From positions 20,969 to 84,968 of the forward strand of contig JAJEGY010000014.1 in NCBI GenBank assembly GCA_022819585.1: a DNA stretch of 64,000 nucleotides, given 5' to 3'. Below the pieces are notes generated by a model. That model was not told the DNA's origin. It worked only from the letters and a program-made list of their open reading frames with translations, and ran no database searches. Shown here in pieces: positions 1-64,000 of this stretch. A program made the position numbers and the translations under genes. The stretch is from Dehalococcoidia bacterium. GTDB taxonomy: Bacteria > Chloroflexota > Dehalococcoidia > Lucifugimonadales > Lucifugimonadaceae. Positions within the stretch are counted from its first letter, which is position 1; each line of letters begins with the position of its first letter.

Positions 1-171
1 CGCCGAAGAATCGACGCAGCGAGGCGTGCTTCCCGACATTGAAGCCGCCGTTGATCTTGTAGCTGAACTAGGCTGAACTCTCGCGCCTGAAATCTGCGTC
101 AGTGGTTCGGTCTTGTGGCAACTAGATGCTGACGCGATAATCTAGTCTCACGAATTGTCCAAGACACATCG

Positions 172-852
172 ATGACTACCGTTGCCAGCCATAAATCGCT
201 CGATTTTGTTGACCCCGCACCACGTCTAACCCGTATCGACATCGCGCAACGTGCTGCTCGGATGCTTGAACACGGTTGGGTTGTCAATCTGGGTATCGGC
301 ATCCCGTCGGCTTGTGCGGATTTTGTGCCGGAAGGGGTGTATCTGCGATATCAGGCAGAAAACGGGGTGCTTGGCTATGGCGAGTTGCTTCCGCCTGAAG
401 AGGGTGACCCCGATCTGATCGACGCGAGCGGTAAGTTCACCAAGATGACGCCTGGTATGGCGTTCTTCGATTCGGCAGATTCCTTCGCGATGATACGGGG
501 CGGACATATAGATGCAACGGTGCTGGGAGCGCTGCAAGTGTCGGGGCAGGGAGATTTGGCTAACTGGATGTTGCCTTCGAGGGGGATCGGCAGCATCGGT
601 GGCGGGATGGATTTGGCGGCGAACACCAAGCGTGTGATTGTGGCAATGGAGCACACTACTCGGCGTAACGAGCCGAAGATCCTTGAAGAGTGCACTTTTC
701 CGTTGACGGCTCAGCGATGCGTAACCGACATCGTTACCGATATCGCTGTGATATCCGTGATCGATGATGGGTTGGTGTTGAAGGAGTGTGCGCCGGGCTG
801 GGGCACACAAGATGTGCAGGCACTGACGGCGGTTTCGCTGCAATCACTGTAG
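172..852 (+). CDS. Family I CoA-transferase, subunit B (3-oxoacid/glutaconate CoA-transferase beta)
   Basis: 226-aa ORF. It has the N-terminal GWVVNLGIGIPS block and the catalytic-Glu block YQAENGVLG (SENG-type motif) typical of B subunits. Confidence 0.88.
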   Translation: MTTVASHKSLDFVDPAPRLTRIDIAQRAARMLEHGWVVNLGIGIPSACADFVPEGVYLRYQAENGVLGYGELLPPEEGDPDLIDASGKFTKMTPGMAFFDSADSFAMIRGGHIDATVLGALQVSGQGDLANWMLPSRGIGSIGGGMDLAANTKRVIVAMEHTTRRNEPKILEECTFPLTAQRCVTDIVTDIAVISVIDDGLVLKECAPGWGTQDVQALTAVSLQSL

Positions 853-876
853 GAAAGTAGAAACGAAACGGTTGCG

Positions 877-2019
877 ATGAAGATAACTGATATACGGACG
901 GTGGTGGTCGGCAATCCGTGGAAGAACTGGATCTATGTGGTTGTGGAGACAGACGATGGGTATCAGGGAGTGGGAGAGGCTACAGGTGGTTTGAGCACAC
1001 AACCTACGGTTGCGGCGGTTGATGAGGTAAAGCATCTGGTGATCGGGCGTGACCCGCGGGATATCCATGCGATCTGGAACGAGCTTTATTTGGCAGGGTT
1101 CTTGAACATCAACCGGGAGATGTCTGGGATTGAGATGGCGTGCTGGGACATCCTTGGAAAATCGTTGAATGTGCCGGTTCATCGTTTGCTGGGCGGGAAA
1201 GTGCGGGACGATATTCGGGTGTATGCGAACGGCTGGTATTCGGGGGATCGGACGCCGGAGGGATTTGCGGAAAAGGCGTCGGAGGTCGTTGCCAAGGGTT
1301 ATACCGCTCTGAAGTTGGATCCGTTCGGGACTGCGTATCTGGCGTTGAGCAAGTCGGAGACGCGTGAGGTTCAGGCGTTGCTTAGGGCGGTGAGGGATGC
1401 AGTTGGGGACGATGTCGAGATCATGATCGAGGCACATGACCGCTTCAGTGTAGGGGCGGCGATTGAGATTGGGAATTGGTTGGAAGAGTTTGATGTGACT
1501 TGGTTTGAGACGCCGGTGTTGTCGAATGATGTTGATGCGTTGATTGAGGTTGCCAAGCGAGTGCCGGTGCGTGTGATTGCTGGGGAGAGGATGCATGAGT
1601 TGCACGATTTCGCTCGGTTCTTGAATGCGGATGTGACGGACATCATCAATCCTGAGCCGTTGGGAGTCGGCGGTGTTTGGCGGACGCTGCAAATTGCGGG
1701 GATGGCTCGGGCGCATCATGCTCAACTGGCGCCGCATAATGCGGAGAGTCCGCTGAAGACGATGATCGCTCTGCACATCGACGCGGTTACGCCGAATATC
1801 TACATCCAAGAATGTTTCGATGACTTCTTGGAGCCGTGGGTTTCAGATGTGTTGCACGGTTTCGAGCGGGTCGAGAATGGGAAGTTGAGAATACCGGATA
1901 CTCCCGGGTTTGGGGTTGAGTTGGATGAGGCGGAGGCCAAGAAGCATCCGTACGGGAAATCTAATTTCTTGAGGATGTTCAGGCCGGGGTGGGAACGGCG
2001 CGACGTGGCACATGACTAA
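877..2019 (+). CDS. Enolase-superfamily enzyme (mandelate racemase/muconate lactonizing enzyme family, sugar-acid dehydratase-like)
   Basis: 380 aa. The N-terminal capping domain reads MKITDIRTVVVGNPWKNWIYVVVETDDGYQGVGEAT. Also present are MACWDILGK, a KLDPFG barrel strand and acidic metal-ligand strands (IEAHD, ETP). Confidence 0.9.
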   Translation: MKITDIRTVVVGNPWKNWIYVVVETDDGYQGVGEATGGLSTQPTVAAVDEVKHLVIGRDPRDIHAIWNELYLAGFLNINREMSGIEMACWDILGKSLNVPVHRLLGGKVRDDIRVYANGWYSGDRTPEGFAEKASEVVAKGYTALKLDPFGTAYLALSKSETREVQALLRAVRDAVGDDVEIMIEAHDRFSVGAAIEIGNWLEEFDVTWFETPVLSNDVDALIEVAKRVPVRVIAGERMHELHDFARFLNADVTDIINPEPLGVGGVWRTLQIAGMARAHHAQLAPHNAESPLKTMIALHIDAVTPNIYIQECFDDFLEPWVSDVLHGFERVENGKLRIPDTPGFGVELDEAEAKKHPYGKSNFLRMFRPGWERRDVAHD

Positions 2020-2708
2020 GCACCGTTCTTGGTGTTCTTCTCGTATTCCTCCTCGTAATTCTCGAAGAACTTGTCGTCGCCTGATCCATCCCAACGCCAT
2101 CGGAACCGGAAACGTCCGTCATCGCTATCGAATTCAAACTCGCGGTCTTCGGAAAAGTCTGGGGCCCACTCGTCAAGGCCTTTCGGCAAATCTTCGAACC
2201 ATGACCTGAATTCGTCGGCATCCTCTTCTGTCATAAACCCACGCTCAACTAGTTGGTCAATCCACTCGGCTCGCCGTGGGTCCTCGAATTCGAATCTGTC
2301 GGAGGGGAGTTCGTCGAATTCCTTGAACGGCGTTAAGTCGGGCAAACGCTCGATCCGATCTTCGAATCTGTATTCGTAATCGCGGTCTAGCTTTTCTCGG
2401 TCGAAGAGATTATCAAGCCATTCTTCGGTGTCTTCGGGTTCGCGGAAGAAGCGGAAGAGTTCGGGCAGGTCTGATGATTTTGCATCTGGGTCTGCGACGT
2501 CGTCATCCGCGATTTCAATCTTGACTTGGACGGCTTTTTCCGGTTCTGTCAGGGTTCCGATGCCTATGATGCTTGCGGCGCGTTCGATGAAGGATTGGCC
2601 TTTGTTTTCTTGGTAATCTTGGATCGCCGCGATGGTGAAGACGATGGCTATGAATACGATTGCGATGGCGGCGATGGCTGTTGTTACGCCTATGACGCGG
2701 GTTTTCAT
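2016..2708 (-). CDS. Hypothetical membrane-anchored, highly acidic protein
   Basis: 230 aa. There is a single N-terminal TM segment (VIGVTTAIAAIAIVFIAIVFTIAAI) followed by a D/E/F/R-rich domain. No recognisable family. It converges on the enolase gene with a 4-nt overlap. Confidence 0.55.
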   Translation of the reverse strand: MKTRVIGVTTAIAAIAIVFIAIVFTIAAIQDYQENKGQSFIERAASIIGIGTLTEPEKAVQVKIEIADDDVADPDAKSSDLPELFRFFREPEDTEEWLDNLFDREKLDRDYEYRFEDRIERLPDLTPFKEFDELPSDRFEFEDPRRAEWIDQLVERGFMTEEDADEFRSWFEDLPKGLDEWAPDFSEDREFEFDSDDGRFRFRWRWDGSGDDKFFENYEEEYEKNTKNGA

Positions 2709-2873
2709 TTGTCTCGCTCCGTGACGGAGTTTGTGATTGACAGGAAGCGGTTTCGCTGAAGGATACGTGACATTCTAGGGATCGGATTTAGGTGGCGCGG
2801 GCAATGGTTAGAATTGTTGCGGATGAGTTCACGCATGAGTTGGGAGAAGGATGGATTTGTTGACAGGTAGCGC

Positions 2874-3677
2874 ATGTTGAAGATTGCAGTCTGCGCCAAG
2901 CAGGTGCCGGACACGGACATCCCGCCTTCGCAGTTCAAGGTGGATGAGGGGGCTTTGCGTGTGGTCCCGCCTGCGGGGGTGCCGCCGATTGTCAATGGGT
3001 TCGATATGAATGCGGTGGAGGCGGCGTTGCGGTTGCGGGATGCTGGCGCCGAAGTCGAGATCGTGGTCTTTTCGGTGGGGACGGAGTTTGCTTTGGATGT
3101 GATGAAGAAGCCGTTGGCGATTGGTGCTGATCGGTTGGTTCTGGTGGATGATGAGGCGTCGGAGTCTTTGGATGCTATGGGGACGGCGAGTGTGTTGGCG
3201 GCGGCGATTGAGCGGGATGGTGGAGCGGATCTGGTTCTGGCGGGCAGGCAGGCTTCGGATTGGGACCAAGGGCATGTTCCGATCATGTTGAGCGAGATGA
3301 TGTCGGCTCCGCTGGTCACTTTGGTTCGGGCTTTGAGTGTTGGCGGTGATGGAAGTTCGTTTGAGGTGGAGCGAGTTGCGGAGGGTGGGTTCCAGCGTGT
3401 GGCGTGTCCTATGCCCGCGGTGATGACGGTTACGAATGAGCTTGGAGAGGCGCGGTATGCGAATTTGAGGGGGATTATGGCGGCGAGTCGGAAGCAACCG
3501 GAGACGATGACTCTGGCGGATCTGGGACTAGGAGAGTTGGTAAATGGCAAGATGGTGGAGATGACGCGGCTGTTTGTTCCGGTATCGGAGTCGAATGTCG
3601 AGATTATCGAGGGTGAGGATGAGGCGGATTCGGGTCGGTTGCTTGCGTTGAGATTGCGGGAGGCGAAGTTGATATGA
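2874..3677 (+). CDS. etfB: Electron transfer flavoprotein, beta subunit
   Basis: 267 aa. It starts MLKIAVCAKQVPDTD and contains LVLAGRQASDWDQG. It is immediately followed by etfA with a 4-nt overlap. Confidence 0.92.
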   Translation: MLKIAVCAKQVPDTDIPPSQFKVDEGALRVVPPAGVPPIVNGFDMNAVEAALRLRDAGAEVEIVVFSVGTEFALDVMKKPLAIGADRLVLVDDEASESLDAMGTASVLAAAIERDGGADLVLAGRQASDWDQGHVPIMLSEMMSAPLVTLVRALSVGGDGSSFEVERVAEGGFQRVACPMPAVMTVTNELGEARYANLRGIMAASRKQPETMTLADLGLGELVNGKMVEMTRLFVPVSESNVEIIEGEDEADSGRLLALRLREAKLI

Positions 3678-4663
3678 GTGGTGGCGTGTTGATCTTTGGC
3701 GAGGTGGTGGATGGTGGGTTGCATCCGACGGTTAGGCAGTTGGTGAATGCAGCTGGGCGTGTAGCGAATGCGTCGGAGGTGACGTTGTGCCTGGCTGTTG
3801 ATGGGTCGTTTGATGAGGGGGGTCTTGATGGTGTGAGTGTTGGTGAGGTGGTCTTGTTTGAGCATCCGGATGCGGTGTCGGATGGGATTGGTGGAGTGTA
3901 TTCGTTGTTGACGGAGTTGGTCTGCGATGCGGTGGAGAGGTTTGAGCCAGGTGTGGTTTTGGTTGGGAAGACGGATGCTGGATCGGTGGTTTCGGCGCGA
4001 TTGGCGGCTCGGTTTGGTGCTAGTTTGGCTTCGGACTGTATCGATTTGGCTCTGAATGCCGAAGGGAGAGTGGCGGTAACTCGGCCTGTGCATGGTGGCA
4101 GCGCGTTGGCGGTGTACGAGTTTGCCGGGGATGGGTTGCAGGTGGTTTCGGTTCGGCCTGGTGCGTTTGAGGCAACTGAGGGAGTGAGTGGGATGCCTCA
4201 GGTTGATCGGGTTGATGTTTCTGGGATTGGTGTCGATGGCGCGGTGCCGGTGTTGGTTGAGACTGTGGTTGAGGAGAGTGAGGGAGTGCCTTTGGAGCAG
4301 GCGGATGTTGTGGTTTCTGGCGGTCGTGGGCTTGGCGGAGTGGAGCCGTTTGATCAGTTGCGGGAGTTGTGCGGGTTGCTTGGCGCTGCTTTGGGGGCGA
4401 GTCGTGCGGCTTGTGATGCGGGATGGATCGATCACTCGCATCAGGTGGGTTTGACGGGGAAGAGCATCAGCCCGACGACGTATATCACGGTTGGTATTTC
4501 GGGTGCGAGCCAGCACATGGCGGGGTGTTCGTCGGCTCGGAACATCGTAGCGATCGACAAGGACCGTGAGGCAAATATCTTCTCTCATGCCCGGTATGGT
4601 GTTGTTGGGGATTGGGCGAAGGTGTTGCCTGCGTTCACGGCGGCGGTCGCGGAGTTGGATTGA
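3674..4663 (+). CDS. etfA: Electron transfer flavoprotein, alpha subunit
   Basis: 329 aa. The C-terminal FAD-binding block reads VVSGGRGLG...GASRAACDAGW...QVGLTGKSISPTTYITVGISGASQH. Confidence 0.92.
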   Translation: MSGGVLIFGEVVDGGLHPTVRQLVNAAGRVANASEVTLCLAVDGSFDEGGLDGVSVGEVVLFEHPDAVSDGIGGVYSLLTELVCDAVERFEPGVVLVGKTDAGSVVSARLAARFGASLASDCIDLALNAEGRVAVTRPVHGGSALAVYEFAGDGLQVVSVRPGAFEATEGVSGMPQVDRVDVSGIGVDGAVPVLVETVVEESEGVPLEQADVVVSGGRGLGGVEPFDQLRELCGLLGAALGASRAACDAGWIDHSHQVGLTGKSISPTTYITVGISGASQHMAGCSSARNIVAIDKDREANIFSHARYGVVGDWAKVLPAFTAAVAELD

Positions 4664-4678
4664 GATAGGAGTATTGGA

Positions 4679-6142
4679 ATGAGCAGCAGCGGGGATCGGC
4701 CGAATATCGTTTTTCTGTTTCCGGACCAGTTTCGGGCGGATTTTGCGGGTTGCTATGGTGCGGACTGGTTGAGGACGCCGAATATTGATCGGATGGCTCG
4801 TGAGGGTGTGCGGTATGCGAATGGATTTTCGCAGTCGCCAGTTTGTGTGCCTGCTCGGACTGCTCTGTTGACGGGTGCGAATGCGATTCGGAACGGGGTT
4901 ACGAACAATTCTCAGAATTTGAGGGCGGACTGGCGTGAGGCAGGGATGCGGACTTGGCCGGAGATTTTGAATGATGCGGGCTACTACACGGCGGGGATCG
5001 GGAAGATGCATTTCTACCCGTGGGATGAGCGCAGGGGATTTCAGTATCGTGTGGTGTGCGAGGACAAGCGTTGGTTGCATGTGCGGGACGACTACTATCA
5101 CCATCTGAAGAAGCATGGGTTGCGAAAGTTGCATGGGGATGAGATGGATGGGTATCACGAGAACAAGGGGGCGGTGATCCACGACATCCCTTGGGAGCAT
5201 TCTTGGGACCACTTTGTGGGGTCGGAAGCGGTGAAGTTCATCGAGCGTTACGGGAATGAAGGGCCGTTTGCGATGATGGTGGGGTTCCCGGGTCCGCACT
5301 GTCCCTATGATCCGAATGAGCAGTTTTTGGAGGGGGTGGATGAGAGCAAGTTGCCGGCGGCGGCACCTGAGGTTCCGGGGCATCATTCGAGTTTGAGGGA
5401 GACGAATGTAAGCGGGAATCGTCGGCCTTGGAACGGGGTTGATTATGAGGAGTTTCCGGATGAGACGAAGGTGACGGTCCGGAAGCATTACTCGGGGCTG
5501 GTGCAGCAGATCGACTATGAGGTTGGGTCGATTTTGGATGCTTTGGAGCGGATCGGGGAGTTGGAGAATACTTACGTCGTGCTGGCTTCGGACCATGGGG
5601 ACTATCTGGGCGACCATAATCTGATCGGGAAGGCTTCGTTTTTCGAGTCGGCGATTCGGATTCCGTTTTTGGCGATGGGGCCTGGTGTTGAAGGTGGCCA
5701 AGTGGTTGAGGATCTGGTGGAGTTGCGTGATGTTACGGCGACGATGTTGCGGTGGGCTGGTGTGGAGTTGCCGGTCTGGTATGATGCGGTGCCGTTGCCG
5801 GGTGAGGGGATGCCGGGGGATCGTGGTCGGGATCGGATTTTCGGTATGTTGACGGATGGGTGGATGAACTATGACGGTCGGTTCAAGTTGCATCGGTACA
5901 AGTCGGGGGAGGCGTTGCTGTTCGATATTGAGAATGATCCTCAGGAGCAGGTGAATTTGCTGGATGACCCGAGGTATGCGGATGTTCGGCATCGGTTGGA
6001 GGGTGAGTTGTTTGAGGAGGTGATGGGTTCGATCGAGGCGGCTTCGCAGGACCGGTTGGCTCAGCATGGGGATATGTCGCAGGATCCTGGGTTTGGTCGG
6101 GAGAGCTGGGAGCGGGTATATCCGCATCCGCCGGTGATGTGA
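4679..6142 (+). CDS. Sulfatase (formylglycine-dependent arylsulfatase family)
   Basis: 487 aa. It has the N-terminal NIVFLFPDQFR block and the CxPxR formylglycine motif in SPVCVPARTALLTG. GKMH and SDHGD metal/active-site blocks are also present. Confidence 0.9.
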   Translation: MSSSGDRPNIVFLFPDQFRADFAGCYGADWLRTPNIDRMAREGVRYANGFSQSPVCVPARTALLTGANAIRNGVTNNSQNLRADWREAGMRTWPEILNDAGYYTAGIGKMHFYPWDERRGFQYRVVCEDKRWLHVRDDYYHHLKKHGLRKLHGDEMDGYHENKGAVIHDIPWEHSWDHFVGSEAVKFIERYGNEGPFAMMVGFPGPHCPYDPNEQFLEGVDESKLPAAAPEVPGHHSSLRETNVSGNRRPWNGVDYEEFPDETKVTVRKHYSGLVQQIDYEVGSILDALERIGELENTYVVLASDHGDYLGDHNLIGKASFFESAIRIPFLAMGPGVEGGQVVEDLVELRDVTATMLRWAGVELPVWYDAVPLPGEGMPGDRGRDRIFGMLTDGWMNYDGRFKLHRYKSGEALLFDIENDPQEQVNLLDDPRYADVRHRLEGELFEEVMGSIEAASQDRLAQHGDMSQDPGFGRESWERVYPHPPVM

Positions 6143-6143
6143 G

Positions 6144-6169
6144 GCGGGCGGCAGGGCCGCTTTTCTTTT
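6144..6169 (+). terminator. Candidate intrinsic terminator after the sulfatase gene
   Basis: GC stem gcggc-agg-gccgc (6148-6160) is followed directly by ttttctttt. Confidence 0.5.
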
Positions 6170-6499
6170 GTTTGGTTGTAGACGCGTTTAGTTGGGGCTT
6201 TTCAGCCCTTCTTGATTTTCCGATTTCTCGGTTTCTGGTTTTGCCGGGGGCTTCGCTCGGTTCACTCCCTGCCGCGATCGCCTCGCTGGGCCGTTCCGGA
6301 CTTATCGGACTGCCGAAGGGGAGCCAGACAGTCAAGCTGGTCCGCTTCGGAGTTACGTCCTCTTTCTTATCCGCTTCATCCGCTTCTCGACGGCGCAGCT
6401 TTTATGCGCTGCTGCGTCGTCGGTCTGCGGTCGACTTGCGCCGTTTGGCGGGGCAGACACAGGATCCGTCCCATGCCAGGTTCTGCGGGAGCTGCCAGC

Positions 6500-6561
6500 G
6501 CTCCTGCCCGGACGACGACGGCGCCCTCACCCTAACCCTCTCCCGTCCAACGGGAGAGGGG
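6500..6561 (+). repeat. Family-1 intergenic repeat, diverged copy E (3' half plus hairpin)
   Basis: The sequence ccctcaccctaaccctctcccg-tccaa-cgggagaggg aligns to the 3' half of copy B. A perfect 10-bp hairpin lies at 6536-6560. Confidence 0.6.
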
Positions 6562-7052
6562 ACATGAGGTCCCCCCGAAGGGGGTTGACGAGTTCGCCGC
6601 CCCCCATCGGCCTTTCGGCCTGGAACCTGTAGCCGTCCTCGTGGCGAGCGAGGCCGACGTCTCCCTGCATCCACGCAAGTCCTCCCGACCCCCTTCGCCG
6701 ATGCCGCGTCTCTGCGGCGTCGGCGCTGACCGGCTTGGTCCTTTGGGACCGGCGGCGACTGGACAGCCCTTCTCGCCGCGGCTGAGACAATGGTCCGAGG
6801 TGCGTTTCCAACAGGACCCGGTTAGCCTTTCAGCGACTCGGCAGCCGCTGCGGGGGCGTCGCCACGGACGTTTGGGCGGTTCCGCGTCTCGCCTCTTTCG
6901 GAGGTCCGGCCGCGGGCGCTTTCACGTCCGACGCTTTTCCCGATGGTTCCCCGGGCTGGGGGTGGCCGCTTCCGTTTTGCGGCGCAAGTCTATCGATCAA
7001 ACTGTTATCTATATTAGCATGGATGTTGGTGTTGTCAAGTTGTTTTCTGAAC

Positions 7053-7258
7053 TGGGATTCTTGGGATCAGAGGGATTTTTGGGATTTTGTTGTTGTGTTG
7101 CTGGGGTTTTGCGCTGACGCGGACGGAAATCTGCATGGATGGACGGGATGAAGGGGATTTTGGTGGTGGTTGTTTGGCGTGCCTCACCCGTTTGTCCGCC
7201 CCAGCCGCCCTCGCCCTGGCCCTTTCCCGCTGTTGTTGGGTGTTTTGGGGGAGAGGGG
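7053..7258 (+). repeat. Family-1 intergenic repeat, copy A (5' G/T-rich module duplicated)
   Basis: The module tgggattcttgggat... occurs at 7053 and again from about 7153. The core gtgcctcacccgtttgtccgccccagccgccctcgccc lies at 7179-7216. A terminal ccctttccc...ggggagagggg hairpin follows. Confidence 0.75.
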
Positions 7259-7355
7259 ATGTGTCCATAGCCTGTGATGGTTTTGGTTGGAGAAAAGGTT
7301 GTGAGAAAAGTGTGTGGTTTTTGGAGGGAGTCCGTATTTTTGCGGAGGGCGTTTG

Positions 7356-8225
7356 TCAGCTTTGTAGTTTGGATCGTATGGCTTGTTCGAACTCGGTTAT
7401 TGTGACTGGGGTCCCTCCGGTGAGGCCTTCGGTGGCGCGTTCCAGTGTGGTTACGTGTACGGTGTCGGGGGTTAGTTTGAAGGGGCCATTGGGGGAGGTT
7501 TGTTTGAAATCGACGGTGAACCATGCGATGTCGCCGCTTGATAGGTCGTTGACGGTTTCCATGTGCCCGAGGGAGTTGTAGAAGTGTTTGTCAACGACAA
7601 CCGCCATCTTTTTGCCCCAACGTCGCAGGGTGGGGACTTTGATTTGGAGTTGTGGCATGAGACGTTTAGGGCCGCTACTGCGGTAGTCAGGGCGTCGGGT
7701 GTGACTAGGGAATGGAGGACGTGTGCCTTGGTGTGTGAGGATGTTGCGAAACTCCTCGGCCATGCTCCTGCCGGAGAAGTAAACGGCTTGGATTTCCAAG
7801 GCGCACCAATTGAATGCCGGGGTGTCAGATTCACCGTTGGTCAGGACCATGTCGATGCGGCCGACATGCGAAGCACTATCTGGCGCTCGGAGGAAGCCGA
7901 TTTCCGTGGCGACCTCGGGTTCGGGAGTACCCAGTACTGTTTCGCCGACCCATTTGACGATTGCCATGTCTTCTTCGAATCGACGAGGGCAGAGGACCCG
8001 CAATCCGTCTTCCGGGCCTTGGACTTCGGTGATCTCGCCTTTGGCATCCTCATACAACCGAAATGAGCATACACCGCCCTTCTTGGTGCATGCTCCGCCG
8101 CCGATACGAAAAGGGCAGTTGCGGGTTGAGTCTCCAGCAACGAATCGGTGACGCTTCTCTTGGTAGAGGTCTATGTAGGAGTGGCCGTACCACTCGCCGA
8201 TGCCGAAGCGCCGATTGGGGCTCAC
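7356..8225 (-). CDS. Type II restriction endonuclease, NotI-like fold
   Basis: 289 aa. Four N-terminal Cys residues (NCPF, GACTKK, GVCSF, VLCPRRF) resemble the NotI Cys4 metal cluster. GRIDMVLT and ALEIQAVYFSG resemble the NotI PD-(D/E)XK blocks (FSFDWTL, LEIQTMDFHG), recalled from memory. It overlaps the upstream methyltransferase gene by 4 nt. Confidence 0.7.
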   Translation of the reverse strand: MSPNRRFGIGEWYGHSYIDLYQEKRHRFVAGDSTRNCPFRIGGGACTKKGGVCSFRLYEDAKGEITEVQGPEDGLRVLCPRRFEEDMAIVKWVGETVLGTPEPEVATEIGFLRAPDSASHVGRIDMVLTNGESDTPAFNWCALEIQAVYFSGRSMAEEFRNILTHQGTRPPFPSHTRRPDYRSSGPKRLMPQLQIKVPTLRRWGKKMAVVVDKHFYNSLGHMETVNDLSSGDIAWFTVDFKQTSPNGPFKLTPDTVHVTTLERATEGLTGGTPVTITEFEQAIRSKLQS

Positions 8226-9157
8226 GGGTTCAACTCGCCGGAGGTAATCAGAAGTTCGTACATTATGGCGTGATGAGTGTTTTTCATCGCGACTTTTGCC
8301 AGATGGAAATGTCGGTTTGTAGCCATTTCGATCACGTCTGGGTTTTCGTCGTAGGTCATCATGAAGGGACCTTGGACCATAGCCGTGTGGTCGAAGAGTG
8401 ATTCGTGGTCTATTTCGTTGAAGTTGTAAAGGCGGGTTCCAGCGCGTTTTCCGGCGACAGTGTAGGGGGGATCGATGAAATAGGCTGCCTCAGCACTGTC
8501 TTGAGTGCTGCCAATCAGTTCGATGCCGTCGCCTTCTACGCATTCGAAACGCGAAGCGCATCTGCTGATCGCCCTGATTCTTTCGGCGATTGTTTTGGCG
8601 TACCAACGCGAGGCTATGCCGTTGCCGTTCTCCCCTCTGTTCATTCTGGATGCCCCTTTTGCGATAATGCCACCGCGATTCACCCGATTCTTTAGGAGGG
8701 TTTGGAATGCGGCATCGAGACCGTTGGTCGGCTCGCGTTCGAACTCTCTACGAACGTCGTCGGGGCTTGGCGTGAAGCGTTCGACTCTTCGCGCTAAGGT
8801 CTCCCCGTCTTCAAATATGCAACGCCAGAAGTTTGCCAGCTCGGGGTCTTTTTCGCCAAGGATCGCGCGGTCGACGAATCGTTCCATTACGGCAGTGAGC
8901 GAAGCGACTGCCCCACCCGCGAACGGTTCGATAAATATGGTTGGGCGAGGACTTAGACTGATCAACCAGTTGCGAATCTGCGGTATCAGCCATGTTTTGC
9001 CGCCGGGGTAGCGCAAGGGGCTACGTTGGGGGACAGATGCTACGTTGACGACTTTGTTCGAGAGGATGGGAATGTGCGATTGGTCGTCAATGTCGTGTTC
9101 ATGAGTGAGGGTTGTTTGTCGCTCAGGCGCTTTGGGTTTAGTGATGTGCAAAGTCAT
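8222..9157 (-). CDS. DNA N6-adenine methyltransferase, D12 (Dam-like) class
   Basis: 311 aa. Motifs present are PLRYPGGKTW, motif I FIEPFAGG and motif IV FIDPPY. Confidence 0.9.
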   Translation of the reverse strand: MTLHITKPKAPERQTTLTHEHDIDDQSHIPILSNKVVNVASVPQRSPLRYPGGKTWLIPQIRNWLISLSPRPTIFIEPFAGGAVASLTAVMERFVDRAILGEKDPELANFWRCIFEDGETLARRVERFTPSPDDVRREFEREPTNGLDAAFQTLLKNRVNRGGIIAKGASRMNRGENGNGIASRWYAKTIAERIRAISRCASRFECVEGDGIELIGSTQDSAEAAYFIDPPYTVAGKRAGTRLYNFNEIDHESLFDHTAMVQGPFMMTYDENPDVIEMATNRHFHLAKVAMKNTHHAIMYELLITSGELNP

Positions 9158-9327
9158 AAATCAGTGGTGCTGTGTCTTGAATGAGGTTGGTAGTTACTAC
9201 TACTCTATCGGGAAAGTTGGGTTTGGTTGATACGTGTTGGCAGAGCGAGGATTGTGGATTTGATCGGGGTGGGAAAGTCGTGACGGCATACCTTCAAAGT
9301 CCGGTGATTCCAGAAGGAATCGAGCGC

Positions 9328-10152
9328 TCAGTGCTGGCAGGTTGGGCAGTGGTAGGCGGTTCTGCCGGCGATTTTGGTGTTTTTGATGGGTTGGTGGCAG
9401 GTTGGGCAGGGGGAGTTGGGGATTCGGGTGATTCGCATTCGGTCGTCGTAGGCGTCCACTACGTAGGGGCTGCCGTCTTGGGAAGGGTGTGTTGAGATGA
9501 ATTGGATTGCGTGGTTGAGGGTGTCCATGATGTTGGCGTGGAGTCGGGTCAGGCGTTGGGTGCTGATGCGGTTGGCGCGTCGAAGGGGTGAGATGCCTGT
9601 TTGGTGAAGGGATTCGTCGGCGTAGATGTTGCCTACTCCGGCGATGATGGACTGATCTAGTAGGGCTGGTTTGATGCGGGATCGGCGGGTTCGTAGGCGG
9701 TTGGCGAATTCGTCGGGGGTTAAGTCCCATGGTTCGGGGCCTAGTTTAGGGTAGGCATCCTTGGGGTCGTCGAGGGCCCATAATTTGGCCCATCTTCGGT
9801 AGTCGTTCAGTTCGATGCGTCGATTATCGTCGAGATAGATGGCGGCGCGACGGTATTTGACGGGTGGATCGGAGGGGTTTCGGACGTGAAGTGAACCGGT
9901 CATTCCCATGTGCAGAACTAGATGAGATTGGGTATCTTGTTGATCGGAGAGAGTTGAGACTATGTATTTGCCGCGTCGTTTGATGGTGGCGATGCGCTTG
10001 CGGGAAACGCGGTTGGCGAAGGTTTCGATGTCGGCGGCAGGTGCGGCAATGGAGTCTGACCATCCGATTTCGACGCGGTGGATGGTGGAGTCAGGGATGT
10101 TTTGGGCTATGAGGTAGCGTTTTATGGATTCGACTTCTGGTAGTTCGGGCAT
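9328..10152 (-). CDS. mutM: Formamidopyrimidine-DNA glycosylase (Fpg/Nei family)
   Basis: 274 aa. It has the N-terminal catalytic MPELPEVE, the H2TH block LLDQSIIAGVGNIYADE and a C-terminal zinc finger CPTCHQ...CPTCQ. Confidence 0.92.
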   Translation of the reverse strand: MPELPEVESIKRYLIAQNIPDSTIHRVEIGWSDSIAAPAADIETFANRVSRKRIATIKRRGKYIVSTLSDQQDTQSHLVLHMGMTGSLHVRNPSDPPVKYRRAAIYLDDNRRIELNDYRRWAKLWALDDPKDAYPKLGPEPWDLTPDEFANRLRTRRSRIKPALLDQSIIAGVGNIYADESLHQTGISPLRRANRISTQRLTRLHANIMDTLNHAIQFISTHPSQDGSPYVVDAYDDRMRITRIPNSPCPTCHQPIKNTKIAGRTAYHCPTCQH

Positions 10153-10193
10153 GGGAACTATATGGTAGACCCTGTTTAGCTAGGGAGTCGCAA

Positions 10194-10285
10194 GGTTTCG
10201 GAGTGGTGGCTGTTTGCGGTGCCCCTCCCATTTGTCCGCCCCGGTCACCCTCACCCTGGCCCTCTCCCGCTGAGCGGGAGAGGGG
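10194..10285 (+). repeat. Family-1 intergenic repeat, copy B
   Basis: The core gtgcccctcccatttgtccgccccggtcaccctcaccc lies at 10219-10256. It is followed by the perfect hairpin ccctctcccgc-tga-gcgggagaggg at 10260-10284. Confidence 0.8.
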
Positions 10286-10407
10286 ATTTTATTCGTGGTG
10301 GGTAAAGGTGTTAGTTATTGGTCCGCGTTTCTTTAGTTGGCGAGCGGGAAGAGATTCTAAACCCCCTTGTATTCCCCCTTGAGCATCAAGGGGGAGGAGA
10401 TATTGGC

Positions 10408-11502
10408 CTACTGTCCTCGGGTGCCGGGGGTGTTGGCGTCTTGTTGGAGGAGAGTTTCGGGGCCGATTATTAGGTTGTTTGGAGGGTTGCCGCCGAATGC
10501 TATTGCGGCCATGCCTTGGGTGATGTCGGAGATGGTGCCGGGGTTGGTGGTGATGATGCTGGAGTCTTCGTTGGCGGTTAGGCGGAGGGTGCCTTGGGTG
10601 GTTTCTACGGTGATTTGTTGGTCGTTGATTTCGGCGATTGTGCCGTTGATGTTGGAGATGTTTGTGGAGTCTTCGTTTAGACCGAAACCACCGCCGAAAA
10701 GTCCGCGGGGTCCGAGAAAACCTTGGTCTTGTTGTTCGGGTAGGACTGTGAGGTTGAGAATGAATATGCGTCCACCTTCGCCTCTTTGGACGGTTCCGGC
10801 TACGTTTGTGTCTACGGAGAGGTCGGCGGGGGTGAGTTCGCGGATGACGGTGATGTTGGTGCTGTCGGTGATTTCGATGTCGGTGGATAGGCCGCTGTCG
10901 TCTGAGTGGTCGATGGTGACGGTTGAGCCAGAGATTGCGGAGATTGTGCCTTGGGTTGGAGGAGTGCCGAAGCCTCTGCCTTGGCCGCCGCCGGGGGCTT
11001 CGATGCCGGCTTCGGCTAAGAGTTCCTGCATCAGTTCTTGCATTCGGGCTTGTTCTTGTTGGGTGATGTTGCCTGATTGGGCTTTCTGGAAGAGTTCGGC
11101 GAGTTCGGGATTTTCTGCCATGGCTTCTTGGATGATGGCCTGGAAGTTTCCGCCGCCGGGACCTCCGCCTCCTGCGCCGAACCCGCCTCGACCTCCTGGG
11201 GCGGCTTGGGTGGATTCGGTTTCGGTGTCTTCGGATTCTTGATCGGGGGTTTCGTCTAGGGTTGTGCTGACTTCTGGTGCTTCGGTTGGTTCGGCGGGTT
11301 CTGTGGTGGGTGTTGGTTGGGCCGTATCGCGGGAGAGGGCTTCGTTGCGAGACGACGGGGTTGGTAGGTCGGATTGGGAGGCGACGGGGATGGTTTCTTC
11401 GTCAGTGTCGTCGGTAGGTTGGAGGACGATGATGACGACTGCGGAGATTACGATGCCGATGACGGCTGCGATCACTAGGAGAATTGCGAATGGGTTTTTC
11501 AT
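10408..11502 (-). CDS. Secreted or membrane-anchored Gly-rich acidic protein with two beta-rich repeats (DUF5666-like), last gene of the ABC/MFP operon
   Basis: 364 aa. It has an N-terminal TM/signal anchor, a P/T/E linker and GGRGGFGAGGGGPGGG and GGGQGRGFG tracts. Two similar segments are present (GTISAISGSTVTIDH... and NGTIAEINDQQITVETTQG...). Confidence 0.65.
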   Translation of the reverse strand: MKNPFAILLVIAAVIGIVISAVVIIVLQPTDDTDEETIPVASQSDLPTPSSRNEALSRDTAQPTPTTEPAEPTEAPEVSTTLDETPDQESEDTETESTQAAPGGRGGFGAGGGGPGGGNFQAIIQEAMAENPELAELFQKAQSGNITQQEQARMQELMQELLAEAGIEAPGGGQGRGFGTPPTQGTISAISGSTVTIDHSDDSGLSTDIEITDSTNITVIRELTPADLSVDTNVAGTVQRGEGGRIFILNLTVLPEQQDQGFLGPRGLFGGGFGLNEDSTNISNINGTIAEINDQQITVETTQGTLRLTANEDSSIITTNPGTISDITQGMAAIAFGGNPPNNLIIGPETLLQQDANTPGTRGQ

Positions 11503-11517
11503 GGTGTGTGGCTCGGG

Positions 11518-12717
11518 TTATTCGTAGCGGAGGGCTTCGATTGGGTTTAGGCGTGCGGCTCTTACGGCGGGGTAGATGCCGAAGAAGAGGCCGACGGCAA
11601 CGGATACGATGAGGGCGATGATGGGGATGTCGTTGGTTACTCGGGTGTTCCACTCGGCGCCGATTAGGAAGCGTCCGTCAATGGCGGTTGCGAGGGTGAT
11701 GCCAGCGATGACGCCGATGATTCCACCGCCGAAGGTGAGGAATACGGCTTCGGTGACGAACTGGGCTACGATGTCGCGTCGCTTTGCGCCCATTGCTTGG
11801 CGGATACCGATCTCGCGTGTGCGCTCGGTGACGGATACGAGCATGATGTTCATGATTCCGATGCCGCCGACGAGGAGGGAGATGCCGGCGACGGCACCGA
11901 GGAAGACTACAAGGGTCTGGTTGGTCTCTTCGAAGGTGTCGAGGATCTCTTGCTGATTGAATACTGTGAAGTCGTCGGCGTCGGTGAGACGATGGCTCAG
12001 TCGGAGGACGGTCTCGATCTCCTCGATGGCTTGGTCGACCGATTCGACATCGCGGGCTTGGACTGAGATCTGGTCGACGCTGATGTTGCCGCCGGGGATT
12101 CGCTGGCCGGATAGGCGGTAGTAAGCGGTTGTGATGGGTATTAGGGCTTGGTCGTCGAGAGAGCCGAAGCCGGTTTGGGATGCGAGGACGCCGACGACTC
12201 GGAACTGTCGGCCGTTGATGCGTACTTCTGCGTTTGTGGGGTCTTGGTTTCCGAAGAGGTCTTCGGAGACTTGGGATCCTAGGACGACGACTTCGGCGCG
12301 GGATTCGACGTGGGGAGAGCCGATGAAGGTTCCGGTTGCCATTTCGAGGTTGCGAACCTGCAGGAACTCGGGGGTGACGCCGGTTATGGATGTTTGGGTT
12401 GTGTTGTTGCTTACGTGGATGGTGCCGAAGGTGCCGATTTGTGGAGCGACGGCTTTGATGGAGGGGGTGTACAGGGGGTCGTTAAGGGCGTCGACATCAG
12501 CGAGGGTTAGGGGTTCGCCGCTGGGTATTACGGTAAGGAGGTTGCTTCCTAGGCCTTGTATCAGTTCGGTTATTCGGTCTGTGGAGCCGCGTCCAATGGA
12601 CATGAGGGTTATTACGGAGCATACGCCGAGGACGATGCCGAGGAGCGCTAGGGCAGCGCGGAGTCGGTTTGATGACAGGGAGTAGAGGGAGGTTCGGATT
12701 ATGTCTAGGGGGGACAT
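11518..12717 (-). CDS. ABC transporter permease, MacB/FtsX type with periplasmic domain
   Basis: 399 aa. There is an N-terminal TM, a large extracytoplasmic domain, then three C-terminal TMs carrying the FtsX-type block TREIGIRQAMGAKRRDI. Confidence 0.9.
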   Translation of the reverse strand: MSPLDIIRTSLYSLSSNRLRAALALLGIVLGVCSVITLMSIGRGSTDRITELIQGLGSNLLTVIPSGEPLTLADVDALNDPLYTPSIKAVAPQIGTFGTIHVSNNTTQTSITGVTPEFLQVRNLEMATGTFIGSPHVESRAEVVVLGSQVSEDLFGNQDPTNAEVRINGRQFRVVGVLASQTGFGSLDDQALIPITTAYYRLSGQRIPGGNISVDQISVQARDVESVDQAIEEIETVLRLSHRLTDADDFTVFNQQEILDTFEETNQTLVVFLGAVAGISLLVGGIGIMNIMLVSVTERTREIGIRQAMGAKRRDIVAQFVTEAVFLTFGGGIIGVIAGITLATAIDGRFLIGAEWNTRVTNDIPIIALIVSVAVGLFFGIYPAVRAARLNPIEALRYE

Positions 12718-12730
12718 AGGTCGGCGTGAG

Positions 12731-13513
12731 TTACGCGGCTGTCGCCTGAGGACGGGTTTCGTCGCTGATGATGTGGCCGTCGCTTAGAGTGATGACGCGG
12801 TCGGCTCTTGCCGCTACGTCTCGTTCGTGGGTTACAACGATGACGGTGATGCCGTTCTGGTGGTTGAGGTCGGAGATGATGTTTAGGATTTCGGTTGTGT
12901 TTGAGGTGTCTAGGTTGCCGGTGGGTTCGTCTGCGAGGAGGACGGAGGGTTCTTTGACGAGGGCTCGTGCGATGCCGACGCGTTGCTGCTGGCCGCCGGA
13001 GAGTTCAGTTGGTCGGTGGTCCATGCGGTCGGCGAGATTTACTAGTTCGAGGGCGTGTTCGGCGCGTGTTCGGCGGTTTGGCCAACGGCCGTACATCATA
13101 GGGAGTTCGACGTTGGCTAGTGCGGTGAGGCGTGGGAGGAGGTTGTGGGTCTGGAATACGAAGCCGACTTTTCGGCTGCGGATGTCGGCAAGGCGGTCGT
13201 TGGACATGGATTCGACGGCTTGTCCGTCTATGTGGTAAGTGCCTTCGGTGGGGACGTCTAGGCATCCGATGATGTTCATGAGTGTGGATTTTCCGGAGCC
13301 GGATGCGCCCATGATGGCGACGTATTCGCCGTCGCTGATGTCTAGTGAGACACCATCTAAAGCGCGGACTTGGATGGTTCCGTCGCCCATCTCGTAGATC
13401 TTGGTGACATCCCGGATCTGGATTACAGGGGCGTCTTTGGTGGACGTGGTGGACATTGTTTGCGGTCTAGTTTCTGCCGCCGGGGCCGCCTGCGATGGCA
13501 CGGAATCCTCCAC
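12731..13513 (-). CDS. ABC transporter ATP-binding protein (MacB/LolD-like)
   Basis: Walker A GASGSGKST, signature LSGGQQQRV and Walker B LLADEPT are present. The longest ORF overlaps the MFP gene by 47 nt. The ATG at 13456 (MSTTSTKD), 10 nt after the MFP stop, is the more likely start. Confidence 0.9.
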   Translation of the reverse strand: MEDSVPSQAAPAAETRPQTMSTTSTKDAPVIQIRDVTKIYEMGDGTIQVRALDGVSLDISDGEYVAIMGASGSGKSTLMNIIGCLDVPTEGTYHIDGQAVESMSNDRLADIRSRKVGFVFQTHNLLPRLTALANVELPMMYGRWPNRRTRAEHALELVNLADRMDHRPTELSGGQQQRVGIARALVKEPSVLLADEPTGNLDTSNTTEILNIISDLNHQNGITVIVVTHERDVAARADRVITLSDGHIISDETRPQATAA

Positions 13514-16500
13514 CGAAACCGCCGAACTGGCTGGTGTCGGCTCCGACTACAGTCATGAGGATGGTCTCGCCTTCGGAGACGCCGTCTTCGATGACGGTCC
13601 AGAAGTCGTCTGAGATGCCGAGGGTCACACTGCGGGGCTGAATGGTCCCGTCCTCGTTTGAGATGAGCAGGATGGGGTCGTTGACGGATCCGAAGAGGGC
13701 TTGGATGGGGACAAGGAGCTTGTTGTTTTGCTCTCGGATAACGACTTCGGCGACGGCGCTGAGGCCTTCGGGGAGTTGGGTGCCGGCGGGTTGTTCGGTC
13801 TGTATGGTTACGGGGTAGGTGACGACGCCTTGGTTTGATTCTCCGAAGGCGGCGATGTCGGAGATGCTGCCGACGAGCGGCTCGTCGCCTAGGGCTTCGA
13901 GCTCGATGGATGCCGGGTCGTCTACTTGGAGGAATAGGACATCGACTTCGTCGACGGTGCCGGATATTTCGACGATTGATGGATCGGCGATGACTATAGC
14001 GGCTGTGTCGGGGTTGGCGTTCTGGCCTTCTTCGACGGATATGTTGGCGATTACGCCGTCGAATGGTGCGATGATCTGGGTGCCTTGGGTTGCGGCGATG
14101 GCGGATTCGAGTTCTTCGCGGGCTGTGGCGACTTCGGCGCGTCGGAGGGCTACGGTGGTGGGATCGGGGTTGATCAGGGTGTTTAGGTCTTCTTCAGCAG
14201 CGTTGAGGTCTGCTATCGCGACTTCAATTTTCTGGTGGGCTAGTTCGACGTCGGCTTGGTCTGGTGAGAGTAGGTCTTGGAGGACTGTTAGTTTGTCGTT
14301 GAGGTCTTGTTGTGCCGAGGTGAGTTCGGATCGGGCGAGGGTGATCTGCGTCTCGTCTCCGTTGACTAGGGTGTTTAGGTCGTCGATTTTGAGTTGGAGG
14401 TCGGCTTCGGCGGCGTTGATTTTCTGGTTTAGGACGATGAGATCGGGTGATTCGAGATTTCGCAGGTCTTCCAGTTTTCTGATGGCGTCGTTGAGGTCCG
14501 CTTCGGCTTTGTTGACTTTCGTCTCGGCGATAGCGATCTCGAGTTCGTCAGCGCCGTCTTTTATGTCGCCAAGAGCTTCGTAAGCGTCTGCCAAGTTGCT
14601 GCGTGCCACGGCAGCCTCTTCTAAAGCGACTAGTACGGCTTGACCGGCTTCGATACGGCGTGTCTCGAGTTCGGGTTCTAGTCGTTCCAACTCTTCGAGC
14701 CGAGTTTCCAATTTGATCTCCGCGTCGACGAGCGTGTAGTAGGCGACTTCTGTTTTGGCGAAGAGGTCTTGGAGGGTTTCGTCGTCGGTTGGGGTTAAGG
14801 CATCTGCCAACTGTTCTTGCAGGTCTTCGAGTTGGGTCTTGGTGTTGTCGATGGCGTCTTCGGCGTTGTCGAACTGCTGGGTATTTGCCAGCATCGCGGT
14901 CTCGTATGCTTCGGTTTTGATGAGGAGGTCGTCCCATGCGTTGTCGAATTCGAGATTTACGCAGACTTGGTTGATGCTGGTGTCGGTCGCGGCGCAGTCG
15001 AATCGGAATTGACCGGGGAAGAATTCGTTCCATGTAGCGACTACGACTTCGTTCCATGGCGTGTCCGGGTTGTCCGTAACCCAACTCGAACTTTCCCAAC
15101 CGAGTTCTGTTAATCCGCCTGGATACGTGGTCGGGTAGATCAACTCTTGAGGCGATCTTCCGATGTCGGCGAAGATTTCTTGAGGGGACATTTTCCATTC
15201 GTATCTGGAGATGTCCATGCCGATCCATTTGTAGAAGACCTCTTGGTATGTGTTGCGAGCTTCGTATAGGTCTGATTTGAGCTTTCTTGTTTCGGCTTCG
15301 GTCTCGATCTCGAGTTGCCGGAGTTGGTTTTGTGCTACTTCTAGGTTGTCCTCTGTGTCTGCGATTTTGACTCGGAGATCGGCAACTTCGTCTTCGTCGA
15401 AAGGTTTTTTGGCGTCAGCGTAGGCTTCTCGGGCGTCGGCATCTGCGATTACTGCGGCTGCGAGTTCGGCTTCGGCTTGTGCGATTTCGAGTTTTTTGCT
15501 GGTGATTTCGTCGTCAACGTTCTTCTCGGCGTCGCGCAGCGCGTTTTGTGCGTCTGTGACCGCGGCATCGGCTTCAATCACGGCTAGTTTTGCTTTTTCG
15601 AGGTCTAGTTCAGCTTGGTTGACCGCCGATTGGTCGATGTTGATGGTGTTCTGGTGGGCTTCAATCGCGTCGTCGTGTGCTTTTGCGGCTTCGTTGACGG
15701 AGAGTTCTGCGGCTCGAAGGGCGACGCTCTTCTGGCTGGTCAGATCTTCTAGCTCTAGGACCAGATCGTTGAGCGACTTTTCGGCCTCGGCGATTTCAAG
15801 TCTTGCGTTCTCCAGATCGATGTCCGACGGATTTCTGAGATCGGATAGTTTTTCGGTCGTGTCATCGAGTGCGGCGGTGGCTTTGGCGATTTCTAGTTCG
15901 GCATTTGCGATATCGGTGGCCGAGGGCTCAAGGATGTTGTCAATGGCGTCTTCGGCGTCGGTTAGGGATTGGTATGCGGTCAAGACTTTGAGGGTTGCTT
16001 CGCTGACGGCTTGATCGTCGGGGTTGATCAGTTCGTCGAGCTTTTCTTCGGCATCTTGTAGGGCGACGCTGGCGTTTTGGAGGTTTTGTTCGGCGGTTAC
16101 TATGGCTTCAGATTCGAGGGACATCAGGATGTCGCCTTCGGAGACGAAGTCGCCGATTTCGACGTCGATGGTGTCGATGGTTCCGGAAGTTCCGAATCCA
16201 AGGCGTTCGCGGTTTGCGTATTCGAGGGTGCCGTTGACGGCTACGGAGTTGACTAGATCGCCGCGGCGGATGGTCAGGAGTTGGGTTTCCGCATCTTCGT
16301 CTACGCCGTAGTCGGCTAGTACGGCGTCGATGGGTGATTCGCCTTCGATGAGGTCTTGGGCGTATGGGTAGATGAAGAAGGTGCCGAGGTATGCGATGAT
16401 GGGTATTCCGACGAATATGATGGCGGCTATTGCCCACTGTTTGGGGGTGATTTGGGCAAACGGGTTAGTGGTCGTTTGCTCGTTGTTTTCGTCGGAATCG

Positions 16501-16727
16501 GTGGTCATGCTGGTGGGAGTTGGATCTGGTGGTCGATCGGAATTGATCGCCTGAGTGTTGGTTACGTCACGGTAGACGGATTCGGATTTATCGGACGGTG
16601 GCGCGGAGGCTGATGTCGGAGTGGTGTCGTTGTGTTCGCGCCTGGCTCGCCTGCCGGACATTAGGAAGAATCCGAGTAGGCCGGCCATCCAGCAGTTGGT
16701 CCAGTGTGTTCGCTTTGTATTAGGCAT
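13467..16727 (-). CDS. Giant HlyD/MacA-family membrane-fusion (periplasmic adaptor) protein
   Basis: 1086 aa. The TM lies at about residues 97-120. Barrel-sandwich halves (TIRRGDLVNSVAVNGTLE / IIAPFDGVIANISVEEG) flank a roughly 675-residue heptad-rich alpha-helical region. The C-terminal beta-barrel and MP domains end in a GGFGGGF tail. Confidence 0.85.
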   Translation of the reverse strand: MPNTKRTHWTNCWMAGLLGFFLMSGRRARREHNDTTPTSASAPPSDKSESVYRDVTNTQAINSDRPPDPTPTSMTTDSDENNEQTTTNPFAQITPKQWAIAAIIFVGIPIIAYLGTFFIYPYAQDLIEGESPIDAVLADYGVDEDAETQLLTIRRGDLVNSVAVNGTLEYANRERLGFGTSGTIDTIDVEIGDFVSEGDILMSLESEAIVTAEQNLQNASVALQDAEEKLDELINPDDQAVSEATLKVLTAYQSLTDAEDAIDNILEPSATDIANAELEIAKATAALDDTTEKLSDLRNPSDIDLENARLEIAEAEKSLNDLVLELEDLTSQKSVALRAAELSVNEAAKAHDDAIEAHQNTINIDQSAVNQAELDLEKAKLAVIEADAAVTDAQNALRDAEKNVDDEITSKKLEIAQAEAELAAAVIADADAREAYADAKKPFDEDEVADLRVKIADTEDNLEVAQNQLRQLEIETEAETRKLKSDLYEARNTYQEVFYKWIGMDISRYEWKMSPQEIFADIGRSPQELIYPTTYPGGLTELGWESSSWVTDNPDTPWNEVVVATWNEFFPGQFRFDCAATDTSINQVCVNLEFDNAWDDLLIKTEAYETAMLANTQQFDNAEDAIDNTKTQLEDLQEQLADALTPTDDETLQDLFAKTEVAYYTLVDAEIKLETRLEELERLEPELETRRIEAGQAVLVALEEAAVARSNLADAYEALGDIKDGADELEIAIAETKVNKAEADLNDAIRKLEDLRNLESPDLIVLNQKINAAEADLQLKIDDLNTLVNGDETQITLARSELTSAQQDLNDKLTVLQDLLSPDQADVELAHQKIEVAIADLNAAEEDLNTLINPDPTTVALRRAEVATAREELESAIAATQGTQIIAPFDGVIANISVEEGQNANPDTAAIVIADPSIVEISGTVDEVDVLFLQVDDPASIELEALGDEPLVGSISDIAAFGESNQGVVTYPVTIQTEQPAGTQLPEGLSAVAEVVIREQNNKLLVPIQALFGSVNDPILLISNEDGTIQPRSVTLGISDDFWTVIEDGVSEGETILMTVVGADTSQFGGFGGGFRAIAGGPGGRN

Positions 16728-16801
16728 GAAATTCGCGTCGTTATTTTGAGATTAGAGTAACCTTATTCACGCGCGAAGGCATTTGAGAGCGAGGAGTTGC
16801 G

Positions 16802-17842
16802 ATGACAGAAGCGAGACTTGCGAGGGACTACGATATTCGATTTGGCCATGGGTTGTTGAGATCCGATTCCGCTACGTGGGGGCGGTATGTTGTTATCACA
16901 ACGCCTTCGGCTTGGGCAGCGACTAAGGACGAGCTGGATCATGAACCAGCGGGTATCGGACATAACGAGTGGCTTGATCGGACGCACTTGATCGAGGTTT
17001 CGGATTCGCTGCCTGATGACATAGATCTGGTCGTCGGCCTCGGTGCTGGGCGGGCACTAGATCATGCCAAGTTGGTGGCGAAGCGCAAGGACAAGCCGTT
17101 GGTGCAGGTTCCGACGGTGGTTTCGACGGGGGCGATCATTCATGGGTTCGTGGCTGATTGGGATGGGCGTCAGATCATCGGGCAACTTGCGGTGGTGAAC
17201 TGCGAGTATGTGCTTGTTGACTACGACGTGGTGTTGAAGGCTCCTGAGCGATTGAACACAGCGGGACTAGGCGATGTGTTGTGCGGATATGCGGGGATAT
17301 CGGAGTGGCGACGATCTGCGGAGTTGGGTAAGACTGGTCCGGTGGAGGAGGACAAGATTGCGAACGCTTTGGCGCTCTATGACAAGATCATCACTGACTT
17401 CCCAGCATCTCTAGATGAGGAGGGTGAGTTGACGCCGGCATCGGTGAAGGTGATCATGGATGCGGTTCAGGCGCGGGACGATGCTCTGGTGAAGGATGAG
17501 CGGGCTCCGGGTGCGGACCATGCCTTTTGCTTCGTGGTGGAGATTGCGGCGGACAAGTACTGGATTCATGGAGAGATGTGCGCGTTGGGCGCGGTGATCA
17601 TTGCTTGGCGGACGCAGCAAAGCCCGGAAACATTGGTCGAATGGTTAGACCGGTGCAAAGTTAGGTGGAGACCTCGGGATGTTGAGATCACTCGAGAGGA
17701 GCTGGCTGCGGGAATAGCAGTTTGGCCGAAGTGGATGGGTGATGGGACGGAAGGCAAGCCGGCATCGCCGTCGATTGTGGTGCAGGAACCGATGACGGAG
17801 GAGGAGATTGATGCTTGTTGGGAGTGGTTGAACTCTAACTAA
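16802..17842 (+). CDS. Glycerol-1-phosphate dehydrogenase-like / iron-containing alcohol dehydrogenase superfamily protein
   Basis: 346 aa. Motifs are VVGLGAGRALDHAKLVA, VQVPTVVSTGAI and NTAGLGDVLCGYAGISEW, resembling AraM/EgsA-type G1PDH. A GAGGAG RBS sits upstream. Confidence 0.7.
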   Translation: MTEARLARDYDIRFGHGLLRSDSATWGRYVVITTPSAWAATKDELDHEPAGIGHNEWLDRTHLIEVSDSLPDDIDLVVGLGAGRALDHAKLVAKRKDKPLVQVPTVVSTGAIIHGFVADWDGRQIIGQLAVVNCEYVLVDYDVVLKAPERLNTAGLGDVLCGYAGISEWRRSAELGKTGPVEEDKIANALALYDKIITDFPASLDEEGELTPASVKVIMDAVQARDDALVKDERAPGADHAFCFVVEIAADKYWIHGEMCALGAVIIAWRTQQSPETLVEWLDRCKVRWRPRDVEITREELAAGIAVWPKWMGDGTEGKPASPSIVVQEPMTEEEIDACWEWLNSN

Positions 17843-17894
17843 CTCTTTCGACAATTGTTTAGAGCGATTTGGCTATTCGATTGGAGTTAGCCTG

Positions 17895-18602
17895 ATGTGG
17901 GCATTGACGATTGCTGGCGGGCGTGGTGAGCGGTTGCAGCCGTTGACGGACAATATCTGCAAGCCGATGGTGCCTGTGAATGGGGTGCCGTTATTGCAGC
18001 ATCAGGCGAGTTGGCTTCGCGCGAATGGGGTTACGGACATCGTGTTTCTTACCGGCTATCGGGCTGAGCAGGTTGAGGAGCATTTCGGGGATGGGGCACG
18101 GTTTGGTTTCAGGGCCCACTACTCGTCGGAGGAGACGCCTTTGGGTCGAGGGGGGGCGGTCAAGCAAGGGATGAGATTGGTGCCTGAGGATGTGGAGGAT
18201 GTGATTGTTGTGAATGGGGATGTTTTGACGGACCAGTCGTTGGCACCGTTGATCGAGGCTAGGCGCGAGCACGGGGCTAGGGCTGCGATCACGTTGATAC
18301 CTTATATCAGTCAGTTCGGGGTTGTTCTCGTCTCGGATGATGATGTGGTGACGAGTTTTGCGGAGAAGACGGAGTTGCCGTTTTGGATAAATGGCGGGAT
18401 TTATGTGTTGGAACGAAGGCTTGAGGGCTTATTTCCGGACGTCGGGGACCATGAAGACTCGACGTTTCCGCAGATAGTTGCCGAGGGTGGGATGAGGGCG
18501 ATCAGGTCGAGCGCGAATTGGATCTCGGTGGACAGCCACAAGGACTTGCGGCAGGCAGAGGAGATGATGTCTCAGGAGTTGTTGCCGCGCTCCATCATTT
18601 GA
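17895..18602 (+). CDS. Sugar-phosphate nucleotidyltransferase (NTP_transferase family)
   Basis: 235 aa. The N-terminal LTIAGGRGERLQPLTDNICKPMVPV is the G-x-G-x-R-L signature. NGDVL and INGGIYV blocks are also present. Confidence 0.85.
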   Translation: MWALTIAGGRGERLQPLTDNICKPMVPVNGVPLLQHQASWLRANGVTDIVFLTGYRAEQVEEHFGDGARFGFRAHYSSEETPLGRGGAVKQGMRLVPEDVEDVIVVNGDVLTDQSLAPLIEARREHGARAAITLIPYISQFGVVLVSDDDVVTSFAEKTELPFWINGGIYVLERRLEGLFPDVGDHEDSTFPQIVAEGGMRAIRSSANWISVDSHKDLRQAEEMMSQELLPRSII

Positions 18603-18619
18603 ACGCCTAAATGAAGCGC

Positions 18620-19132
18620 TTAGCTGGTAAAGAGCCGCAATAGATCGTGACGGGCGATCATCCCAACGGGTTTACCGTTGTCGACGACAGGGACGTGGTT
18701 CTCACCGGATTCGGCGATGGTCTCGATTACTTTGTCGATCGTGGTATCGGGATTCGCGTATCGCGGGTCGTGGTCCATGACTTCTTGGACGCTCTTTGAG
18801 CGCACCGTTTCGATGGCGTCGTAGTACGCCGAAGTGTGGTCGCTACCTACGTTTGCACCCATCAGGCGTGTCACGGTGCCGCGCACAAACGGGAACAGGT
18901 CCTCTTGAGGCATGAACATGCGCTCGGTGACCATGCCGCACAGGTCGCCCTCAGCGTCTACGACGACCACCGATCCGATGCTGTGCCTAATCATCAGGTC
19001 TGCAACGGTGGCGACTACATCGTCGAGATTCACAGTCACGACCGGGCTTGTCATGAAATCCCTAACCGTGAGTTCGATATCTTTGTTCACGTTTAATTCA
19101 CCGGGAGCTAATTTTGGAGGTCGGCGGACCAA
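18620..19132 (-). CDS. CBS-domain pair protein
   Basis: 170 aa. It contains two CBS repeats (VRDFMTSPVVTV...DAEGDLCGMVTE and VQEVMDHDPRYA...VVDNGKPVGMIARHDLLR). Confidence 0.85.
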   Translation of the reverse strand: MVRRPPKLAPGELNVNKDIELTVRDFMTSPVVTVNLDDVVATVADLMIRHSIGSVVVVDAEGDLCGMVTERMFMPQEDLFPFVRGTVTRLMGANVGSDHTSAYYDAIETVRSKSVQEVMDHDPRYANPDTTIDKVIETIAESGENHVPVVDNGKPVGMIARHDLLRLFTS

Positions 19133-19171
19133 ACGGCGGGGATTACCCGGTTAACGTCATCGAATCCGCGA

Positions 19172-19852
19172 TCAAACCGCGGCTCGGTCGCGCTCCTCTT
19201 TAACGTAGCGGGAGACTTGTATGGTTGCGATATCTAAGTTTTCGTCCGAGGTATTGATTACGAAGTCGTAAAGCTGTGGGTCTTCGGGATCGGCATCGTG
19301 GATCTTGTCGAAGTACTCGCGTTGGGCTTGTTCACGTTCGAAGATGATGCGTTCGGCGGTTGCTACATCGCTCAGGCCTTCACGGGCCATGACTCTTCGG
19401 ACTCGGTCATCCCAGTCGGCGAAGATGCCCACGCGGGCGACGTCTTCGTTTTCGGCCAATTCAACGGCACCGGCACGGTGCACGATTACCGCTTTACCAT
19501 TTTTGGCTACCTGGCTGAGGTTGTACGAGTTGACGAGTGAGTTGCCTGAAGTCGGTCCGTTTCTGTCCCATGTCAAGGGCAGATGGAGATCAGCACCGCC
19601 TTGTAGGAGCGGGTCATCACCGGCAGCTCCGACGGCGAAGTAGGATGCGGCCCGTTCGATCCACGCCCACAGCCGGTCTGAGAATTCGGCTTCCCTGCGT
19701 GGGTCGGCGAGATTCTGAGCCTGCCCATTTTCGATTGCCTGCAATCTGACTCGGTCAAAGAGTCTCCACCCGAGCATCCGGGCGATCTTTGTTCCGACAT
19801 CGAATCCGCCTGAACCGATGTGACCATCTATGGTGACCAATGTTTTGCGCAT
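19172..19852 (-). CDS. Cytidylate kinase-like family protein (P-loop variant)
   Basis: 226 aa. The N-terminus TIDGHIGSGGFDVGTKIARMLGW matches the cytidylate-kinase-like family pattern (ISRQ.GSGG..IA..LA..LG). Confidence 0.65.
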   Translation of the reverse strand: MRKTLVTIDGHIGSGGFDVGTKIARMLGWRLFDRVRLQAIENGQAQNLADPRREAEFSDRLWAWIERAASYFAVGAAGDDPLLQGGADLHLPLTWDRNGPTSGNSLVNSYNLSQVAKNGKAVIVHRAGAVELAENEDVARVGIFADWDDRVRRVMAREGLSDVATAERIIFEREQAQREYFDKIHDADPEDPQLYDFVINTSDENLDIATIQVSRYVKEERDRAAV

Positions 19853-19970
19853 TGGATTTCAAAGTATTGTTGGCGGCTGTTTAGTTGAAAACAGCACCCG
19901 CGCGTGCGCAAATAATATACGTATTTCGATGTCAAGGCAATTTTCGGCGATTTTTACGGAATTTTGAGAT

Positions 19971-20070
19971 TGGGATTCTTGGGATTTGGTGTTGGTTGTT
20001 GGGGGTGCCCCTCCCGTTTGTCCGCCCCGGTCACCCTCACCCGCTGTTTTTGGGTGGGGTTTGGGGTTGG
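19971..20070 (+). repeat. Family-1 intergenic repeat, copy C
   Basis: The module tgggattcttgggatttggtgttggttgttgggg precedes the core gtgcccctcccgtttgtccgccccggtcaccctcaccc at 20005-20042. An imperfect hairpin (accctcaccc / gggtggggt) follows. Confidence 0.8.
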
Positions 20071-20120
20071 TGATGATGTGTAAGATTTAGGTCATAGCAA
20101 CTCATCCGGCGAGGTGCGAG

Positions 20121-20429
20121 ATGGCGATAGAACAGTTTTCGAAATCTGATAAGGAATGGCGACGTCGTGCGGCCGGTCCGGATTCGGATGCTCAGGAGGT
20201 TGCGAGGCGTGATTTCGTGGTTGATGTTTCGGGTTTGTGGCTAGATTCTGCCGACGGATCCGAGTTTCTGGAGAAGCCGCGTGAGGTGAAGGAGTTCGAG
20301 ACGAGGGAGGAGTTCGAGGATTTTTGGAAGCGCTGCGATGAGGTTGCCGGACCGGGTCGGGAGCCGGATTGGGAAGAGCATTTGAAGACGATTAATGAAT
20401 CGCGCATGCGTGGGTTGCAAGACGTTTGA
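20121..20429 (+). CDS. Putative antitoxin partner of the downstream PIN toxin (no recognisable DNA-binding fold)
   Basis: 102-aa acidic ORF. Its TGA stop overlaps the TTG start of the PIN gene (TTGA at 20426-20429). Confidence 0.5.
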   Translation: MAIEQFSKSDKEWRRRAAGPDSDAQEVARRDFVVDVSGLWLDSADGSEFLEKPREVKEFETREEFEDFWKRCDEVAGPGREPDWEEHLKTINESRMRGLQDV

Positions 20430-20815
20430 TTTTTGTAGATACCAACGTCTTCGTGTATGCGGTTGGGCGTAGGCATCCCCGTCGAGAGGATGCGAGGAGC
20501 TTCTTGGCTGACACTCGGTTGGAAGGGACTCGGATGTTCACCTCGGCGGAGGTTTTGCAGGAGATCCTTCACGTTTATCTTCCGGTCGGCCGATTGGGTG
20601 ATCTGGACAGTGCGATGACGCTGCTCCGTGTGAGCGGCATCGAAGTGCTGGCGTTGGAAAAAGAGGATGTCGAGCTGGCGCGGCATTTGCACGAACGTCA
20701 TCCCGGCTTGAGTGCCAGAGACTTGTGTCATATTGCGAGCTGCGAGCGACGCGGGATCAGGGAGATCAAGACGTTTGACAGGTCGTTGCAGATGGCGTTT
20801 TATGAGGAGGGGTAG
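20426..20815 (+). CDS. vapC: PIN-domain ribonuclease toxin (VapC-like)
   Basis: 129 aa. It has the N-terminal IFVDTNVFVYA with the first acidic PIN residue, and later SARDLCHIA and a C-terminal acidic residue. Confidence 0.85.
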   Translation: MIFVDTNVFVYAVGRRHPRREDARSFLADTRLEGTRMFTSAEVLQEILHVYLPVGRLGDLDSAMTLLRVSGIEVLALEKEDVELARHLHERHPGLSARDLCHIASCERRGIREIKTFDRSLQMAFYEEG

Positions 20816-20819
20816 GTGG

Positions 20820-20915
20820 TGGGATTCTGGGGATTTGGTGTTGGTTGTTGAGGGGGTGGTTTGTTGTTTGGGATGTTTTCGTGGTGGGCCCCTTTGTCCT
20901 TCGGACATTTCCCCT
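20820..20915 (+). repeat. Family-1 intergenic repeat, copy D (degenerate core)
   Basis: tgggattctggggatttggtgttggttgttgagggg closely matches the 5' module of copy C. The core is degraded (gtgggcccctttgtccttcgg). It starts 5 nt after the vapC stop. Confidence 0.65.
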
Positions 20916-20977
20916 GAGTTTTCGGTCTCTTTGGCGGGGAAAACCCGGTTCTTCCTCGGCCCCTCTGGCGAGGATGG

Positions 20978-21715
20978 TTAGTCGATTGCGCTTAGGCCGC
21001 CATCTACGCTTAGGGATGCGCCGTTGATGTAGTCGTTGCTGATGATGCTGATTACGGCTTGGCTGACTTCGTCTAGGGTGCCTACTCGACCTGCGGGTCC
21101 CATTGTTCGGTTTGAGTATGATTCGCGTTCTTGGTTCTCGGAGGCGGTTAGGGGGAGTATGACTCCTAGGCGGAGTTCGTTGGATTGGATGCGGGGGGCG
21201 AGGCTGACGGCGAGGGTTTTTGTGAGGCCAGTCAATGCCGAGTTGGTGATCGCGTAGGTTATTCGGGAACGGTATGCTTGTCGTCGGTCGTTGATGTTGA
21301 GGATTTTTCCAGTGCTGTTCTCGGGCAGATCTCGTGCCATGGCTTGTGCCAGCAGCATCGGGGCGCGGACGTTGATGGACATTGCGCGGTCGAAGTCATC
21401 CGAGGTCAGGTCTTCGATGGTTACTTGGTCGAAGAATGAGGCGTTGTTGATGACGACTCTGGGAATGTCGCCGAGTTTTTCGATGGTTTCGCTCCAAACG
21501 CGGTGGCATTGATCTGAAATGGCGAGGTCGGCTTGTATCGCTTCGCTTTTTACGCCAAAACCGCGCGCCAGATTGCGAGTCTCGGTGGCGTCGGCCTCGG
21601 TGCTGTGGTAGTGGACCGCGACGTTGCAGCCGCTCTCGGCCAATGCGAGAGCGAGAGCGCGTCCGATGCGTCGGGATGCGCCGGTTACTAGGGCTGTCGA
21701 TCCTTTTATGTTCAT
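20978..21715 (-). CDS. Short-chain dehydrogenase/reductase (pteridine reductase/FolM-like)
   Basis: 245 aa. The cofactor motif is TGASRRIGRALALALAESG and the Y-x3-K centre is YAITNSALTGLTK. The overall pattern resembles PTR1/FolM-type SDRs. Confidence 0.85.
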   Translation of the reverse strand: MNIKGSTALVTGASRRIGRALALALAESGCNVAVHYHSTEADATETRNLARGFGVKSEAIQADLAISDQCHRVWSETIEKLGDIPRVVINNASFFDQVTIEDLTSDDFDRAMSINVRAPMLLAQAMARDLPENSTGKILNINDRRQAYRSRITYAITNSALTGLTKTLAVSLAPRIQSNELRLGVILPLTASENQERESYSNRTMGPAGRVGTLDEVSQAVISIISNDYINGASLSVDGGLSAID

Positions 21716-21874
21716 GGCGATGGCTCGCTGATAAGCGAATAGCCGGGTTCTTCAGCGAACGATGGCTCTAGTGGGGCCAGTCCGCTCCTGCGCCAGCGCC
21801 ATCACCGCATGGGCCGCGGGATAACGGAGGCTACGCGGGTCAGATGTTGGAGATACGTGGGAATAGAATCGAAC

Positions 21875-21947
21875 GGCCGGAGGTCGCCTAGCAAGCGTAA
21901 TGGTGTTAGCGCCTCTTGAAAGAACCCTGCTAACACTCCCTCCGGCC
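21875..21947. other. 73-nt nested double-helix element in a 415-nt intergenic region (candidate structured RNA, class and strand unknown)
   Basis: The outer 9-bp helix pairs ggccggagg (21875-21883) with cctccggcc (21939-21947). The inner 8-bp helix pairs gtgttagc (21903-21910) with gctaacac (21929-21936). Confidence 0.25.
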
Positions 21948-22131
21948 TTGAGAATATCGTACAACATGCGGCGCAGCGAAGCGATTTCAAATCTCCGCGC
22001 GTGCGGAACACCCAACCAAGTTCAATCGATGTGCGTCTATCCACCCACTGCCCTTCTGGCTGCCTACCGGCGCTACTCGCCTTCATGTTAGCCTTCGAGC
22101 AGTCAAAGTCGAGGCAATCGAGGAACTTGAG

Positions 22132-22749
22132 ATGATCTACGAATTCAGGACTTATGACCTCAAGGTGCGTTCTGTGCCGGAGTTTGAGGTTAGAGCGGCG
22201 GCGAAGATCAAGGAGGGGCGTCAGGACTACTCGCAACTTTTCGGGTTCTGGTTCAGTGAGGTAGGGCCGTTGAATCAGGTGGTCCACGTCTGGCCGTATG
22301 ACGATTTGGAGCAGCGGAGGAAGGTCCGAGCGGAGGTCGCTGAGAAGGGGATTTGGCCGCCGGACAACGCCGAGTTCGTCGTCGATATGCGGTCCGAGAT
22401 ATTCCTGCCTGCTCCGTTCATGGAGAATCGTGGCGAAGCCAAGCTGGGGCCGGTGTATGAGATGCGCATCTACAAGTACGCGCCGCCGGATATACCGAAG
22501 GTGATCGAGATCTGGGGCAATCACATCGAGGAGCGAGTGAAGTATTCGCCGCTGGTGGGTGCTTGGTACTCCGAACTTGGCGCGCTAAACACTTGGATTC
22601 ATATGTGGGCGTACGAGAGCTACGACCAACGGGCGGCTATTCGCGAGGAGACACGTGCCAAAGGGATCTGGCCGCCTCCGGGCGGGATCGCACCTATCAA
22701 GCAGGAAAACAAGCTCCTGCTTCCGATGAGTTTTTCGCCGTTGCAGTAG
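22132..22749 (+). CDS. NIPSNAP family protein (two NIPSNAP repeats)
   Basis: 205 aa. It has two similar halves: IYEFRTYDL...NQVVHVWPYDDLEQRRKVR and VYEMRIYKY...NTWIHMWAYESYDQRAAIR. Confidence 0.85.
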   Translation: MIYEFRTYDLKVRSVPEFEVRAAAKIKEGRQDYSQLFGFWFSEVGPLNQVVHVWPYDDLEQRRKVRAEVAEKGIWPPDNAEFVVDMRSEIFLPAPFMENRGEAKLGPVYEMRIYKYAPPDIPKVIEIWGNHIEERVKYSPLVGAWYSELGALNTWIHMWAYESYDQRAAIREETRAKGIWPPPGGIAPIKQENKLLLPMSFSPLQ

Positions 22750-22864
22750 GGGCTAGGCGCAGGCGATCCCTAAGCGGCGCTAGTCTGATTGGCTGCCAGA
22801 CACTTGATGGGATGCGAAATGCCACCTGTCGTGTGGTTGATCGCTGTAAAGCCCTAGGCTCTGT

Positions 22865-23545
22865 CTATTGCCACAGATCGGGATCGCGTCGGTTCATCAG
22901 TCCGAAACCCAGATATCCGTACCAGATAACCAGTAGCACGTAGCATCCCCGGGCCAGGCTGATAAAGGTGTCGCGGGCGCCGTTGTCGAGTACGGCCACC
23001 ATGAAGAAGATCATTACGGCTAGGCTGACAAGAGCGGCCAACAGGGAGATTATCCGGTTGAAGTCGTCTCTCGTGGAGAGGCCCAACGCGAATATGCAGC
23101 CGCCGAACCCGAGCGTAATCCCACCAGCGTAGAAGAGAGCGGAACCAGCATAGTAGACGGGAACGCTTCCTGCTATCTGTTCGCTGGTCTGTGCGTCGGC
23201 CAGAATGAAGTCCACGCCGCCGGCAAAAATCCAACCGGTCAGTCCGACGAAGATCATGAAGAAGCCCATCTGAACTAACGCCTTGCCGTTGCCCTCCAAG
23301 GTTACGTTCCGCATCAGCGCATAGAGGCCCGAGAGGATTAATGCGAGGCCAAGGATTATCGCGATGTTGGTTACATTGGTCAGCGCGGCGTTGGCACCTT
23401 TGGCCGTAATGGAGCCGACAGCGTCTGACGGTTCGACGCTGTCTATCAGCAGTCCGCCGGGCTCTATGAGAAAGAAGACGAAGGCGATTATCGGGCCGAA
23501 TATGAGGGAGAGTCCCGCTAGCCGGTTGACGGAAATTGTGCCCAT
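22865..23545 (-). CDS. Hypothetical polytopic membrane protein
   Basis: About six hydrophobic segments. I trimmed the start to the ATG at 23545 (MGTISVNR) because a strong AAGGAGG RBS lies 6 nt upstream. The longer ORF to 23593 lacks an RBS. Confidence 0.7.
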   Translation of the reverse strand: MGTISVNRLAGLSLIFGPIIAFVFFLIEPGGLLIDSVEPSDAVGSITAKGANAALTNVTNIAIILGLALILSGLYALMRNVTLEGNGKALVQMGFFMIFVGLTGWIFAGGVDFILADAQTSEQIAGSVPVYYAGSALFYAGGITLGFGGCIFALGLSTRDDFNRIISLLAALVSLAVMIFFMVAVLDNGARDTFISLARGCYVLLVIWYGYLGFGLMNRRDPDLWQ

Positions 23546-23638
23546 GTTTGAACCTCCTTTAAGTGATGTCATGGAAGGACCCATTGGGTTCAACTACCCC
23601 CAGCATACACCCTGATACCAATGTTGTGGTATTGCAAC

Positions 23639-23652
23639 GGGGGGGGGGGGGG
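23639..23652. repeat. Homopolymer G14 (C14 on the minus strand)
   Basis: 14 consecutive G residues. The tract sits between the folE stop (23700) and the start of the membrane-protein gene (23545). Confidence 0.95.
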
Positions 23653-23699
23653 CGAGGATGGGACTTGCGCAACCGCCCTATCAACGAGAGCAACCCAAC

Positions 23700-24434
23700 T
23701 CAAACCGAGGTGTTGCGGAGGTGATCCATGAACTCGTCGCGAGTGGCGGGGTTGTCTCGGAGGGAGCCCATTACCGCACTGGTCACCATGCGTGGGTCTT
23801 GCTTTCGGACGCCTCGCATTACGGTGCACATGTGAGTGCCTTCAACCACTACTCCGACGCCTTTGGGGTCTATGAGCGAGTCGAGGAAGCTGGCGATCTC
23901 CTGCGTCATCCGCTCTTGGACTTGGAGGCGACGGGCGAACATGTCGACGATGCGGGGAATCTTGGATAGGCCAACGACCTTCTTGTCGGGCAGGTATCCG
24001 ACATGGGCGTAGCCGTAGAAAGGTAGGAGGTGATGCTCGCAGAGGCTGTAGTACTCGATGGATTTGACGACTACGAGCTGGTCGTATTCGACATCGAAAA
24101 GAGCGCCGTTGAGGAGTTGCTCGGGGTCGATCGAGTAGCCGCTGAGGAGTTCGTCGAATAACTCGGCGACGCGTAGGGGTGTGCGCTCCGTGCCTTGCGG
24201 GTCAAGGTTGTCGGGTCCTATGGCCTTGAGGATCTCGTTGACACTGTCGGCGATCTGCGCTTTGGTGGCGGGGTTTAGAGTCACCCCAGCGTTGAACATG
24301 CCGGGTTCGTAACCGTTGGATGTGATTAGGGCGACGTCGTTTGAACTGTGGTTATCGGCGACCATTGCGATAGGACTATGTGTTGGGAATCTGGTTTGGC
24401 GGGACTTAATCCCTCTACCTTCAATTATCGCCAA
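23700..24434 (-). CDS. folE: GTP cyclohydrolase I
   Basis: Conserved blocks are ERTPLRVAELF, SLCEHHLLPF, VGLSKIPRIVDMFARRLQVQERMT and VVVEGTHMCTVMRG. The true start may be the internal ATG at 24365. Confidence 0.92.
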   Translation of the reverse strand: MAIIEGRGIKSRQTRFPTHSPIAMVADNHSSNDVALITSNGYEPGMFNAGVTLNPATKAQIADSVNEILKAIGPDNLDPQGTERTPLRVAELFDELLSGYSIDPEQLLNGALFDVEYDQLVVVKSIEYYSLCEHHLLPFYGYAHVGYLPDKKVVGLSKIPRIVDMFARRLQVQERMTQEIASFLDSLIDPKGVGVVVEGTHMCTVMRGVRKQDPRMVTSAVMGSLRDNPATRDEFMDHLRNTSV

Positions 24435-24526
24435 CCGTTCGATTGCCGTCGAAGATATGCTGAATTAACCTTCGACGTAGCCTTCTGGCGGTTGCTGGAC
24501 TGGCTGTCAGATCTAGGAGTTGAAGC

Positions 24527-25717
24527 GTGAAGATCACAGAGATTGAGACTTTCGTAGTTGATGCAGGTTGGCGTCCTTGGCAGTTCTGCGCGGTCAGAAC
24601 TGATGAGGGCATTACCGGGTATGGGGAGATGTCGGATGGGCGTAATCCGTATGGGATCATAGGCACGATAGCGGACTTCGAGCCGATATTGCTTGGTCAG
24701 GACCCGTTGGCGGTTGAGGCGCGGTATTGGGACATGTATCGGATGGCACGGCAATCACCGGGAGGGATTGCGGCTAAGGCGATCGCGGGTGTGGAGCTCG
24801 CGTTGTGGGATGTCAAGGGGAAGGCGATGGGGGTGCCGGTGCACAGTCTGTTCGGCGGGCCGACTCGAGAACGTCAGCAGGTCTACTGGTCGCACTGCGG
24901 GTCTTCTCGGTCGAGGAATCACGAGTTGATCGGGGTGCCACCGATGGATTCGTTTCAGGCAGTGACTGATTTAGGTCACGAAGTCAAGGAGCGTGGTTTT
25001 AAAGCGCTGAAGACGAACATCATCTTCTTTGACGAGGACACGCATGGTTACGGCTACGGGTTTGGCACCGATGCACCGGATCAAACGATCAAACCGGGGC
25101 TTCTCAGGCACGTCGAAAAGTACATCGGGACGTTCAAAGAAGCGGTCGGGCCTGATGTTGAGATTGCGCTGGACCTTAATTTCAACGTCAAACCGCAAGC
25201 GGCGAAGCAGATCTGCCGGGTTTTGGAGCAGTTCGACATGATGTGGGTGGAGATCGACATGTATGAGGTCGATGGGTTGAAGGAGGTCAAGGACAGCACG
25301 AGTTGTCCGATCACGTCGGGTGAGAACCTCTTCACGATTCGGGACTACCGGCCGTATTTCGCGGCTAGGGCGATGGATATCGCGATGATCGATGTGCCGT
25401 GGCAGGGCTTTGCGCGTGGGCGTGATGTCGGGATGTTGGCGGAGTCGCACGAGATCAACGTTGCGCCTCACAACTATTACTCTCACTTGGCTACGATGCA
25501 GGGGATCAATCTCTGCGCGACGTTGCCGAACGTGAGGATATGCGAGATCGATATTGACGACGTGCCTTGGAAGGATGACCTGACTGGTGGTCCGCTGACT
25601 TTCCACGACGGCGGGGTGTTGGACGTGCCGACAAAGCCGGGATGGGGAGTAGAGCTAGACGAGGAGGTTGCGCGGGCGCACCGCTGGGAGCGTGGGCGAG
25701 GGCCGGGATATCGTTGA
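24527..25717 (+). CDS. Enolase-superfamily enzyme (MR/MLE family, sugar-acid dehydratase-like)
   Basis: 396 aa with a GTG start. Blocks are MKITEIETFVVDAGWRPWQFCAVRTDEGITGYGE, ELALWDVKGK, ALDLN, VEID and the SGEN metal-ligand strands. Confidence 0.9.
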   Translation: MKITEIETFVVDAGWRPWQFCAVRTDEGITGYGEMSDGRNPYGIIGTIADFEPILLGQDPLAVEARYWDMYRMARQSPGGIAAKAIAGVELALWDVKGKAMGVPVHSLFGGPTRERQQVYWSHCGSSRSRNHELIGVPPMDSFQAVTDLGHEVKERGFKALKTNIIFFDEDTHGYGYGFGTDAPDQTIKPGLLRHVEKYIGTFKEAVGPDVEIALDLNFNVKPQAAKQICRVLEQFDMMWVEIDMYEVDGLKEVKDSTSCPITSGENLFTIRDYRPYFAARAMDIAMIDVPWQGFARGRDVGMLAESHEINVAPHNYYSHLATMQGINLCATLPNVRICEIDIDDVPWKDDLTGGPLTFHDGGVLDVPTKPGWGVELDEEVARAHRWERGRGPGYR

Positions 25718-26157
25718 CAAAAATCGTAGCGGCTATCGTCAGGAGAAAGGACGAGATACTCCTCGTCAAGCAGCGCGGACGGGATGACCCCATATCGTAT
25801 TGGACGATACCTGGTGGAGTTGTGGAAAACGGAGAAACTCTGAGCGAGGCCCTACAGCGCGAAGTCCGCGAGGAGGCCGGAATCGATGTTCTTGAGGTTG
25901 GTTCCGTTGCCTACATCGAGGAATCCCGACACGTCGACGGGGGATCAACATCGATCGTATTTGTGTTCGAGACGGAACGATGGATCGGTGCGCCGAAACC
26001 GGACGATCCCGACTGCCTAATCACCGAATGTCGGTTTGTCCCCATGTCTGAAGCCGTATCGCTGCTCCAAGAGATACCGTACGATGCGATGCGCGAGCCT
26101 TTGTTGGCGTACCTGGCTGGAGATTCTGATCCTGGGGCGCTGTGGGAATACGACTGA
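25714..26157 (+). CDS. NUDIX hydrolase
   Basis: The Nudix box is GGVVENGETLSEALQREVREEAGI. I set the start to the in-frame TTG at 25714, which overlaps the enolase TGA stop (TTGA). The longer ORF from 25642 would overlap that gene by 76 nt. Confidence 0.85.
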   Translation: MTKIVAAIVRRKDEILLVKQRGRDDPISYWTIPGGVVENGETLSEALQREVREEAGIDVLEVGSVAYIEESRHVDGGSTSIVFVFETERWIGAPKPDDPDCLITECRFVPMSEAVSLLQEIPYDAMREPLLAYLAGDSDPGALWEYD

Positions 26158-26178
26158 AGATGCTTCAAGATTCGGGAG

Positions 26179-26252
26179 CTAAATCTTCGTATGGATTTCA
26201 TAGGAAGCGATTCAAGGTTAACTCTTCTTAAGGAACCCATACGAAGATTTAG
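26179..26252. repeat. Family-2 palindromic element, copy F1 (downstream flank of the Fic gene)
   Basis: A perfect 16-bp inverted repeat pairs ctaaatcttcgtatgg (26179-26194) with ccatacgaagatttag (26237-26252). It encloses gaagcgattcaaggttaactcttcttaagga. Confidence 0.8.
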
Positions 26253-26266
26253 CGGGATTGCTGAGA

Positions 26267-27439
26267 CTATAGCGGATCGGTTCCGGCCGCTAGCACATCC
26301 ATATAGCGGTCGTATGCGAAGACGCGGTTTCGGGCATTGCCAGTGATCTCGCGGACGATACCGAGGTCGGCCAAGGTTCTGATGCCCGCGGTCGCCCCGG
26401 GACGGGAAAGTTGGGTTCGGTCAAGGATGTCGTTGATGCGGACATAGGGCTGTTCCATCAAGATGTCGTGGACTTGTAGGGCGGTAAAACGACGTCGGCC
26501 GGTCTGCTCGATGCGCTCGCGATCGTCGGCGAAGACGTTGGAGAGTTGGGCTGTGGAATCGGTTACCGCTTCAGCGGCGTCTTTGACGACCTCGAAGAAG
26601 AACCCGAGCCAGCCTTCCCAATCGCCTTCGAACCTGACCTCGTTTAGCAACTCGCCGTAGCGTAGGCGTTCACTTTTGAGGCGCAGGCTCAGATATAGCG
26701 TGGGCTCCAATAAAAGGCCTGATTGCAGCAGCATTAAGAGCACGATCATGCGTCCAACGCGCCCGTTGCCATCGCGGAATGGATGTATGGTTTCGAACTG
26801 CGCGTGGGCCGTGCCTGCCCGTACGAGAGGATGTATCATGCCCGAGCGCGGGGCTTCGCCACGGATGTAATCCAGCAGGTCGGCCATGCATGCGCTGACT
26901 CTACCGTGGGGCGGTGGTGTGAAGACAAGACGACCGCCAGGCGCGGTTATGTAGTTTTGTCGGTTGCGAAATTCGCCGGGCTGTTTGGAGCCGCCCCGTC
27001 CGCTTTGCAGAAGCCGCCGATGGATCTCTGTGATCATCGCGGTGTCTATCCGTGCGCCTTCCGCGAGTCGATCAGTGCTGTATTTGAGAGCGTTGAGATA
27101 GTTGACCGTTTCCTGGGCATCGTCAATCGGGACTTCATAGGGTTTTTGCCCCATTTCCAGCATCAGAAGTTCGGGGAGGCTGGACTGTGTCCCTTCGATC
27201 TGCGAGGAGAGGACCGCTTCCTTCCGCAGATAGCTGTAGATCAGCATGTCGGCATTGGGGAGATTCAACGACAACGCGTTCAATCCGCCAATCGCGGTTA
27301 AGGCATCGGCGAACTTCTCCAACAACTCGCCGGACATTTCGACTGGAGGATCGGGAGGCAACGGCTGGGGCACGAACGCGCTGACGCGGAGATCGCGGTC
27401 TCTGATGGTTTCATAAGAGCCGGTAGGGCCTCGACGCAT
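26267..27439 (-). CDS. Fic family protein (AMPylase-type, with N-terminal inhibitory helix motif and C-terminal wHTH)
   Basis: The Fic motif is HPFRDGNGRVGR and the S-x3-E-G inhibitory motif occurs in SSQIEGT. I set the start to ATG 27439, with GGAGG 11 nt upstream. The longest ORF starts at TTG 27457. Confidence 0.9.
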   Translation of the reverse strand: MRRGPTGSYETIRDRDLRVSAFVPQPLPPDPPVEMSGELLEKFADALTAIGGLNALSLNLPNADMLIYSYLRKEAVLSSQIEGTQSSLPELLMLEMGQKPYEVPIDDAQETVNYLNALKYSTDRLAEGARIDTAMITEIHRRLLQSGRGGSKQPGEFRNRQNYITAPGGRLVFTPPPHGRVSACMADLLDYIRGEAPRSGMIHPLVRAGTAHAQFETIHPFRDGNGRVGRMIVLLMLLQSGLLLEPTLYLSLRLKSERLRYGELLNEVRFEGDWEGWLGFFFEVVKDAAEAVTDSTAQLSNVFADDRERIEQTGRRRFTALQVHDILMEQPYVRINDILDRTQLSRPGATAGIRTLADLGIVREITGNARNRVFAYDRYMDVLAAGTDPL

Positions 27440-27464
27440 GGCGAGATAAACCTCCAAGAGTGCA

Positions 27465-27574
27465 TAAATCTTCGCAGGGGATTATTACGAAGCGATTCGG
27501 GGTTAAGTATTATTATAACAGTTGCGAAGCGATTCGGGGTTAACTCTTCTTAAGGATTTCTTACGAAGATTTAG
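27465..27574. repeat. Family-2 palindromic element, copy F2 (upstream flank of the Fic gene, with internal duplication)
   Basis: The terminal inverted repeat pairs taaatcttcg (27465-27474) with cgaagattta (27564-27573). cgaagcgattcggggttaa occurs twice (27488 and 27524). The 3' part is near-identical to F1. Confidence 0.8.
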
Positions 27575-28015
27575 AGGCGGGGATAGGCATCAATCCAAGT
27601 TCTGCCAAGCTATGTGCGACGAATTCGACGTCAGGTTGATGCATGAGTATTCGCAGCGGGTAGTCTTTGATTGAGCCTTGCAGCCACTCTTCGAATGCGA
27701 TGACCACGACGCGCTCGAGGTTTCGGCCCATCGCGTATCCGAACTCGATCGCGGCGTTGGTTGAGAGGTCCGGTGTAGGACGTGGAGTTCGTCGCTGCAG
27801 TCCAATTTCGCCCAGCTACGGTCTCGGATGACCATGAGGTCGCCTTCGGTCTGACGAGGGCCGTTCGCCCAGCGTCGGTCGTATTCGATGGCGGGGCAGA
27901 AGACGTCTTTGTCGGTTAATTCGTTTTCGATGTACCGCTCGCACCAACGGACAATCGTTCGGCGGTCCGCCTCTGAGACGCTGGTTATTGGTGTTGCTAG
28001 GTAGACACGTTTCAC
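27561..28015 (-). pseudogene. Frameshifted nucleoside 2-deoxyribosyltransferase-like / DUF4406-like gene
   Basis: Frame 1 reads VKRVYLATPITSV...DCSDELHVL, with a GTG start overlapping the CoA-transferase stop as GTGA. It continues in another frame as TPDLSTNAAIEFGYAMGRNLERVVVIAFEEW...IPASKSS*. The span is 455 nt (not a multiple of 3), with the junction near 27770-27785. Confidence 0.55.
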
Positions 28016-29331
28016 TCTACGACCGCCGCTATCTCTTCCTCTGTCATTCCAGCTTCTCGGAGGACCTCCCAGTTGTGTTCGCCTAGGGCTGGGGAGGGTT
28101 TGAGGTCGGGCATTCCGTTGGTGAAGTTCAGGATGGGGCCGGAGGTCCGGTAGCGGTGCCCGGTGTGGTGTTCGAGTTCGATGATGTAGTTGTTGGCGAC
28201 GGCTTGCTCGTCCCAGACGAGATCTTCGCTGAAGCGGATGGGGCCGCAGGGGATGTCTTTGGCGTTTAGCTCTTCGACCCACTCGGCTGTGGTCTTGGAG
28301 TCGAAGATCTCCTCAAAGGTCTTGACCATGTCTTCGGCGAGTTTCTCGGCTTCGGGGGAGCTGTGGTCGAAGTCAGGGTCTGTGACCCGGGGGTCTTCCA
28401 AGTTGAGGTGGTTGAGCAATCGTGCTCGCGCGGCCCAGTCGAGGGTGCCGAGGCATAGGCCACCGTCTTTGGTTCGGTAGGCGCGGTAGTAGCAGCGGTA
28501 GATGGCGGGTCGGACGACGTTTTGGTAGTCGTGCTGGATCTCCTGGTAGCTTTTGCCTTCGGCGATGAGTTGCGGGTATCGCTCCTGGTACCAGGTCATG
28601 GATGGCGTGGGTGCATCGAGCATGTGCATGATCCTCATGCACTGCATGGCTAGGGCGTTCATCATCAGGCTGGTCTCGACCTTTTGGCCCTTGCCGCTGT
28701 CGCCTCTGCCGATGATTCCTGCCATGACGCCTGCGGCGGCGCAGTAAGCGGAAGAGAGATCGATGTATGAGGATGACCAGACGACTTCGGGTTGACCACC
28801 GGGGTTGATTTTGCCCTCGGAGGTTACGGCACCAGTGAAGCCTTGCATCACCAGATCGAAGCCGGGAGCGCCACCGAGAGGGCCTTTCATGCCGTATGCG
28901 GTGACCTCGACGTAGACGATGGCGGGGTTAATTGCGGAGAGCGAATCGTAGTCGATGCCAAGGGCTTTTGCGGTGTCGGGACGGTTATTTGAGATGACGC
29001 CGTCGGACATCTTAACGATCTTCTCAAGGGCTTTTTGGCCTTTATCGTCCTTAAGGTTGAGTGTGACGCTTTTGACGCCACGGTTGAGTGGTAGGAAGGT
29101 GCGGCTCTCGTAAGGTGCGAAGGGTTGTGAAACTCGCCACGGGTCGCCGGTGGGAGGCTCGATCTTGATGACCTCAGCGCCCATGTCGGCGAGGATCTGT
29201 CCGGCGAATGGACCGGCGACGAAGTTTCCGAATTCGATCACCTTGATGCCTTCGAGCGGTCCTTTTTGGTGGACGCCGTTGTCTTGTGCGCCGTTTTCTT
29301 GGGCACCGTTTTGGGATGCGTTCTCGGTCAT
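28012..29331 (-). CDS. Family III CoA-transferase (CaiB/BaiF family)
   Basis: The N-terminal block is GPLEGIKVIEFGNFVAGPFAGQILADMGAEVIKIEPPTGDPWR. I set the start to ATG 29331 (MTENASQ). The 616-aa ORF upstream part is R/P-rich and non-coding in character. Confidence 0.9.
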   Translation of the reverse strand: MTENASQNGAQENGAQDNGVHQKGPLEGIKVIEFGNFVAGPFAGQILADMGAEVIKIEPPTGDPWRVSQPFAPYESRTFLPLNRGVKSVTLNLKDDKGQKALEKIVKMSDGVISNNRPDTAKALGIDYDSLSAINPAIVYVEVTAYGMKGPLGGAPGFDLVMQGFTGAVTSEGKINPGGQPEVVWSSSYIDLSSAYCAAAGVMAGIIGRGDSGKGQKVETSLMMNALAMQCMRIMHMLDAPTPSMTWYQERYPQLIAEGKSYQEIQHDYQNVVRPAIYRCYYRAYRTKDGGLCLGTLDWAARARLLNHLNLEDPRVTDPDFDHSSPEAEKLAEDMVKTFEEIFDSKTTAEWVEELNAKDIPCGPIRFSEDLVWDEQAVANNYIIELEHHTGHRYRTSGPILNFTNGMPDLKPSPALGEHNWEVLREAGMTEEEIAAVVE

Positions 29332-29481
29332 GGTGATTTGGAATATAACACTGGATGTGACGATCGGTTGCCTTTCGTGGCTTACACCGTTATGTTTCGA
29401 ACCGCTATCGTCAATGTCGTAACATGCGAATCGTTGCTTAGAACCTCGATTGATTGGAGGCATGTCTTGTATACGACTGAT

Positions 29482-30222
29482 ATGTATGAGGGGATGATTG
29501 CGGAGACGATCACTGTGGGGACGTCTGATGGGACTGCGATCAACGCTTATTTTGCGCGTCCGTTGGGGCCGGGTCCTCACCCCGGGATGGTGCTGGCGCA
29601 TCATATGCCTGGTTGGGATGAGTGGTATCGGGAATGCGCGCGGAAGTTTGCGCATCATGGGTACGCGACGATTTCGCCGGACTTGTATCACCGCAGCGGC
29701 CATGCGTCTCCTGAGGATGTGGCCGCGCATGTGCGTTCTGAAGGCGGAGTTCCCGATGATCAGGTCGTGGGGGACCTTGAGGCGTCTATGAAGTTCCTGA
29801 GGTCGCTGCCCAACTCCAATGGCAAGGTCGGCGCTTTTGGGACTTGCTCGGGGGGACGTCATGTGCTGTTGGCGGCTTCGCGGGTTGGGGGATTCGATGC
29901 GGTTGTCGATTGCTGGGGAGGGAGGGTTGTGATGGATGAATCGGAGATCACTGAAAACTGTCCGGTGGCGCCGGTCGACTACACGGCGGACCTTTCATGT
30001 CCGGTTCTAGGTCTCTTCGGAGAGGAAGACGGGAGTCCCTCGCCGGATCAGGTGGCGATTCACGAAGCGGCGCTTAAGAAGCACGGCAAGGAGTATGAGT
30101 TTCATATGTACGCCGGTGCTGGACACGGGTTTTTCTACCACGACCGATCGGCGTACCGTCAGGAGCAGGCGGTGGATGGTTGGCAGAAGACTTTCGCGTT
30201 TTTGAGCAGGCATCTCTCGTAG
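29482..30222 (+). CDS. Dienelactone hydrolase family protein
   Basis: The nucleophile block is FGTCSGGRH (G-x-C-x-G-G) and the C-terminus has YAGAGHGF. I set the start to ATG 29482 (MYEGMIAE). Confidence 0.85.
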   Translation: MYEGMIAETITVGTSDGTAINAYFARPLGPGPHPGMVLAHHMPGWDEWYRECARKFAHHGYATISPDLYHRSGHASPEDVAAHVRSEGGVPDDQVVGDLEASMKFLRSLPNSNGKVGAFGTCSGGRHVLLAASRVGGFDAVVDCWGGRVVMDESEITENCPVAPVDYTADLSCPVLGLFGEEDGSPSPDQVAIHEAALKKHGKEYEFHMYAGAGHGFFYHDRSAYRQEQAVDGWQKTFAFLSRHLS

Positions 30223-30262
30223 GCCTAATGTCGATGTCCGTCAAATCGCAGGAGAACACGCT

Positions 30263-30535
30263 ATGTGCACAATGATTGCTGAGAAGGCCGCTGTGACTGG
30301 CAGCGGGAAAGGAACGCCCGGTTGGATCGAGGTCGATCAGGTGGCGGTGTCGTATGACCACCCCAGCCACATGACGATGGAGCATGCGCTGAACATCGAC
30401 TTCACAGATACGTCGCAAGGGCTGGGCGCGAGGGTTGCGGTCGAGCTGACGCCTCAGTCGGCGCAGCGTCTGGTGGCGTTGATCAATGATGCTCTTGAAC
30501 GGGGTGCTGCAGTGGACCCGGTGGCGTTCGAGTAG
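30263..30535 (+). CDS. Small conserved hypothetical protein (resembles the actinobacterial DUF6295 family from memory)
   Basis: 90 aa with an AGGAGA RBS 8 nt upstream. The pattern is MC...VTGSGKG..GW...V..DHP.H...EH.LNIDF. Confidence 0.6.
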   Translation: MCTMIAEKAAVTGSGKGTPGWIEVDQVAVSYDHPSHMTMEHALNIDFTDTSQGLGARVAVELTPQSAQRLVALINDALERGAAVDPVAFE

Positions 30536-30597
30536 GTGCGTCATCTAGCCCGCAGGCGTTTGTCCGCACAGGGGTCTTAGAATATGAGCATCGCGTT

Positions 30598-32721
30598 TTG
30601 GTGGAGATTTATGGAATGTTTAGCTTTCTCAAGCCACAGGACAACCTGACGGATGCTGACCGAGAGCATGGTCTCTCGGTGATGAGCAAGCAGACATTCG
30701 CGGCAGCGGGTGCGGATGGTTTCGTTTCGGCCGGGTTCCTTTCGGCGTTCGCGTTGCTGATCGGGGCTTCGAATCTGCACATCGGGATCTTGACTGCGAT
30801 CCCATTCGTGTCGCAGGCGCTTCAAATCGTCGCAGTGGTGGCGATCGAACGAGTCCGTATGCGGAAAGCGGTGGTAGTGGTCGGTTATCTGATTGCGTAT
30901 TCGACTTGGGCTCCGGTGGCATTGATTCCATTCATCTTGGACGTGCCGCACGCGGGTGCGGTGACACTGCTATTGGTTTTCGTTGCGATACGTGGTGTCG
31001 CCACGTCGTTCGTGGTGACAGGCTGGAACAGCTGGTTGCGAGACATAATCCCTGTTGCTACTGCCGGTAATTTCTTCGGTCAGCGGTTGAGGCGAGCAAC
31101 GATCGCGGCGATCATCACAGGTCTAGGAGCCGCGATTTTCGTGGACTGGTGGAAAGGATTTGCCGATCCGGCGGATGAAGTTGTCGGGTACTCGATTGCG
31201 TTTCTATTCGGATCGGTGATTTTGGGTTACAGTGCCGTTGTATTCATGTCACGGATACCTGAACCTCGGATGGTGAGCGTATCGTCGAACTCGGTGGGTG
31301 GGATGTTGAAGAATCTGTCGGATCCGTTCACCAACTCTGACTTTAGGAAGTTCATTAACTTCCTGTTCGTGTTCTATTTCGTGATCAACCTAGCGGTCCC
31401 CTTCTTCGCGGTATACATGCTCCAGCGATTGGATCTGCCGCTATCGCTAGTCGTCGGCTTAGGGGTGCTGAGCCAGGTCAGCAGTGTGATCTTTTACCAG
31501 GTTTGGGGCAATTGGGCGGACCGATTCGGTAGCAAAGTGATTTTGTCAATCTCGGCATCGCTTTACTTCTTGGTGATAATCGGATGGACATTCACGACTT
31601 TGCCCGAACGGCATGCGGGGACGATACCGATCTTGGTGTTCATGCATCTACTGTTAGGTGTAGCGATTGCCGGGGTGAATATCGGGGTGACGTCGCTGCG
31701 GATGAAGATGGCGCCGGCAGGACAGGCGACTTCATACATGGCCGCGGCATCTTTGGCATTAAACCTGGGTGCTGGTTCAGCGCCGTTGATCGGTGGTGCA
31801 TTTGCGGATTTTTTCGATACCCGGAGTTTCAGGATCGAGGTTCAGTGGATCGACCCGTCAAATGTTGTTGAGCTGCCTGCGTTCTCGTTGACTGGTTTCG
31901 ATTTCCTCTTCGCCGTTGCGTTTTTGCTAGGATTCGCGGTGATACCGGTGCTGTCAAAGATTCCAGAAGCGGGTGAGACAGATACGGAAACGGTGCTAGA
32001 GGAATTGAGGTTGCAGACGCGCGAAAACCTGAGAGGGTTGGGCGCAGTACCGGGCGGAGGAGCCGTCTCCAACCTATCCGTATCCACGATGCGATACGCG
32101 CCTAGGGTTTCGGGGTTGGATATAGCGGTGGGTGTCACGGCGTATCAGATCTCGGCGGCGACAAAGTCGTTGATCGATGCGACGACGCTCGGAGGAACAA
32201 CTCTCCGCGGCGTGCGTGGTCATGTTAGAGACGCCGTGAGGAATGCATCACAAGGAGCGCGCGATGCCAGCTCGCAGGGCGCGCAGATCGCGTTCGGTGT
32301 CACAAATGGTGCGGTCAAGTCGATTGCCGAGGCAGGAACGGGGAGCGCTCGGCAGTTCAGAACAGCACTGCGGACAGCGATCACAGCAACCAACGAAGTG
32401 GCTGGCAATCCGCGTGAAGTGCTAGCCGGAGCAGTAAGAGGGGCTGTGGCGGGGACTATCGAATCTGGCTACACAGACGTCGATTTACCTCGGGCGGTCA
32501 TCAGACAGGCGAGGATAGTCGCGCCGGACTTGGGCGTTACTGAAGATGAAGCGGTGAGGGTAGCGGCGAGCGCGGTGGTCGAAGCGATGAGCGACATGCC
32601 CGTATACGAACAGGCCCAAGCATGGGACACGATATTGCGGGAGCTGGTCACGGATGGAGGACGGGGTCAAGATGGTCTTGACGACGCAAACGAGACCCCG
32701 AACTCGGTGCAATCCGCGTAG
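30598..32721 (+). CDS. MFS transporter with a roughly 250-aa C-terminal soluble extension
   Basis: 707 aa, with about 12 hydrophobic segments over the first roughly 450 residues followed by an A/G/R/V-rich helical tail. The start is uncertain (TTG 30598, GTG 30601 or ATG 30616). Confidence 0.8.
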   Translation: MVEIYGMFSFLKPQDNLTDADREHGLSVMSKQTFAAAGADGFVSAGFLSAFALLIGASNLHIGILTAIPFVSQALQIVAVVAIERVRMRKAVVVVGYLIAYSTWAPVALIPFILDVPHAGAVTLLLVFVAIRGVATSFVVTGWNSWLRDIIPVATAGNFFGQRLRRATIAAIITGLGAAIFVDWWKGFADPADEVVGYSIAFLFGSVILGYSAVVFMSRIPEPRMVSVSSNSVGGMLKNLSDPFTNSDFRKFINFLFVFYFVINLAVPFFAVYMLQRLDLPLSLVVGLGVLSQVSSVIFYQVWGNWADRFGSKVILSISASLYFLVIIGWTFTTLPERHAGTIPILVFMHLLLGVAIAGVNIGVTSLRMKMAPAGQATSYMAAASLALNLGAGSAPLIGGAFADFFDTRSFRIEVQWIDPSNVVELPAFSLTGFDFLFAVAFLLGFAVIPVLSKIPEAGETDTETVLEELRLQTRENLRGLGAVPGGGAVSNLSVSTMRYAPRVSGLDIAVGVTAYQISAATKSLIDATTLGGTTLRGVRGHVRDAVRNASQGARDASSQGAQIAFGVTNGAVKSIAEAGTGSARQFRTALRTAITATNEVAGNPREVLAGAVRGAVAGTIESGYTDVDLPRAVIRQARIVAPDLGVTEDEAVRVAASAVVEAMSDMPVYEQAQAWDTILRELVTDGGRGQDGLDDANETPNSVQSA

Positions 32722-32740
32722 ATTGGGAAAATCGGAGCCT

Positions 32741-32767
32741 GAATCCAGTTTGATTGCAACTGGATTC
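32741..32767 (+). terminator. Hairpin after the MFS gene (possible terminator, no U-tract)
   Basis: A 10-bp perfect stem gaatccagtt / aactggattc encloses a 7-nt loop. Confidence 0.3.
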
Positions 32768-32825
32768 GAGACTTTGGCACCCCGAACTGGTATCATTGAA
32801 ATATCGACGATTCTATCCTTACATC

Positions 32826-32854
32826 TACGCGCGCGTATACGCGCGTGCGCGCGC
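32826..32854. repeat. 29-nt perfectly alternating pyrimidine-purine tract with a 16-bp palindrome, upstream of gyrB
   Basis: The tract is tacgcgcgcgtatacgcgcgtgcgcgcgc. The palindrome cgcgcgtatacgcgcg lies at 32830-32845, about 104-132 nt upstream of the gyrB ATG. Confidence 0.9.
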
Positions 32855-32927
32855 CATTGCGATCATGGCGCTGTCTGGATCGGTCAAAACTGATCGTTTC
32901 GGGCACCGGCGAGATGTCAGGTTCTGA

Positions 32928-35498
<2,571 letters not shown>

Positions 35499-35824
35499 GT
35501 AGTACTAGATAAGTACTCCTAAATACTCAATTTCTAAGTAACAACAAAAAGACCGTCGACTTTGTCAGGAAGTTCGGTTAAGCGGTGTTTTCTGAACTGA
35601 GAACGGTGCTTTCCTATTGAATGTGATGATGTCAAGATCGCGTTGGTTCAGTGTCAATAGATTTGTTGCTGGGATGACGGGAGGCCTGTCTGATGGCATC
35701 TAGCCGCGGTGACATTGGTTTGTTGACAATCTGTCGCGCTTGAATCGCGAAGATGTTGACGAGTGCAATACTGGTTTAGGCCTTCTCCAAGGGTCAGGGT
35801 TGGACGCAGGCCTTGAGTTGCCGG

Positions 35825-36424
35825 CTACCCAAACCAGCTCTGCAGGGTGGCTGTGTCGACTTCAACCCGACCATCCGAACTGCTCCTGAGGATGCTGAAC
35901 AGTGGAAGCGATCTATCCCTCAGTTTGTCTCCGCCGCCCTGATTCCGATCCAAGATACATAAGGCGACGTCAATGTCAGCTGGCAACTCAGCAACGGCAT
36001 CAACAGCATTAAGGAGCGAGCCACCAGTTGAGATCGTGTCGTCCCAGATGGCCACTCGGTCGCCCGGGTTGATGTGGCCTTCGATCTGCTTGCCCATCCC
36101 GTGCTGCTTCTGCTCGGAACGGACGAAGTAGCCCTTGATGTCGTGTCCCTTGGTGTAGGCCGACAGCGCAATGCCGCCGATTATCGGGACCGCGGCGACT
36201 GCTGGCCCACCAAAGCGGTAGATGCCGCGTCGTATCAAGATATCGACGAATAAATCAGCGATGATCCCCACGCTCTCGCCATCAGTGGTCAGAAGCCGTC
36301 CGTCGAAGTAGTAGCTTGACTTGGCGCCGGATGTGAGAGTGAAGTCGCCGTATCGCAGGGCTTCCAGTTCCAAAGCACGCTCAAGAAGGCGCTCGGCTTT
36401 GGCTATTGCTTTTGTGGAATGCAT
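35825..36424 (-). CDS. pyrE: Orotate phosphoribosyltransferase
   Basis: 199 aa. Blocks are GDFTLTSGAKSSYYFDGR and the PRPP-binding motif VAIWDDTISTGGSL. Confidence 0.85.
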   Translation of the reverse strand: MHSTKAIAKAERLLERALELEALRYGDFTLTSGAKSSYYFDGRLLTTDGESVGIIADLFVDILIRRGIYRFGGPAVAAVPIIGGIALSAYTKGHDIKGYFVRSEQKQHGMGKQIEGHINPGDRVAIWDDTISTGGSLLNAVDAVAELPADIDVALCILDRNQGGGDKLRDRSLPLFSILRSSSDGRVEVDTATLQSWFG

Positions 36425-37032
36425 CGGTAGAGTCTGTTTTCGATGATAAATCTGTGTGTCATCGGTGGGACGCGATCTTCCGCCGCGGTCAATTCGCCAT
36501 CGGCGTACAAGCGCCTTATCTCCGAACTGCTGACATTGATCATTGGCCCGCGGATCGTGATCGTCCAGGGTGGGGGCGTGGGTCGCGTCTCTGCCAAAGC
36601 GCCGGGCCGTTCAACGATGGCGATTGTGCATTCTTCCAGCAACTCTTCGTGTCGATGCCAGCGGTGCAACGTTGAGGCAGCGTCTGCGCCGACAGCGAGA
36701 ATGAATTCGCTGTGCGGACTGTAGATGTTGCTCAGGTCTCGAATCGTGTCAAGCGAGTATGTGGTTCCCTGCCGTACCACGTCGACATCAGAAACCTCGA
36801 TACGATCCTCGCCCTCGGTCGCCAAGGCCACCATCTGCAGGCGGTCCTGGGCAGAAGCGAGCGGGGGGCCTTCGCGGAGCCAAGGTTGACCAGCCGGGAC
36901 CATCAGCACTATATCTGCGCTCAACTCGTCGCGCAGGCACCGGGCTATTGCGATGTGGCCGTTGTGGATCGGATCGAAGGTGCCGCCGAATACGACGATT
37001 CGGCTTTTGCCGGGCCGATCGCTCACTGCCAC
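36403..37032 (-). CDS. nadD: Nicotinate-nucleotide adenylyltransferase
   Basis: 209 aa. It has GGTFDPIHNGH (the (H/T)xGH motif) and the late block SSSEIR. Confidence 0.9.
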   Translation of the reverse strand: MAVSDRPGKSRIVVFGGTFDPIHNGHIAIARCLRDELSADIVLMVPAGQPWLREGPPLASAQDRLQMVALATEGEDRIEVSDVDVVRQGTTYSLDTIRDLSNIYSPHSEFILAVGADAASTLHRWHRHEELLEECTIAIVERPGALAETRPTPPPWTITIRGPMINVSSSEIRRLYADGELTAAEDRVPPMTHRFIIENRLYRCIPQKQ

Positions 37033-38354
37033 TCAAACTCCCAATCGCCAACCAAGATCACATCGCCTTCCTTCGCCCCGGCACGTCTCAAGGCTTCGGT
37101 GACGTTCATCCGCTCAAGCCGCTCGTGGTACTGGACCAACGCGTCGAAATTGTCGAGATTGGAACCGGCGGCAAGACGGACCGCGCGGTCGTGGAGGATG
37201 CGGAACTCGTTTTCGCCAGAGCGAACGACATCCTTGGTGTTGCTCATTCGAGGCCGGAATACGGGCAGGTTCTCATCGTCTAAGGGATCGGCGCCATTGG
37301 AGTATTCAGGCCCGAGCATCGCGGCTTCCGCGTCGCTCGCTTCTCGCCGCATGTCTGCTAGTCGGTAACATATCGCCGCAACTAGATCGTCAATGCCGCG
37401 TCGGGTTGCGGCAGAGATGAAATAGATCGGTGTGTCGTCTCCGGCCGCCTCGCAAACTTGATCCTCGATCTCGTCCTGCAAGAGTTCAACTTCTTCGATG
37501 TCGAGTTTGTTGACTGCGATCATCTGAGGCGTCTTGGCCAATCGAGCGTCGAACGCGTCCAACTCTTGATTAATGGTTCGTATCCGTTCGCCCGGTTCGC
37601 CTTCGCTACCGTCAACGACGTGCACCAGCAACCTCGTTCGCTGCATGTGCTTGAGAAACTCGTGGCCCAACCCGACGCCTTCCGATGCTCCTTCGATTAA
37701 ACCTGGGATGTCAACCGCGGCAAAGGCGTCGATTCCATGTTCCACGATGCCGAGAACTGGTTCGAGCGTTGTGAAAGGGTAATCGGCGATCTTGGGACGA
37801 GCTGCGCTGATTGCTGTGAGCAGGCTGGACTTGCCGGCGTTTGGCATCCCGACGAGGCCGACATCGGCGAGGATTTTGAGATTCAGGCGCAGGTTGACGG
37901 TCTGACCGATTTCGCCAGCTTCGGCAAGGAGCGGTTCGCGATTCACTGAAGATACGAACGCGGCATTGCCGAGTCCCCCACGACCGCCCCGCGCGACTTC
38001 GATTCGTTGACCGGGGCGGACGAGATCGCCTAGAAACACCTCGGAGCCGCTGGAGCGCTTGGGAAGCTCCCAAACCTCGGTGCCGACAGGAACCGTCACC
38101 TCTACATCATCACCGTTGGCTCCGTGCCGTTTATTCCTAGCGCCGTTGCCGCCATTTCCCGCGATGAAATGACGCCGATACCTGAACTTCAGCAGGGTGT
38201 TGAGGGATGGGTCAGCGACCAAAGTAACGGATCCACCGTTTCCGCCACTACCGCCCGCAGGGCCGCCTAAGGGCCGCATCGCCTCCCTGAGGAACGTGGC
38301 CATTCCCTTTCCGCCGTTGCCAGCCCTCGCTTCGATGATCGCCTCGTCAATCAT
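37023..38354 (-). CDS. obg: GTPase Obg/CgtA
   Basis: 443 aa. The N-terminal Gly-rich Obg fold reads AGNGGKG...GGPAGGSGGNGG. G1 is GMPNAGKSS. A C-terminal OCT-like domain is present. Confidence 0.95.
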   Translation of the reverse strand: MIDEAIIEARAGNGGKGMATFLREAMRPLGGPAGGSGGNGGSVTLVADPSLNTLLKFRYRRHFIAGNGGNGARNKRHGANGDDVEVTVPVGTEVWELPKRSSGSEVFLGDLVRPGQRIEVARGGRGGLGNAAFVSSVNREPLLAEAGEIGQTVNLRLNLKILADVGLVGMPNAGKSSLLTAISAARPKIADYPFTTLEPVLGIVEHGIDAFAAVDIPGLIEGASEGVGLGHEFLKHMQRTRLLVHVVDGSEGEPGERIRTINQELDAFDARLAKTPQMIAVNKLDIEEVELLQDEIEDQVCEAAGDDTPIYFISAATRRGIDDLVAAICYRLADMRREASDAEAAMLGPEYSNGADPLDDENLPVFRPRMSNTKDVVRSGENEFRILHDRAVRLAAGSNLDNFDALVQYHERLERMNVTEALRRAGAKEGDVILVGDWEFEWQ

Positions 38355-38398
38355 GTCGCGATTCTAATCTGCGACTGATTAGCGACGCTTGCGGGGTA

Positions 38399-38821
38399 CT
38401 AGCGCATCAGGTTGGTGAAGCCTTCTTGGACGAAATCGCGGTCGGTTGTGACTACTTCGTCGATGCCATCGCGGCGCATGATGGTCATTCCGACGCAATC
38501 TACCATGCTGTAGCGCTTGTCGTGGCGACTTTCGTATAGATCCAGGGCGTCGTTGTACAGGCCACGATCGACTATCTCAACGCGGTATTTCGGGTCAGCC
38601 AAGGCACGTCTGACAAATCTAGCCACCTCTCGCCTCGTCCGAGAACCGCTCCGGCTGTAATGAGCAAGCAACTCGTTCATGACGTCACGTGCGCAACCCA
38701 AGCGGACGTTGTCGTCTGCAACGAATGCGTTGTACAAGTCCCATGCGGCCAACCATCCGTTGTCACTCGAGTCGAATAGGGCGATCAGAAAACCCGAGTC
38801 AACGTAGATCACTCTTCCCAT
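38399..38821 (-). CDS. vapC: PIN-domain toxin (VapC-like)
   Basis: 140 aa. It has the N-terminal VIYVDSGFLIALFD, MVDCVGMTIM and TTDRDF acidic residues. It overlaps the upstream small gene by 13 nt. Confidence 0.85.
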   Translation of the reverse strand: MGRVIYVDSGFLIALFDSSDNGWLAAWDLYNAFVADDNVRLGCARDVMNELLAHYSRSGSRTRREVARFVRRALADPKYRVEIVDRGLYNDALDLYESRHDKRYSMVDCVGMTIMRRDGIDEVVTTDRDFVQEGFTNLMR

Positions 38822-39183
38822 GGGTATTTGTCGCGCTTAGGAAAACCGTATAGGTAGTGCTTGTAATTCAGCGAGCCGTCATGTGGCATCGCGTCTTTCT
38901 CTTCCTGCGGGATGTTTGACCACAACACTTTAGCCAATCCACCCAAGTGCCCAGGCAAGAACTCCCCATCCCGAACAAATACATGATCCGCGTCGGGCAA
39001 CCGCGCCTCTAACGCTTCGAGCGCGACGTATCCATCCTCATCAACTTCATACTCGCCGGTGTTGACGTCGATGACCACCCACTGGCCGTTGAGCGTGTCG
39101 CCAAGTTCGTCCTTGATGCGCTCGTGATACATCTTCTCGGCGGTTTCGATCGCCAAGTTGTATCGATTTTTCTCCGAAGACAT
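38809..39183 (-). CDS. Putative antitoxin (DUF5678-like N-terminal domain plus a C-terminal ...HYLYG.PK tail)
   Basis: 124 aa immediately upstream of the PIN gene. It contains NGQWVVIDVNTGEYEV (a DUF5678-like pattern) and the C-terminal LNYKHYLYGFPKRD. Confidence 0.6.
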   Translation of the reverse strand: MSSEKNRYNLAIETAEKMYHERIKDELGDTLNGQWVVIDVNTGEYEVDEDGYVALEALEARLPDADHVFVRDGEFLPGHLGGLAKVLWSNIPQEEKDAMPHDGSLNYKHYLYGFPKRDKYPWEE

Positions 39184-39403
39184 GAAAAGCCTCGTAAATC
39201 AACCTAACCTGTTCGTCGATTCTAAAGCACCTATCACGCATGAATGATGTGACGATCGGCGATCGCTTCGACCAAGCCGCTACAGATTCCAACCCAACAA
39301 CCGAATTGTTGCCGCTGTTATGCAATAACATTGTCGCGGTGAGAAAGGTTCTCGCACCTCGATCACGTTGCTGGACGAAATGTAAACCTAGGGAGACCCT
39401 GAG

Positions 39404-40396
39404 TTGGAGAATATCAGCAAGGAAAAACTGGTTCAGATGCTGGAGAGGATGTGGTTGATACGTCATTTCGAAGTCCGGGTGATGGAGGTGCACGCGGCTG
39501 GTGAGTTCACAGGCGCGGCACACCCGTATATCGGCGAAGAGGCTGTGGCCGTCGGTGCGTGCGCTGCGCTGGAAGATACCGATTACATCGCGGGCAACCA
39601 TCGTTCCCACGGGCATCCACTGGCAAAAGGCGGAAGCGTCAAACGTGCGATGGCCGAACTCTACGGCCGGGTAGATGGCTACTGCAAGGGCAAAGGCGGA
39701 TCGATGCACCTCGCAGACTTCTCCATCGGCATCTTGGGCGAATCCGGCATCGTCGCTTCGTCAGTCCCTGTTGCTACTGGAGCCGCCCTAGCCGCCAAGA
39801 TCAAAGGCGAGGACTTTGTATCGATGGTTTTCTTCGGCGACGGCGCATCGAACCAAGGGGCCTGCCACGAGTCGATGAACCTTGCCGCGCTCTGGAAACT
39901 TCCCGTGATATTCCTCTGCGAGAACAACCAGTTCGCAGTCACAACCTCTTATCACGACTCGGTATCAGTTGAGCACATCTCTGACCGCGCAGCGGCTTAC
40001 GACATGCCGGGTGTGTTGGTCGATGGTCAAGATGCCATCGCAATGTACGAAGCTACACGCGAGGCGGTGGCTAGGGGAAGAGCAGGAGAAGGACCCACTC
40101 TTATCGAGGCCCTGACCTATCGGTACGAAGAACACTCCTTAGGTCTCGGACGCGTCCGTCGCGGTGAGTACCGCACACAAGACCAGATCGACGAGTGGCG
40201 CGAGCGTGACCCGATCGATGTTTTGGAACGTACTCTCACTTCGCAAGGTATTCTTACTCAAGAAGAGTGTGACGCCATATCAAAAGCGAAAGAGGCTGAG
40301 GTCGAAGAAGCTGTAGAGTTCGCAAGGAACAGCCCGTATCCCGAACCCGAAGAGTTGTTTGAGGATATGTGGGCCGACCCCATCCCGGCGCCATAG
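39404..40396 (+). CDS. Thiamine-diphosphate-dependent 2-oxoacid (pyruvate/acetoin/branched-chain) dehydrogenase E1, alpha subunit
   Basis: 330 aa with a TTG start and GGGAG RBS. The TPP motif region is GDGASNQGACHESMNLAALWKLPVIFLCENN, with YRYEEHS also present. Confidence 0.9.
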   Translation: MENISKEKLVQMLERMWLIRHFEVRVMEVHAAGEFTGAAHPYIGEEAVAVGACAALEDTDYIAGNHRSHGHPLAKGGSVKRAMAELYGRVDGYCKGKGGSMHLADFSIGILGESGIVASSVPVATGAALAAKIKGEDFVSMVFFGDGASNQGACHESMNLAALWKLPVIFLCENNQFAVTTSYHDSVSVEHISDRAAAYDMPGVLVDGQDAIAMYEATREAVARGRAGEGPTLIEALTYRYEEHSLGLGRVRRGEYRTQDQIDEWRERDPIDVLERTLTSQGILTQEECDAISKAKEAEVEEAVEFARNSPYPEPEELFEDMWADPIPAP

Positions 40397-40451
40397 TCAA
40401 CACGTATCGACCGACCGAAGCCGACTCTGAGACCTAGAAAGCACCCGCGAA

Positions 40452-41426
40452 ATGGCATCCAACACGATCTACGTCGAAGCTATCAACCAAGCGATCATTG
40501 AGGAGATGGAGCGCGACGAGAACGTCTTCATCATGGGCGAAGACATTCGTCGTTCCGTCTACGGCGCAACCGCTGGACTACTCGATCAGTTCGGAGAGGG
40601 CCGCGTCCTCGATACTCCGCTCTCCGAAAACGGCTTCTTCGGAGCAGCCATCGGTGCTTCTCTCGTCGGCATGCGACCAATAGTTGAGACGTTGACCAGC
40701 TTCATGTGGGTGGCGATGGATCAGCTCGTGAGCCAAGCCGCGAAGATGCGTTACATGTTCGGCGGTCAGGCCTCGCTCCCGGTCGTCTACCGCGCCACCA
40801 TGTTCTACGGCGGTGGATCGGCAGCGCACCACTCGGACCGTTCGTATCCGATGTTCATGAATATGCCCGGATTCAAGATCTTGGTGCCGGCAACGCCGCG
40901 CGATGCCAAAGGGTTGCTCAAGACTGCTATCCGCGATAACGATCCATGTATCGTCTTTGAAGACGGGACATTGGGCGGCGCGTCTGGCGATGTCGAAGAA
41001 GGAGAGGCGGCCTTGGTGCCGTTCGGCGTGGCCGATGTACCCCTCACAGGCTCCGATGTGACCGTCGTAGCCATCGCAGGCGCAGTCCCAATGGCGCTGC
41101 GAGCTGCGGAAGAGCTCGAAGAAGATGGGATCTCGGTCGAGGTGATCGATCCACGCACGCTGGTGCCTCTTGACAAGGCCGCAATCTTGGAATCCGTCGC
41201 CAAAACCGGGCGATTGGTGATCGCCGATCCCGCACACAAGGTCTGCAGCGCCGCATCGGAGATCGCATCGATAGTCTCGCAAGAAGGATTTTGGGATCTT
41301 CAGGCGCCCATCATTAAGGTAGCCGCAGAGCAGGTTCATATCCCTTACACACCGGTACTTGAGCGATTGGTATACCCATCATCAGAAAAGATAGCTGACG
41401 CGGTTCGCGACACTTTGGAGGATTGA
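40452..41426 (+). CDS. 2-oxoacid dehydrogenase E1, beta subunit
   Basis: 324 aa. Blocks are VFIMGEDI, DTPLSENGFFGAAIGASLVGMRP, a transketolase-like Pyr domain and a C-terminal domain. Confidence 0.9.
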   Translation: MASNTIYVEAINQAIIEEMERDENVFIMGEDIRRSVYGATAGLLDQFGEGRVLDTPLSENGFFGAAIGASLVGMRPIVETLTSFMWVAMDQLVSQAAKMRYMFGGQASLPVVYRATMFYGGGSAAHHSDRSYPMFMNMPGFKILVPATPRDAKGLLKTAIRDNDPCIVFEDGTLGGASGDVEEGEAALVPFGVADVPLTGSDVTVVAIAGAVPMALRAAEELEEDGISVEVIDPRTLVPLDKAAILESVAKTGRLVIADPAHKVCSAASEIASIVSQEGFWDLQAPIIKVAAEQVHIPYTPVLERLVYPSSEKIADAVRDTLED

Positions 41427-41429
41427 TTC

Positions 41430-41903
41430 ATGCCCAGAACACCAGAATCGATAGTTACAGCGCTTGTAAATAGGAATGCCAGAGTAACGGCTCCGCGTCG
41501 CGAGATCATCGACTGCATCTCTAAGGTTCCGCGCACATTCACCGCCGAGGATGTTTGCGCACAGCTTCCGCATATAGGTCGAGCCACCGTTTATCGAACG
41601 CTGAAGATACTGCAAGACTCGGACATCATTTGCAAGGTGGTGATGCCCAGCGACGAGATGGCTTACAGTGTCTCTGCCGACCTTGATCAGGAAACAGGTC
41701 TCTCGCGGATACCTGTGCACCACCATCACGCAGTTTGTACTGTCTGCACCGCGGTCCGATACTTCAACGCCGAGGCAATCGAACGCGCTATCCACGCGTT
41801 GAGCGGATCCGTGCAGGGCGTTATGGGAGAAATAATCGACCACCGCATCGAGGTATACGACATCTGCCCAAGGTGCGTGGCCCAAAATCCAGAAACTGAA
41901 TAG
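41430..41903 (+). CDS. Fur-family metalloregulator (Zur-like by context)
   Basis: 157 aa. It has the wHTH block ATVYRTLKIL, a HHHHAVC..C motif and a C-terminal CPRC structural-zinc pair. It starts 4 nt after the E1-beta stop. Confidence 0.85.
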   Translation: MPRTPESIVTALVNRNARVTAPRREIIDCISKVPRTFTAEDVCAQLPHIGRATVYRTLKILQDSDIICKVVMPSDEMAYSVSADLDQETGLSRIPVHHHHAVCTVCTAVRYFNAEAIERAIHALSGSVQGVMGEIIDHRIEVYDICPRCVAQNPETE

Positions 41904-42036
41904 GCAGTCCGAGACGACATTAATCGTCCTGCTGAGTCCAGCACGCAACCTCTAGCCGCGAAGAAATCCAGCGGCTCTTCAAAATAGTGGCAGTTATGGT
42001 CATACAACATGCCTAAAACGAGGGTTTACGTTACAA

Positions 42037-42059
42037 TCCGTGATTATGATTTTGTCGGA
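42037..42059. promoter_or_regulatory. Weak Fur/Zur-box-like AT-rich imperfect palindrome upstream of the CDF gene
   Basis: The sequence is tccg-tgattatgattttgt-cgga. The TGATTATGATT core loosely resembles Fur-box hexamers. Confidence 0.2.
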
Positions 42060-42098
42060 AATGACGCGAATCTCGGAAATGTGCGATAAAAGCCTAAA

Positions 42099-43298
42099 AT
42101 GACTTCGACACCTCGCCAGCCGACAGAAGAGTCGCAGCATCGTCACCATGATCATGCGGACCATGATCACTCCGGTCATTCGCACGGCCACGACGATCAC
42201 GCTCACGACGAACGCAGCCATGACGATCACGACCACTCAGGTCATGACCACCACGATCATTCCGGCCACTCGCATGGTCACGACGATCATGATCACTCTG
42301 ACCACGAACACGGCCATGACGATCACGATCACTCAGGTCATGATCACCATGGTCACGGGCAAGACCACCACGATCATTCCCACGATTACCGCGAGGCAGG
42401 GCGACGAAGCCTCCTCATCTCCCTGTTCCTGATAGGCGGCTTTATGATCGCCGAGTTGATCGGCGGTATCCTATCCGGTTCTCTGGCGCTGCTGGCTGAT
42501 GCAGGGCACATGATCACCGACGCGATGGCGATCGCGCTGGCTTTGTTCGCATTGTGGATAGGCGATCGTGTCGAAGATGCTGGTCGAACTTACGGTTTCC
42601 GGCGCGCCGAGGTCCTCGCCGCTGCGATAAATGCCATATCGCTCTGGATTATCGTCGCCTGGATCTTCTTTGAGGCGTATCACCGGTTGCGAGGAATCGA
42701 AGATATCCACATCGAAGGCCCGTTGATGCTGATCGTCGGCACACTAGGTCTGATTGTGAATATCGCCGCGGCGTGGATATTGCACAGTAATTCGGAACAC
42801 AGCTTGAATGTGGAAGGTGCTTTCTGGCACGTCATGGGTGACTTGATGGGTTCAGTTGGTGTCGTCATCTCAGGCATCGTGATCATCACCACCGGATGGG
42901 TATTGATCGACCCGATCTTGAGCGTCTTGATCGGGCTGTTGATACTTTGGAGCTCGTGGGGCCTCGCCAAGAAGGTCGTGGCCGTTCTACTTGAGGCAGT
43001 GCCAGCACACGTTGATGTCGAGAAACTGTGCGATGAGATCGAGGACATGCCGGGAGTCGCACTCATACACGACGTTCATGTCTGGACCATAGCGTCAGGT
43101 TATGAAGCCATGACCGCGCACGTCCTCGTAGATCCAGACTTGGCCAAGGAACAGACCGACTTCATACTCAGACACATTCGAGAGATCGCAACCGGAAAAT
43201 ATCACATCCACCATGTCACTATTGAAGTCGAGCAGACTTTGACCGGATGCACCGAGAACCACCTGGTCAGCCATCTGCTGCAGAGGCAGACTTTTTAG
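42099..43298 (+). CDS. Cation diffusion facilitator (CzcD/ZitB-type) with a His-rich N-terminal tail
   Basis: 399 aa. Residues about 14-96 are almost only H/D/S/G. Then come six TMs with LLADAGHMITD (the TM2 metal site) and FWHVMGD (TM5), followed by a C-terminal cytoplasmic domain. Confidence 0.92.
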   Translation: MTSTPRQPTEESQHRHHDHADHDHSGHSHGHDDHAHDERSHDDHDHSGHDHHDHSGHSHGHDDHDHSDHEHGHDDHDHSGHDHHGHGQDHHDHSHDYREAGRRSLLISLFLIGGFMIAELIGGILSGSLALLADAGHMITDAMAIALALFALWIGDRVEDAGRTYGFRRAEVLAAAINAISLWIIVAWIFFEAYHRLRGIEDIHIEGPLMLIVGTLGLIVNIAAAWILHSNSEHSLNVEGAFWHVMGDLMGSVGVVISGIVIITTGWVLIDPILSVLIGLLILWSSWGLAKKVVAVLLEAVPAHVDVEKLCDEIEDMPGVALIHDVHVWTIASGYEAMTAHVLVDPDLAKEQTDFILRHIREIATGKYHIHHVTIEVEQTLTGCTENHLVSHLLQRQTF

Positions 43299-43396
43299 GT
43301 TTAAGGGCATGGAACACAAGGCAGGTGAACCTGCCAAACGCTTCGTCCTTATGGTTATCCTTATTTGAACTTTTCGCCAAGGCCTAGGCGCAGACA

Positions 43397-43447
43397 GAAA
43401 AAAACGCCCCGCATCCTAACCACGATGCGGGGCGTTTTGTATTTTGT
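43397..43447. terminator. Bidirectional intrinsic terminator
   Basis: A 15-bp perfect stem pairs aaaacgccccgcatc (43401-43415) with gatgcggggcgtttt (43424-43438). It is flanked by an A-run on one side and a T-run on the other. It lies between the convergent CDF and miniprotein genes. Confidence 0.75.
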
Positions 43448-43463
43448 CGAGAATCAGGCGTTT

Positions 43464-43679
43464 CTAAGCGTGGTGCTCGTGGTCATCGCACTCATGCTCG
43501 CTGTGAAGGTGCTCCCCGGCGTGGTGCTCGTGTCCGTCGCACTCGTGCGGGTCGTGGACGTGTCCGGGCTCATCGCCATGGTGCTCGTGGTCGTCGCACT
43601 CGTGCTGGTCGTGCATGTGCTCGCCGGCGTGATGCTCGTGGTCGTCGCACTCGTGAACTTCATGGGCATGTGCGGCCAT
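43464..43679 (-). CDS. His/Cys-rich repeat miniprotein (four HECD(D/G)HEHH units), putative cytosolic metal-binding protein
   Basis: 71 aa with no signal peptide. An AAGGAGAG RBS lies just upstream of the ATG, and a strong terminator lies about 26 nt after the stop. The antisense ORFs are Val/Leu-rich mirror images. Confidence 0.7.
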   Translation of the reverse strand: MAAHAHEVHECDDHEHHAGEHMHDQHECDDHEHHGDEPGHVHDPHECDGHEHHAGEHLHSEHECDDHEHHA

Positions 43680-43922
43680 TTTTCTCTCCTTGAGGCTATT
43701 TTCAATCGCTCCAACGAATGGAGCGTTCCGTTGTCGCCAACTATATAAACCATATAGTTTCAGCGATCCTGAGTAAATAATACATGTTTTTATCGAAGAT
43801 GTCCAAATGATCGGAGCAATCTTGGCTTACTGACCCATGCTGAGTTCATTCAAATGCCGTAATTTAGAATCATCTTGTGCGCCAACATAGATAAGATATC
43901 GTATCAAAAGGAGCAAAACTAA

Positions 43923-46289
43923 GTGGACAATGTATCACAACTTAAGATTTCAAACAATGTTGCGAACTGTAACATAGCATCAATAAAGCCACTATCTTTA
44001 AGATACAACGTCTACTTTGGATTAATAACAGTGTTGCTGATGATCATCGGTTTCGGATCAGGCATCGTCGGACCTTTTGCCGAAAACGCTGTTGCCCAGA
44101 CTACTGGGATATGCGATCGAACTCCTGAAGTCGCCGACGCCATAGTCGCCGAAATCCAGAGCACTCGCCCCGAAGCGTCTTGTGCAGACATCACAGAAGA
44201 CGAGCTGGGTTCCATTGAAGGGCCCATCAGCATCAAACCTTCCGCGCTCAAAGCCGGTGACTTCGCCGCGCTGACAGCACTGACGGAGCTGAAGATCGCG
44301 GGCTCCGGTTTGATCCTGCTTCGAGCCGGCACATTTACGGGCTTGGACAACCTGGAGACTCTGGAGGTCCAAAGCCCCTCTCTCTCCACTATCCACAGCG
44401 GCGCGTTCAGTGGTCTTCCGAGAATCAAGACCCTACACTTGCAGGGCAACAACATCAAGGCCGTGCCGCGAGACATTTTCGACGGTCTCGGAACCTTGGA
44501 AGCGCTGAGTTTGTACGGCAACCGGATCGGCTCGTTGCCGATAGGCATTTTCTCAGGCTTAGAGCAGTTGAGAACTCTCGACCTGCACACGGGCGGAGTC
44601 AAAAATCTGTCGCACGGCATCCTGACCGGTATGCCGAATCTCCGCGCTTTGCATTTCCGCAACGAGGCGACTGGCGTGCTTGAGAGCGGTGCTTTTATCG
44701 ATTTAGGAAATCTGCAATGGCTCTATCTAGAAGGTAGCGGCATCACCAAGATGGCTTCCGGCGCGTTTGCAGGACTTCACAACCTGCGGCGTCTCTACTT
44801 GAACGACAACCAAATCGTTTCATTGCCCCCAGGCGTTTTCAGGTATCTGAAAAACATCACCCATCTGCACCTGCACGGGAACGCGCTGGAGACCTTGCCC
44901 AGCGGGACATTCAACGGATTGGACCAGTTGAGGGAGCTCTTCCTCCACGACAACAACATCAAGCGCCTACCGGCAGACATCTTTCAAGGATTAGATTCGC
45001 TTGAAACTATCCACCTTGATAGGAACCAGCTGACCGAGGTGCCAAACGAACTCGTCAAAGGTTTGACTAACCTGAAGGACCTGACTTTCTTCCACAACCA
45101 ACTTTCAGACGTCCGTGGATTTGACCTTTCGGACCAAGTCAATCTCAGGAACATCGACTTTGAGGGCAACATGCGGGCGGGGATGCCTGAAGACCTCTTC
45201 GTCTCGCCGCCTTGTTCGCTACGGGTCGTAGGGATCGACGGAAACGAATTCGGCGAATTGCCCAGCGCGACAATCGATGGTGTCAAATACGGGATTTTGG
45301 ATGTCTTGCCGCAACCATCTACGCAAGGCTGCAAACCCGACGATGGCATCACCGATCTCTGGGTAGACGGCATATCGTTGGCCTCTGATGATCTGGCGAA
45401 GATCCGTGATGACTTCTCCAAGTTGGAGTGGATCTCGATGCCCGAGACCGGGGCGACTAGCGAAGCAGTGATCGATTTCCTTGCCAACCGATCGTCAACC
45501 GCTCTCGACGGTATTGACCTATCGTCCAACGACTTGAGCGATTGGAACAGCATAGACCGCGACGCGATGCTCGAAGCCATCAAAAAGAACGAAAACCTCG
45601 TTACGTTGCGCCTGTCCCATATCGGCATCAATGGCGATACCGCGATTGCGATACTCGAAAACGCGGAGCCTGGCTTGCGCCGAGTCGATTTCTCTGAAAA
45701 CGATCTCAGCGGCTGGAACGATCCCGAAGTCCAAGACCAGTTGGAGGCAGCTTTTTCCCGGTTGCCGAAATCGGAATGGTGGTTCGTTGAGCTCAACGAT
45801 ACCTCCATCGACTCAACAGCCGCGGGAACTATCCTGACGAACGTGGCCAGAGCCTCTGGCGAACGTAACTTCGTCAGGATCGAACTCTCAAACAATGAAG
45901 TCACAGAGATCGATGCTTCATGGTTTGAAGAGTGGGAGGTATTGTCAGATCTGCACTTGTCCAACAACCAGATCACTACGTTCGATCCTGCAGTTCTGGG
46001 GCAGTTCGCGGACAGCCTCTACTACCTGTATCTAGATGGCAACCCGTTGGAACCCATCCCGTCAATGGAGGAGTTTGAAGCCGTTCTTCCGAACTTGATC
46101 GAACTCGAACTCCCCATACCTGAGGAGCCAGTTGAGATGGAAGAAGTCGTCCAGTTGCCCAGAACAGGTGGCGATTCTATGACCATCAACAACGCATTGC
46201 GGATCTTAGGGATTGGCTTGACGATTCTGGTTGCAGGAGCCATCCTGCTATCGATCAGGTCGCGGAGAAATCGCGGCATTCCCGTATAG
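43923..46289 (+). CDS. Cell-surface leucine-rich-repeat protein with LPXTG-type sorting signal
   Basis: 788 aa. It has a signal anchor (...AENAVAQT) and a Cys-containing cap (CDRTPEVADAIVAEI...C). About 13 typical 24-residue LRRs follow (LxxLxLxxNxIxxLPxGxFxGL), then RNI-like longer repeats. The C-terminus reads LPRTG plus a hydrophobic segment plus RSRRNR. Confidence 0.85.
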   Translation: MDNVSQLKISNNVANCNIASIKPLSLRYNVYFGLITVLLMIIGFGSGIVGPFAENAVAQTTGICDRTPEVADAIVAEIQSTRPEASCADITEDELGSIEGPISIKPSALKAGDFAALTALTELKIAGSGLILLRAGTFTGLDNLETLEVQSPSLSTIHSGAFSGLPRIKTLHLQGNNIKAVPRDIFDGLGTLEALSLYGNRIGSLPIGIFSGLEQLRTLDLHTGGVKNLSHGILTGMPNLRALHFRNEATGVLESGAFIDLGNLQWLYLEGSGITKMASGAFAGLHNLRRLYLNDNQIVSLPPGVFRYLKNITHLHLHGNALETLPSGTFNGLDQLRELFLHDNNIKRLPADIFQGLDSLETIHLDRNQLTEVPNELVKGLTNLKDLTFFHNQLSDVRGFDLSDQVNLRNIDFEGNMRAGMPEDLFVSPPCSLRVVGIDGNEFGELPSATIDGVKYGILDVLPQPSTQGCKPDDGITDLWVDGISLASDDLAKIRDDFSKLEWISMPETGATSEAVIDFLANRSSTALDGIDLSSNDLSDWNSIDRDAMLEAIKKNENLVTLRLSHIGINGDTAIAILENAEPGLRRVDFSENDLSGWNDPEVQDQLEAAFSRLPKSEWWFVELNDTSIDSTAAGTILTNVARASGERNFVRIELSNNEVTEIDASWFEEWEVLSDLHLSNNQITTFDPAVLGQFADSLYYLYLDGNPLEPIPSMEEFEAVLPNLIELELPIPEEPVEMEEVVQLPRTGGDSMTINNALRILGIGLTILVAGAILLSIRSRRNRGIPV

Positions 46290-46318
46290 CACCATCCTGT
46301 CGCTTCGTATAGCACCGT

Positions 46319-46340
46319 CATTCCCGCGAACGCGGGAATG
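46319..46340. terminator. Palindromic hairpin between the convergent LRR and znuB genes
   Basis: The sequence is cattcccgcg-aa-cgcgggaatg, with 10-bp arms and no clear U-tract. Confidence 0.35.
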
Positions 46341-46349
46341 ATGCACCTC

Positions 46350-47174
46350 TTAAGCGATCCGTCGTCTCAACGTAGCAACTATCGCGAAGATGATGCCGGA
46401 TGCCAAGGCTATCGATGCGCCGGACGGCAGGTTGCCGTAGTACGAGGTGTACAACCCGGTAATAGACGCGATAAGCGCGAACAGCACCCCGAACCCGATG
46501 ATGTGGAAGATCTTGTTCGCTGCGAGCGATGCCGCCGCCGCTGGTGCGATTAGCATCGCTAGCACTAGAATCACACCGACCGCCTGAATCGTCACTACGA
46601 TCACAACCGAGATCAGCGCCAGAAGCAGATAATCGATCCACCCAACGCGGATACCGGCCACCTCCGCACCAATAGGATCGAAGCTCACGAATACCAGCTC
46701 CTTGAAGTACCCGGCAAACACAAGCAACGTCAGCAACGCCACTCCCAACGTGACCAAGATGTCGCCTTCCGTAACTGCCAATATCTGTCCTAGCAGGATG
46801 TCTTCAAGGTTGACCGATACTTGCGACCCGAACAACGAGATCAAAACGATTCCGAGCGCGAATAGGCTCGCGAATAGGATGCCGATCGCCGCGTCGGCCT
46901 GAATACCCGTCTTGCGGATCAAGAATCCTATCAGGAACGCGAAGACAAGCGCCGCGGGCAGCATTCCGAACCAAGGGCTCAAACCCGCGATCAATGCCAG
47001 AGCCATCCCCGGGAATATCGAGTGCGCCATCGCATCACCCATGAAACCGTACCCGCGGGTGATCACGAAGACACCGACCAACGGGCATACGATGCTGATG
47101 ATGACCGCCACGCCGAGAGCGCGCAACATAAAGCCGTATTGGAACGGCTCGGCGATGTACGAAATCACATCCAT
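46350..47174 (-). CDS. znuB: Metal (Zn/Mn) ABC transporter permease, ABC-3 family
   Basis: 274 aa, polytopic. It has ABC-3-type blocks (FMLRALGVAV, GDAMAHSIFPG). Confidence 0.88.
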   Translation of the reverse strand: MDVISYIAEPFQYGFMLRALGVAVIISIVCPLVGVFVITRGYGFMGDAMAHSIFPGMALALIAGLSPWFGMLPAALVFAFLIGFLIRKTGIQADAAIGILFASLFALGIVLISLFGSQVSVNLEDILLGQILAVTEGDILVTLGVALLTLLVFAGYFKELVFVSFDPIGAEVAGIRVGWIDYLLLALISVVIVVTIQAVGVILVLAMLIAPAAAASLAANKIFHIIGFGVLFALIASITGLYTSYYGNLPSGASIALASGIIFAIVATLRRRIA

Positions 47175-47196
47175 GGATGTTTAACCTACTAGCCCG

Positions 47197-47985
47197 TCAA
47201 ATCGAGTATGTGCTTTCAGCAGATACCACGTGAGGGCCGTAAAGCTCTTCCAGCACATCGGGAGTGAAGGCATCTTCCGGCGGTCCCCAAGCGCAGACAT
47301 GGCCGTTGAGACACAGTACCAGATCCATGTTCCGCGCCATGTTCGCCAGATCGTGAGTCGAAAGCAGTATCGTCTGCCCCTCCTCGCACAGCCGCCTCAA
47401 CACCGCAACCAGCTCGTACTGCGAACCGACGTCGACTCCGCTGAACGCTTCGTCCAGCAGCAGGACTCTCGCGTCTTGCGCCAAAGCTCGCGCCACAAAC
47501 ACCCGTTGACGTTGCCCGCCCGACAGCGAGTGGACGAGTTCATCCTTGCGATGCAGCAATCCCACTCGGTGCAAAGCATCCATCACCGCGTGCTTATCCG
47601 TAGTCGACTCGTACCGGAAAGCTCCCAAACTGGGCGTCCTGCCCATCATCACCACATCCCACACCGTAACCGGAAACTGCCAGTTAACATCCTCCGATTG
47701 CGGGACATACCCGACCAGTCCTCGGGACCTCGCCGGGTCGATGCCGTAGATGTGCACTGATCCGGCAGTAGGCTCGATAATACCGACCAACGTCTTCAGC
47801 AAGGTCGACTTGCCCGCACCGTTTGGCCCCACAATCCCCACGAACGCCCCTGACGGCACGGAGAAAGTCACGTCTTTCAATACTGTGTTCTCTCCGTACG
47901 TGACGCGCGCTCTGTGCGCGTCAACCGCCGGCAGGGGAGCCGTGTGCGTCTCTAGCTCGGGATCGTGGTGGCCGGGATGGTTCAT
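47197..47985 (-). CDS. znuC: Metal ABC transporter ATP-binding protein
   Basis: 262 aa. Walker A is GPNGAGKST, the signature is LSGGQRQRV and Walker B is LLLDEAFSGVD. Confidence 0.9.
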   Translation of the reverse strand: MNHPGHHDPELETHTAPLPAVDAHRARVTYGENTVLKDVTFSVPSGAFVGIVGPNGAGKSTLLKTLVGIIEPTAGSVHIYGIDPARSRGLVGYVPQSEDVNWQFPVTVWDVVMMGRTPSLGAFRYESTTDKHAVMDALHRVGLLHRKDELVHSLSGGQRQRVFVARALAQDARVLLLDEAFSGVDVGSQYELVAVLRRLCEEGQTILLSTHDLANMARNMDLVLCLNGHVCAWGPPEDAFTPDVLEELYGPHVVSAESTYSI

Positions 47986-47997
47986 CTGCCTTTATTT

Positions 47998-50565
47998 TTA
48001 TTCCTCCAGTGCGCCAACAATGATACCCACGTTCGTGCGCATCAAATCGATGTACGTCGCCGCGCCGCTGTCGTCAGCGCCAAGCGAACCCACATGCAAT
48101 CCGCCGACGAATCTGATCCCCGCTTCCCGCGCCAAAGTGTTCGCAAGTCGATCACTGAGTTGCGCCTCCGCGAAGACGACGGATGCACCTGCCTCCTCCA
48201 CCTCATGGACAAGCTCTGCCAACTCCTGAGGCGAACGCTCCAACTCGGTGCCGCCGCCGGGGATGATCACTCCAGCGATCGTGAAACCGAACCGGGCGGC
48301 GAAGTACCCGAACGCATCGTGGGTTGTCACCATGATTCGGTCGTGATCGTCGATTACTGAGACGCTGTCCGTTATCCAGCCATCCAGCTCCTCGAGCTTG
48401 GCGATGTACGCATCACGGTTTGCGTTGTAGTAGTCGGCGGAGGCCGGGTCTATCTCCCTCAACTCCTTTGCGATCTGCCGCACTGCAACGATCACGCGCT
48501 CAGGGTCGAACCAGAAGTGCGGGTCCAGCGCGCCGTGCCCATGCCCGTCATCTTCATGGTGGTGCTCGACCTCGTCTTCGGCGTGGTCCTCATCTTCATC
48601 CTCATCGCCGTGGCCTTCGCCCTCGTCACCTTCGGCATCTTCGTCCTCGTCACCGTGATGCTCTTCGCCCTCGTCCTCGGCGTCTTCATCCTCGTCATCA
48701 TGATGCCCTTCCTCGTCAGCATCTTCCTCCTCGTCGTCATGATGCTCGCCCTCTTCCTCCTCGTGGTCGTGGCCCTCTTCAGGATGGTCTTCCGACGACA
48801 CAATGCCCACAAACGCGAGCGAAGACGGCGTTCCGTCGACTTCCCACTCTTCGGCAACTTCCATGTGGTCGAGATCGAACGCTATGATGTGGCGGTTCGC
48901 TTTATCAGTGAAGAACAGCGTCTCACCTACGACGATGAGGTTAGGTGCACCATCCAATCCCCCCATGGGATCGATCGGATCGATCATTTGCGCCTCACCG
49001 ATCAAGTCGCCATCGGCGGCGTCGATCGAGTTCAACATACCGTCATGAGTGAGAACGTAGAGAACGGATCCGTCGCTGCTGAATGCCGACGTCAAACTGT
49101 TCTTGGTTTCTGACGGAGCTAGAACCTCCACCATCTCCTGGTGTTCCGGATCGATCATCCAAATACCAGCGTCTCCGAATCCCCCGGGTCCAACCGTTAC
49201 GGCCTTACCGAAGAAGTTCGCTGCATCTTCGTGGCCCCACAGCGTACCGACGCGTGCTGCCTCAGGCATACCTTCGCCGTTCTCTATGAACCAGTGCTCG
49301 AATTCATCGTCGTGCTGCTCGATGAACAGCACACCGCCGATACAGCCATAGATCGAACCGTCGTGGTTGTGCGCTTCACCGTGCATCCCTGGACAGCTTT
49401 CGCGACTCTCGTCCCACACGACTTCATCATTGAGGTTCCTGATTTCGACACCGATCGGCAGGGCGTCATCAGGATCCGGGTTCTCAACAGTCACCGCAAA
49501 GAGATCGTTCTCGATCGGAACCGCAGCTCCATGTTGCGGCCCGGCATCGAGATAGGGAATCTCGTACGCGTGACCCTCCTCCTCGATCTCGTGCTCGTTC
49601 ATCAACGCCACACGGCCAGAGCCGTCGTGGAAGATCGCAGACCATTCCCCTCCGTTCGTGAAGTGGATCGGCCGATCGTCGTTGATGGTCAAACCAACCT
49701 CGCTAACAGGCACCACAACCAAATCTTCGTGATCCCCATGCGGCACCAGCAACACTCCGCCGTCAATCACGTGGACCGCATGATCGCCAGCATCGCCGCG
49801 GTATATCGCATAGCCATATCGATGACTCGGGCTCGCGTAAAGCGCCGAGACAGGTCCAGGTAGACCAAGGTCGAACTCTGAAACCTCCTCGGTCATCAAA
49901 TCAACCACCATCACATGGTTCGAATCCGCATCGCCCACCAATAACCGACCAGTCAAGGTCGCCTCCGCCTCTTCGCCGTGCCCCATGGCCTCGCCCTCTT
50001 CCGCATGATCATCTCCACCCTCGAAACTGAACTCAATCGGGTCGATACGCTGGCCGAGTTCAATGACAGCCTCGTGGTCAGCAGCCGCATTATCGATCAG
50101 ATCCTCCAGCCACTGCTGCTCCAATGACAGACCAACCGCGAAAACCACCTCAGCATCGGCAACTCTCGCAATGTCTCGTGCACCAGGTTGATACCCGTGC
50201 GGGTCTACGCCGCGCGGAACCAGATTCAGCACATCGACTCGATCGCCACCTACGATTGAAACCCACTCCCCTACGATGTTGCTGGTAGCTACGATATTCA
50301 ACGGCTCGGCATCAACCACTTCCACTACTGGTTCAGGGGTTGCCGTGGGCGGCACCGCGGTTGCCGTAGGTTGCTCCGGCGCGGTAGTGGCTGCCGCCGC
50401 TTGTTGCGGAGCAGTGGTTGCTGTAGGCTCAGGTAGCGGGGTAGATGTCGGCTCAGGGTCTTCACTACACGCCACCGCGGCCGACAAAACCAACACGGAC
50501 ACAGCTGCCAAAAGCCATACCCGTACTATCGTTTCCAAACGCATCCTTTGGGAGATGCTCTTCAT
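47998..50565 (-). CDS. znuA: ZnuA/TroA-family metal-binding lipoprotein with a roughly 500-aa insertion (beta-propeller-like domain plus His/Asp/Glu-rich tract)
   Basis: 855 aa with a signal peptide and Cys33 lipobox-like AAVAC. The N-lobe reads LNIVATSNIVGEW...VDPHGYQP. The C-lobe reads LDPHFWFDPERV...VTTHDAFGYFA...VFAEAQLS. Residues about 203-589 (folded insert) and 590-678 (acidic/His tract) separate the two lobes. Confidence 0.85.
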   Translation of the reverse strand: MKSISQRMRLETIVRVWLLAAVSVLVLSAAVACSEDPEPTSTPLPEPTATTAPQQAAAATTAPEQPTATAVPPTATPEPVVEVVDAEPLNIVATSNIVGEWVSIVGGDRVDVLNLVPRGVDPHGYQPGARDIARVADAEVVFAVGLSLEQQWLEDLIDNAAADHEAVIELGQRIDPIEFSFEGGDDHAEEGEAMGHGEEAEATLTGRLLVGDADSNHVMVVDLMTEEVSEFDLGLPGPVSALYASPSHRYGYAIYRGDAGDHAVHVIDGGVLLVPHGDHEDLVVVPVSEVGLTINDDRPIHFTNGGEWSAIFHDGSGRVALMNEHEIEEEGHAYEIPYLDAGPQHGAAVPIENDLFAVTVENPDPDDALPIGVEIRNLNDEVVWDESRESCPGMHGEAHNHDGSIYGCIGGVLFIEQHDDEFEHWFIENGEGMPEAARVGTLWGHEDAANFFGKAVTVGPGGFGDAGIWMIDPEHQEMVEVLAPSETKNSLTSAFSSDGSVLYVLTHDGMLNSIDAADGDLIGEAQMIDPIDPMGGLDGAPNLIVVGETLFFTDKANRHIIAFDLDHMEVAEEWEVDGTPSSLAFVGIVSSEDHPEEGHDHEEEEGEHHDDEEEDADEEGHHDDEDEDAEDEGEEHHGDEDEDAEGDEGEGHGDEDEDEDHAEDEVEHHHEDDGHGHGALDPHFWFDPERVIVAVRQIAKELREIDPASADYYNANRDAYIAKLEELDGWITDSVSVIDDHDRIMVTTHDAFGYFAARFGFTIAGVIIPGGGTELERSPQELAELVHEVEEAGASVVFAEAQLSDRLANTLAREAGIRFVGGLHVGSLGADDSGAATYIDLMRTNVGIIVGALEE

Positions 50566-50609
50566 CGTTCAGTTCTCCTGCTCACTAAAGACAGCAAGTA
50601 TCAAACGGG

Positions 50610-50645
50610 ATGATACCACGTATCGTAATGATACTACGTATCGTA
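50610..50645. promoter_or_regulatory. Two tandem 18-nt units, each containing the palindrome GATACnACGTATC. This is a candidate metalloregulator operator in the znuA / methyltransferase divergent promoter.
   Basis: The units are atgataccacgtatcgta | atgatactacgtatcgta. The junction TCGTAATGATAC resembles the Bacillus Zur half-site TCGTAAT. The site lies about 45-80 nt upstream of the znuA ATG. Confidence 0.45.
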
Positions 50646-50682
50646 CACAGGACAGAGCATGATACGGAACTAAAAACCCGCC

Positions 50683-51516
50683 ATGACGAAACAAAACCAG
50701 ACCAGAAAGCCTGCAAAACGCTTCAACTTGGACATTGTCCGTCGTGAATGGGACATCGCGTCAAATGCCTATGCACACGCCCAGTTAAACGGCCTCGACT
50801 ACTACCGACTAAACTTCTTCGGCCCCGCGATGATTGATGCTTGCGCCGACGTAAAGGGATTGGAAGTCCTCGACGTAGGATGCGGTATCGGCTACTTCTC
50901 TCGTCAAATGGCCGAAAAAGGAGCGTCAAAGGTAGTAGGTATCGATATCTCACCGAACCAACTCGCGCACGCCCGCCAAATCGAGGAAAAAGAAAGACAG
51001 GGTATCGAATACATAGAAGGCGATGCCGCAACGGTCATCGAATCCGTCCCCGAAACCTCATTCGACCTCGTCACCGCCTGCGTCTCGCTAGTCGATATGC
51101 CCGATCCCGAACGTGTCATCCGAGGCGCTCGCCGCGTTCTACGAGACGGCGGCCGCCTAGTCTTCACCAACACCCATCCATTAACCGACACCATGTCCCG
51201 AGAATGGGTCCGCGACGCTGAAGGCAAGAAACTCGGTCTCCAAATCGCCGACTACTTCGACGAAACCCCATTCACCCTCACATGGATGAGCGACCGCTAC
51301 AAATACCGCTTCCAAACCACCGGCAACAACCACACCCTCCAACGCTGGATGCGATGGGTAATTCAAGCAGGCTTCATCATCGAAGACTTCATCGAACCTG
51401 TAGCCACCGACGAAGCTATAGCCCAACACCCCGGCCTAGACGACACCCGCATCGTCCCAACCTTCCTCATCATCGTCGCAAGGAAGGACGAGCGAGTGAA
51501 ACCGCGAACCGACTAG
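50683..51516 (+). CDS. Class I SAM-dependent methyltransferase
   Basis: 277 aa. Motif I is VLDVGCGIGYFS, with post-I VVGIDIS. Confidence 0.85.
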   Translation: MTKQNQTRKPAKRFNLDIVRREWDIASNAYAHAQLNGLDYYRLNFFGPAMIDACADVKGLEVLDVGCGIGYFSRQMAEKGASKVVGIDISPNQLAHARQIEEKERQGIEYIEGDAATVIESVPETSFDLVTACVSLVDMPDPERVIRGARRVLRDGGRLVFTNTHPLTDTMSREWVRDAEGKKLGLQIADYFDETPFTLTWMSDRYKYRFQTTGNNHTLQRWMRWVIQAGFIIEDFIEPVATDEAIAQHPGLDDTRIVPTFLIIVARKDERVKPRTD

Positions 51517-51536
51517 ACTAAGGAAGCCAACTCGCC

Positions 51537-52268
51537 TTAAGGAATCGGGTCTCCATCCTCCCTCTTAACAATCCGATTCACATAAACCCCTGGCGTCCCC
51601 ACCCTCTCAGGATCGATCCCGCCCGGCTCCACGATCTCATCCACCTCCGCAATCGTCACATCAGCCGCTGGCGCCATCACCGGATTGAACGCCCGAGACG
51701 TCCCCACATACTCCAAATTTCCATACGTATCTGCCCGCTTCGCCCGTATCAAAGCGAAATCACCCCTCAACGCGTACTCCAACAGATGCTCACGACCGTC
51801 AAACTCCCGCACTTCCTTACCCTCCGCAACCGGCGTCCCAACACCCGTAGGCGTATAGAAAGCCGCAATACCCGCGCCACCCGCACGTATCCTCTCCGCC
51901 AACGTCCCCTGCGGTATCACGATCACCTCGGCACGCCCCTCGCGCCAAGCCTTCTCAATCTCCGACAACGGCCGCGTCTGCCCGGGTATTGGAAACGAGC
52001 AGATGATCCGTTCAGCTAGACCAAGTTCGAAGAAAATCCCCTGATCAATGGGCTCGGGACCAGGCGGCCAACCATAACCCGTCGTCTTCGAGATTCCTGC
52101 CACGTTCCCGATGATCGTCAACCGCTTCGGCCCGCGCTCAGCCAGTGCCAGCATCAATCGTGTCGGCTGACCTCCCGCACCGCCAAAACCTCCGATCATC
52201 ACCTTCGCGCCATCAGGCACATCGGCGACCGCCTCGGCGAAACTATCGACGACTACCGGCAGCATCAC
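51537..52268 (-). CDS. Family I CoA-transferase, subunit A
   Basis: 243 aa. It has GAKVMIGGFGGAGGQP (the GGFG block of A subunits) and a C-terminal AADVTIAEVDEIV. Confidence 0.82.
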   Translation of the reverse strand: MMLPVVVDSFAEAVADVPDGAKVMIGGFGGAGGQPTRLMLALAERGPKRLTIIGNVAGISKTTGYGWPPGPEPIDQGIFFELGLAERIICSFPIPGQTRPLSEIEKAWREGRAEVIVIPQGTLAERIRAGGAGIAAFYTPTGVGTPVAEGKEVREFDGREHLLEYALRGDFALIRAKRADTYGNLEYVGTSRAFNPVMAPAADVTIAEVDEIVEPGGIDPERVGTPGVYVNRIVKREDGDPIP

Positions 52269-53155
52269 ACAGCCATCTTGCGCCCAGTGTGAGCCCGTCC
52301 AATCGCTGCAATCTCCGGATTCCCACCCGATACAACCCTGATACCAGCATCCAGCCGGTCAGCGATCGTCTCCGCAGTCCCACCTCCGAGGAACGCGACA
52401 CCATTCTCCTCACACGCCTTCTGCACACGCTCACTCGCCTCTTGAACCCTCGGATCAAACGGCATATTCGGCCCGCCACGATCAACGCCATAAGACATGT
52501 GCAAATCCCCAGGACCGCACTCCGCAAACGTCAAGCCGGGCACCGCCAGCATCGTCTCGATATTCGAGACACCACGTACCGATTCCACCTTGATACCAAG
52601 CATCAACTCGCCGTCCGGGTTCAAAGGATACGGGTCCGCCTTGGCGATGTACTCGGGATTGCTGAGACCCCATACCTCCGCCGCTTCCGGCTCAGAGCCA
52701 ACCCCTCGCGTCCCCCGCTGCAGACCATATCCGACACCATTCGCCGCCCGAGGATACCGGCAAGACTCCACAAATGCCCGAACCGCATCTGCCGTCTCTG
52801 CCTGGCACAGCAAGATCCCATGCACGCCACGAGCCAAGATCTGTCGGAACTGCCAAGCGTTGTACCGGATCGTATCCTCCGTCGATCCATCCACCGGAGC
52901 CTCCACGATCACCGTCGGCGTCCGATGCCCGCTGTTCGTCGGTCCTCCCGCGACCAGCCCTGACATATAGTCTCGCAACCCATTCATATCGAACGGCCCA
53001 TGCTCCATCCCCACATTGATGTAGTCCGCCCAAGTCTTCGCGTCCTTCATCCCCTGCTCATGCATCAGAATCGCCCCCGTGTGACCGCCCGTGTAATACA
53101 CCGGCTGGTCCTGCGACAGCAACTCAACGGCCCGATTGATCCGATTGGCAGACAT
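52265..53155 (-). CDS. HpcH/HpaI-family aldolase
   Basis: 296 aa. Blocks are INVGMEHGPFD, ILARGVHGILLCQAETADAVRAFVESCRYP, IKVESV and GPGDLHMSYG. It overlaps the CoA-transferase A gene by 4 nt. Confidence 0.78.
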   Translation of the reverse strand: MSANRINRAVELLSQDQPVYYTGGHTGAILMHEQGMKDAKTWADYINVGMEHGPFDMNGLRDYMSGLVAGGPTNSGHRTPTVIVEAPVDGSTEDTIRYNAWQFRQILARGVHGILLCQAETADAVRAFVESCRYPRAANGVGYGLQRGTRGVGSEPEAAEVWGLSNPEYIAKADPYPLNPDGELMLGIKVESVRGVSNIETMLAVPGLTFAECGPGDLHMSYGVDRGGPNMPFDPRVQEASERVQKACEENGVAFLGGGTAETIADRLDAGIRVVSGGNPEIAAIGRAHTGRKMAV

Positions 53156-53224
53156 ATATCTCCAACTCCTAGGTTCCGGGCGGGATCAATCCCCACCCAC
53201 GCTTGCATGAGATGAGTTTACACT

Positions 53225-53809
53225 TTGGCCATGTCAAATCACCTCACACTCCAAGAGTTGCAAACCGCAATCCCCGACATCTCAGTCTCGCCCGCTGACC
53301 AAGGCACCGTCGAGATGATCACCCGCAGGCCAAAGGTCGGTGAGCGAGACATCTTGGAGGCATGTGAGCTCGACGAAACCCACGGTCTCGTGGGGGATAA
53401 CTGGGAGCAACGGGGCAGTGCAAGCACCCCCGACGGCTCAGCAAACCCCGACGCGCAGATCACCATCATCAACTCTCGCATAGTCGACGCCGTCGCCGGC
53501 TCCAAATCACGATGGCACTTGGCAGGCGATCAACTCGTAATCGACATCGACCTCAGCCACGACAACCTGCCGCCCGGCTCCAGACTGAACATCGGCTCCG
53601 CCATCATCGAATTGACCGCTGCGCCACACACCGGCTGCGCCAAATTCATGTCCCGCTTCGGCAAAGACGCCCTCCGATTCGTAAGCGGCACCGAAGCCAT
53701 GCGCCAACGCCGCCGGGGAGCAAACGCCAAAATCATCAAATCTGGCACCATCCGCCTCGGCGACACCGCTACCAAGCTCAGCTGGTCCAGCAACTCCACA
53801 TCGGCGTAA
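53225..53809 (+). CDS. MOSC-domain protein
   Basis: 194 aa. It has GLVGDNW...AQITIINS...LGDQLVIDIDLS... and the conserved Cys in PHTGCAKF. The ATG at 53231 is an alternative start. Confidence 0.8.
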   Translation: MAMSNHLTLQELQTAIPDISVSPADQGTVEMITRRPKVGERDILEACELDETHGLVGDNWEQRGSASTPDGSANPDAQITIINSRIVDAVAGSKSRWHLAGDQLVIDIDLSHDNLPPGSRLNIGSAIIELTAAPHTGCAKFMSRFGKDALRFVSGTEAMRQRRRGANAKIIKSGTIRLGDTATKLSWSSNSTSA

Positions 53810-53864
53810 GCGTATGTCGGACTCGTGCTACCCCGATGGATAGGGTTATCCTTTTCACTTCGGT

Positions 53865-53893
53865 TTGCAATACAAACTATTTTGCATTACAAT
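53865..53893 (+). promoter_or_regulatory. Sigma-70-like promoter for the ABC-2 transporter operon
   Basis: The -35 is TTGCAA (53865-53870), followed by a 17-nt spacer and the -10 TACAAT (53888-53893). It lies about 95 nt upstream of ATG 53987. Confidence 0.4.
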
Positions 53894-53986
53894 ACAACGC
53901 AACTCGTCCAACCAAGAACCCACGATAAACCCAGCGATTATCATTTAGCGCGCAGCAATCAGATCCCCATTATCTCGAGTTTAGAC

Positions 53987-54793
53987 ATGACCTTCACACC
54001 ACAATCTTCTGCTCAGGCGCACCCTCTGACGCACTCCAACGACACGGTAATCCAAGTCCGCGACCTCCACAAGAGATACAAAGACATCGTCGCAGTAGAC
54101 GGTGTCTCCTTCGAAGTCCAGCGCGGCGAAATCTTCGGAATGCTCGGACCCAACGGCGCCGGCAAGACCACCACCGTCGAGATCCTTGAGGGCCTCCGTG
54201 ACCTCGACAGCGGCGAAGCCTACATCGTAGGCATAGACGTAACCAAAAATCCTACTCGCGTAAAAGGCATGATCGGAGTCCAGCTCCAGCAAAACGCTTT
54301 TTTCGACAACCTCAATCTCAAAGAGACCATCGAACTCTTCGCCACACTCTACGGCTCCGACATGCCTGCCGAAGAAGCTCTCGAAAAAGTCGACCTCGCC
54401 GAACGCGCCAAGTCTCAATACAAACACCTCTCCGGCGGACAGAAACAACGCCTCTCCATCGCCGTCGCACTCGTCAACAACCCCGTCGCAATGTTCCTCG
54501 ACGAGCCTACAACCGGGCTAGATCCCCAAGCCCGACGCCGAATGTGGGATCTCATCGACAACCTCAGAACTGACGGCATGGCAATCATGCTCACAACCCA
54601 CTACATGGAAGAGGCCGAACTCCTCTGTGACCGCATCGCCATTATTGACCACGGCCAAATCGTAGCCCTAGACACTCCCCAAAACCTCATCGACCAACTA
54701 AAAACTCGGGGCGCAGAAGCAGTCCGCAAGGACGGCGCTCTAACCCTAGAAGACGTCTTCATAGACCTAACCGGACGCAGCCTCGTCGAGTAG
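53987..54793 (+). CDS. ABC transporter ATP-binding protein (ABC-2/DrrA-like exporter)
   Basis: Walker A is GPNGAGKTT, the signature is LSGGQKQRL and Walker B is MFLDEPTTGLD. I set the start to ATG 53987. The upstream part of the ORF has no coding character. Confidence 0.9.
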   Translation: MTFTPQSSAQAHPLTHSNDTVIQVRDLHKRYKDIVAVDGVSFEVQRGEIFGMLGPNGAGKTTTVEILEGLRDLDSGEAYIVGIDVTKNPTRVKGMIGVQLQQNAFFDNLNLKETIELFATLYGSDMPAEEALEKVDLAERAKSQYKHLSGGQKQRLSIAVALVNNPVAMFLDEPTTGLDPQARRRMWDLIDNLRTDGMAIMLTTHYMEEAELLCDRIAIIDHGQIVALDTPQNLIDQLKTRGAEAVRKDGALTLEDVFIDLTGRSLVE

Positions 54794-54858
54794 CTGGCAC
54801 AGTTGCCCCTGCTCGCGGGAGAAATGCCAAGGCAAAGGGGCCACCGAAAACAACCACC

Positions 54859-55977
54859 ATGCGCATATACCAAGCCTTCATAATCGCCGAACTCAAAATG
54901 TTCTTCCGCGACCGCGCCGCTCTTTTCTGGACGCTCGCATTCCCCACCGTCATGATGGTCGTCTTCGGACTCTTCAACTTCGGCAGCTTCGAACCACCCG
55001 AAGTCGGCATCGTCGACAAAGCCAAGAACGAAGCCTCAACCTCGCTAGTCTCAGCACTAACCGGCGGATACGGCGGCGAACCACTCTTTAACGTCCCCGA
55101 TTCCGAAGACGAACAATCCCTCAAATCCGAAGTCGAGGACGGTGAAATCACCGCCGTAATGGTCATCCCCGAAAACTTCGGTCAATCCTCCGCCACATCA
55201 GTCATCGACATCACATACGACGGACGCAAAGCCCAAGAAACCGAGATCGCCCGGACCATCCTCACCCAAGTCCTCGATGCCGTCTTCAAAGACGTAGCCC
55301 AAGTCCCTGCCGAGTACCGCGTCGAAAACTGGGCCGAAATTTCCCTCACAGAAGTCGCCGGACGCGGCCAAGGCTACACCGGATTCGTCGTCCCGGGCAT
55401 CGTCTCACTCTCCATCATGCAGAGCGCGCTCTTCGGCGTCGTCTTCACCCTCGTAAGACTCCGCAACCAAGGCGTCCTCAAACGACTCCATGCCACGCCC
55501 ATCAGCCCCAAGCACTTTCTCGCCGGAACCCTCTTCACCCGACTCCTATTGTTGATCATGCAGACCTACGTCCTGCTCATGGTCGGCATCTTCGTATCCG
55601 GCGTCGACGTCTCGCCGGGCTACGCGATGTTCTGGTTAGAAGTGATACCCCTCATCATTCTTGGAGGAGTCGTATTCGCTTCTCTAGGCCTAGCCATCTC
55701 CGGCATCGCCAAGACCGAAAACACCGCCGCTCCCTTGGCCAACATCGTCACACTGCCCATGATGTTTCTATCCGGTGTATTCATCCCCCACTCCGTCATC
55801 CCCGACTGGGTCGTCGCCTTTGCCAAATGGCTACCCCTCACCTTCCTCGCCGACGCCATGCGAGAGATGGTCAACAGCGGCGAAACCCTCCTCATCCAAG
55901 GCGCATCCATCCTAGGCCTAGCAGTCTGGGCCGCAATCTGCTTCGCCCTAGCCGTCAAAGCTTTCCGGTGGGAGTAG
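54859..55977 (+). CDS. ABC-2 type transporter permease
   Basis: 372 aa. There is an N-terminal TM, an extracytoplasmic domain, then five C-terminal TMs typical of the ABC-2 family. Confidence 0.85.
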   Translation: MRIYQAFIIAELKMFFRDRAALFWTLAFPTVMMVVFGLFNFGSFEPPEVGIVDKAKNEASTSLVSALTGGYGGEPLFNVPDSEDEQSLKSEVEDGEITAVMVIPENFGQSSATSVIDITYDGRKAQETEIARTILTQVLDAVFKDVAQVPAEYRVENWAEISLTEVAGRGQGYTGFVVPGIVSLSIMQSALFGVVFTLVRLRNQGVLKRLHATPISPKHFLAGTLFTRLLLLIMQTYVLLMVGIFVSGVDVSPGYAMFWLEVIPLIILGGVVFASLGLAISGIAKTENTAAPLANIVTLPMMFLSGVFIPHSVIPDWVVAFAKWLPLTFLADAMREMVNSGETLLIQGASILGLAVWAAICFALAVKAFRWE

Positions 55978-55990
55978 GTTCTGAATCCGG

Positions 55991-56395
55991 CTAAGAGGTG
56001 ACGGGCGATTGCAATTCTGGAAAGTACGTCGAGAAGAAACCGCGATCCCGAGTAAGGAAAGCATCCGCTGATACCAGCGCGTGAGCACCGATCAGAAAGT
56101 CGGTCATGATCCGCTCCCTTGGCCCGCCCGCAGCGCGGTATAGCTTCCAACGCGAGCCTGCCTCGAAAGCAACATCAGCGTCGATGGACAAGATCGTGAC
56201 CCCTATCTCGCGTAGGGCATCATCCAGCATCGCCCGATCGGAGAATGAGGGCGCCAACTCCGCGTAAACCACATCACAGATCACTACTGCTCCTGCTACA
56301 TAAGCAGCACTCAACCAATCCCTCGATTGGGGGCCATACTGATCATCCGGAATAAATACGTCGAGCAAAACATTAGTATCAACTGCCGTAATCAC
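55991..56395 (-). CDS. vapC: PIN-domain toxin (VapC)
   Basis: 134 aa. It has the N-terminal ITAVDTNVLLDVF and FLTRDRGF. It overlaps the antitoxin gene by 4 nt. Confidence 0.88.
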   Translation of the reverse strand: MITAVDTNVLLDVFIPDDQYGPQSRDWLSAAYVAGAVVICDVVYAELAPSFSDRAMLDDALREIGVTILSIDADVAFEAGSRWKLYRAAGGPRERIMTDFLIGAHALVSADAFLTRDRGFFSTYFPELQSPVTS

Positions 56396-56622
56396 CTCCC
56401 CCTAATCTCCTCGATATATTCGTCAACGCTTACACCTTCGCCCAAGGCATCTTTGCCCAGGATGCCATACACCCGGTCCACAGGATTTTCCTCATCAACG
56501 CGTTTGCTTATCAGCAATCCCTTATCGGTAGGCGTTACCTCAACCTCGACGTTGTGATGCATCCCGAACCGTTCACGCAGGTGCTTGGGGATGGTTATCT
56601 GCCCATGTTCAGATATTCGCAT
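56392..56622 (-). CDS. vapB: AbrB/SpoVT-type antitoxin (VapB)
   Basis: 76 aa from ATG 56622. MRISEHGQITIPKHLRERFG is a SpoVT-AbrB swapped-hairpin motif. The longer ORF to 56814 is not supported. Confidence 0.8.
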   Translation of the reverse strand: MRISEHGQITIPKHLRERFGMHHNVEVEVTPTDKGLLISKRVDEENPVDRVYGILGKDALGEGVSVDEYIEEIRGR

Positions 56623-57004
56623 ATCAACCTCACATGAATCTTCGGATAATGAAATCATACCAACCGCTACGCAACCTCGGCCCACCTGGAATCGCAAGGA
56701 GATAACGTTCCAATCACCTAATCCCCAACACATCTGGACAATTCCCGAAGCCAAAGCACGCCTTTCCGAAATTCTCCGCCTCGCAGAGGAACAAGGCCCC
56801 CAACGCGTCGGCATCAGAAAAACCTACGTCATCGTGCCCGAAAAGGACTGGAAACCCAACCCTACCACCGCCGAACCAAGCAAAGACCGCATGCCCATGG
56901 GCAAATGGCTGGTAGAAAACACGCCGCGGGGAACAAACCTGGAACTCCCAGACCGACGGGAAACCGATCGCCCCAACCCATTTTTAGAGGACACCGATCG
57001 TTAG
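56585..57004 (+). CDS. Phd/YefM-like antitoxin-domain protein, orphan, with an uncertain start
   Basis: The core IWTIPEAKARLSEILRLAEEQGPQRVGIRKTYVIVPEKDW matches the Phd/YefM pattern. The only canonical in-frame starts (TTG 56585, ATG 56591) overlap the divergent vapB start. A strong AAGGAG at 56696 has no canonical start after it. Confidence 0.5.
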   Translation: MGMVICPCSDIRISTSHESSDNEIIPTATQPRPTWNRKEITFQSPNPQHIWTIPEAKARLSEILRLAEEQGPQRVGIRKTYVIVPEKDWKPNPTTAEPSKDRMPMGKWLVENTPRGTNLELPDRRETDRPNPFLEDTDR

Positions 57005-57816
57005 TGCTTTTCGTCCATCAGCACACCCAAAAACTCCTCCATCACCGCATAATACCCCTCCGGATCGTAGTAGTCCGCCCCATTGTGCGGCGCACCCTTG
57101 ATTACATAGAACCGCCTAGGCCCCTCCGCCGCCTCAAACACCATCCGACCACACTCGATCGGAATAATCTCATCAAACTCCGAGTGCATCACCAACACCG
57201 GAGACCGTACCTCCTGCATGTACGACTCCGTATCAAAACGATTGTGAATGAACCTCTCAATCGGCAAATACTTCCAAGGAGGGATCGTCTTGGCAAGATA
57301 CGGTATCGACAACAACGGACACTCCAAAATCAACCCATCCGGCGGCATCACCGAAGCTAGTCGCGTCGCTACTGAACCTCCCAGACTCCTTCCAAAGTAA
57401 ACAATCGATGGTCTCTCATCCTTGGGCAGACTAGCGACATGCTCATCAATCCACCGCCGGGCGGCAATCGCATCCAAAGCAATCCCTTCCTCGCTCGGAC
57501 TACCTTCACTCAACCCGTAACCCCGATACTCCAACGCCAGCACGTCGATAAACCGAAAGCGGTCCACAAACTCCCGATACTGGTCCAGCCGAACGCTGAT
57601 ATTACCTCCGTTTCCATGGGTAATCAGCATCAAGATACGCTTCGTGCTCGGATTCTCGCTCTCATCACCCCTGATGAACCAAGCATGAGTGCGGTTACCA
57701 TCGTCCGCCGTCAGCCAAACATCCTCAAACCGCAACCCCACATGCGACGGATCGCCCCGCAACTGCGGTTGCGGGAAAAAGATGAACGACGCTTCGATTG
57801 AATTGGGCGTGTGCAT
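57001..57816 (-). CDS. Alpha/beta hydrolase (ABHD12/13- or BEM46-like serine hydrolase)
   Basis: 271 aa. It has the HGNGGN oxyanion region, the nucleophile elbow GRSLGG and a C-terminal ...GAPHN. Confidence 0.85.
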   Translation of the reverse strand: MHTPNSIEASFIFFPQPQLRGDPSHVGLRFEDVWLTADDGNRTHAWFIRGDESENPSTKRILMLITHGNGGNISVRLDQYREFVDRFRFIDVLALEYRGYGLSEGSPSEEGIALDAIAARRWIDEHVASLPKDERPSIVYFGRSLGGSVATRLASVMPPDGLILECPLLSIPYLAKTIPPWKYLPIERFIHNRFDTESYMQEVRSPVLVMHSEFDEIIPIECGRMVFEAAEGPRRFYVIKGAPHNGADYYDPEGYYAVMEEFLGVLMDEKH

Positions 57817-57842
57817 CTAAAACCTCGCGCACGCCTTCCGAA

Positions 57843-58625
57843 TCATTTCCGCCGAATCTTCGGCACCTCGACCTTCAGATGCGTCATCGGCTTCCAACCC
57901 AGAACACGCTCCGCTTTGGTCAGATTGTGCTCGACCCCATCCTCATCACCAGCGATGAAGAACGGCTCGAAAGACCCATGCCCGATCTGCACAAAATCGA
58001 CCGCCCTCAGATACGCGTTCGCCAAGTCTTGCTCATCCGTCACATGCAGAGGCGGCGCACCGCTCGGATCGTCCTCATGTTCCGCTGACCGGTAGTCGAT
58101 CCACTGCTCCCTCGTGCGAGGTCCCGTAATCCTCAGCGCCGCAAGATTCATATCGAAATGCCGGGCAAAGTATCGGCAAATCAACTCGCCGAGTCCCTTC
58201 GATAACCCGTAGGCGCTAGGCGTATCCAACGGGATCTCTTCCTCAGACTGGTACCACCTGCGAATCCGATAGTGAACACTCATCGTGCTCGTGTAGACAC
58301 CATTCCTCAAACCTTCATTCCAACCCGTCCACAGAAACAGATGCAACCCCATATTGTTGACCGTGTAGTTCTCCCGGATCACCTTCTCATCCTGATCCGT
58401 CACCGACCCGCCCTGCGGACTCTGCATCACCAGCCAGACGAACGTATCCACATCGCTGACAGCCTCCTTAATCGCGCCCGTATCCGTCACCGACCCCTTC
58501 ACAAACTCAACCCCGTCATGCCGCGGCTCCGCCAAATCCAACACCCGCAGATCATGCACTTCCCGCAGATAAGGAGTGATAAACGTCCCGACATGCCCGG
58601 AACCGCCAACTAGTAAAACCTTCAT
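57843..58625 (-). CDS. NAD-dependent epimerase/dehydratase family protein
   Basis: 260 aa. It has the N-terminal Rossmann block MKVLLVGGSGHVGTF and the Y-x3-K centre (YGLSKGLGE). Confidence 0.85.
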   Translation of the reverse strand: MKVLLVGGSGHVGTFITPYLREVHDLRVLDLAEPRHDGVEFVKGSVTDTGAIKEAVSDVDTFVWLVMQSPQGGSVTDQDEKVIRENYTVNNMGLHLFLWTGWNEGLRNGVYTSTMSVHYRIRRWYQSEEEIPLDTPSAYGLSKGLGELICRYFARHFDMNLAALRITGPRTREQWIDYRSAEHEDDPSGAPPLHVTDEQDLANAYLRAVDFVQIGHGSFEPFFIAGDEDGVEHNLTKAERVLGWKPMTHLKVEVPKIRRK

Positions 58626-58728
58626 GATTGGGTCGCCTTTGAATAGATAGCGCGGTGTTTGGAGAGGATTATACGGCGAATAGAGACCCCGACTCGCAAC
58701 TCAGCAACGCGCCCCGTACGTAAATGCG

Positions 58729-59115
58729 CTACGTTGAGACTGGTATCGGCTCAGCGATGTTGGCCCCAACGCTTGCGGGTTCCACCACAACTCCCGAGGA
58801 CGTATCTGCTTCTTCCTCATTAGCCGTCGCATCTGCGTCAATCGGCTCAAAGCTGATCCGCAATCTTGTACCGGTTGCCTTCGCAAACCTATCCAAAGTT
58901 CTCATTGACGGATTGGATCTGCCTCCCTCAAGCCGCGCCACTGCCGACTGCGTGGTTTGCATCCGCTCCGCCACCTCCTCTTGCGTCATCTTAGCGCTTG
59001 CACGGGCCCCGATCAGCGCACTGGCAAGATGATAGACCGGTTCAGACGCTTCATGTGCCTCTCGATAACGCGGCGATTGCATCATCTCGTCGTGAAGTTC
59101 GTCAATGTATGTCAA
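58729..59115 (-). CDS. higA: XRE-family HTH antitoxin (HigA-like)
   Basis: 128 aa. The HTH is MTQEEVAERMQTTQSAVARLEGGRSNPSMRTLDRFAKATG. It overlaps the toxin gene by 4 nt. Confidence 0.85.
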   Translation of the reverse strand: MTYIDELHDEMMQSPRYREAHEASEPVYHLASALIGARASAKMTQEEVAERMQTTQSAVARLEGGRSNPSMRTLDRFAKATGTRLRISFEPIDADATANEEEADTSSGVVVEPASVGANIAEPIPVST

Positions 59116-59446
59116 CGTTCAATCTCCCGAGCCCGACGCAAAACCAATTCGATTTCGCGCCTGGGCGTACCTTGCGTCTTCTTTTCAAACACTCTCACGA
59201 TCACAATTCGTCGTTCATGGACGGTTACATAGAGTGCCCGAGCAATACCGCTGCGTCCGCGCAAGCGCATTTCCCAGAGACGTCCTCTGAGATGCCGGAC
59301 GTGTGGCATGCTGACTGATTCGATCCCAGAATCTTCGATCAACCTTGAAATGCGAATAAACTCACCATCATGTCGTCCGGCAGAGATCTGATCTCACGCC
59401 GAATAGTTCCATTCAGAGGTTCAACAGTCCACTTCTTCGAAACCAC
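59112..59446 (-). pseudogene. higB: HigB/Gp49-like (RelE-superfamily) toxin gene interrupted by a frameshift
   Basis: The 5' part (GTG 59446) reads VVSKKWTVEPLNGTIRREIRSLPDDM... and stops. A second frame continues ...EFIRISRLIEDSGIESVSMPHVRHLRGRLWEMRLRGRSGIARALYVTVHERRIVIVRVFEKKTQGTPRREIE. Together they give the full Gp49-like pattern. The span is 335 nt, with the junction near 59363-59368. Confidence 0.65.
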
Positions 59447-59563
59447 AATATATCACCTATGCTATATGCGCGCAAGCCGCACACAACGTGCCAGTCCGTT
59501 AGTAGTCATCAACCAACGAACTTTACTCTACCCAACTAGCGTCTTTACCAACTAGTGGCAAGC

Positions 59564-59950
59564 CTACCTCTCCCTCCCAACCTCCACTACAACCCGCGCA
59601 TCCCCAAACCCCGCCAAAGCCAAAGGCTTAAACACCCCAACCCGAACCTCCGCGATACACTCATTCACCCCCAAAACCGCCCCTGCGATCCGATCCGCCA
59701 AAGTCTCCGACAACAGATACTCCCCCTCCTCCGCCACCTCAACCGCCGCGACACAAACCTCACGATAATCCACCGCATCCTCCAAATCATCCGACTCAGC
59801 CCCAGCCGAAAAATCCCCCTTCAACTCGATATCCACGACAACCCTCTGCGGCATCAACCGCTCCCAGTCCTCAACCCCAATCACACACCGCAACTCCAAC
59901 CCGCGGATAACCAGACGATCCGCCGCGTCTTCTGAACTCGGTCCCGTCAT
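59564..59950 (-). CDS. folB: Dihydroneopterin aldolase
   Basis: 128 aa. LVIRGLELRCVIGVEDWERLMPQRVVVDIEL and DYREV are FolB blocks. It overlaps the upstream peptidase gene by 4 nt. Confidence 0.85.
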   Translation of the reverse strand: MTGPSSEDAADRLVIRGLELRCVIGVEDWERLMPQRVVVDIELKGDFSAGAESDDLEDAVDYREVCVAAVEVAEEGEYLLSETLADRIAGAVLGVNECIAEVRVGVFKPLALAGFGDARVVVEVGRER

Positions 59951-61494
59951 TCCTCGATACTATCCGCCAACTCCTGAACCAACCCCAACACAGTCGCCAC
60001 CGTCCCGCCCAACGGCTCCGCCTCGACATGCTCCACAGTGTCCGACGGATGGTTGATGTAGTCCAACTCATCCGCATAAAACATGATGAACGGAACTTCC
60101 CGCTCATCAAAACCCAGGTAGTCCGACGCTCCCCACTCGAACGGCTCCGCCAGCGCAACCTCGACCCCATACTCCCCTGCAACCTCCACCGCGTATCCGG
60201 TCAACTCCTCATCACCAAAAACCTCCAAATCTCCGGTAGCGACAACATCCAAATTCACCATCGCAACGATCCGATCAACCTCAGCCTGCGACAACTCTCC
60301 CGCATAGTAGTTGCTCCCATGCAACCCCGTCTCCTCCGACCCGAAGAACACGAACCTTAAATCAAACGGCAATTCATCATCCGCCAACTCCTCCGCAACG
60401 ATCACCGCCGACGCAACCCCGCTCCCGTTGTCATTCGCTCCCGGCGACCAAGGTGTAGTGTCGAAATGCGCTCCGATCACCAAGACCTTGTCCCCATCAA
60501 TGTCATTGTTCAACTCCGCAATCACATTCCGAGACGGCCCATCTCCATCCGGATAAACAAGCAACTCGACAACTACGTCCTCGCCATCTTCCAACGCATC
60601 TCGCAACATCACGCCGTCCTCACGTGGAATCCCACCAACAAACACATCCGGCTCCTCTTCCAACCTACCACCGAAGTAATATCGCGGCTGATTATTGAAC
60701 ACCACCGCACCTATCGCGCCGCGTTCAGCCGCGTTGGTCTCCTTTTCCTCAAACGTCAGATTACCGCGAGCGATCAACGCAATCTTTCCTTCGACATCAA
60801 CGCTCTCGTAGTCCGCATCATCGCCAAGCCCGACGTAAACCAATTCCCCTTCGATCTCCCCCGTTATCACCGGCTCGAATGGTACGAAGAATATCCGAGC
60901 CGTATCACCATCCGGGCGCGAAAACTTCACGTTAGGCCCACTACTATCCACACCGGCGATAACCTCAATCGACCCCGCCGCATTAGCCTCAGTCACGTCA
61001 AAATCCTGGATCTCCACCTCATAACCCAACTCCTCCATCTCCGCCAATAGATACATCGCCGCCTCAAGCTCCTCCTCAGTAGCACTCTGCCGCGGACTAA
61101 GCTCCTCCGCCAACATGATCGTCAACTCATACGTCCGATCCGTCAACGACGCCAAATACGGATCGATTTCCGCCGTAATTTCGTCCTCTACGTCGACCGT
61201 CTCCGTAGGAGGAACCGACGTCGCGGTAGGTGGGGCCGTCGGCACTGCCGTTGCCACTGTCGTCGCCGTTGGCTCCGGAGCCGCAAACGCGGTCGCGGTC
61301 GGTTCGACAACCGCTGTGGGTGTATCCGGGACAATGGTCGCCGCCGCCGCAGCCTCAACCGTAGGCTCAACAACCTCCTCGCCCGCCTCACATCCAACCA
61401 CCCCAACCAACATCAAAGCCGCGCCCAAAACAGGCGCAGCAACCAATCGCCAATCTCTGACAAACTCCATCATCTGACCACCTTCAATTATCAA
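59947..61494 (-). CDS. Secreted M28-family aminopeptidase with PA domain
   Basis: 515 aa with a signal/TM and a P/T/A linker. The M28 zinc-ligand blocks are GAHFDT, GANDNGSGVA and FFGSEETGLHGS. Confidence 0.85.
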   Translation of the reverse strand: MIIEGGQMMEFVRDWRLVAAPVLGAALMLVGVVGCEAGEEVVEPTVEAAAAATIVPDTPTAVVEPTATAFAAPEPTATTVATAVPTAPPTATSVPPTETVDVEDEITAEIDPYLASLTDRTYELTIMLAEELSPRQSATEEELEAAMYLLAEMEELGYEVEIQDFDVTEANAAGSIEVIAGVDSSGPNVKFSRPDGDTARIFFVPFEPVITGEIEGELVYVGLGDDADYESVDVEGKIALIARGNLTFEEKETNAAERGAIGAVVFNNQPRYYFGGRLEEEPDVFVGGIPREDGVMLRDALEDGEDVVVELLVYPDGDGPSRNVIAELNNDIDGDKVLVIGAHFDTTPWSPGANDNGSGVASAVIVAEELADDELPFDLRFVFFGSEETGLHGSNYYAGELSQAEVDRIVAMVNLDVVATGDLEVFGDEELTGYAVEVAGEYGVEVALAEPFEWGASDYLGFDEREVPFIMFYADELDYINHPSDTVEHVEAEPLGGTVATVLGLVQELADSIEE

Positions 61495-61525
61495 GCCGCT
61501 GTATCAATATACGAACGCGGGTAAA

Positions 61526-62542
61526 GTGATGTTTGGCTATCACCCAAAAATCTCAATCGGTGCCCACAATTTGAGCCAACAAGAAACTCCACACACCTTC
61601 GCCGGCAATCCCATCGACCGCGCCGACCAGCTTCGACGCGACGAGTCTGACATCCACGACCTCATGCACTCCCCAAACGCAAGGATCCTGATCCTCGCCG
61701 GCCTAGATCCCCTCATCACCACATCCCGAAACCCCTCAACAGCCCTAGGCTGGCTCCCATACGGCAAAGCAAAGGAATTCGTCAATGCAGAACCCAACCT
61801 CTCCGCACTCCTAGGCGTCACATCCGAAGGCAATCCCTTGGTCGCCTGGAATCTAAACGGTAGCGCACGATCAGGCTCGGACCAACTCCCTCAATCCGAC
61901 CTCGACCAGCTAAACCTCGAAATCTGCGACGCCCGAGAGTCCGCCATGCTCATCTCCGGCGAAGAGACCGGCATCCTAGCCCAAGCCCGCGCAAACCTCG
62001 GATGGCACTCAACCCACCAATTCTGCGCAAGATGCGGCGACCCCACAGAGATGCGACGCGGCGGTCTGATGCGGGAGTGCGTCGGCTGCAGCGCCCAACA
62101 CTTCCCCCGCACCGACCCCGTCATCATCACCGTAGTCACCCACGGCGACCGATGCATCCTCGGACAGTCCGCCGGACGCCTCTCCGCGATGAAGATGTAC
62201 TCCGCACTCGCAGGCTTCATGGACCACGGAGAATCCATGGAAGAAGCCGTCCGCAGAGAAGTCTGGGAAGAGGCCGGCATCAGAGTCGGACGCGTCCAAT
62301 ATCACTCCACTCAACCCTGGCCATTCCCCTCGTCCCTCATGATCGGCAGCCACTCCGAAGCCCTCACTACCGACATCAACAAAGACGACTTCGAGATGAC
62401 CGACGTCCGATGGTGGGACCGCGAAGAAGTCCTCCTAGCCCTAGCCGAAAAAAGCGAAAACTTGCGCGTACCCGGCCCCATCGCCATCGCTCACCACCTC
62501 ATCAAGGCATGGGCAACTGGTCAAGCGGGGATTTTCGTATAA
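61526..62542 (+). CDS. nudC: NAD+ diphosphatase (NADH pyrophosphatase)
   Basis: 338 aa. It has the zinc ribbon CARCG...CVGC, the Nudix box GFMDHGESMEEAVRREVWEEAGI and the NudC signature SQPWPFPSS. Confidence 0.85.
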   Translation: MMFGYHPKISIGAHNLSQQETPHTFAGNPIDRADQLRRDESDIHDLMHSPNARILILAGLDPLITTSRNPSTALGWLPYGKAKEFVNAEPNLSALLGVTSEGNPLVAWNLNGSARSGSDQLPQSDLDQLNLEICDARESAMLISGEETGILAQARANLGWHSTHQFCARCGDPTEMRRGGLMRECVGCSAQHFPRTDPVIITVVTHGDRCILGQSAGRLSAMKMYSALAGFMDHGESMEEAVRREVWEEAGIRVGRVQYHSTQPWPFPSSLMIGSHSEALTTDINKDDFEMTDVRWWDREEVLLALAEKSENLRVPGPIAIAHHLIKAWATGQAGIFV

Positions 62543-62575
62543 GTTAGCTGAATTCCAACCCAAAAGGACATCACT

Positions 62576-63757
62576 ATGAAGCTGAAAACCCTCCGAGCTG
62601 TCCACATCGACATACCCGCACCTCAACCCAAAACCCCAGCGCGTCGCGCGCCATGGCCCACCAAATCCCCACGCGCGATGCCCATCAACTTCTACCCCCA
62701 ATACTCACGATTCCCACAAGAGATGCCCGGCGCTCGCGGCCTCCCCGAAGTATGGGTCCAAACCATCGCAGAAGACGGCACCTTCGGACTCGGACACTGC
62801 TCTTTCGGACAGCCCGTCGCATCCTACATCGACCACGTCATCGCACCCCTCGTCGAAGGTCAAAACTGCATGGCCATCGAGCTAATGAACGACCTCGTCA
62901 TCCGAGCCGGACACCGCCACGGACTCGCAGGAATCGTCTCCACCGCGCTCTCCGGCGTCGACATCGCACTCTGGGACCTCAAAGGCAAACTCCTCGATAG
63001 ACCCGTCTACGAACTCCTAGGCGGACCCGTCCGAGAAAAGGTCGCCCTCTACGCCACCGGCGACGACCTAGACTGGTTCCAAGAACTCGGTTTCACCCGA
63101 TTCAAAATCACCAACCCAGCCCACTACTCACAGGGCGACGAAGGCCTCCACCTCATCGAAGAACACGTCGCAAAATCCCGCGAATTCGTCGGTGAACGCG
63201 CCGAGTTAATGATCAACCCCGTCATGTCCTTCAACGTCGAGTTCACCCTCCGCCTCGCCGAAAGACTCCGTCCTTACAACCTCCGCTGGCTAGAAGAACC
63301 TCTCCCTCCTCACGACATCGAAGGACACGCCGAACTCAAACGCGCAATCACCTGGATCCCCCTAGCAACCGGCGAAGACCACCGCGGTCGACACGCCTTC
63401 GCACAACTCATCGAACGACGCGCAATCGACATCGTCCAACCCGACATCGGATGGAGCGGCGGCGTCTCTGAGACCATGAAGGTCTACACCATCGCCGAGA
63501 CCGCCGGCATACAGACCATCCCCCACGGCGGCGGCGGAACTCCCTGGGGACAACACGTCGCTATGGCCGCACCCGAATCCCCAATCGCCGAATACTGGAC
63601 TGGCTCACCGCCCGGTATCCCCCTCGAAGAACTCAACCGCATCCCCGGAATGGCCACCGCCAAAGACGGCTTCGTCACACCATCCGACGCCCCAGGCTTC
63701 GGCATGGAAATCTCCCCCGAATGGATCCGACCATGGGAATACCGTGGCCGGGACTAA
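62576..63757 (+). CDS. Enolase-superfamily enzyme (L-rhamnonate dehydratase-like subgroup)
   Basis: 393 aa. It has a long N-terminal segment before the capping domain, DIALWDLKGK, metal-ligand strands (EEP, GED) and a HGGG block. Confidence 0.85.
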   Translation: MKLKTLRAVHIDIPAPQPKTPARRAPWPTKSPRAMPINFYPQYSRFPQEMPGARGLPEVWVQTIAEDGTFGLGHCSFGQPVASYIDHVIAPLVEGQNCMAIELMNDLVIRAGHRHGLAGIVSTALSGVDIALWDLKGKLLDRPVYELLGGPVREKVALYATGDDLDWFQELGFTRFKITNPAHYSQGDEGLHLIEEHVAKSREFVGERAELMINPVMSFNVEFTLRLAERLRPYNLRWLEEPLPPHDIEGHAELKRAITWIPLATGEDHRGRHAFAQLIERRAIDIVQPDIGWSGGVSETMKVYTIAETAGIQTIPHGGGGTPWGQHVAMAAPESPIAEYWTGSPPGIPLEELNRIPGMATAKDGFVTPSDAPGFGMEISPEWIRPWEYRGRD

Positions 63758-63825
63758 TCGTCGCAATGCAATATCTAAAAGGAATTTAGACGCCAAACTA
63801 AACTGATCGACACGAAGAGAACTCC

Positions 63826-63996
63826 TCAATCGCGACCGTTCTTCAAATACTCCTTCGCTTCCTCCTCAATCTCAGGGTCCAGTTCCTGACCCCGATCCTC
63901 GAGTTTCGATCGCATCCACTCCAACATCTCCTCGCGCCCTTCCTCACGCACCTTGGCCCTAACCGCCGCCCTTGTCTCGGCCCTTGTGTTGAACAT
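63826..63996 (-). CDS. Possible small helical protein (may extend beyond the window edge)
   Basis: The minus strand reads MFNTRAETRAAVRAKVREEGREEMLEWMRSKLEDRGQELDPEIEEEAKEYLKNGRD*. The frame stays open upstream to the window end. No family recognised. Confidence 0.25.
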   Translation of the reverse strand: MFNTRAETRAAVRAKVREEGREEMLEWMRSKLEDRGQELDPEIEEEAKEYLKNGRD

Positions 63997-64000
63997 CGAT

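Follow-up and report, generated by a model that had tools for sequence, protein, structure and literature searches.

The AztABCD zinc importer of Paracoccus denitrificans pairs a cluster A-I substrate-binding protein (SBP), AztC, with the chaperone AztD, an eight-bladed beta-propeller. In this proteobacterial system, AztC and the separate AztD interact transiently in the periplasm, and the AztD-to-AztC step is one of the few characterized direct hand-offs of zinc from protein to protein. Zinc is transferred from site 2 of AztD, which lies on the N- and C-terminal strands of the propeller, and formation of the complex is slow and rate-limiting (PMC6689063, PMC7463823). This transfer requires the D-loop of AztC and the His residues within it, and the geometry of the complex is available as a docking model only, which places the AztC D-loop inside the pore of AztD (PMC6689063, PMC7463823). 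A covalently joined pair is provided by streptococcal AdcA, a surface lipoprotein in which a ZnuA-like SBP is supplied with zinc by a ZinT domain fused at the C-terminus (PMC6689063, PMC7858048). In ZnuA of E. coli and Synechocystis, a loop of His/Asp/Glu composition is present and the metal site is formed by three His residues without an Asp. Here we describe a protein, encoded within a 64,000-nucleotide stretch of Dehalococcoidia DNA (the window), that joins an SBP and an AztD-type chaperone, two normally separate proteins, in a single chain.

A substrate-binding lipoprotein split by an AztD-type propeller

The ORF at positions 47998-50565 of the reverse strand encodes 855 amino acids in a single uninterrupted frame starting with ATG, with an AGGAG Shine-Dalgarno sequence approximately 9-13 nt 5' of the start codon. 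Its product is a lipoprotein in which a cluster A-I SBP is split by a nested AztD-type beta-propeller, and it contains the same modules as AztC and AztD. A first-pass annotation made from the DNA alone had given the same ORF; the motifs it quoted (VDPHGYQP, LDPHFWFDPERV, and a series of strand-like motifs) were all found, and its nucleotide positions for both segments of the insert check out. Reading the sequence from the N-terminus, a signal peptide with a lipobox whose Ala-Cys is almost invariant among homologs occupies residues 1-33 (50467-50565, ending in LSAAVA-C33). By composition, residues 34-84 (50314-50466) form a stalk rich in Pro, Thr, Ala, and Glu that links the SBP to its lipid anchor and is also present in close relatives. 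The proteobacterial counterpart is periplasmic, whereas the chloroflexotal protein is lipid-anchored through a Pro/Thr stalk.

The SBP itself is encoded in two pieces. The N-lobe (residues 85-182; 50020-50313) contains the ligand His123 in a VDPH motif and matches both PF01297 and AztC, and the backbone helix and C-lobe (residues 679-855; 48001-48531) contain the ligands His683 (LDPH) and His749 (TTHD), leaving an insert of 496 residues between the lobes. The suggestion that two SBP lobes are separated at the position of the flexible His loop was upheld by the split match to PF01297, the ZnuA family of Pfam, which scored 239.5 bits against a cutoff of 29 in two separated stretches, and by alignment to AztC. 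SBPs in the PDB matched the lobes with E-values down to 1e-33, and a Foldseek search returned YfeA, AztC, MntC, and PsaA for this part of the AlphaFold2 model. Among NCBIfam models, the best-scoring for the SBP was AztC (NF040870; 246.4 bits, under the curated equivalog cutoff of 350), nearly equaled by Deinococcus MntC (233 bits), with E. coli ZnuA scoring only 71.5 bits. The AdcA model (NF033605) covered the SBP part only, at 98.7 bits versus a cutoff of 700, and no ZinT domain was matched in the protein by Pfam or NCBIfam.

The two ends of the insert map onto one and the same segment of the P. denitrificans AztC structure (5w56), chain residues 96-110, which correspond to residues 117-133 in the published numbering. 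As this segment is the D-loop, the insertion point is the AztC D-loop, and the insert thus occupies the very element that AztC needs in order to accept zinc from AztD. The position of the loop is conserved but filled by the propeller and tracts of His, Asp, and Glu. The SBP ligands H123, H683, and H749 are each invariant in 80/80 relatives, which span 47-85% identity. At the position of the fourth AztC ligand, Asp279, the protein has Gly826, and Gly is found there in 76 of the 80 relatives and Asp in the other four; judged from these alignments, the SBP metal site is predicted to consist of three His residues without an AztC-type Asp. Residues 769-776 align without gaps to the Z-loop of AztC (222-229), with Gly771 at the position of Val224, so a segment of Z-loop length is shared with AztC; this segment has low confidence and is flexible in the AlphaFold2 model.

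The folded part of the insert had been placed at approximately residues 203-589 and was guessed to be a beta-propeller related to AztD. The domain is real, with its boundaries refined to residues 204-589 (48799-49956) and with a short His/acidic linker (residues 183-203; 49957-50019) preceding it, and the proposed relationship to AztD was substantiated by profile searches, PDB matches, structural comparison, and conserved ligands. The NCBIfam AztD model NF038015 aligned over profile positions 30-354 of 356 (E = 3.1e-37) with 128.1 bits, below its curated cutoff of 400, and the domain is therefore a homolog, yet not an AztD by NCBI's rule. AztD structures were matched at E = 2e-30 (6cmk) and E = 1.8e-17 (6ck1), with 22-26% identity to the solved proteins. 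In the AlphaFold2 model, the insert forms an all-beta domain with a pLDDT of about 90, and the first nine PDB entries ranked by Foldseek are all AztD structures (6cmk/6n01/6ck1; target-normalized TM 0.84-0.88, E = 5e-31 to 2e-25), followed by generic propellers only at about 1e-12. The pTM of the model is 0.56, so that the inter-domain geometry carries no confidence. Other propeller families were rejected, as the matches to Pfam PQQ_2 (E = 0.081), YncE (PDB 3vgz; E = 0.16), and the YVTN repeat (E = 0.12) were all insignificant.

All of the functional residues of AztD that could be compared are retained. The three His residues of site 1 in the central pore (H301, H345, and H395, aligning to His124, His167, and His218 of P. 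denitrificans AztD) are invariant in 80/80 relatives. At site 2, H276-G277-D-H279-E-D281 aligns to His99-Gly100-x-His102-x-Asp104, with both His and the Asp invariant in all 80 relatives and the Gly present in 55. The fourth ligand of site 2 in AztD is the C-terminal His408, which is conserved in 68% of AztDs; a candidate equivalent, H594, is located seven residues past the last strand and is a His in 43/80 relatives, the HMMER alignment to 6ck1 stopping before this point. The only two Cys residues in the domain, C391 and C408, have the spacing of 17 seen for the Cys214-Cys231 disulfide of the P. denitrificans protein and are likewise invariant (80/80). Profiles, ligands, and the predicted fold together identify residues 204-589 as a true AztD-type beta-propeller.

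The propeller is followed by a tract of 89 residues (590-678; 48532-48798), whose composition agrees with the giant tract of His, Asp, and Glu that had been proposed there: 69 of the 89 residues (78%) are one of these three, 16 are His, and the net charge is -53. Both this tract and the first linker are predicted to be disordered, with pLDDT below 50 (residues 99-118 of the model for linker 1). The long tract is encoded by degenerate DNA repeats, and the DNA of linker 1 is 72-81% similar to its repeat units. Across the family, the tract varies from 15 to 94 residues, in contrast to the short loop of AztC, and in this protein it ends in H675-G-H677 directly before the ligand His683. H675 and H677 are both invariant (80/80) and in the alignment fall opposite the distal portion of the AztC D-loop. 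The loop position and its His/Asp/Glu composition are those of ZnuA; here, however, the loop hosts a folded chaperone domain of 386 residues.

Operon context and candidate regulation

The gene for the nested protein is the first in an SBP-ATPase-permease operon on the reverse strand. It is followed by genes for a 262-residue ABC transporter ATPase (47197-47985; PF00005, E = 1.9e-31) and a 274-residue ABC-3 family permease (46350-47174; PF00950, E = 8.3e-63). The best NCBIfam match of the permease is AztB (196.6 bits), and the ATPase matches MntA best and also AztA-like models, placing both proteins closest to or near their AztABCD counterparts. The ATPase gene is directly 3' of the SBP gene in approximately 45 of the 80 related loci, and the permease position is also kept. 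A tblastn search of the 64-kb window with three segments of the protein matched only the nested SBP gene itself and identified no paralog.

As in AztABCD, a Fur-family regulator is probably associated with the system. A candidate Zur of 157 residues is encoded on the forward strand at 41430-41903 (PF01475, E = 1.7e-17), 4.4 kb from the operon, with NCBIfam matches that do not separate the Fur-family subtypes, and its gene adjoins that of a ZitB-like CDF exporter with a His-rich tail. In approximately 30 of the 80 related loci, a Fur-family gene is found immediately 5' of the nested SBP gene, a count based on tblastn with approximate probe sequences (E = 1e-7 to 1e-19), the Pfam check having been made on the gene in the window only. 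Upstream of the operon, two tandem 13-bp palindromes, GATAC-N3-GTATC, were spotted by eye at 50612-50624 and 50630-50642, 59-77 nt before the start codon, and then tested by a DNA motif search, which returned these two matches in the window versus 0.03 expected. The exact palindrome is present in 18 of 80 homologous loci, where it nearly always falls in the 350 nt preceding the SBP start, and the extended consensus is TGATAC-N3-GTATCA. From its sequence and placement, this element is a predicted operator at which a Fur-family (Zur-like) protein probably represses expression. An inverted-repeat search of the upstream region missed the palindromes, the arms being shorter than its minimum seed. 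A near-perfect copy at 18295 lies inside the coding sequence of a nucleotidyltransferase and was dismissed as a chance occurrence. Scans with patterns that are uninformative for Chloroflexota identified neither a sigma-70-like promoter upstream of the SBP gene nor a convincing terminator after the permease gene.

These data bear on the identity of the transported metal. We consider it very unlikely that the system imports manganese, iron, cobalt, or nickel with a propeller re-tasked for that metal, a reading that could draw on the close scores of the MntC (233) and AztC (246) models, on MntA as the best match of the ATPase, on the missing fourth Asp ligand, and on the breadth of the Fur family, which covers Fur, Mur, and Nur besides Zur. 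Cluster A-I SBPs for manganese or iron typically have Glu as the third ligand, and an all-His site is a signature of zinc. The third ligand here is the His of TTHD rather than Glu, and the AztD zinc ligands that could be aligned are kept at both sites. Also arguing for zinc are the match of the permease to AztB, the nearby ZitB-like zinc exporter, and the loops of His, Asp, and Glu, which are characteristic of zinc SBPs.

The lipobox in nearly all homologs and the LPRTG sortase signal of a neighboring protein fit a surface-exposed, monoderm-type setting, and the host cell probably lacks an outer membrane. In this respect, the protein shares with AdcA the principle of a zinc SBP on a monoderm surface covalently joined to a zinc-recruiting accessory domain. 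The accessory domains are unrelated, as ZinT has a lipocalin-like fold, and they are attached differently: ZinT is appended end-to-end at the C-terminus, whereas the propeller is located inside a loop. Cells without a periplasm thus appear to retain the chaperone in either case, streptococci by fusing ZinT and Chloroflexota by inserting AztD.

Distribution and annotation of the nested architecture

The first-pass annotation had asked whether the nested architecture occurs in other genomes. It recurs in at least 79, most of them from Dehalococcoidia and Caldilineaceae and some of them closed chromosomes. The order N-lobe/AztD/C-lobe is found in approximately 100 of 120 database clusters and, among the best 80 genome loci, in 79; at 50% identity it spans no fewer than 16 clusters. 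This recurrence in many independent genomes excludes the mis-join that had been named as a possible refutation. The window probably derives from a metagenome assembly, and repetitive DNA encoding His, Asp, and Glu can mislead assemblers, which would be the grounds for suspecting a chimera or two to three separate genes merged through a sequencing or frame error. Such an artefact is, in our estimate, vanishingly improbable: the same domain order is conserved in all of these collections, the 855 codons form one continuous ORF, the SBP fold needs both flanks for completion, and GC content is continuous across the insert junctions.

The earlier concern that this might be a widespread family already annotated as such applies only in its first half, since the proteins are widespread in sequence databases and their AztD domain is unannotated. 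Pfam detects only PF01297 in the nested protein, and the NCBIfam AztD score falls under the curated cutoff. For 10 clusters checked, no public names were found, the sole label being one 'ZnuA' from JGI, and the open-access literature searched contained no description of an AztC-AztD fusion or a nested AztD domain. The nested SBP-AztD design is widespread in Chloroflexota and, in the open-access literature searched, undescribed. Hundreds of database proteins that are labeled 'ZnuA' at most carry an unflagged AztD domain, which bears on how zinc acquisition is read from the genomes of SAR202-type bacteria, Dehalococcoidia, and sponge symbionts.

Proposed zinc hand-off within one chain

The reading that we consider likely is that the protein serves a zinc ABC importer as its substrate-binding lipoprotein and would hand zinc over intramolecularly, from its tethered propeller to the three-His site of the SBP. 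Zn2+ may be collected at low affinity by the polyanionic, His-rich tracts and next bound tightly by the propeller. From propeller site 2, it would reach the SBP site by way of the invariant H675-x-H677, all within one chain. Since site 2 of AztD is built from the N- and C-terminal strands, in the nested protein it lies right at the fusion junctions. The long linkers could let the propeller swing aside, after which the loaded SBP would dock on the permease. An interaction that is transient between AztC and the separate AztD would be permanent and intramolecular here, and the fusion could confer three benefits: a slow bimolecular encounter would become an intramolecular step, the stoichiometry would be fixed at 1:1, and the chaperone could not diffuse off from a cell that probably lacks an outer membrane.

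An unlikely alternative is that the propeller is not a donor at all and serves as a zinc buffer or store, or as a sensor or lid that gates the SBP site, for example by keeping the SBP from docking on the permease under zinc-replete conditions. Knockouts suggested that AztD contributes to the accumulation of zinc in the periplasm, and the role of AztD site 1 is unsettled even in characterized proteins (PMC6689063). The propeller is moreover located at the mouth of the SBP cleft, and a copy number of 0, 1, or 2 fits a function in capacity. His-rich loops of ZnuA have been proposed as sensors. The conservation pattern nevertheless points to transfer, as site 2, the proven transfer site in AztD, is invariant and placed at the fusion junctions, and the conserved HxH beside the second SBP ligand suggests a relay. 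Storage and transfer can also coexist.

A natural fusion at the D-loop provides independent evolutionary support for an AztC-AztD interaction centered on this loop. As a stable single chain, the nested protein also lends itself to crystallography, cryo-EM, SAXS, and kinetics of intramolecular transfer. A more speculative extension, which we advance only tentatively, is that the protein may be a self-loading relay, running from the antenna tract through site 2 and HxH to the three-His site, and a natural single-chain trap of the otherwise transient AztC-AztD complex, through which the hand-off of zinc between proteins would become directly accessible to structural work. Its number of propellers (0, 1, or 2) may evolve rapidly through recombination between the flanking repeats that encode His, Asp, and Glu, tuning zinc scavenging to the habitat.

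At the orthologous locus, the number of propellers in close relatives is 0, 1, or 2, a series that amounts to a natural experiment on the contribution of the chaperone. The existence of relatives without a propeller at this locus indicates that the domain is dispensable in some genomes. In essence, the loop-only relatives P0057, P0065, and L077 are ZnuA proteins whose very long loop measures approximately 120 residues.

A propeller within the loop of a ZnuA-type protein

The ORF reported by the first-pass annotation at 47998–50565 on the minus strand was recovered as a single uninterrupted reading frame that begins with ATG, is preceded by an AGGAG ribosome-binding site, and encodes an 855-residue substrate-binding protein (SBP) with all of the motifs quoted for it. 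The N-terminus is a signal peptide with the lipobox AVA-C33, the cysteine of which is present in nearly all homologs, followed by a 51-residue Pro/Thr/Ala/Glu stalk. PF01297 (ZnuA) was the sole Pfam family identified, in two far-apart matched stretches (239.5 bits; cutoff 29 bits). Upon alignment with the zinc SBP AztC from Paracoccus denitrificans (PDB 5w56), residues 86–196 matched chain positions 1–108 and residues 667–853 matched positions 96–283, so both edges of the insert fall on the same short segment, chain 96–110. After a 23-residue offset this segment is the D-loop (residues 117–133 in the published numbering, PMC7463823), bearing out the proposed insertion at the His-loop position. 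The counterpart of the AztC Z-loop aligns without gaps in the SBP part and is flexible in the AlphaFold2 model. The ligands H123 (VDPH), H683 (LDPH), and H749 (TTHD) are invariant among 80 family members that are 47–85% identical to the nested protein, and the position of the fourth AztC ligand, Asp279, is Gly826 here and Gly in 76 of the 80 relatives. The SBP metal site is thus ZnuA-like (three His) and not AztC-like. H675 and H677, located shortly ahead of the second ligand, are also invariant in the family.

The insert had been predicted to be a propeller related to AztD, the separate zinc chaperone of AztC, and the searches agreed. The NCBIfam AztD model NF038015 matched residues 253–586 over profile positions 30–354 of 356 (E = 3.1e-37), and the solved AztDs 6cmk (C. 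koseri) and 6ck1 (P. denitrificans) matched the insert with E-values of 2e-30 and 1.8e-17, respectively. Residues 84–855 were modeled with AlphaFold2 using the 80-sequence family alignment as input (mean pLDDT 80.7); the insert (model residues 121–506) formed an all-beta domain with pLDDT of about 90, and its flanks (full-length residues 182–201 and 592–680) were below 50. When the PDB was searched with Foldseek, ranks 1–9 were AztD structures (E = 5e-31 to 2e-25, target-normalised TM 0.84–0.88), followed by SBPs matching the lobes and by generic propellers at ~1e-12 with poor TM. PQQ_2, YncE, and YVTN were rejected as the identity of the insert, their matches in Pfam, NCBIfam, and PDB searches being insignificant. 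The signature residues published for P. denitrificans AztD (PMC6689063) align residue for residue: site 1 His124, His167, and His218 with H301, H345, and H395, site 2 His99-Gly-x-His102-x-Asp104 with H276-G-D-H279-E-D281, and the disulfide Cys214–Cys231 with C391–C408. All of these ligands and cysteines are invariant (80/80). The nucleotide positions assigned to the propeller (48799–49959) and to the following tract (48532–48798) were correct. The latter, residues 590–678, is as described almost entirely His, Asp, Glu, and Gly (78% His/Asp/Glu, 16 His, net charge −53); its coding DNA consists of degenerate repeats.

Operon and candidate regulation

The SBP gene is directly followed in an operon by genes for an ABC ATPase (47197–47985, minus) and an ABC-3 permease (46350–47174, minus) whose best NCBIfam match is AztB, the P. 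denitrificans permease; this arrangement is kept in about 45 of the 80 best loci. Four loci of the closest one-propeller relatives (L001, L002, L004, and L005) have two consecutive permease genes after the ATPase (about 9100–11000 in each locus), both 81–91% identical to the single permease found in the window and in L077, a locus with a propeller-less SBP gene. Two tandem palindromes, GATAC-N3-GTATC, lie 59–77 nt upstream of the SBP ATG (two matches in the window versus 0.03 expected by chance), and exact copies of the motif are present in 18 of the 80 other loci, in almost every case a short way upstream of the SBP gene. The extended consensus, TGATAC-N3-GTATCA, shares its outer TGATA/TATCA half-sites and 15-bp length with classic Fur-family boxes. 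Stray copies, one in L007 (8294–8306) on the downstream side of the SBP gene and one in L074 (1575–1587) about 0.5 kb upstream of the SBP start, may mark further regulon members. A promoter scan detected no sigma-70-type promoter upstream of the SBP gene.

In about 30 of the 80 loci, a Fur-family gene directly precedes the SBP gene (tblastn with approximate probe sequences). In the window, a Fur-family gene (41430–41903, plus; PF01475, E = 1.7e-17) is directly followed by a gene for a ZitB-like CDF exporter (42099–43298, plus; PF01545, E = 5.7e-42; TIGR01297; NF002923 ZitB, 250 bits), such that genes for the import and export of the same metal lie together; that the system handles a metal other than zinc appears improbable. 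At its N-terminus the exporter is extended by about 90 residues that are nearly all His/Asp repeats (HDHxDHDHSGHSHGHDDH...). The interval separating the CDF gene from the transporter operon encodes a 788-residue leucine-rich-repeat protein (43923–46289, plus; LRR_8, E = 1.2e-66), whose C-terminal LPRTGG, hydrophobic helix, and basic tail constitute a sortase-type cell-wall sorting signal, as would fit a monoderm-like envelope. At 38399–39183 (minus), two overlapping small ORFs of 124 and 140 residues are laid out like a toxin–antitoxin pair, the second of which looks PIN/VapC-like by eye.

Proposed zinc transfer and known systems

The nested protein probably works like AztC and AztD combined. 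It departs from AztC in two of the features tested, falling below the NCBIfam curated cutoff and lacking the Asp ligand; the insert agrees with AztD in fold, in the ligands of sites 1 and 2 listed above, and in the disulfide, yet is also under the curated cutoff. In principle, the nearest parallel is AdcA of streptococci, in which a ZinT domain follows the SBP at the C-terminus, but that accessory domain is unrelated to AztD and is joined end-to-end. Zinc transfer from AztD to AztC is associative, requires the AztC D-loop with its histidines, and proceeds from site 2, which is located on an extension formed by the N- and C-terminal strands, and the complex is transient, with slow, rate-limiting formation (PMC6689063, PMC7463823). 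Because the two termini of the propeller are the fusion junctions in the D-loop, site 2 would sit beside the SBP cleft. With the architecture, homology, conserved ligands, operon, and conserved upstream motif observed, we propose that zinc is gathered by the H/D/E tracts, taken up by the propeller, and relayed by H675/H677 to the three-His site on the same chain, after which the long disordered linkers would allow the propeller to swing away so that the SBP docks on the permease. By joining chaperone and SBP, the fusion would give a higher effective chaperone concentration, a fixed stoichiometry, and protection against chaperone loss from a cell that, judging from the lipoprotein anchor and the neighboring LPRTG sortase substrate, probably has no outer membrane. 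A role of the propeller as a buffer, sensor, or lid is unlikely, if somewhat less so than a different metal. Under the proposed transfer route, the protein would be useful as a naturally occurring single-chain counterpart of a zinc-transfer complex that is otherwise transient.

Distribution and propeller copy number

The order N-lobe, AztD, C-lobe was found in about 100 of the 120 best database clusters, and when 50%-identity representatives were scanned exhaustively with HMMER, at least 16 distinct clusters had the complete nested design, the most divergent at about 30% identity, and stand-alone AztD-like proteins were found as well. When one genome was scanned for each GTDB species, the nested gene was present in 79 of the 80 best loci, almost all from Dehalococcoidia/Chloroflexota (including SAR202-type and sponge-associated bins) or Caldilineaceae, with one from Acidimicrobiia. 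As many of these loci sit on closed chromosomes and GC content is unbroken across the insert junctions in the window, the mis-join raised by the first-pass annotation does not account for the design, which is neither an artefact nor rare; an artefactual fusion has a negligible probability. The annotation had also allowed for a widespread family that was already annotated: the design is widespread, but its AztD domain is not annotated. No Pfam model flags it (precomputed annotation lists PF01297 and at most PQQ_2), the database sources checked hold no name beyond "ZnuA", and the open-access literature searched yielded no description of an SBP-nested AztD, leaving the design apparently undescribed.

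Propeller number varies from zero to two. Six proteins of 1054–1376 residues (P0002, P0008, P0025, P0026, P0028, and P0033; loci L006, L036, and L040) have two tandem propellers in the SBP loop. In P0002, P0008, P0025, and P0033 the copies are 92–99% identical within a protein and 46–62% identical between lineages, indicating independent recent duplications; those of P0026 and P0028 are 60–65% identical. In seven close relatives, with lobes 84–98% identical to the window protein, the propeller is absent and the loop consists of about 120 H/D/E residues. One of these, the L077 gene, lies on a closed chromosome, and its locus shares synteny with the window across the entire 14.5 kb compared, including the downstream transporter genes and upstream palindrome, the gap being only the ~1.2-kb propeller segment. 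Loop-only forms are scattered among one-propeller forms on a lobe-only neighbor-joining tree (no bootstrap), which suggests several independent propeller losses or exchanges. The H/D/E-coding repeats on both sides of the module are 72–81% similar to each other and are a plausible but unproven recombination substrate.

No paralog of the nested gene was found in the 64-kb window. OX638325.1 carries two SBP-family members, the loop-only L077 gene, closely related to the window gene, and a distant 933-residue nested form (L035), and pairs also occur in OZ241919.1 (L018, L066), OZ219949.1 (L021, L067), and CATOSD010000001.1 (L023, L036). Such pairing suggests that the two members are functionally redundant, in which case loss of a propeller may be tolerated. 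Two further proteins, P0167 (1094 residues, AztD 631–1005) and P0193 (680 residues, AztD 291–670), have C-terminal AztD-like propellers and no detected SBP lobes; they represent other, uncharacterised AztD fusion architectures.
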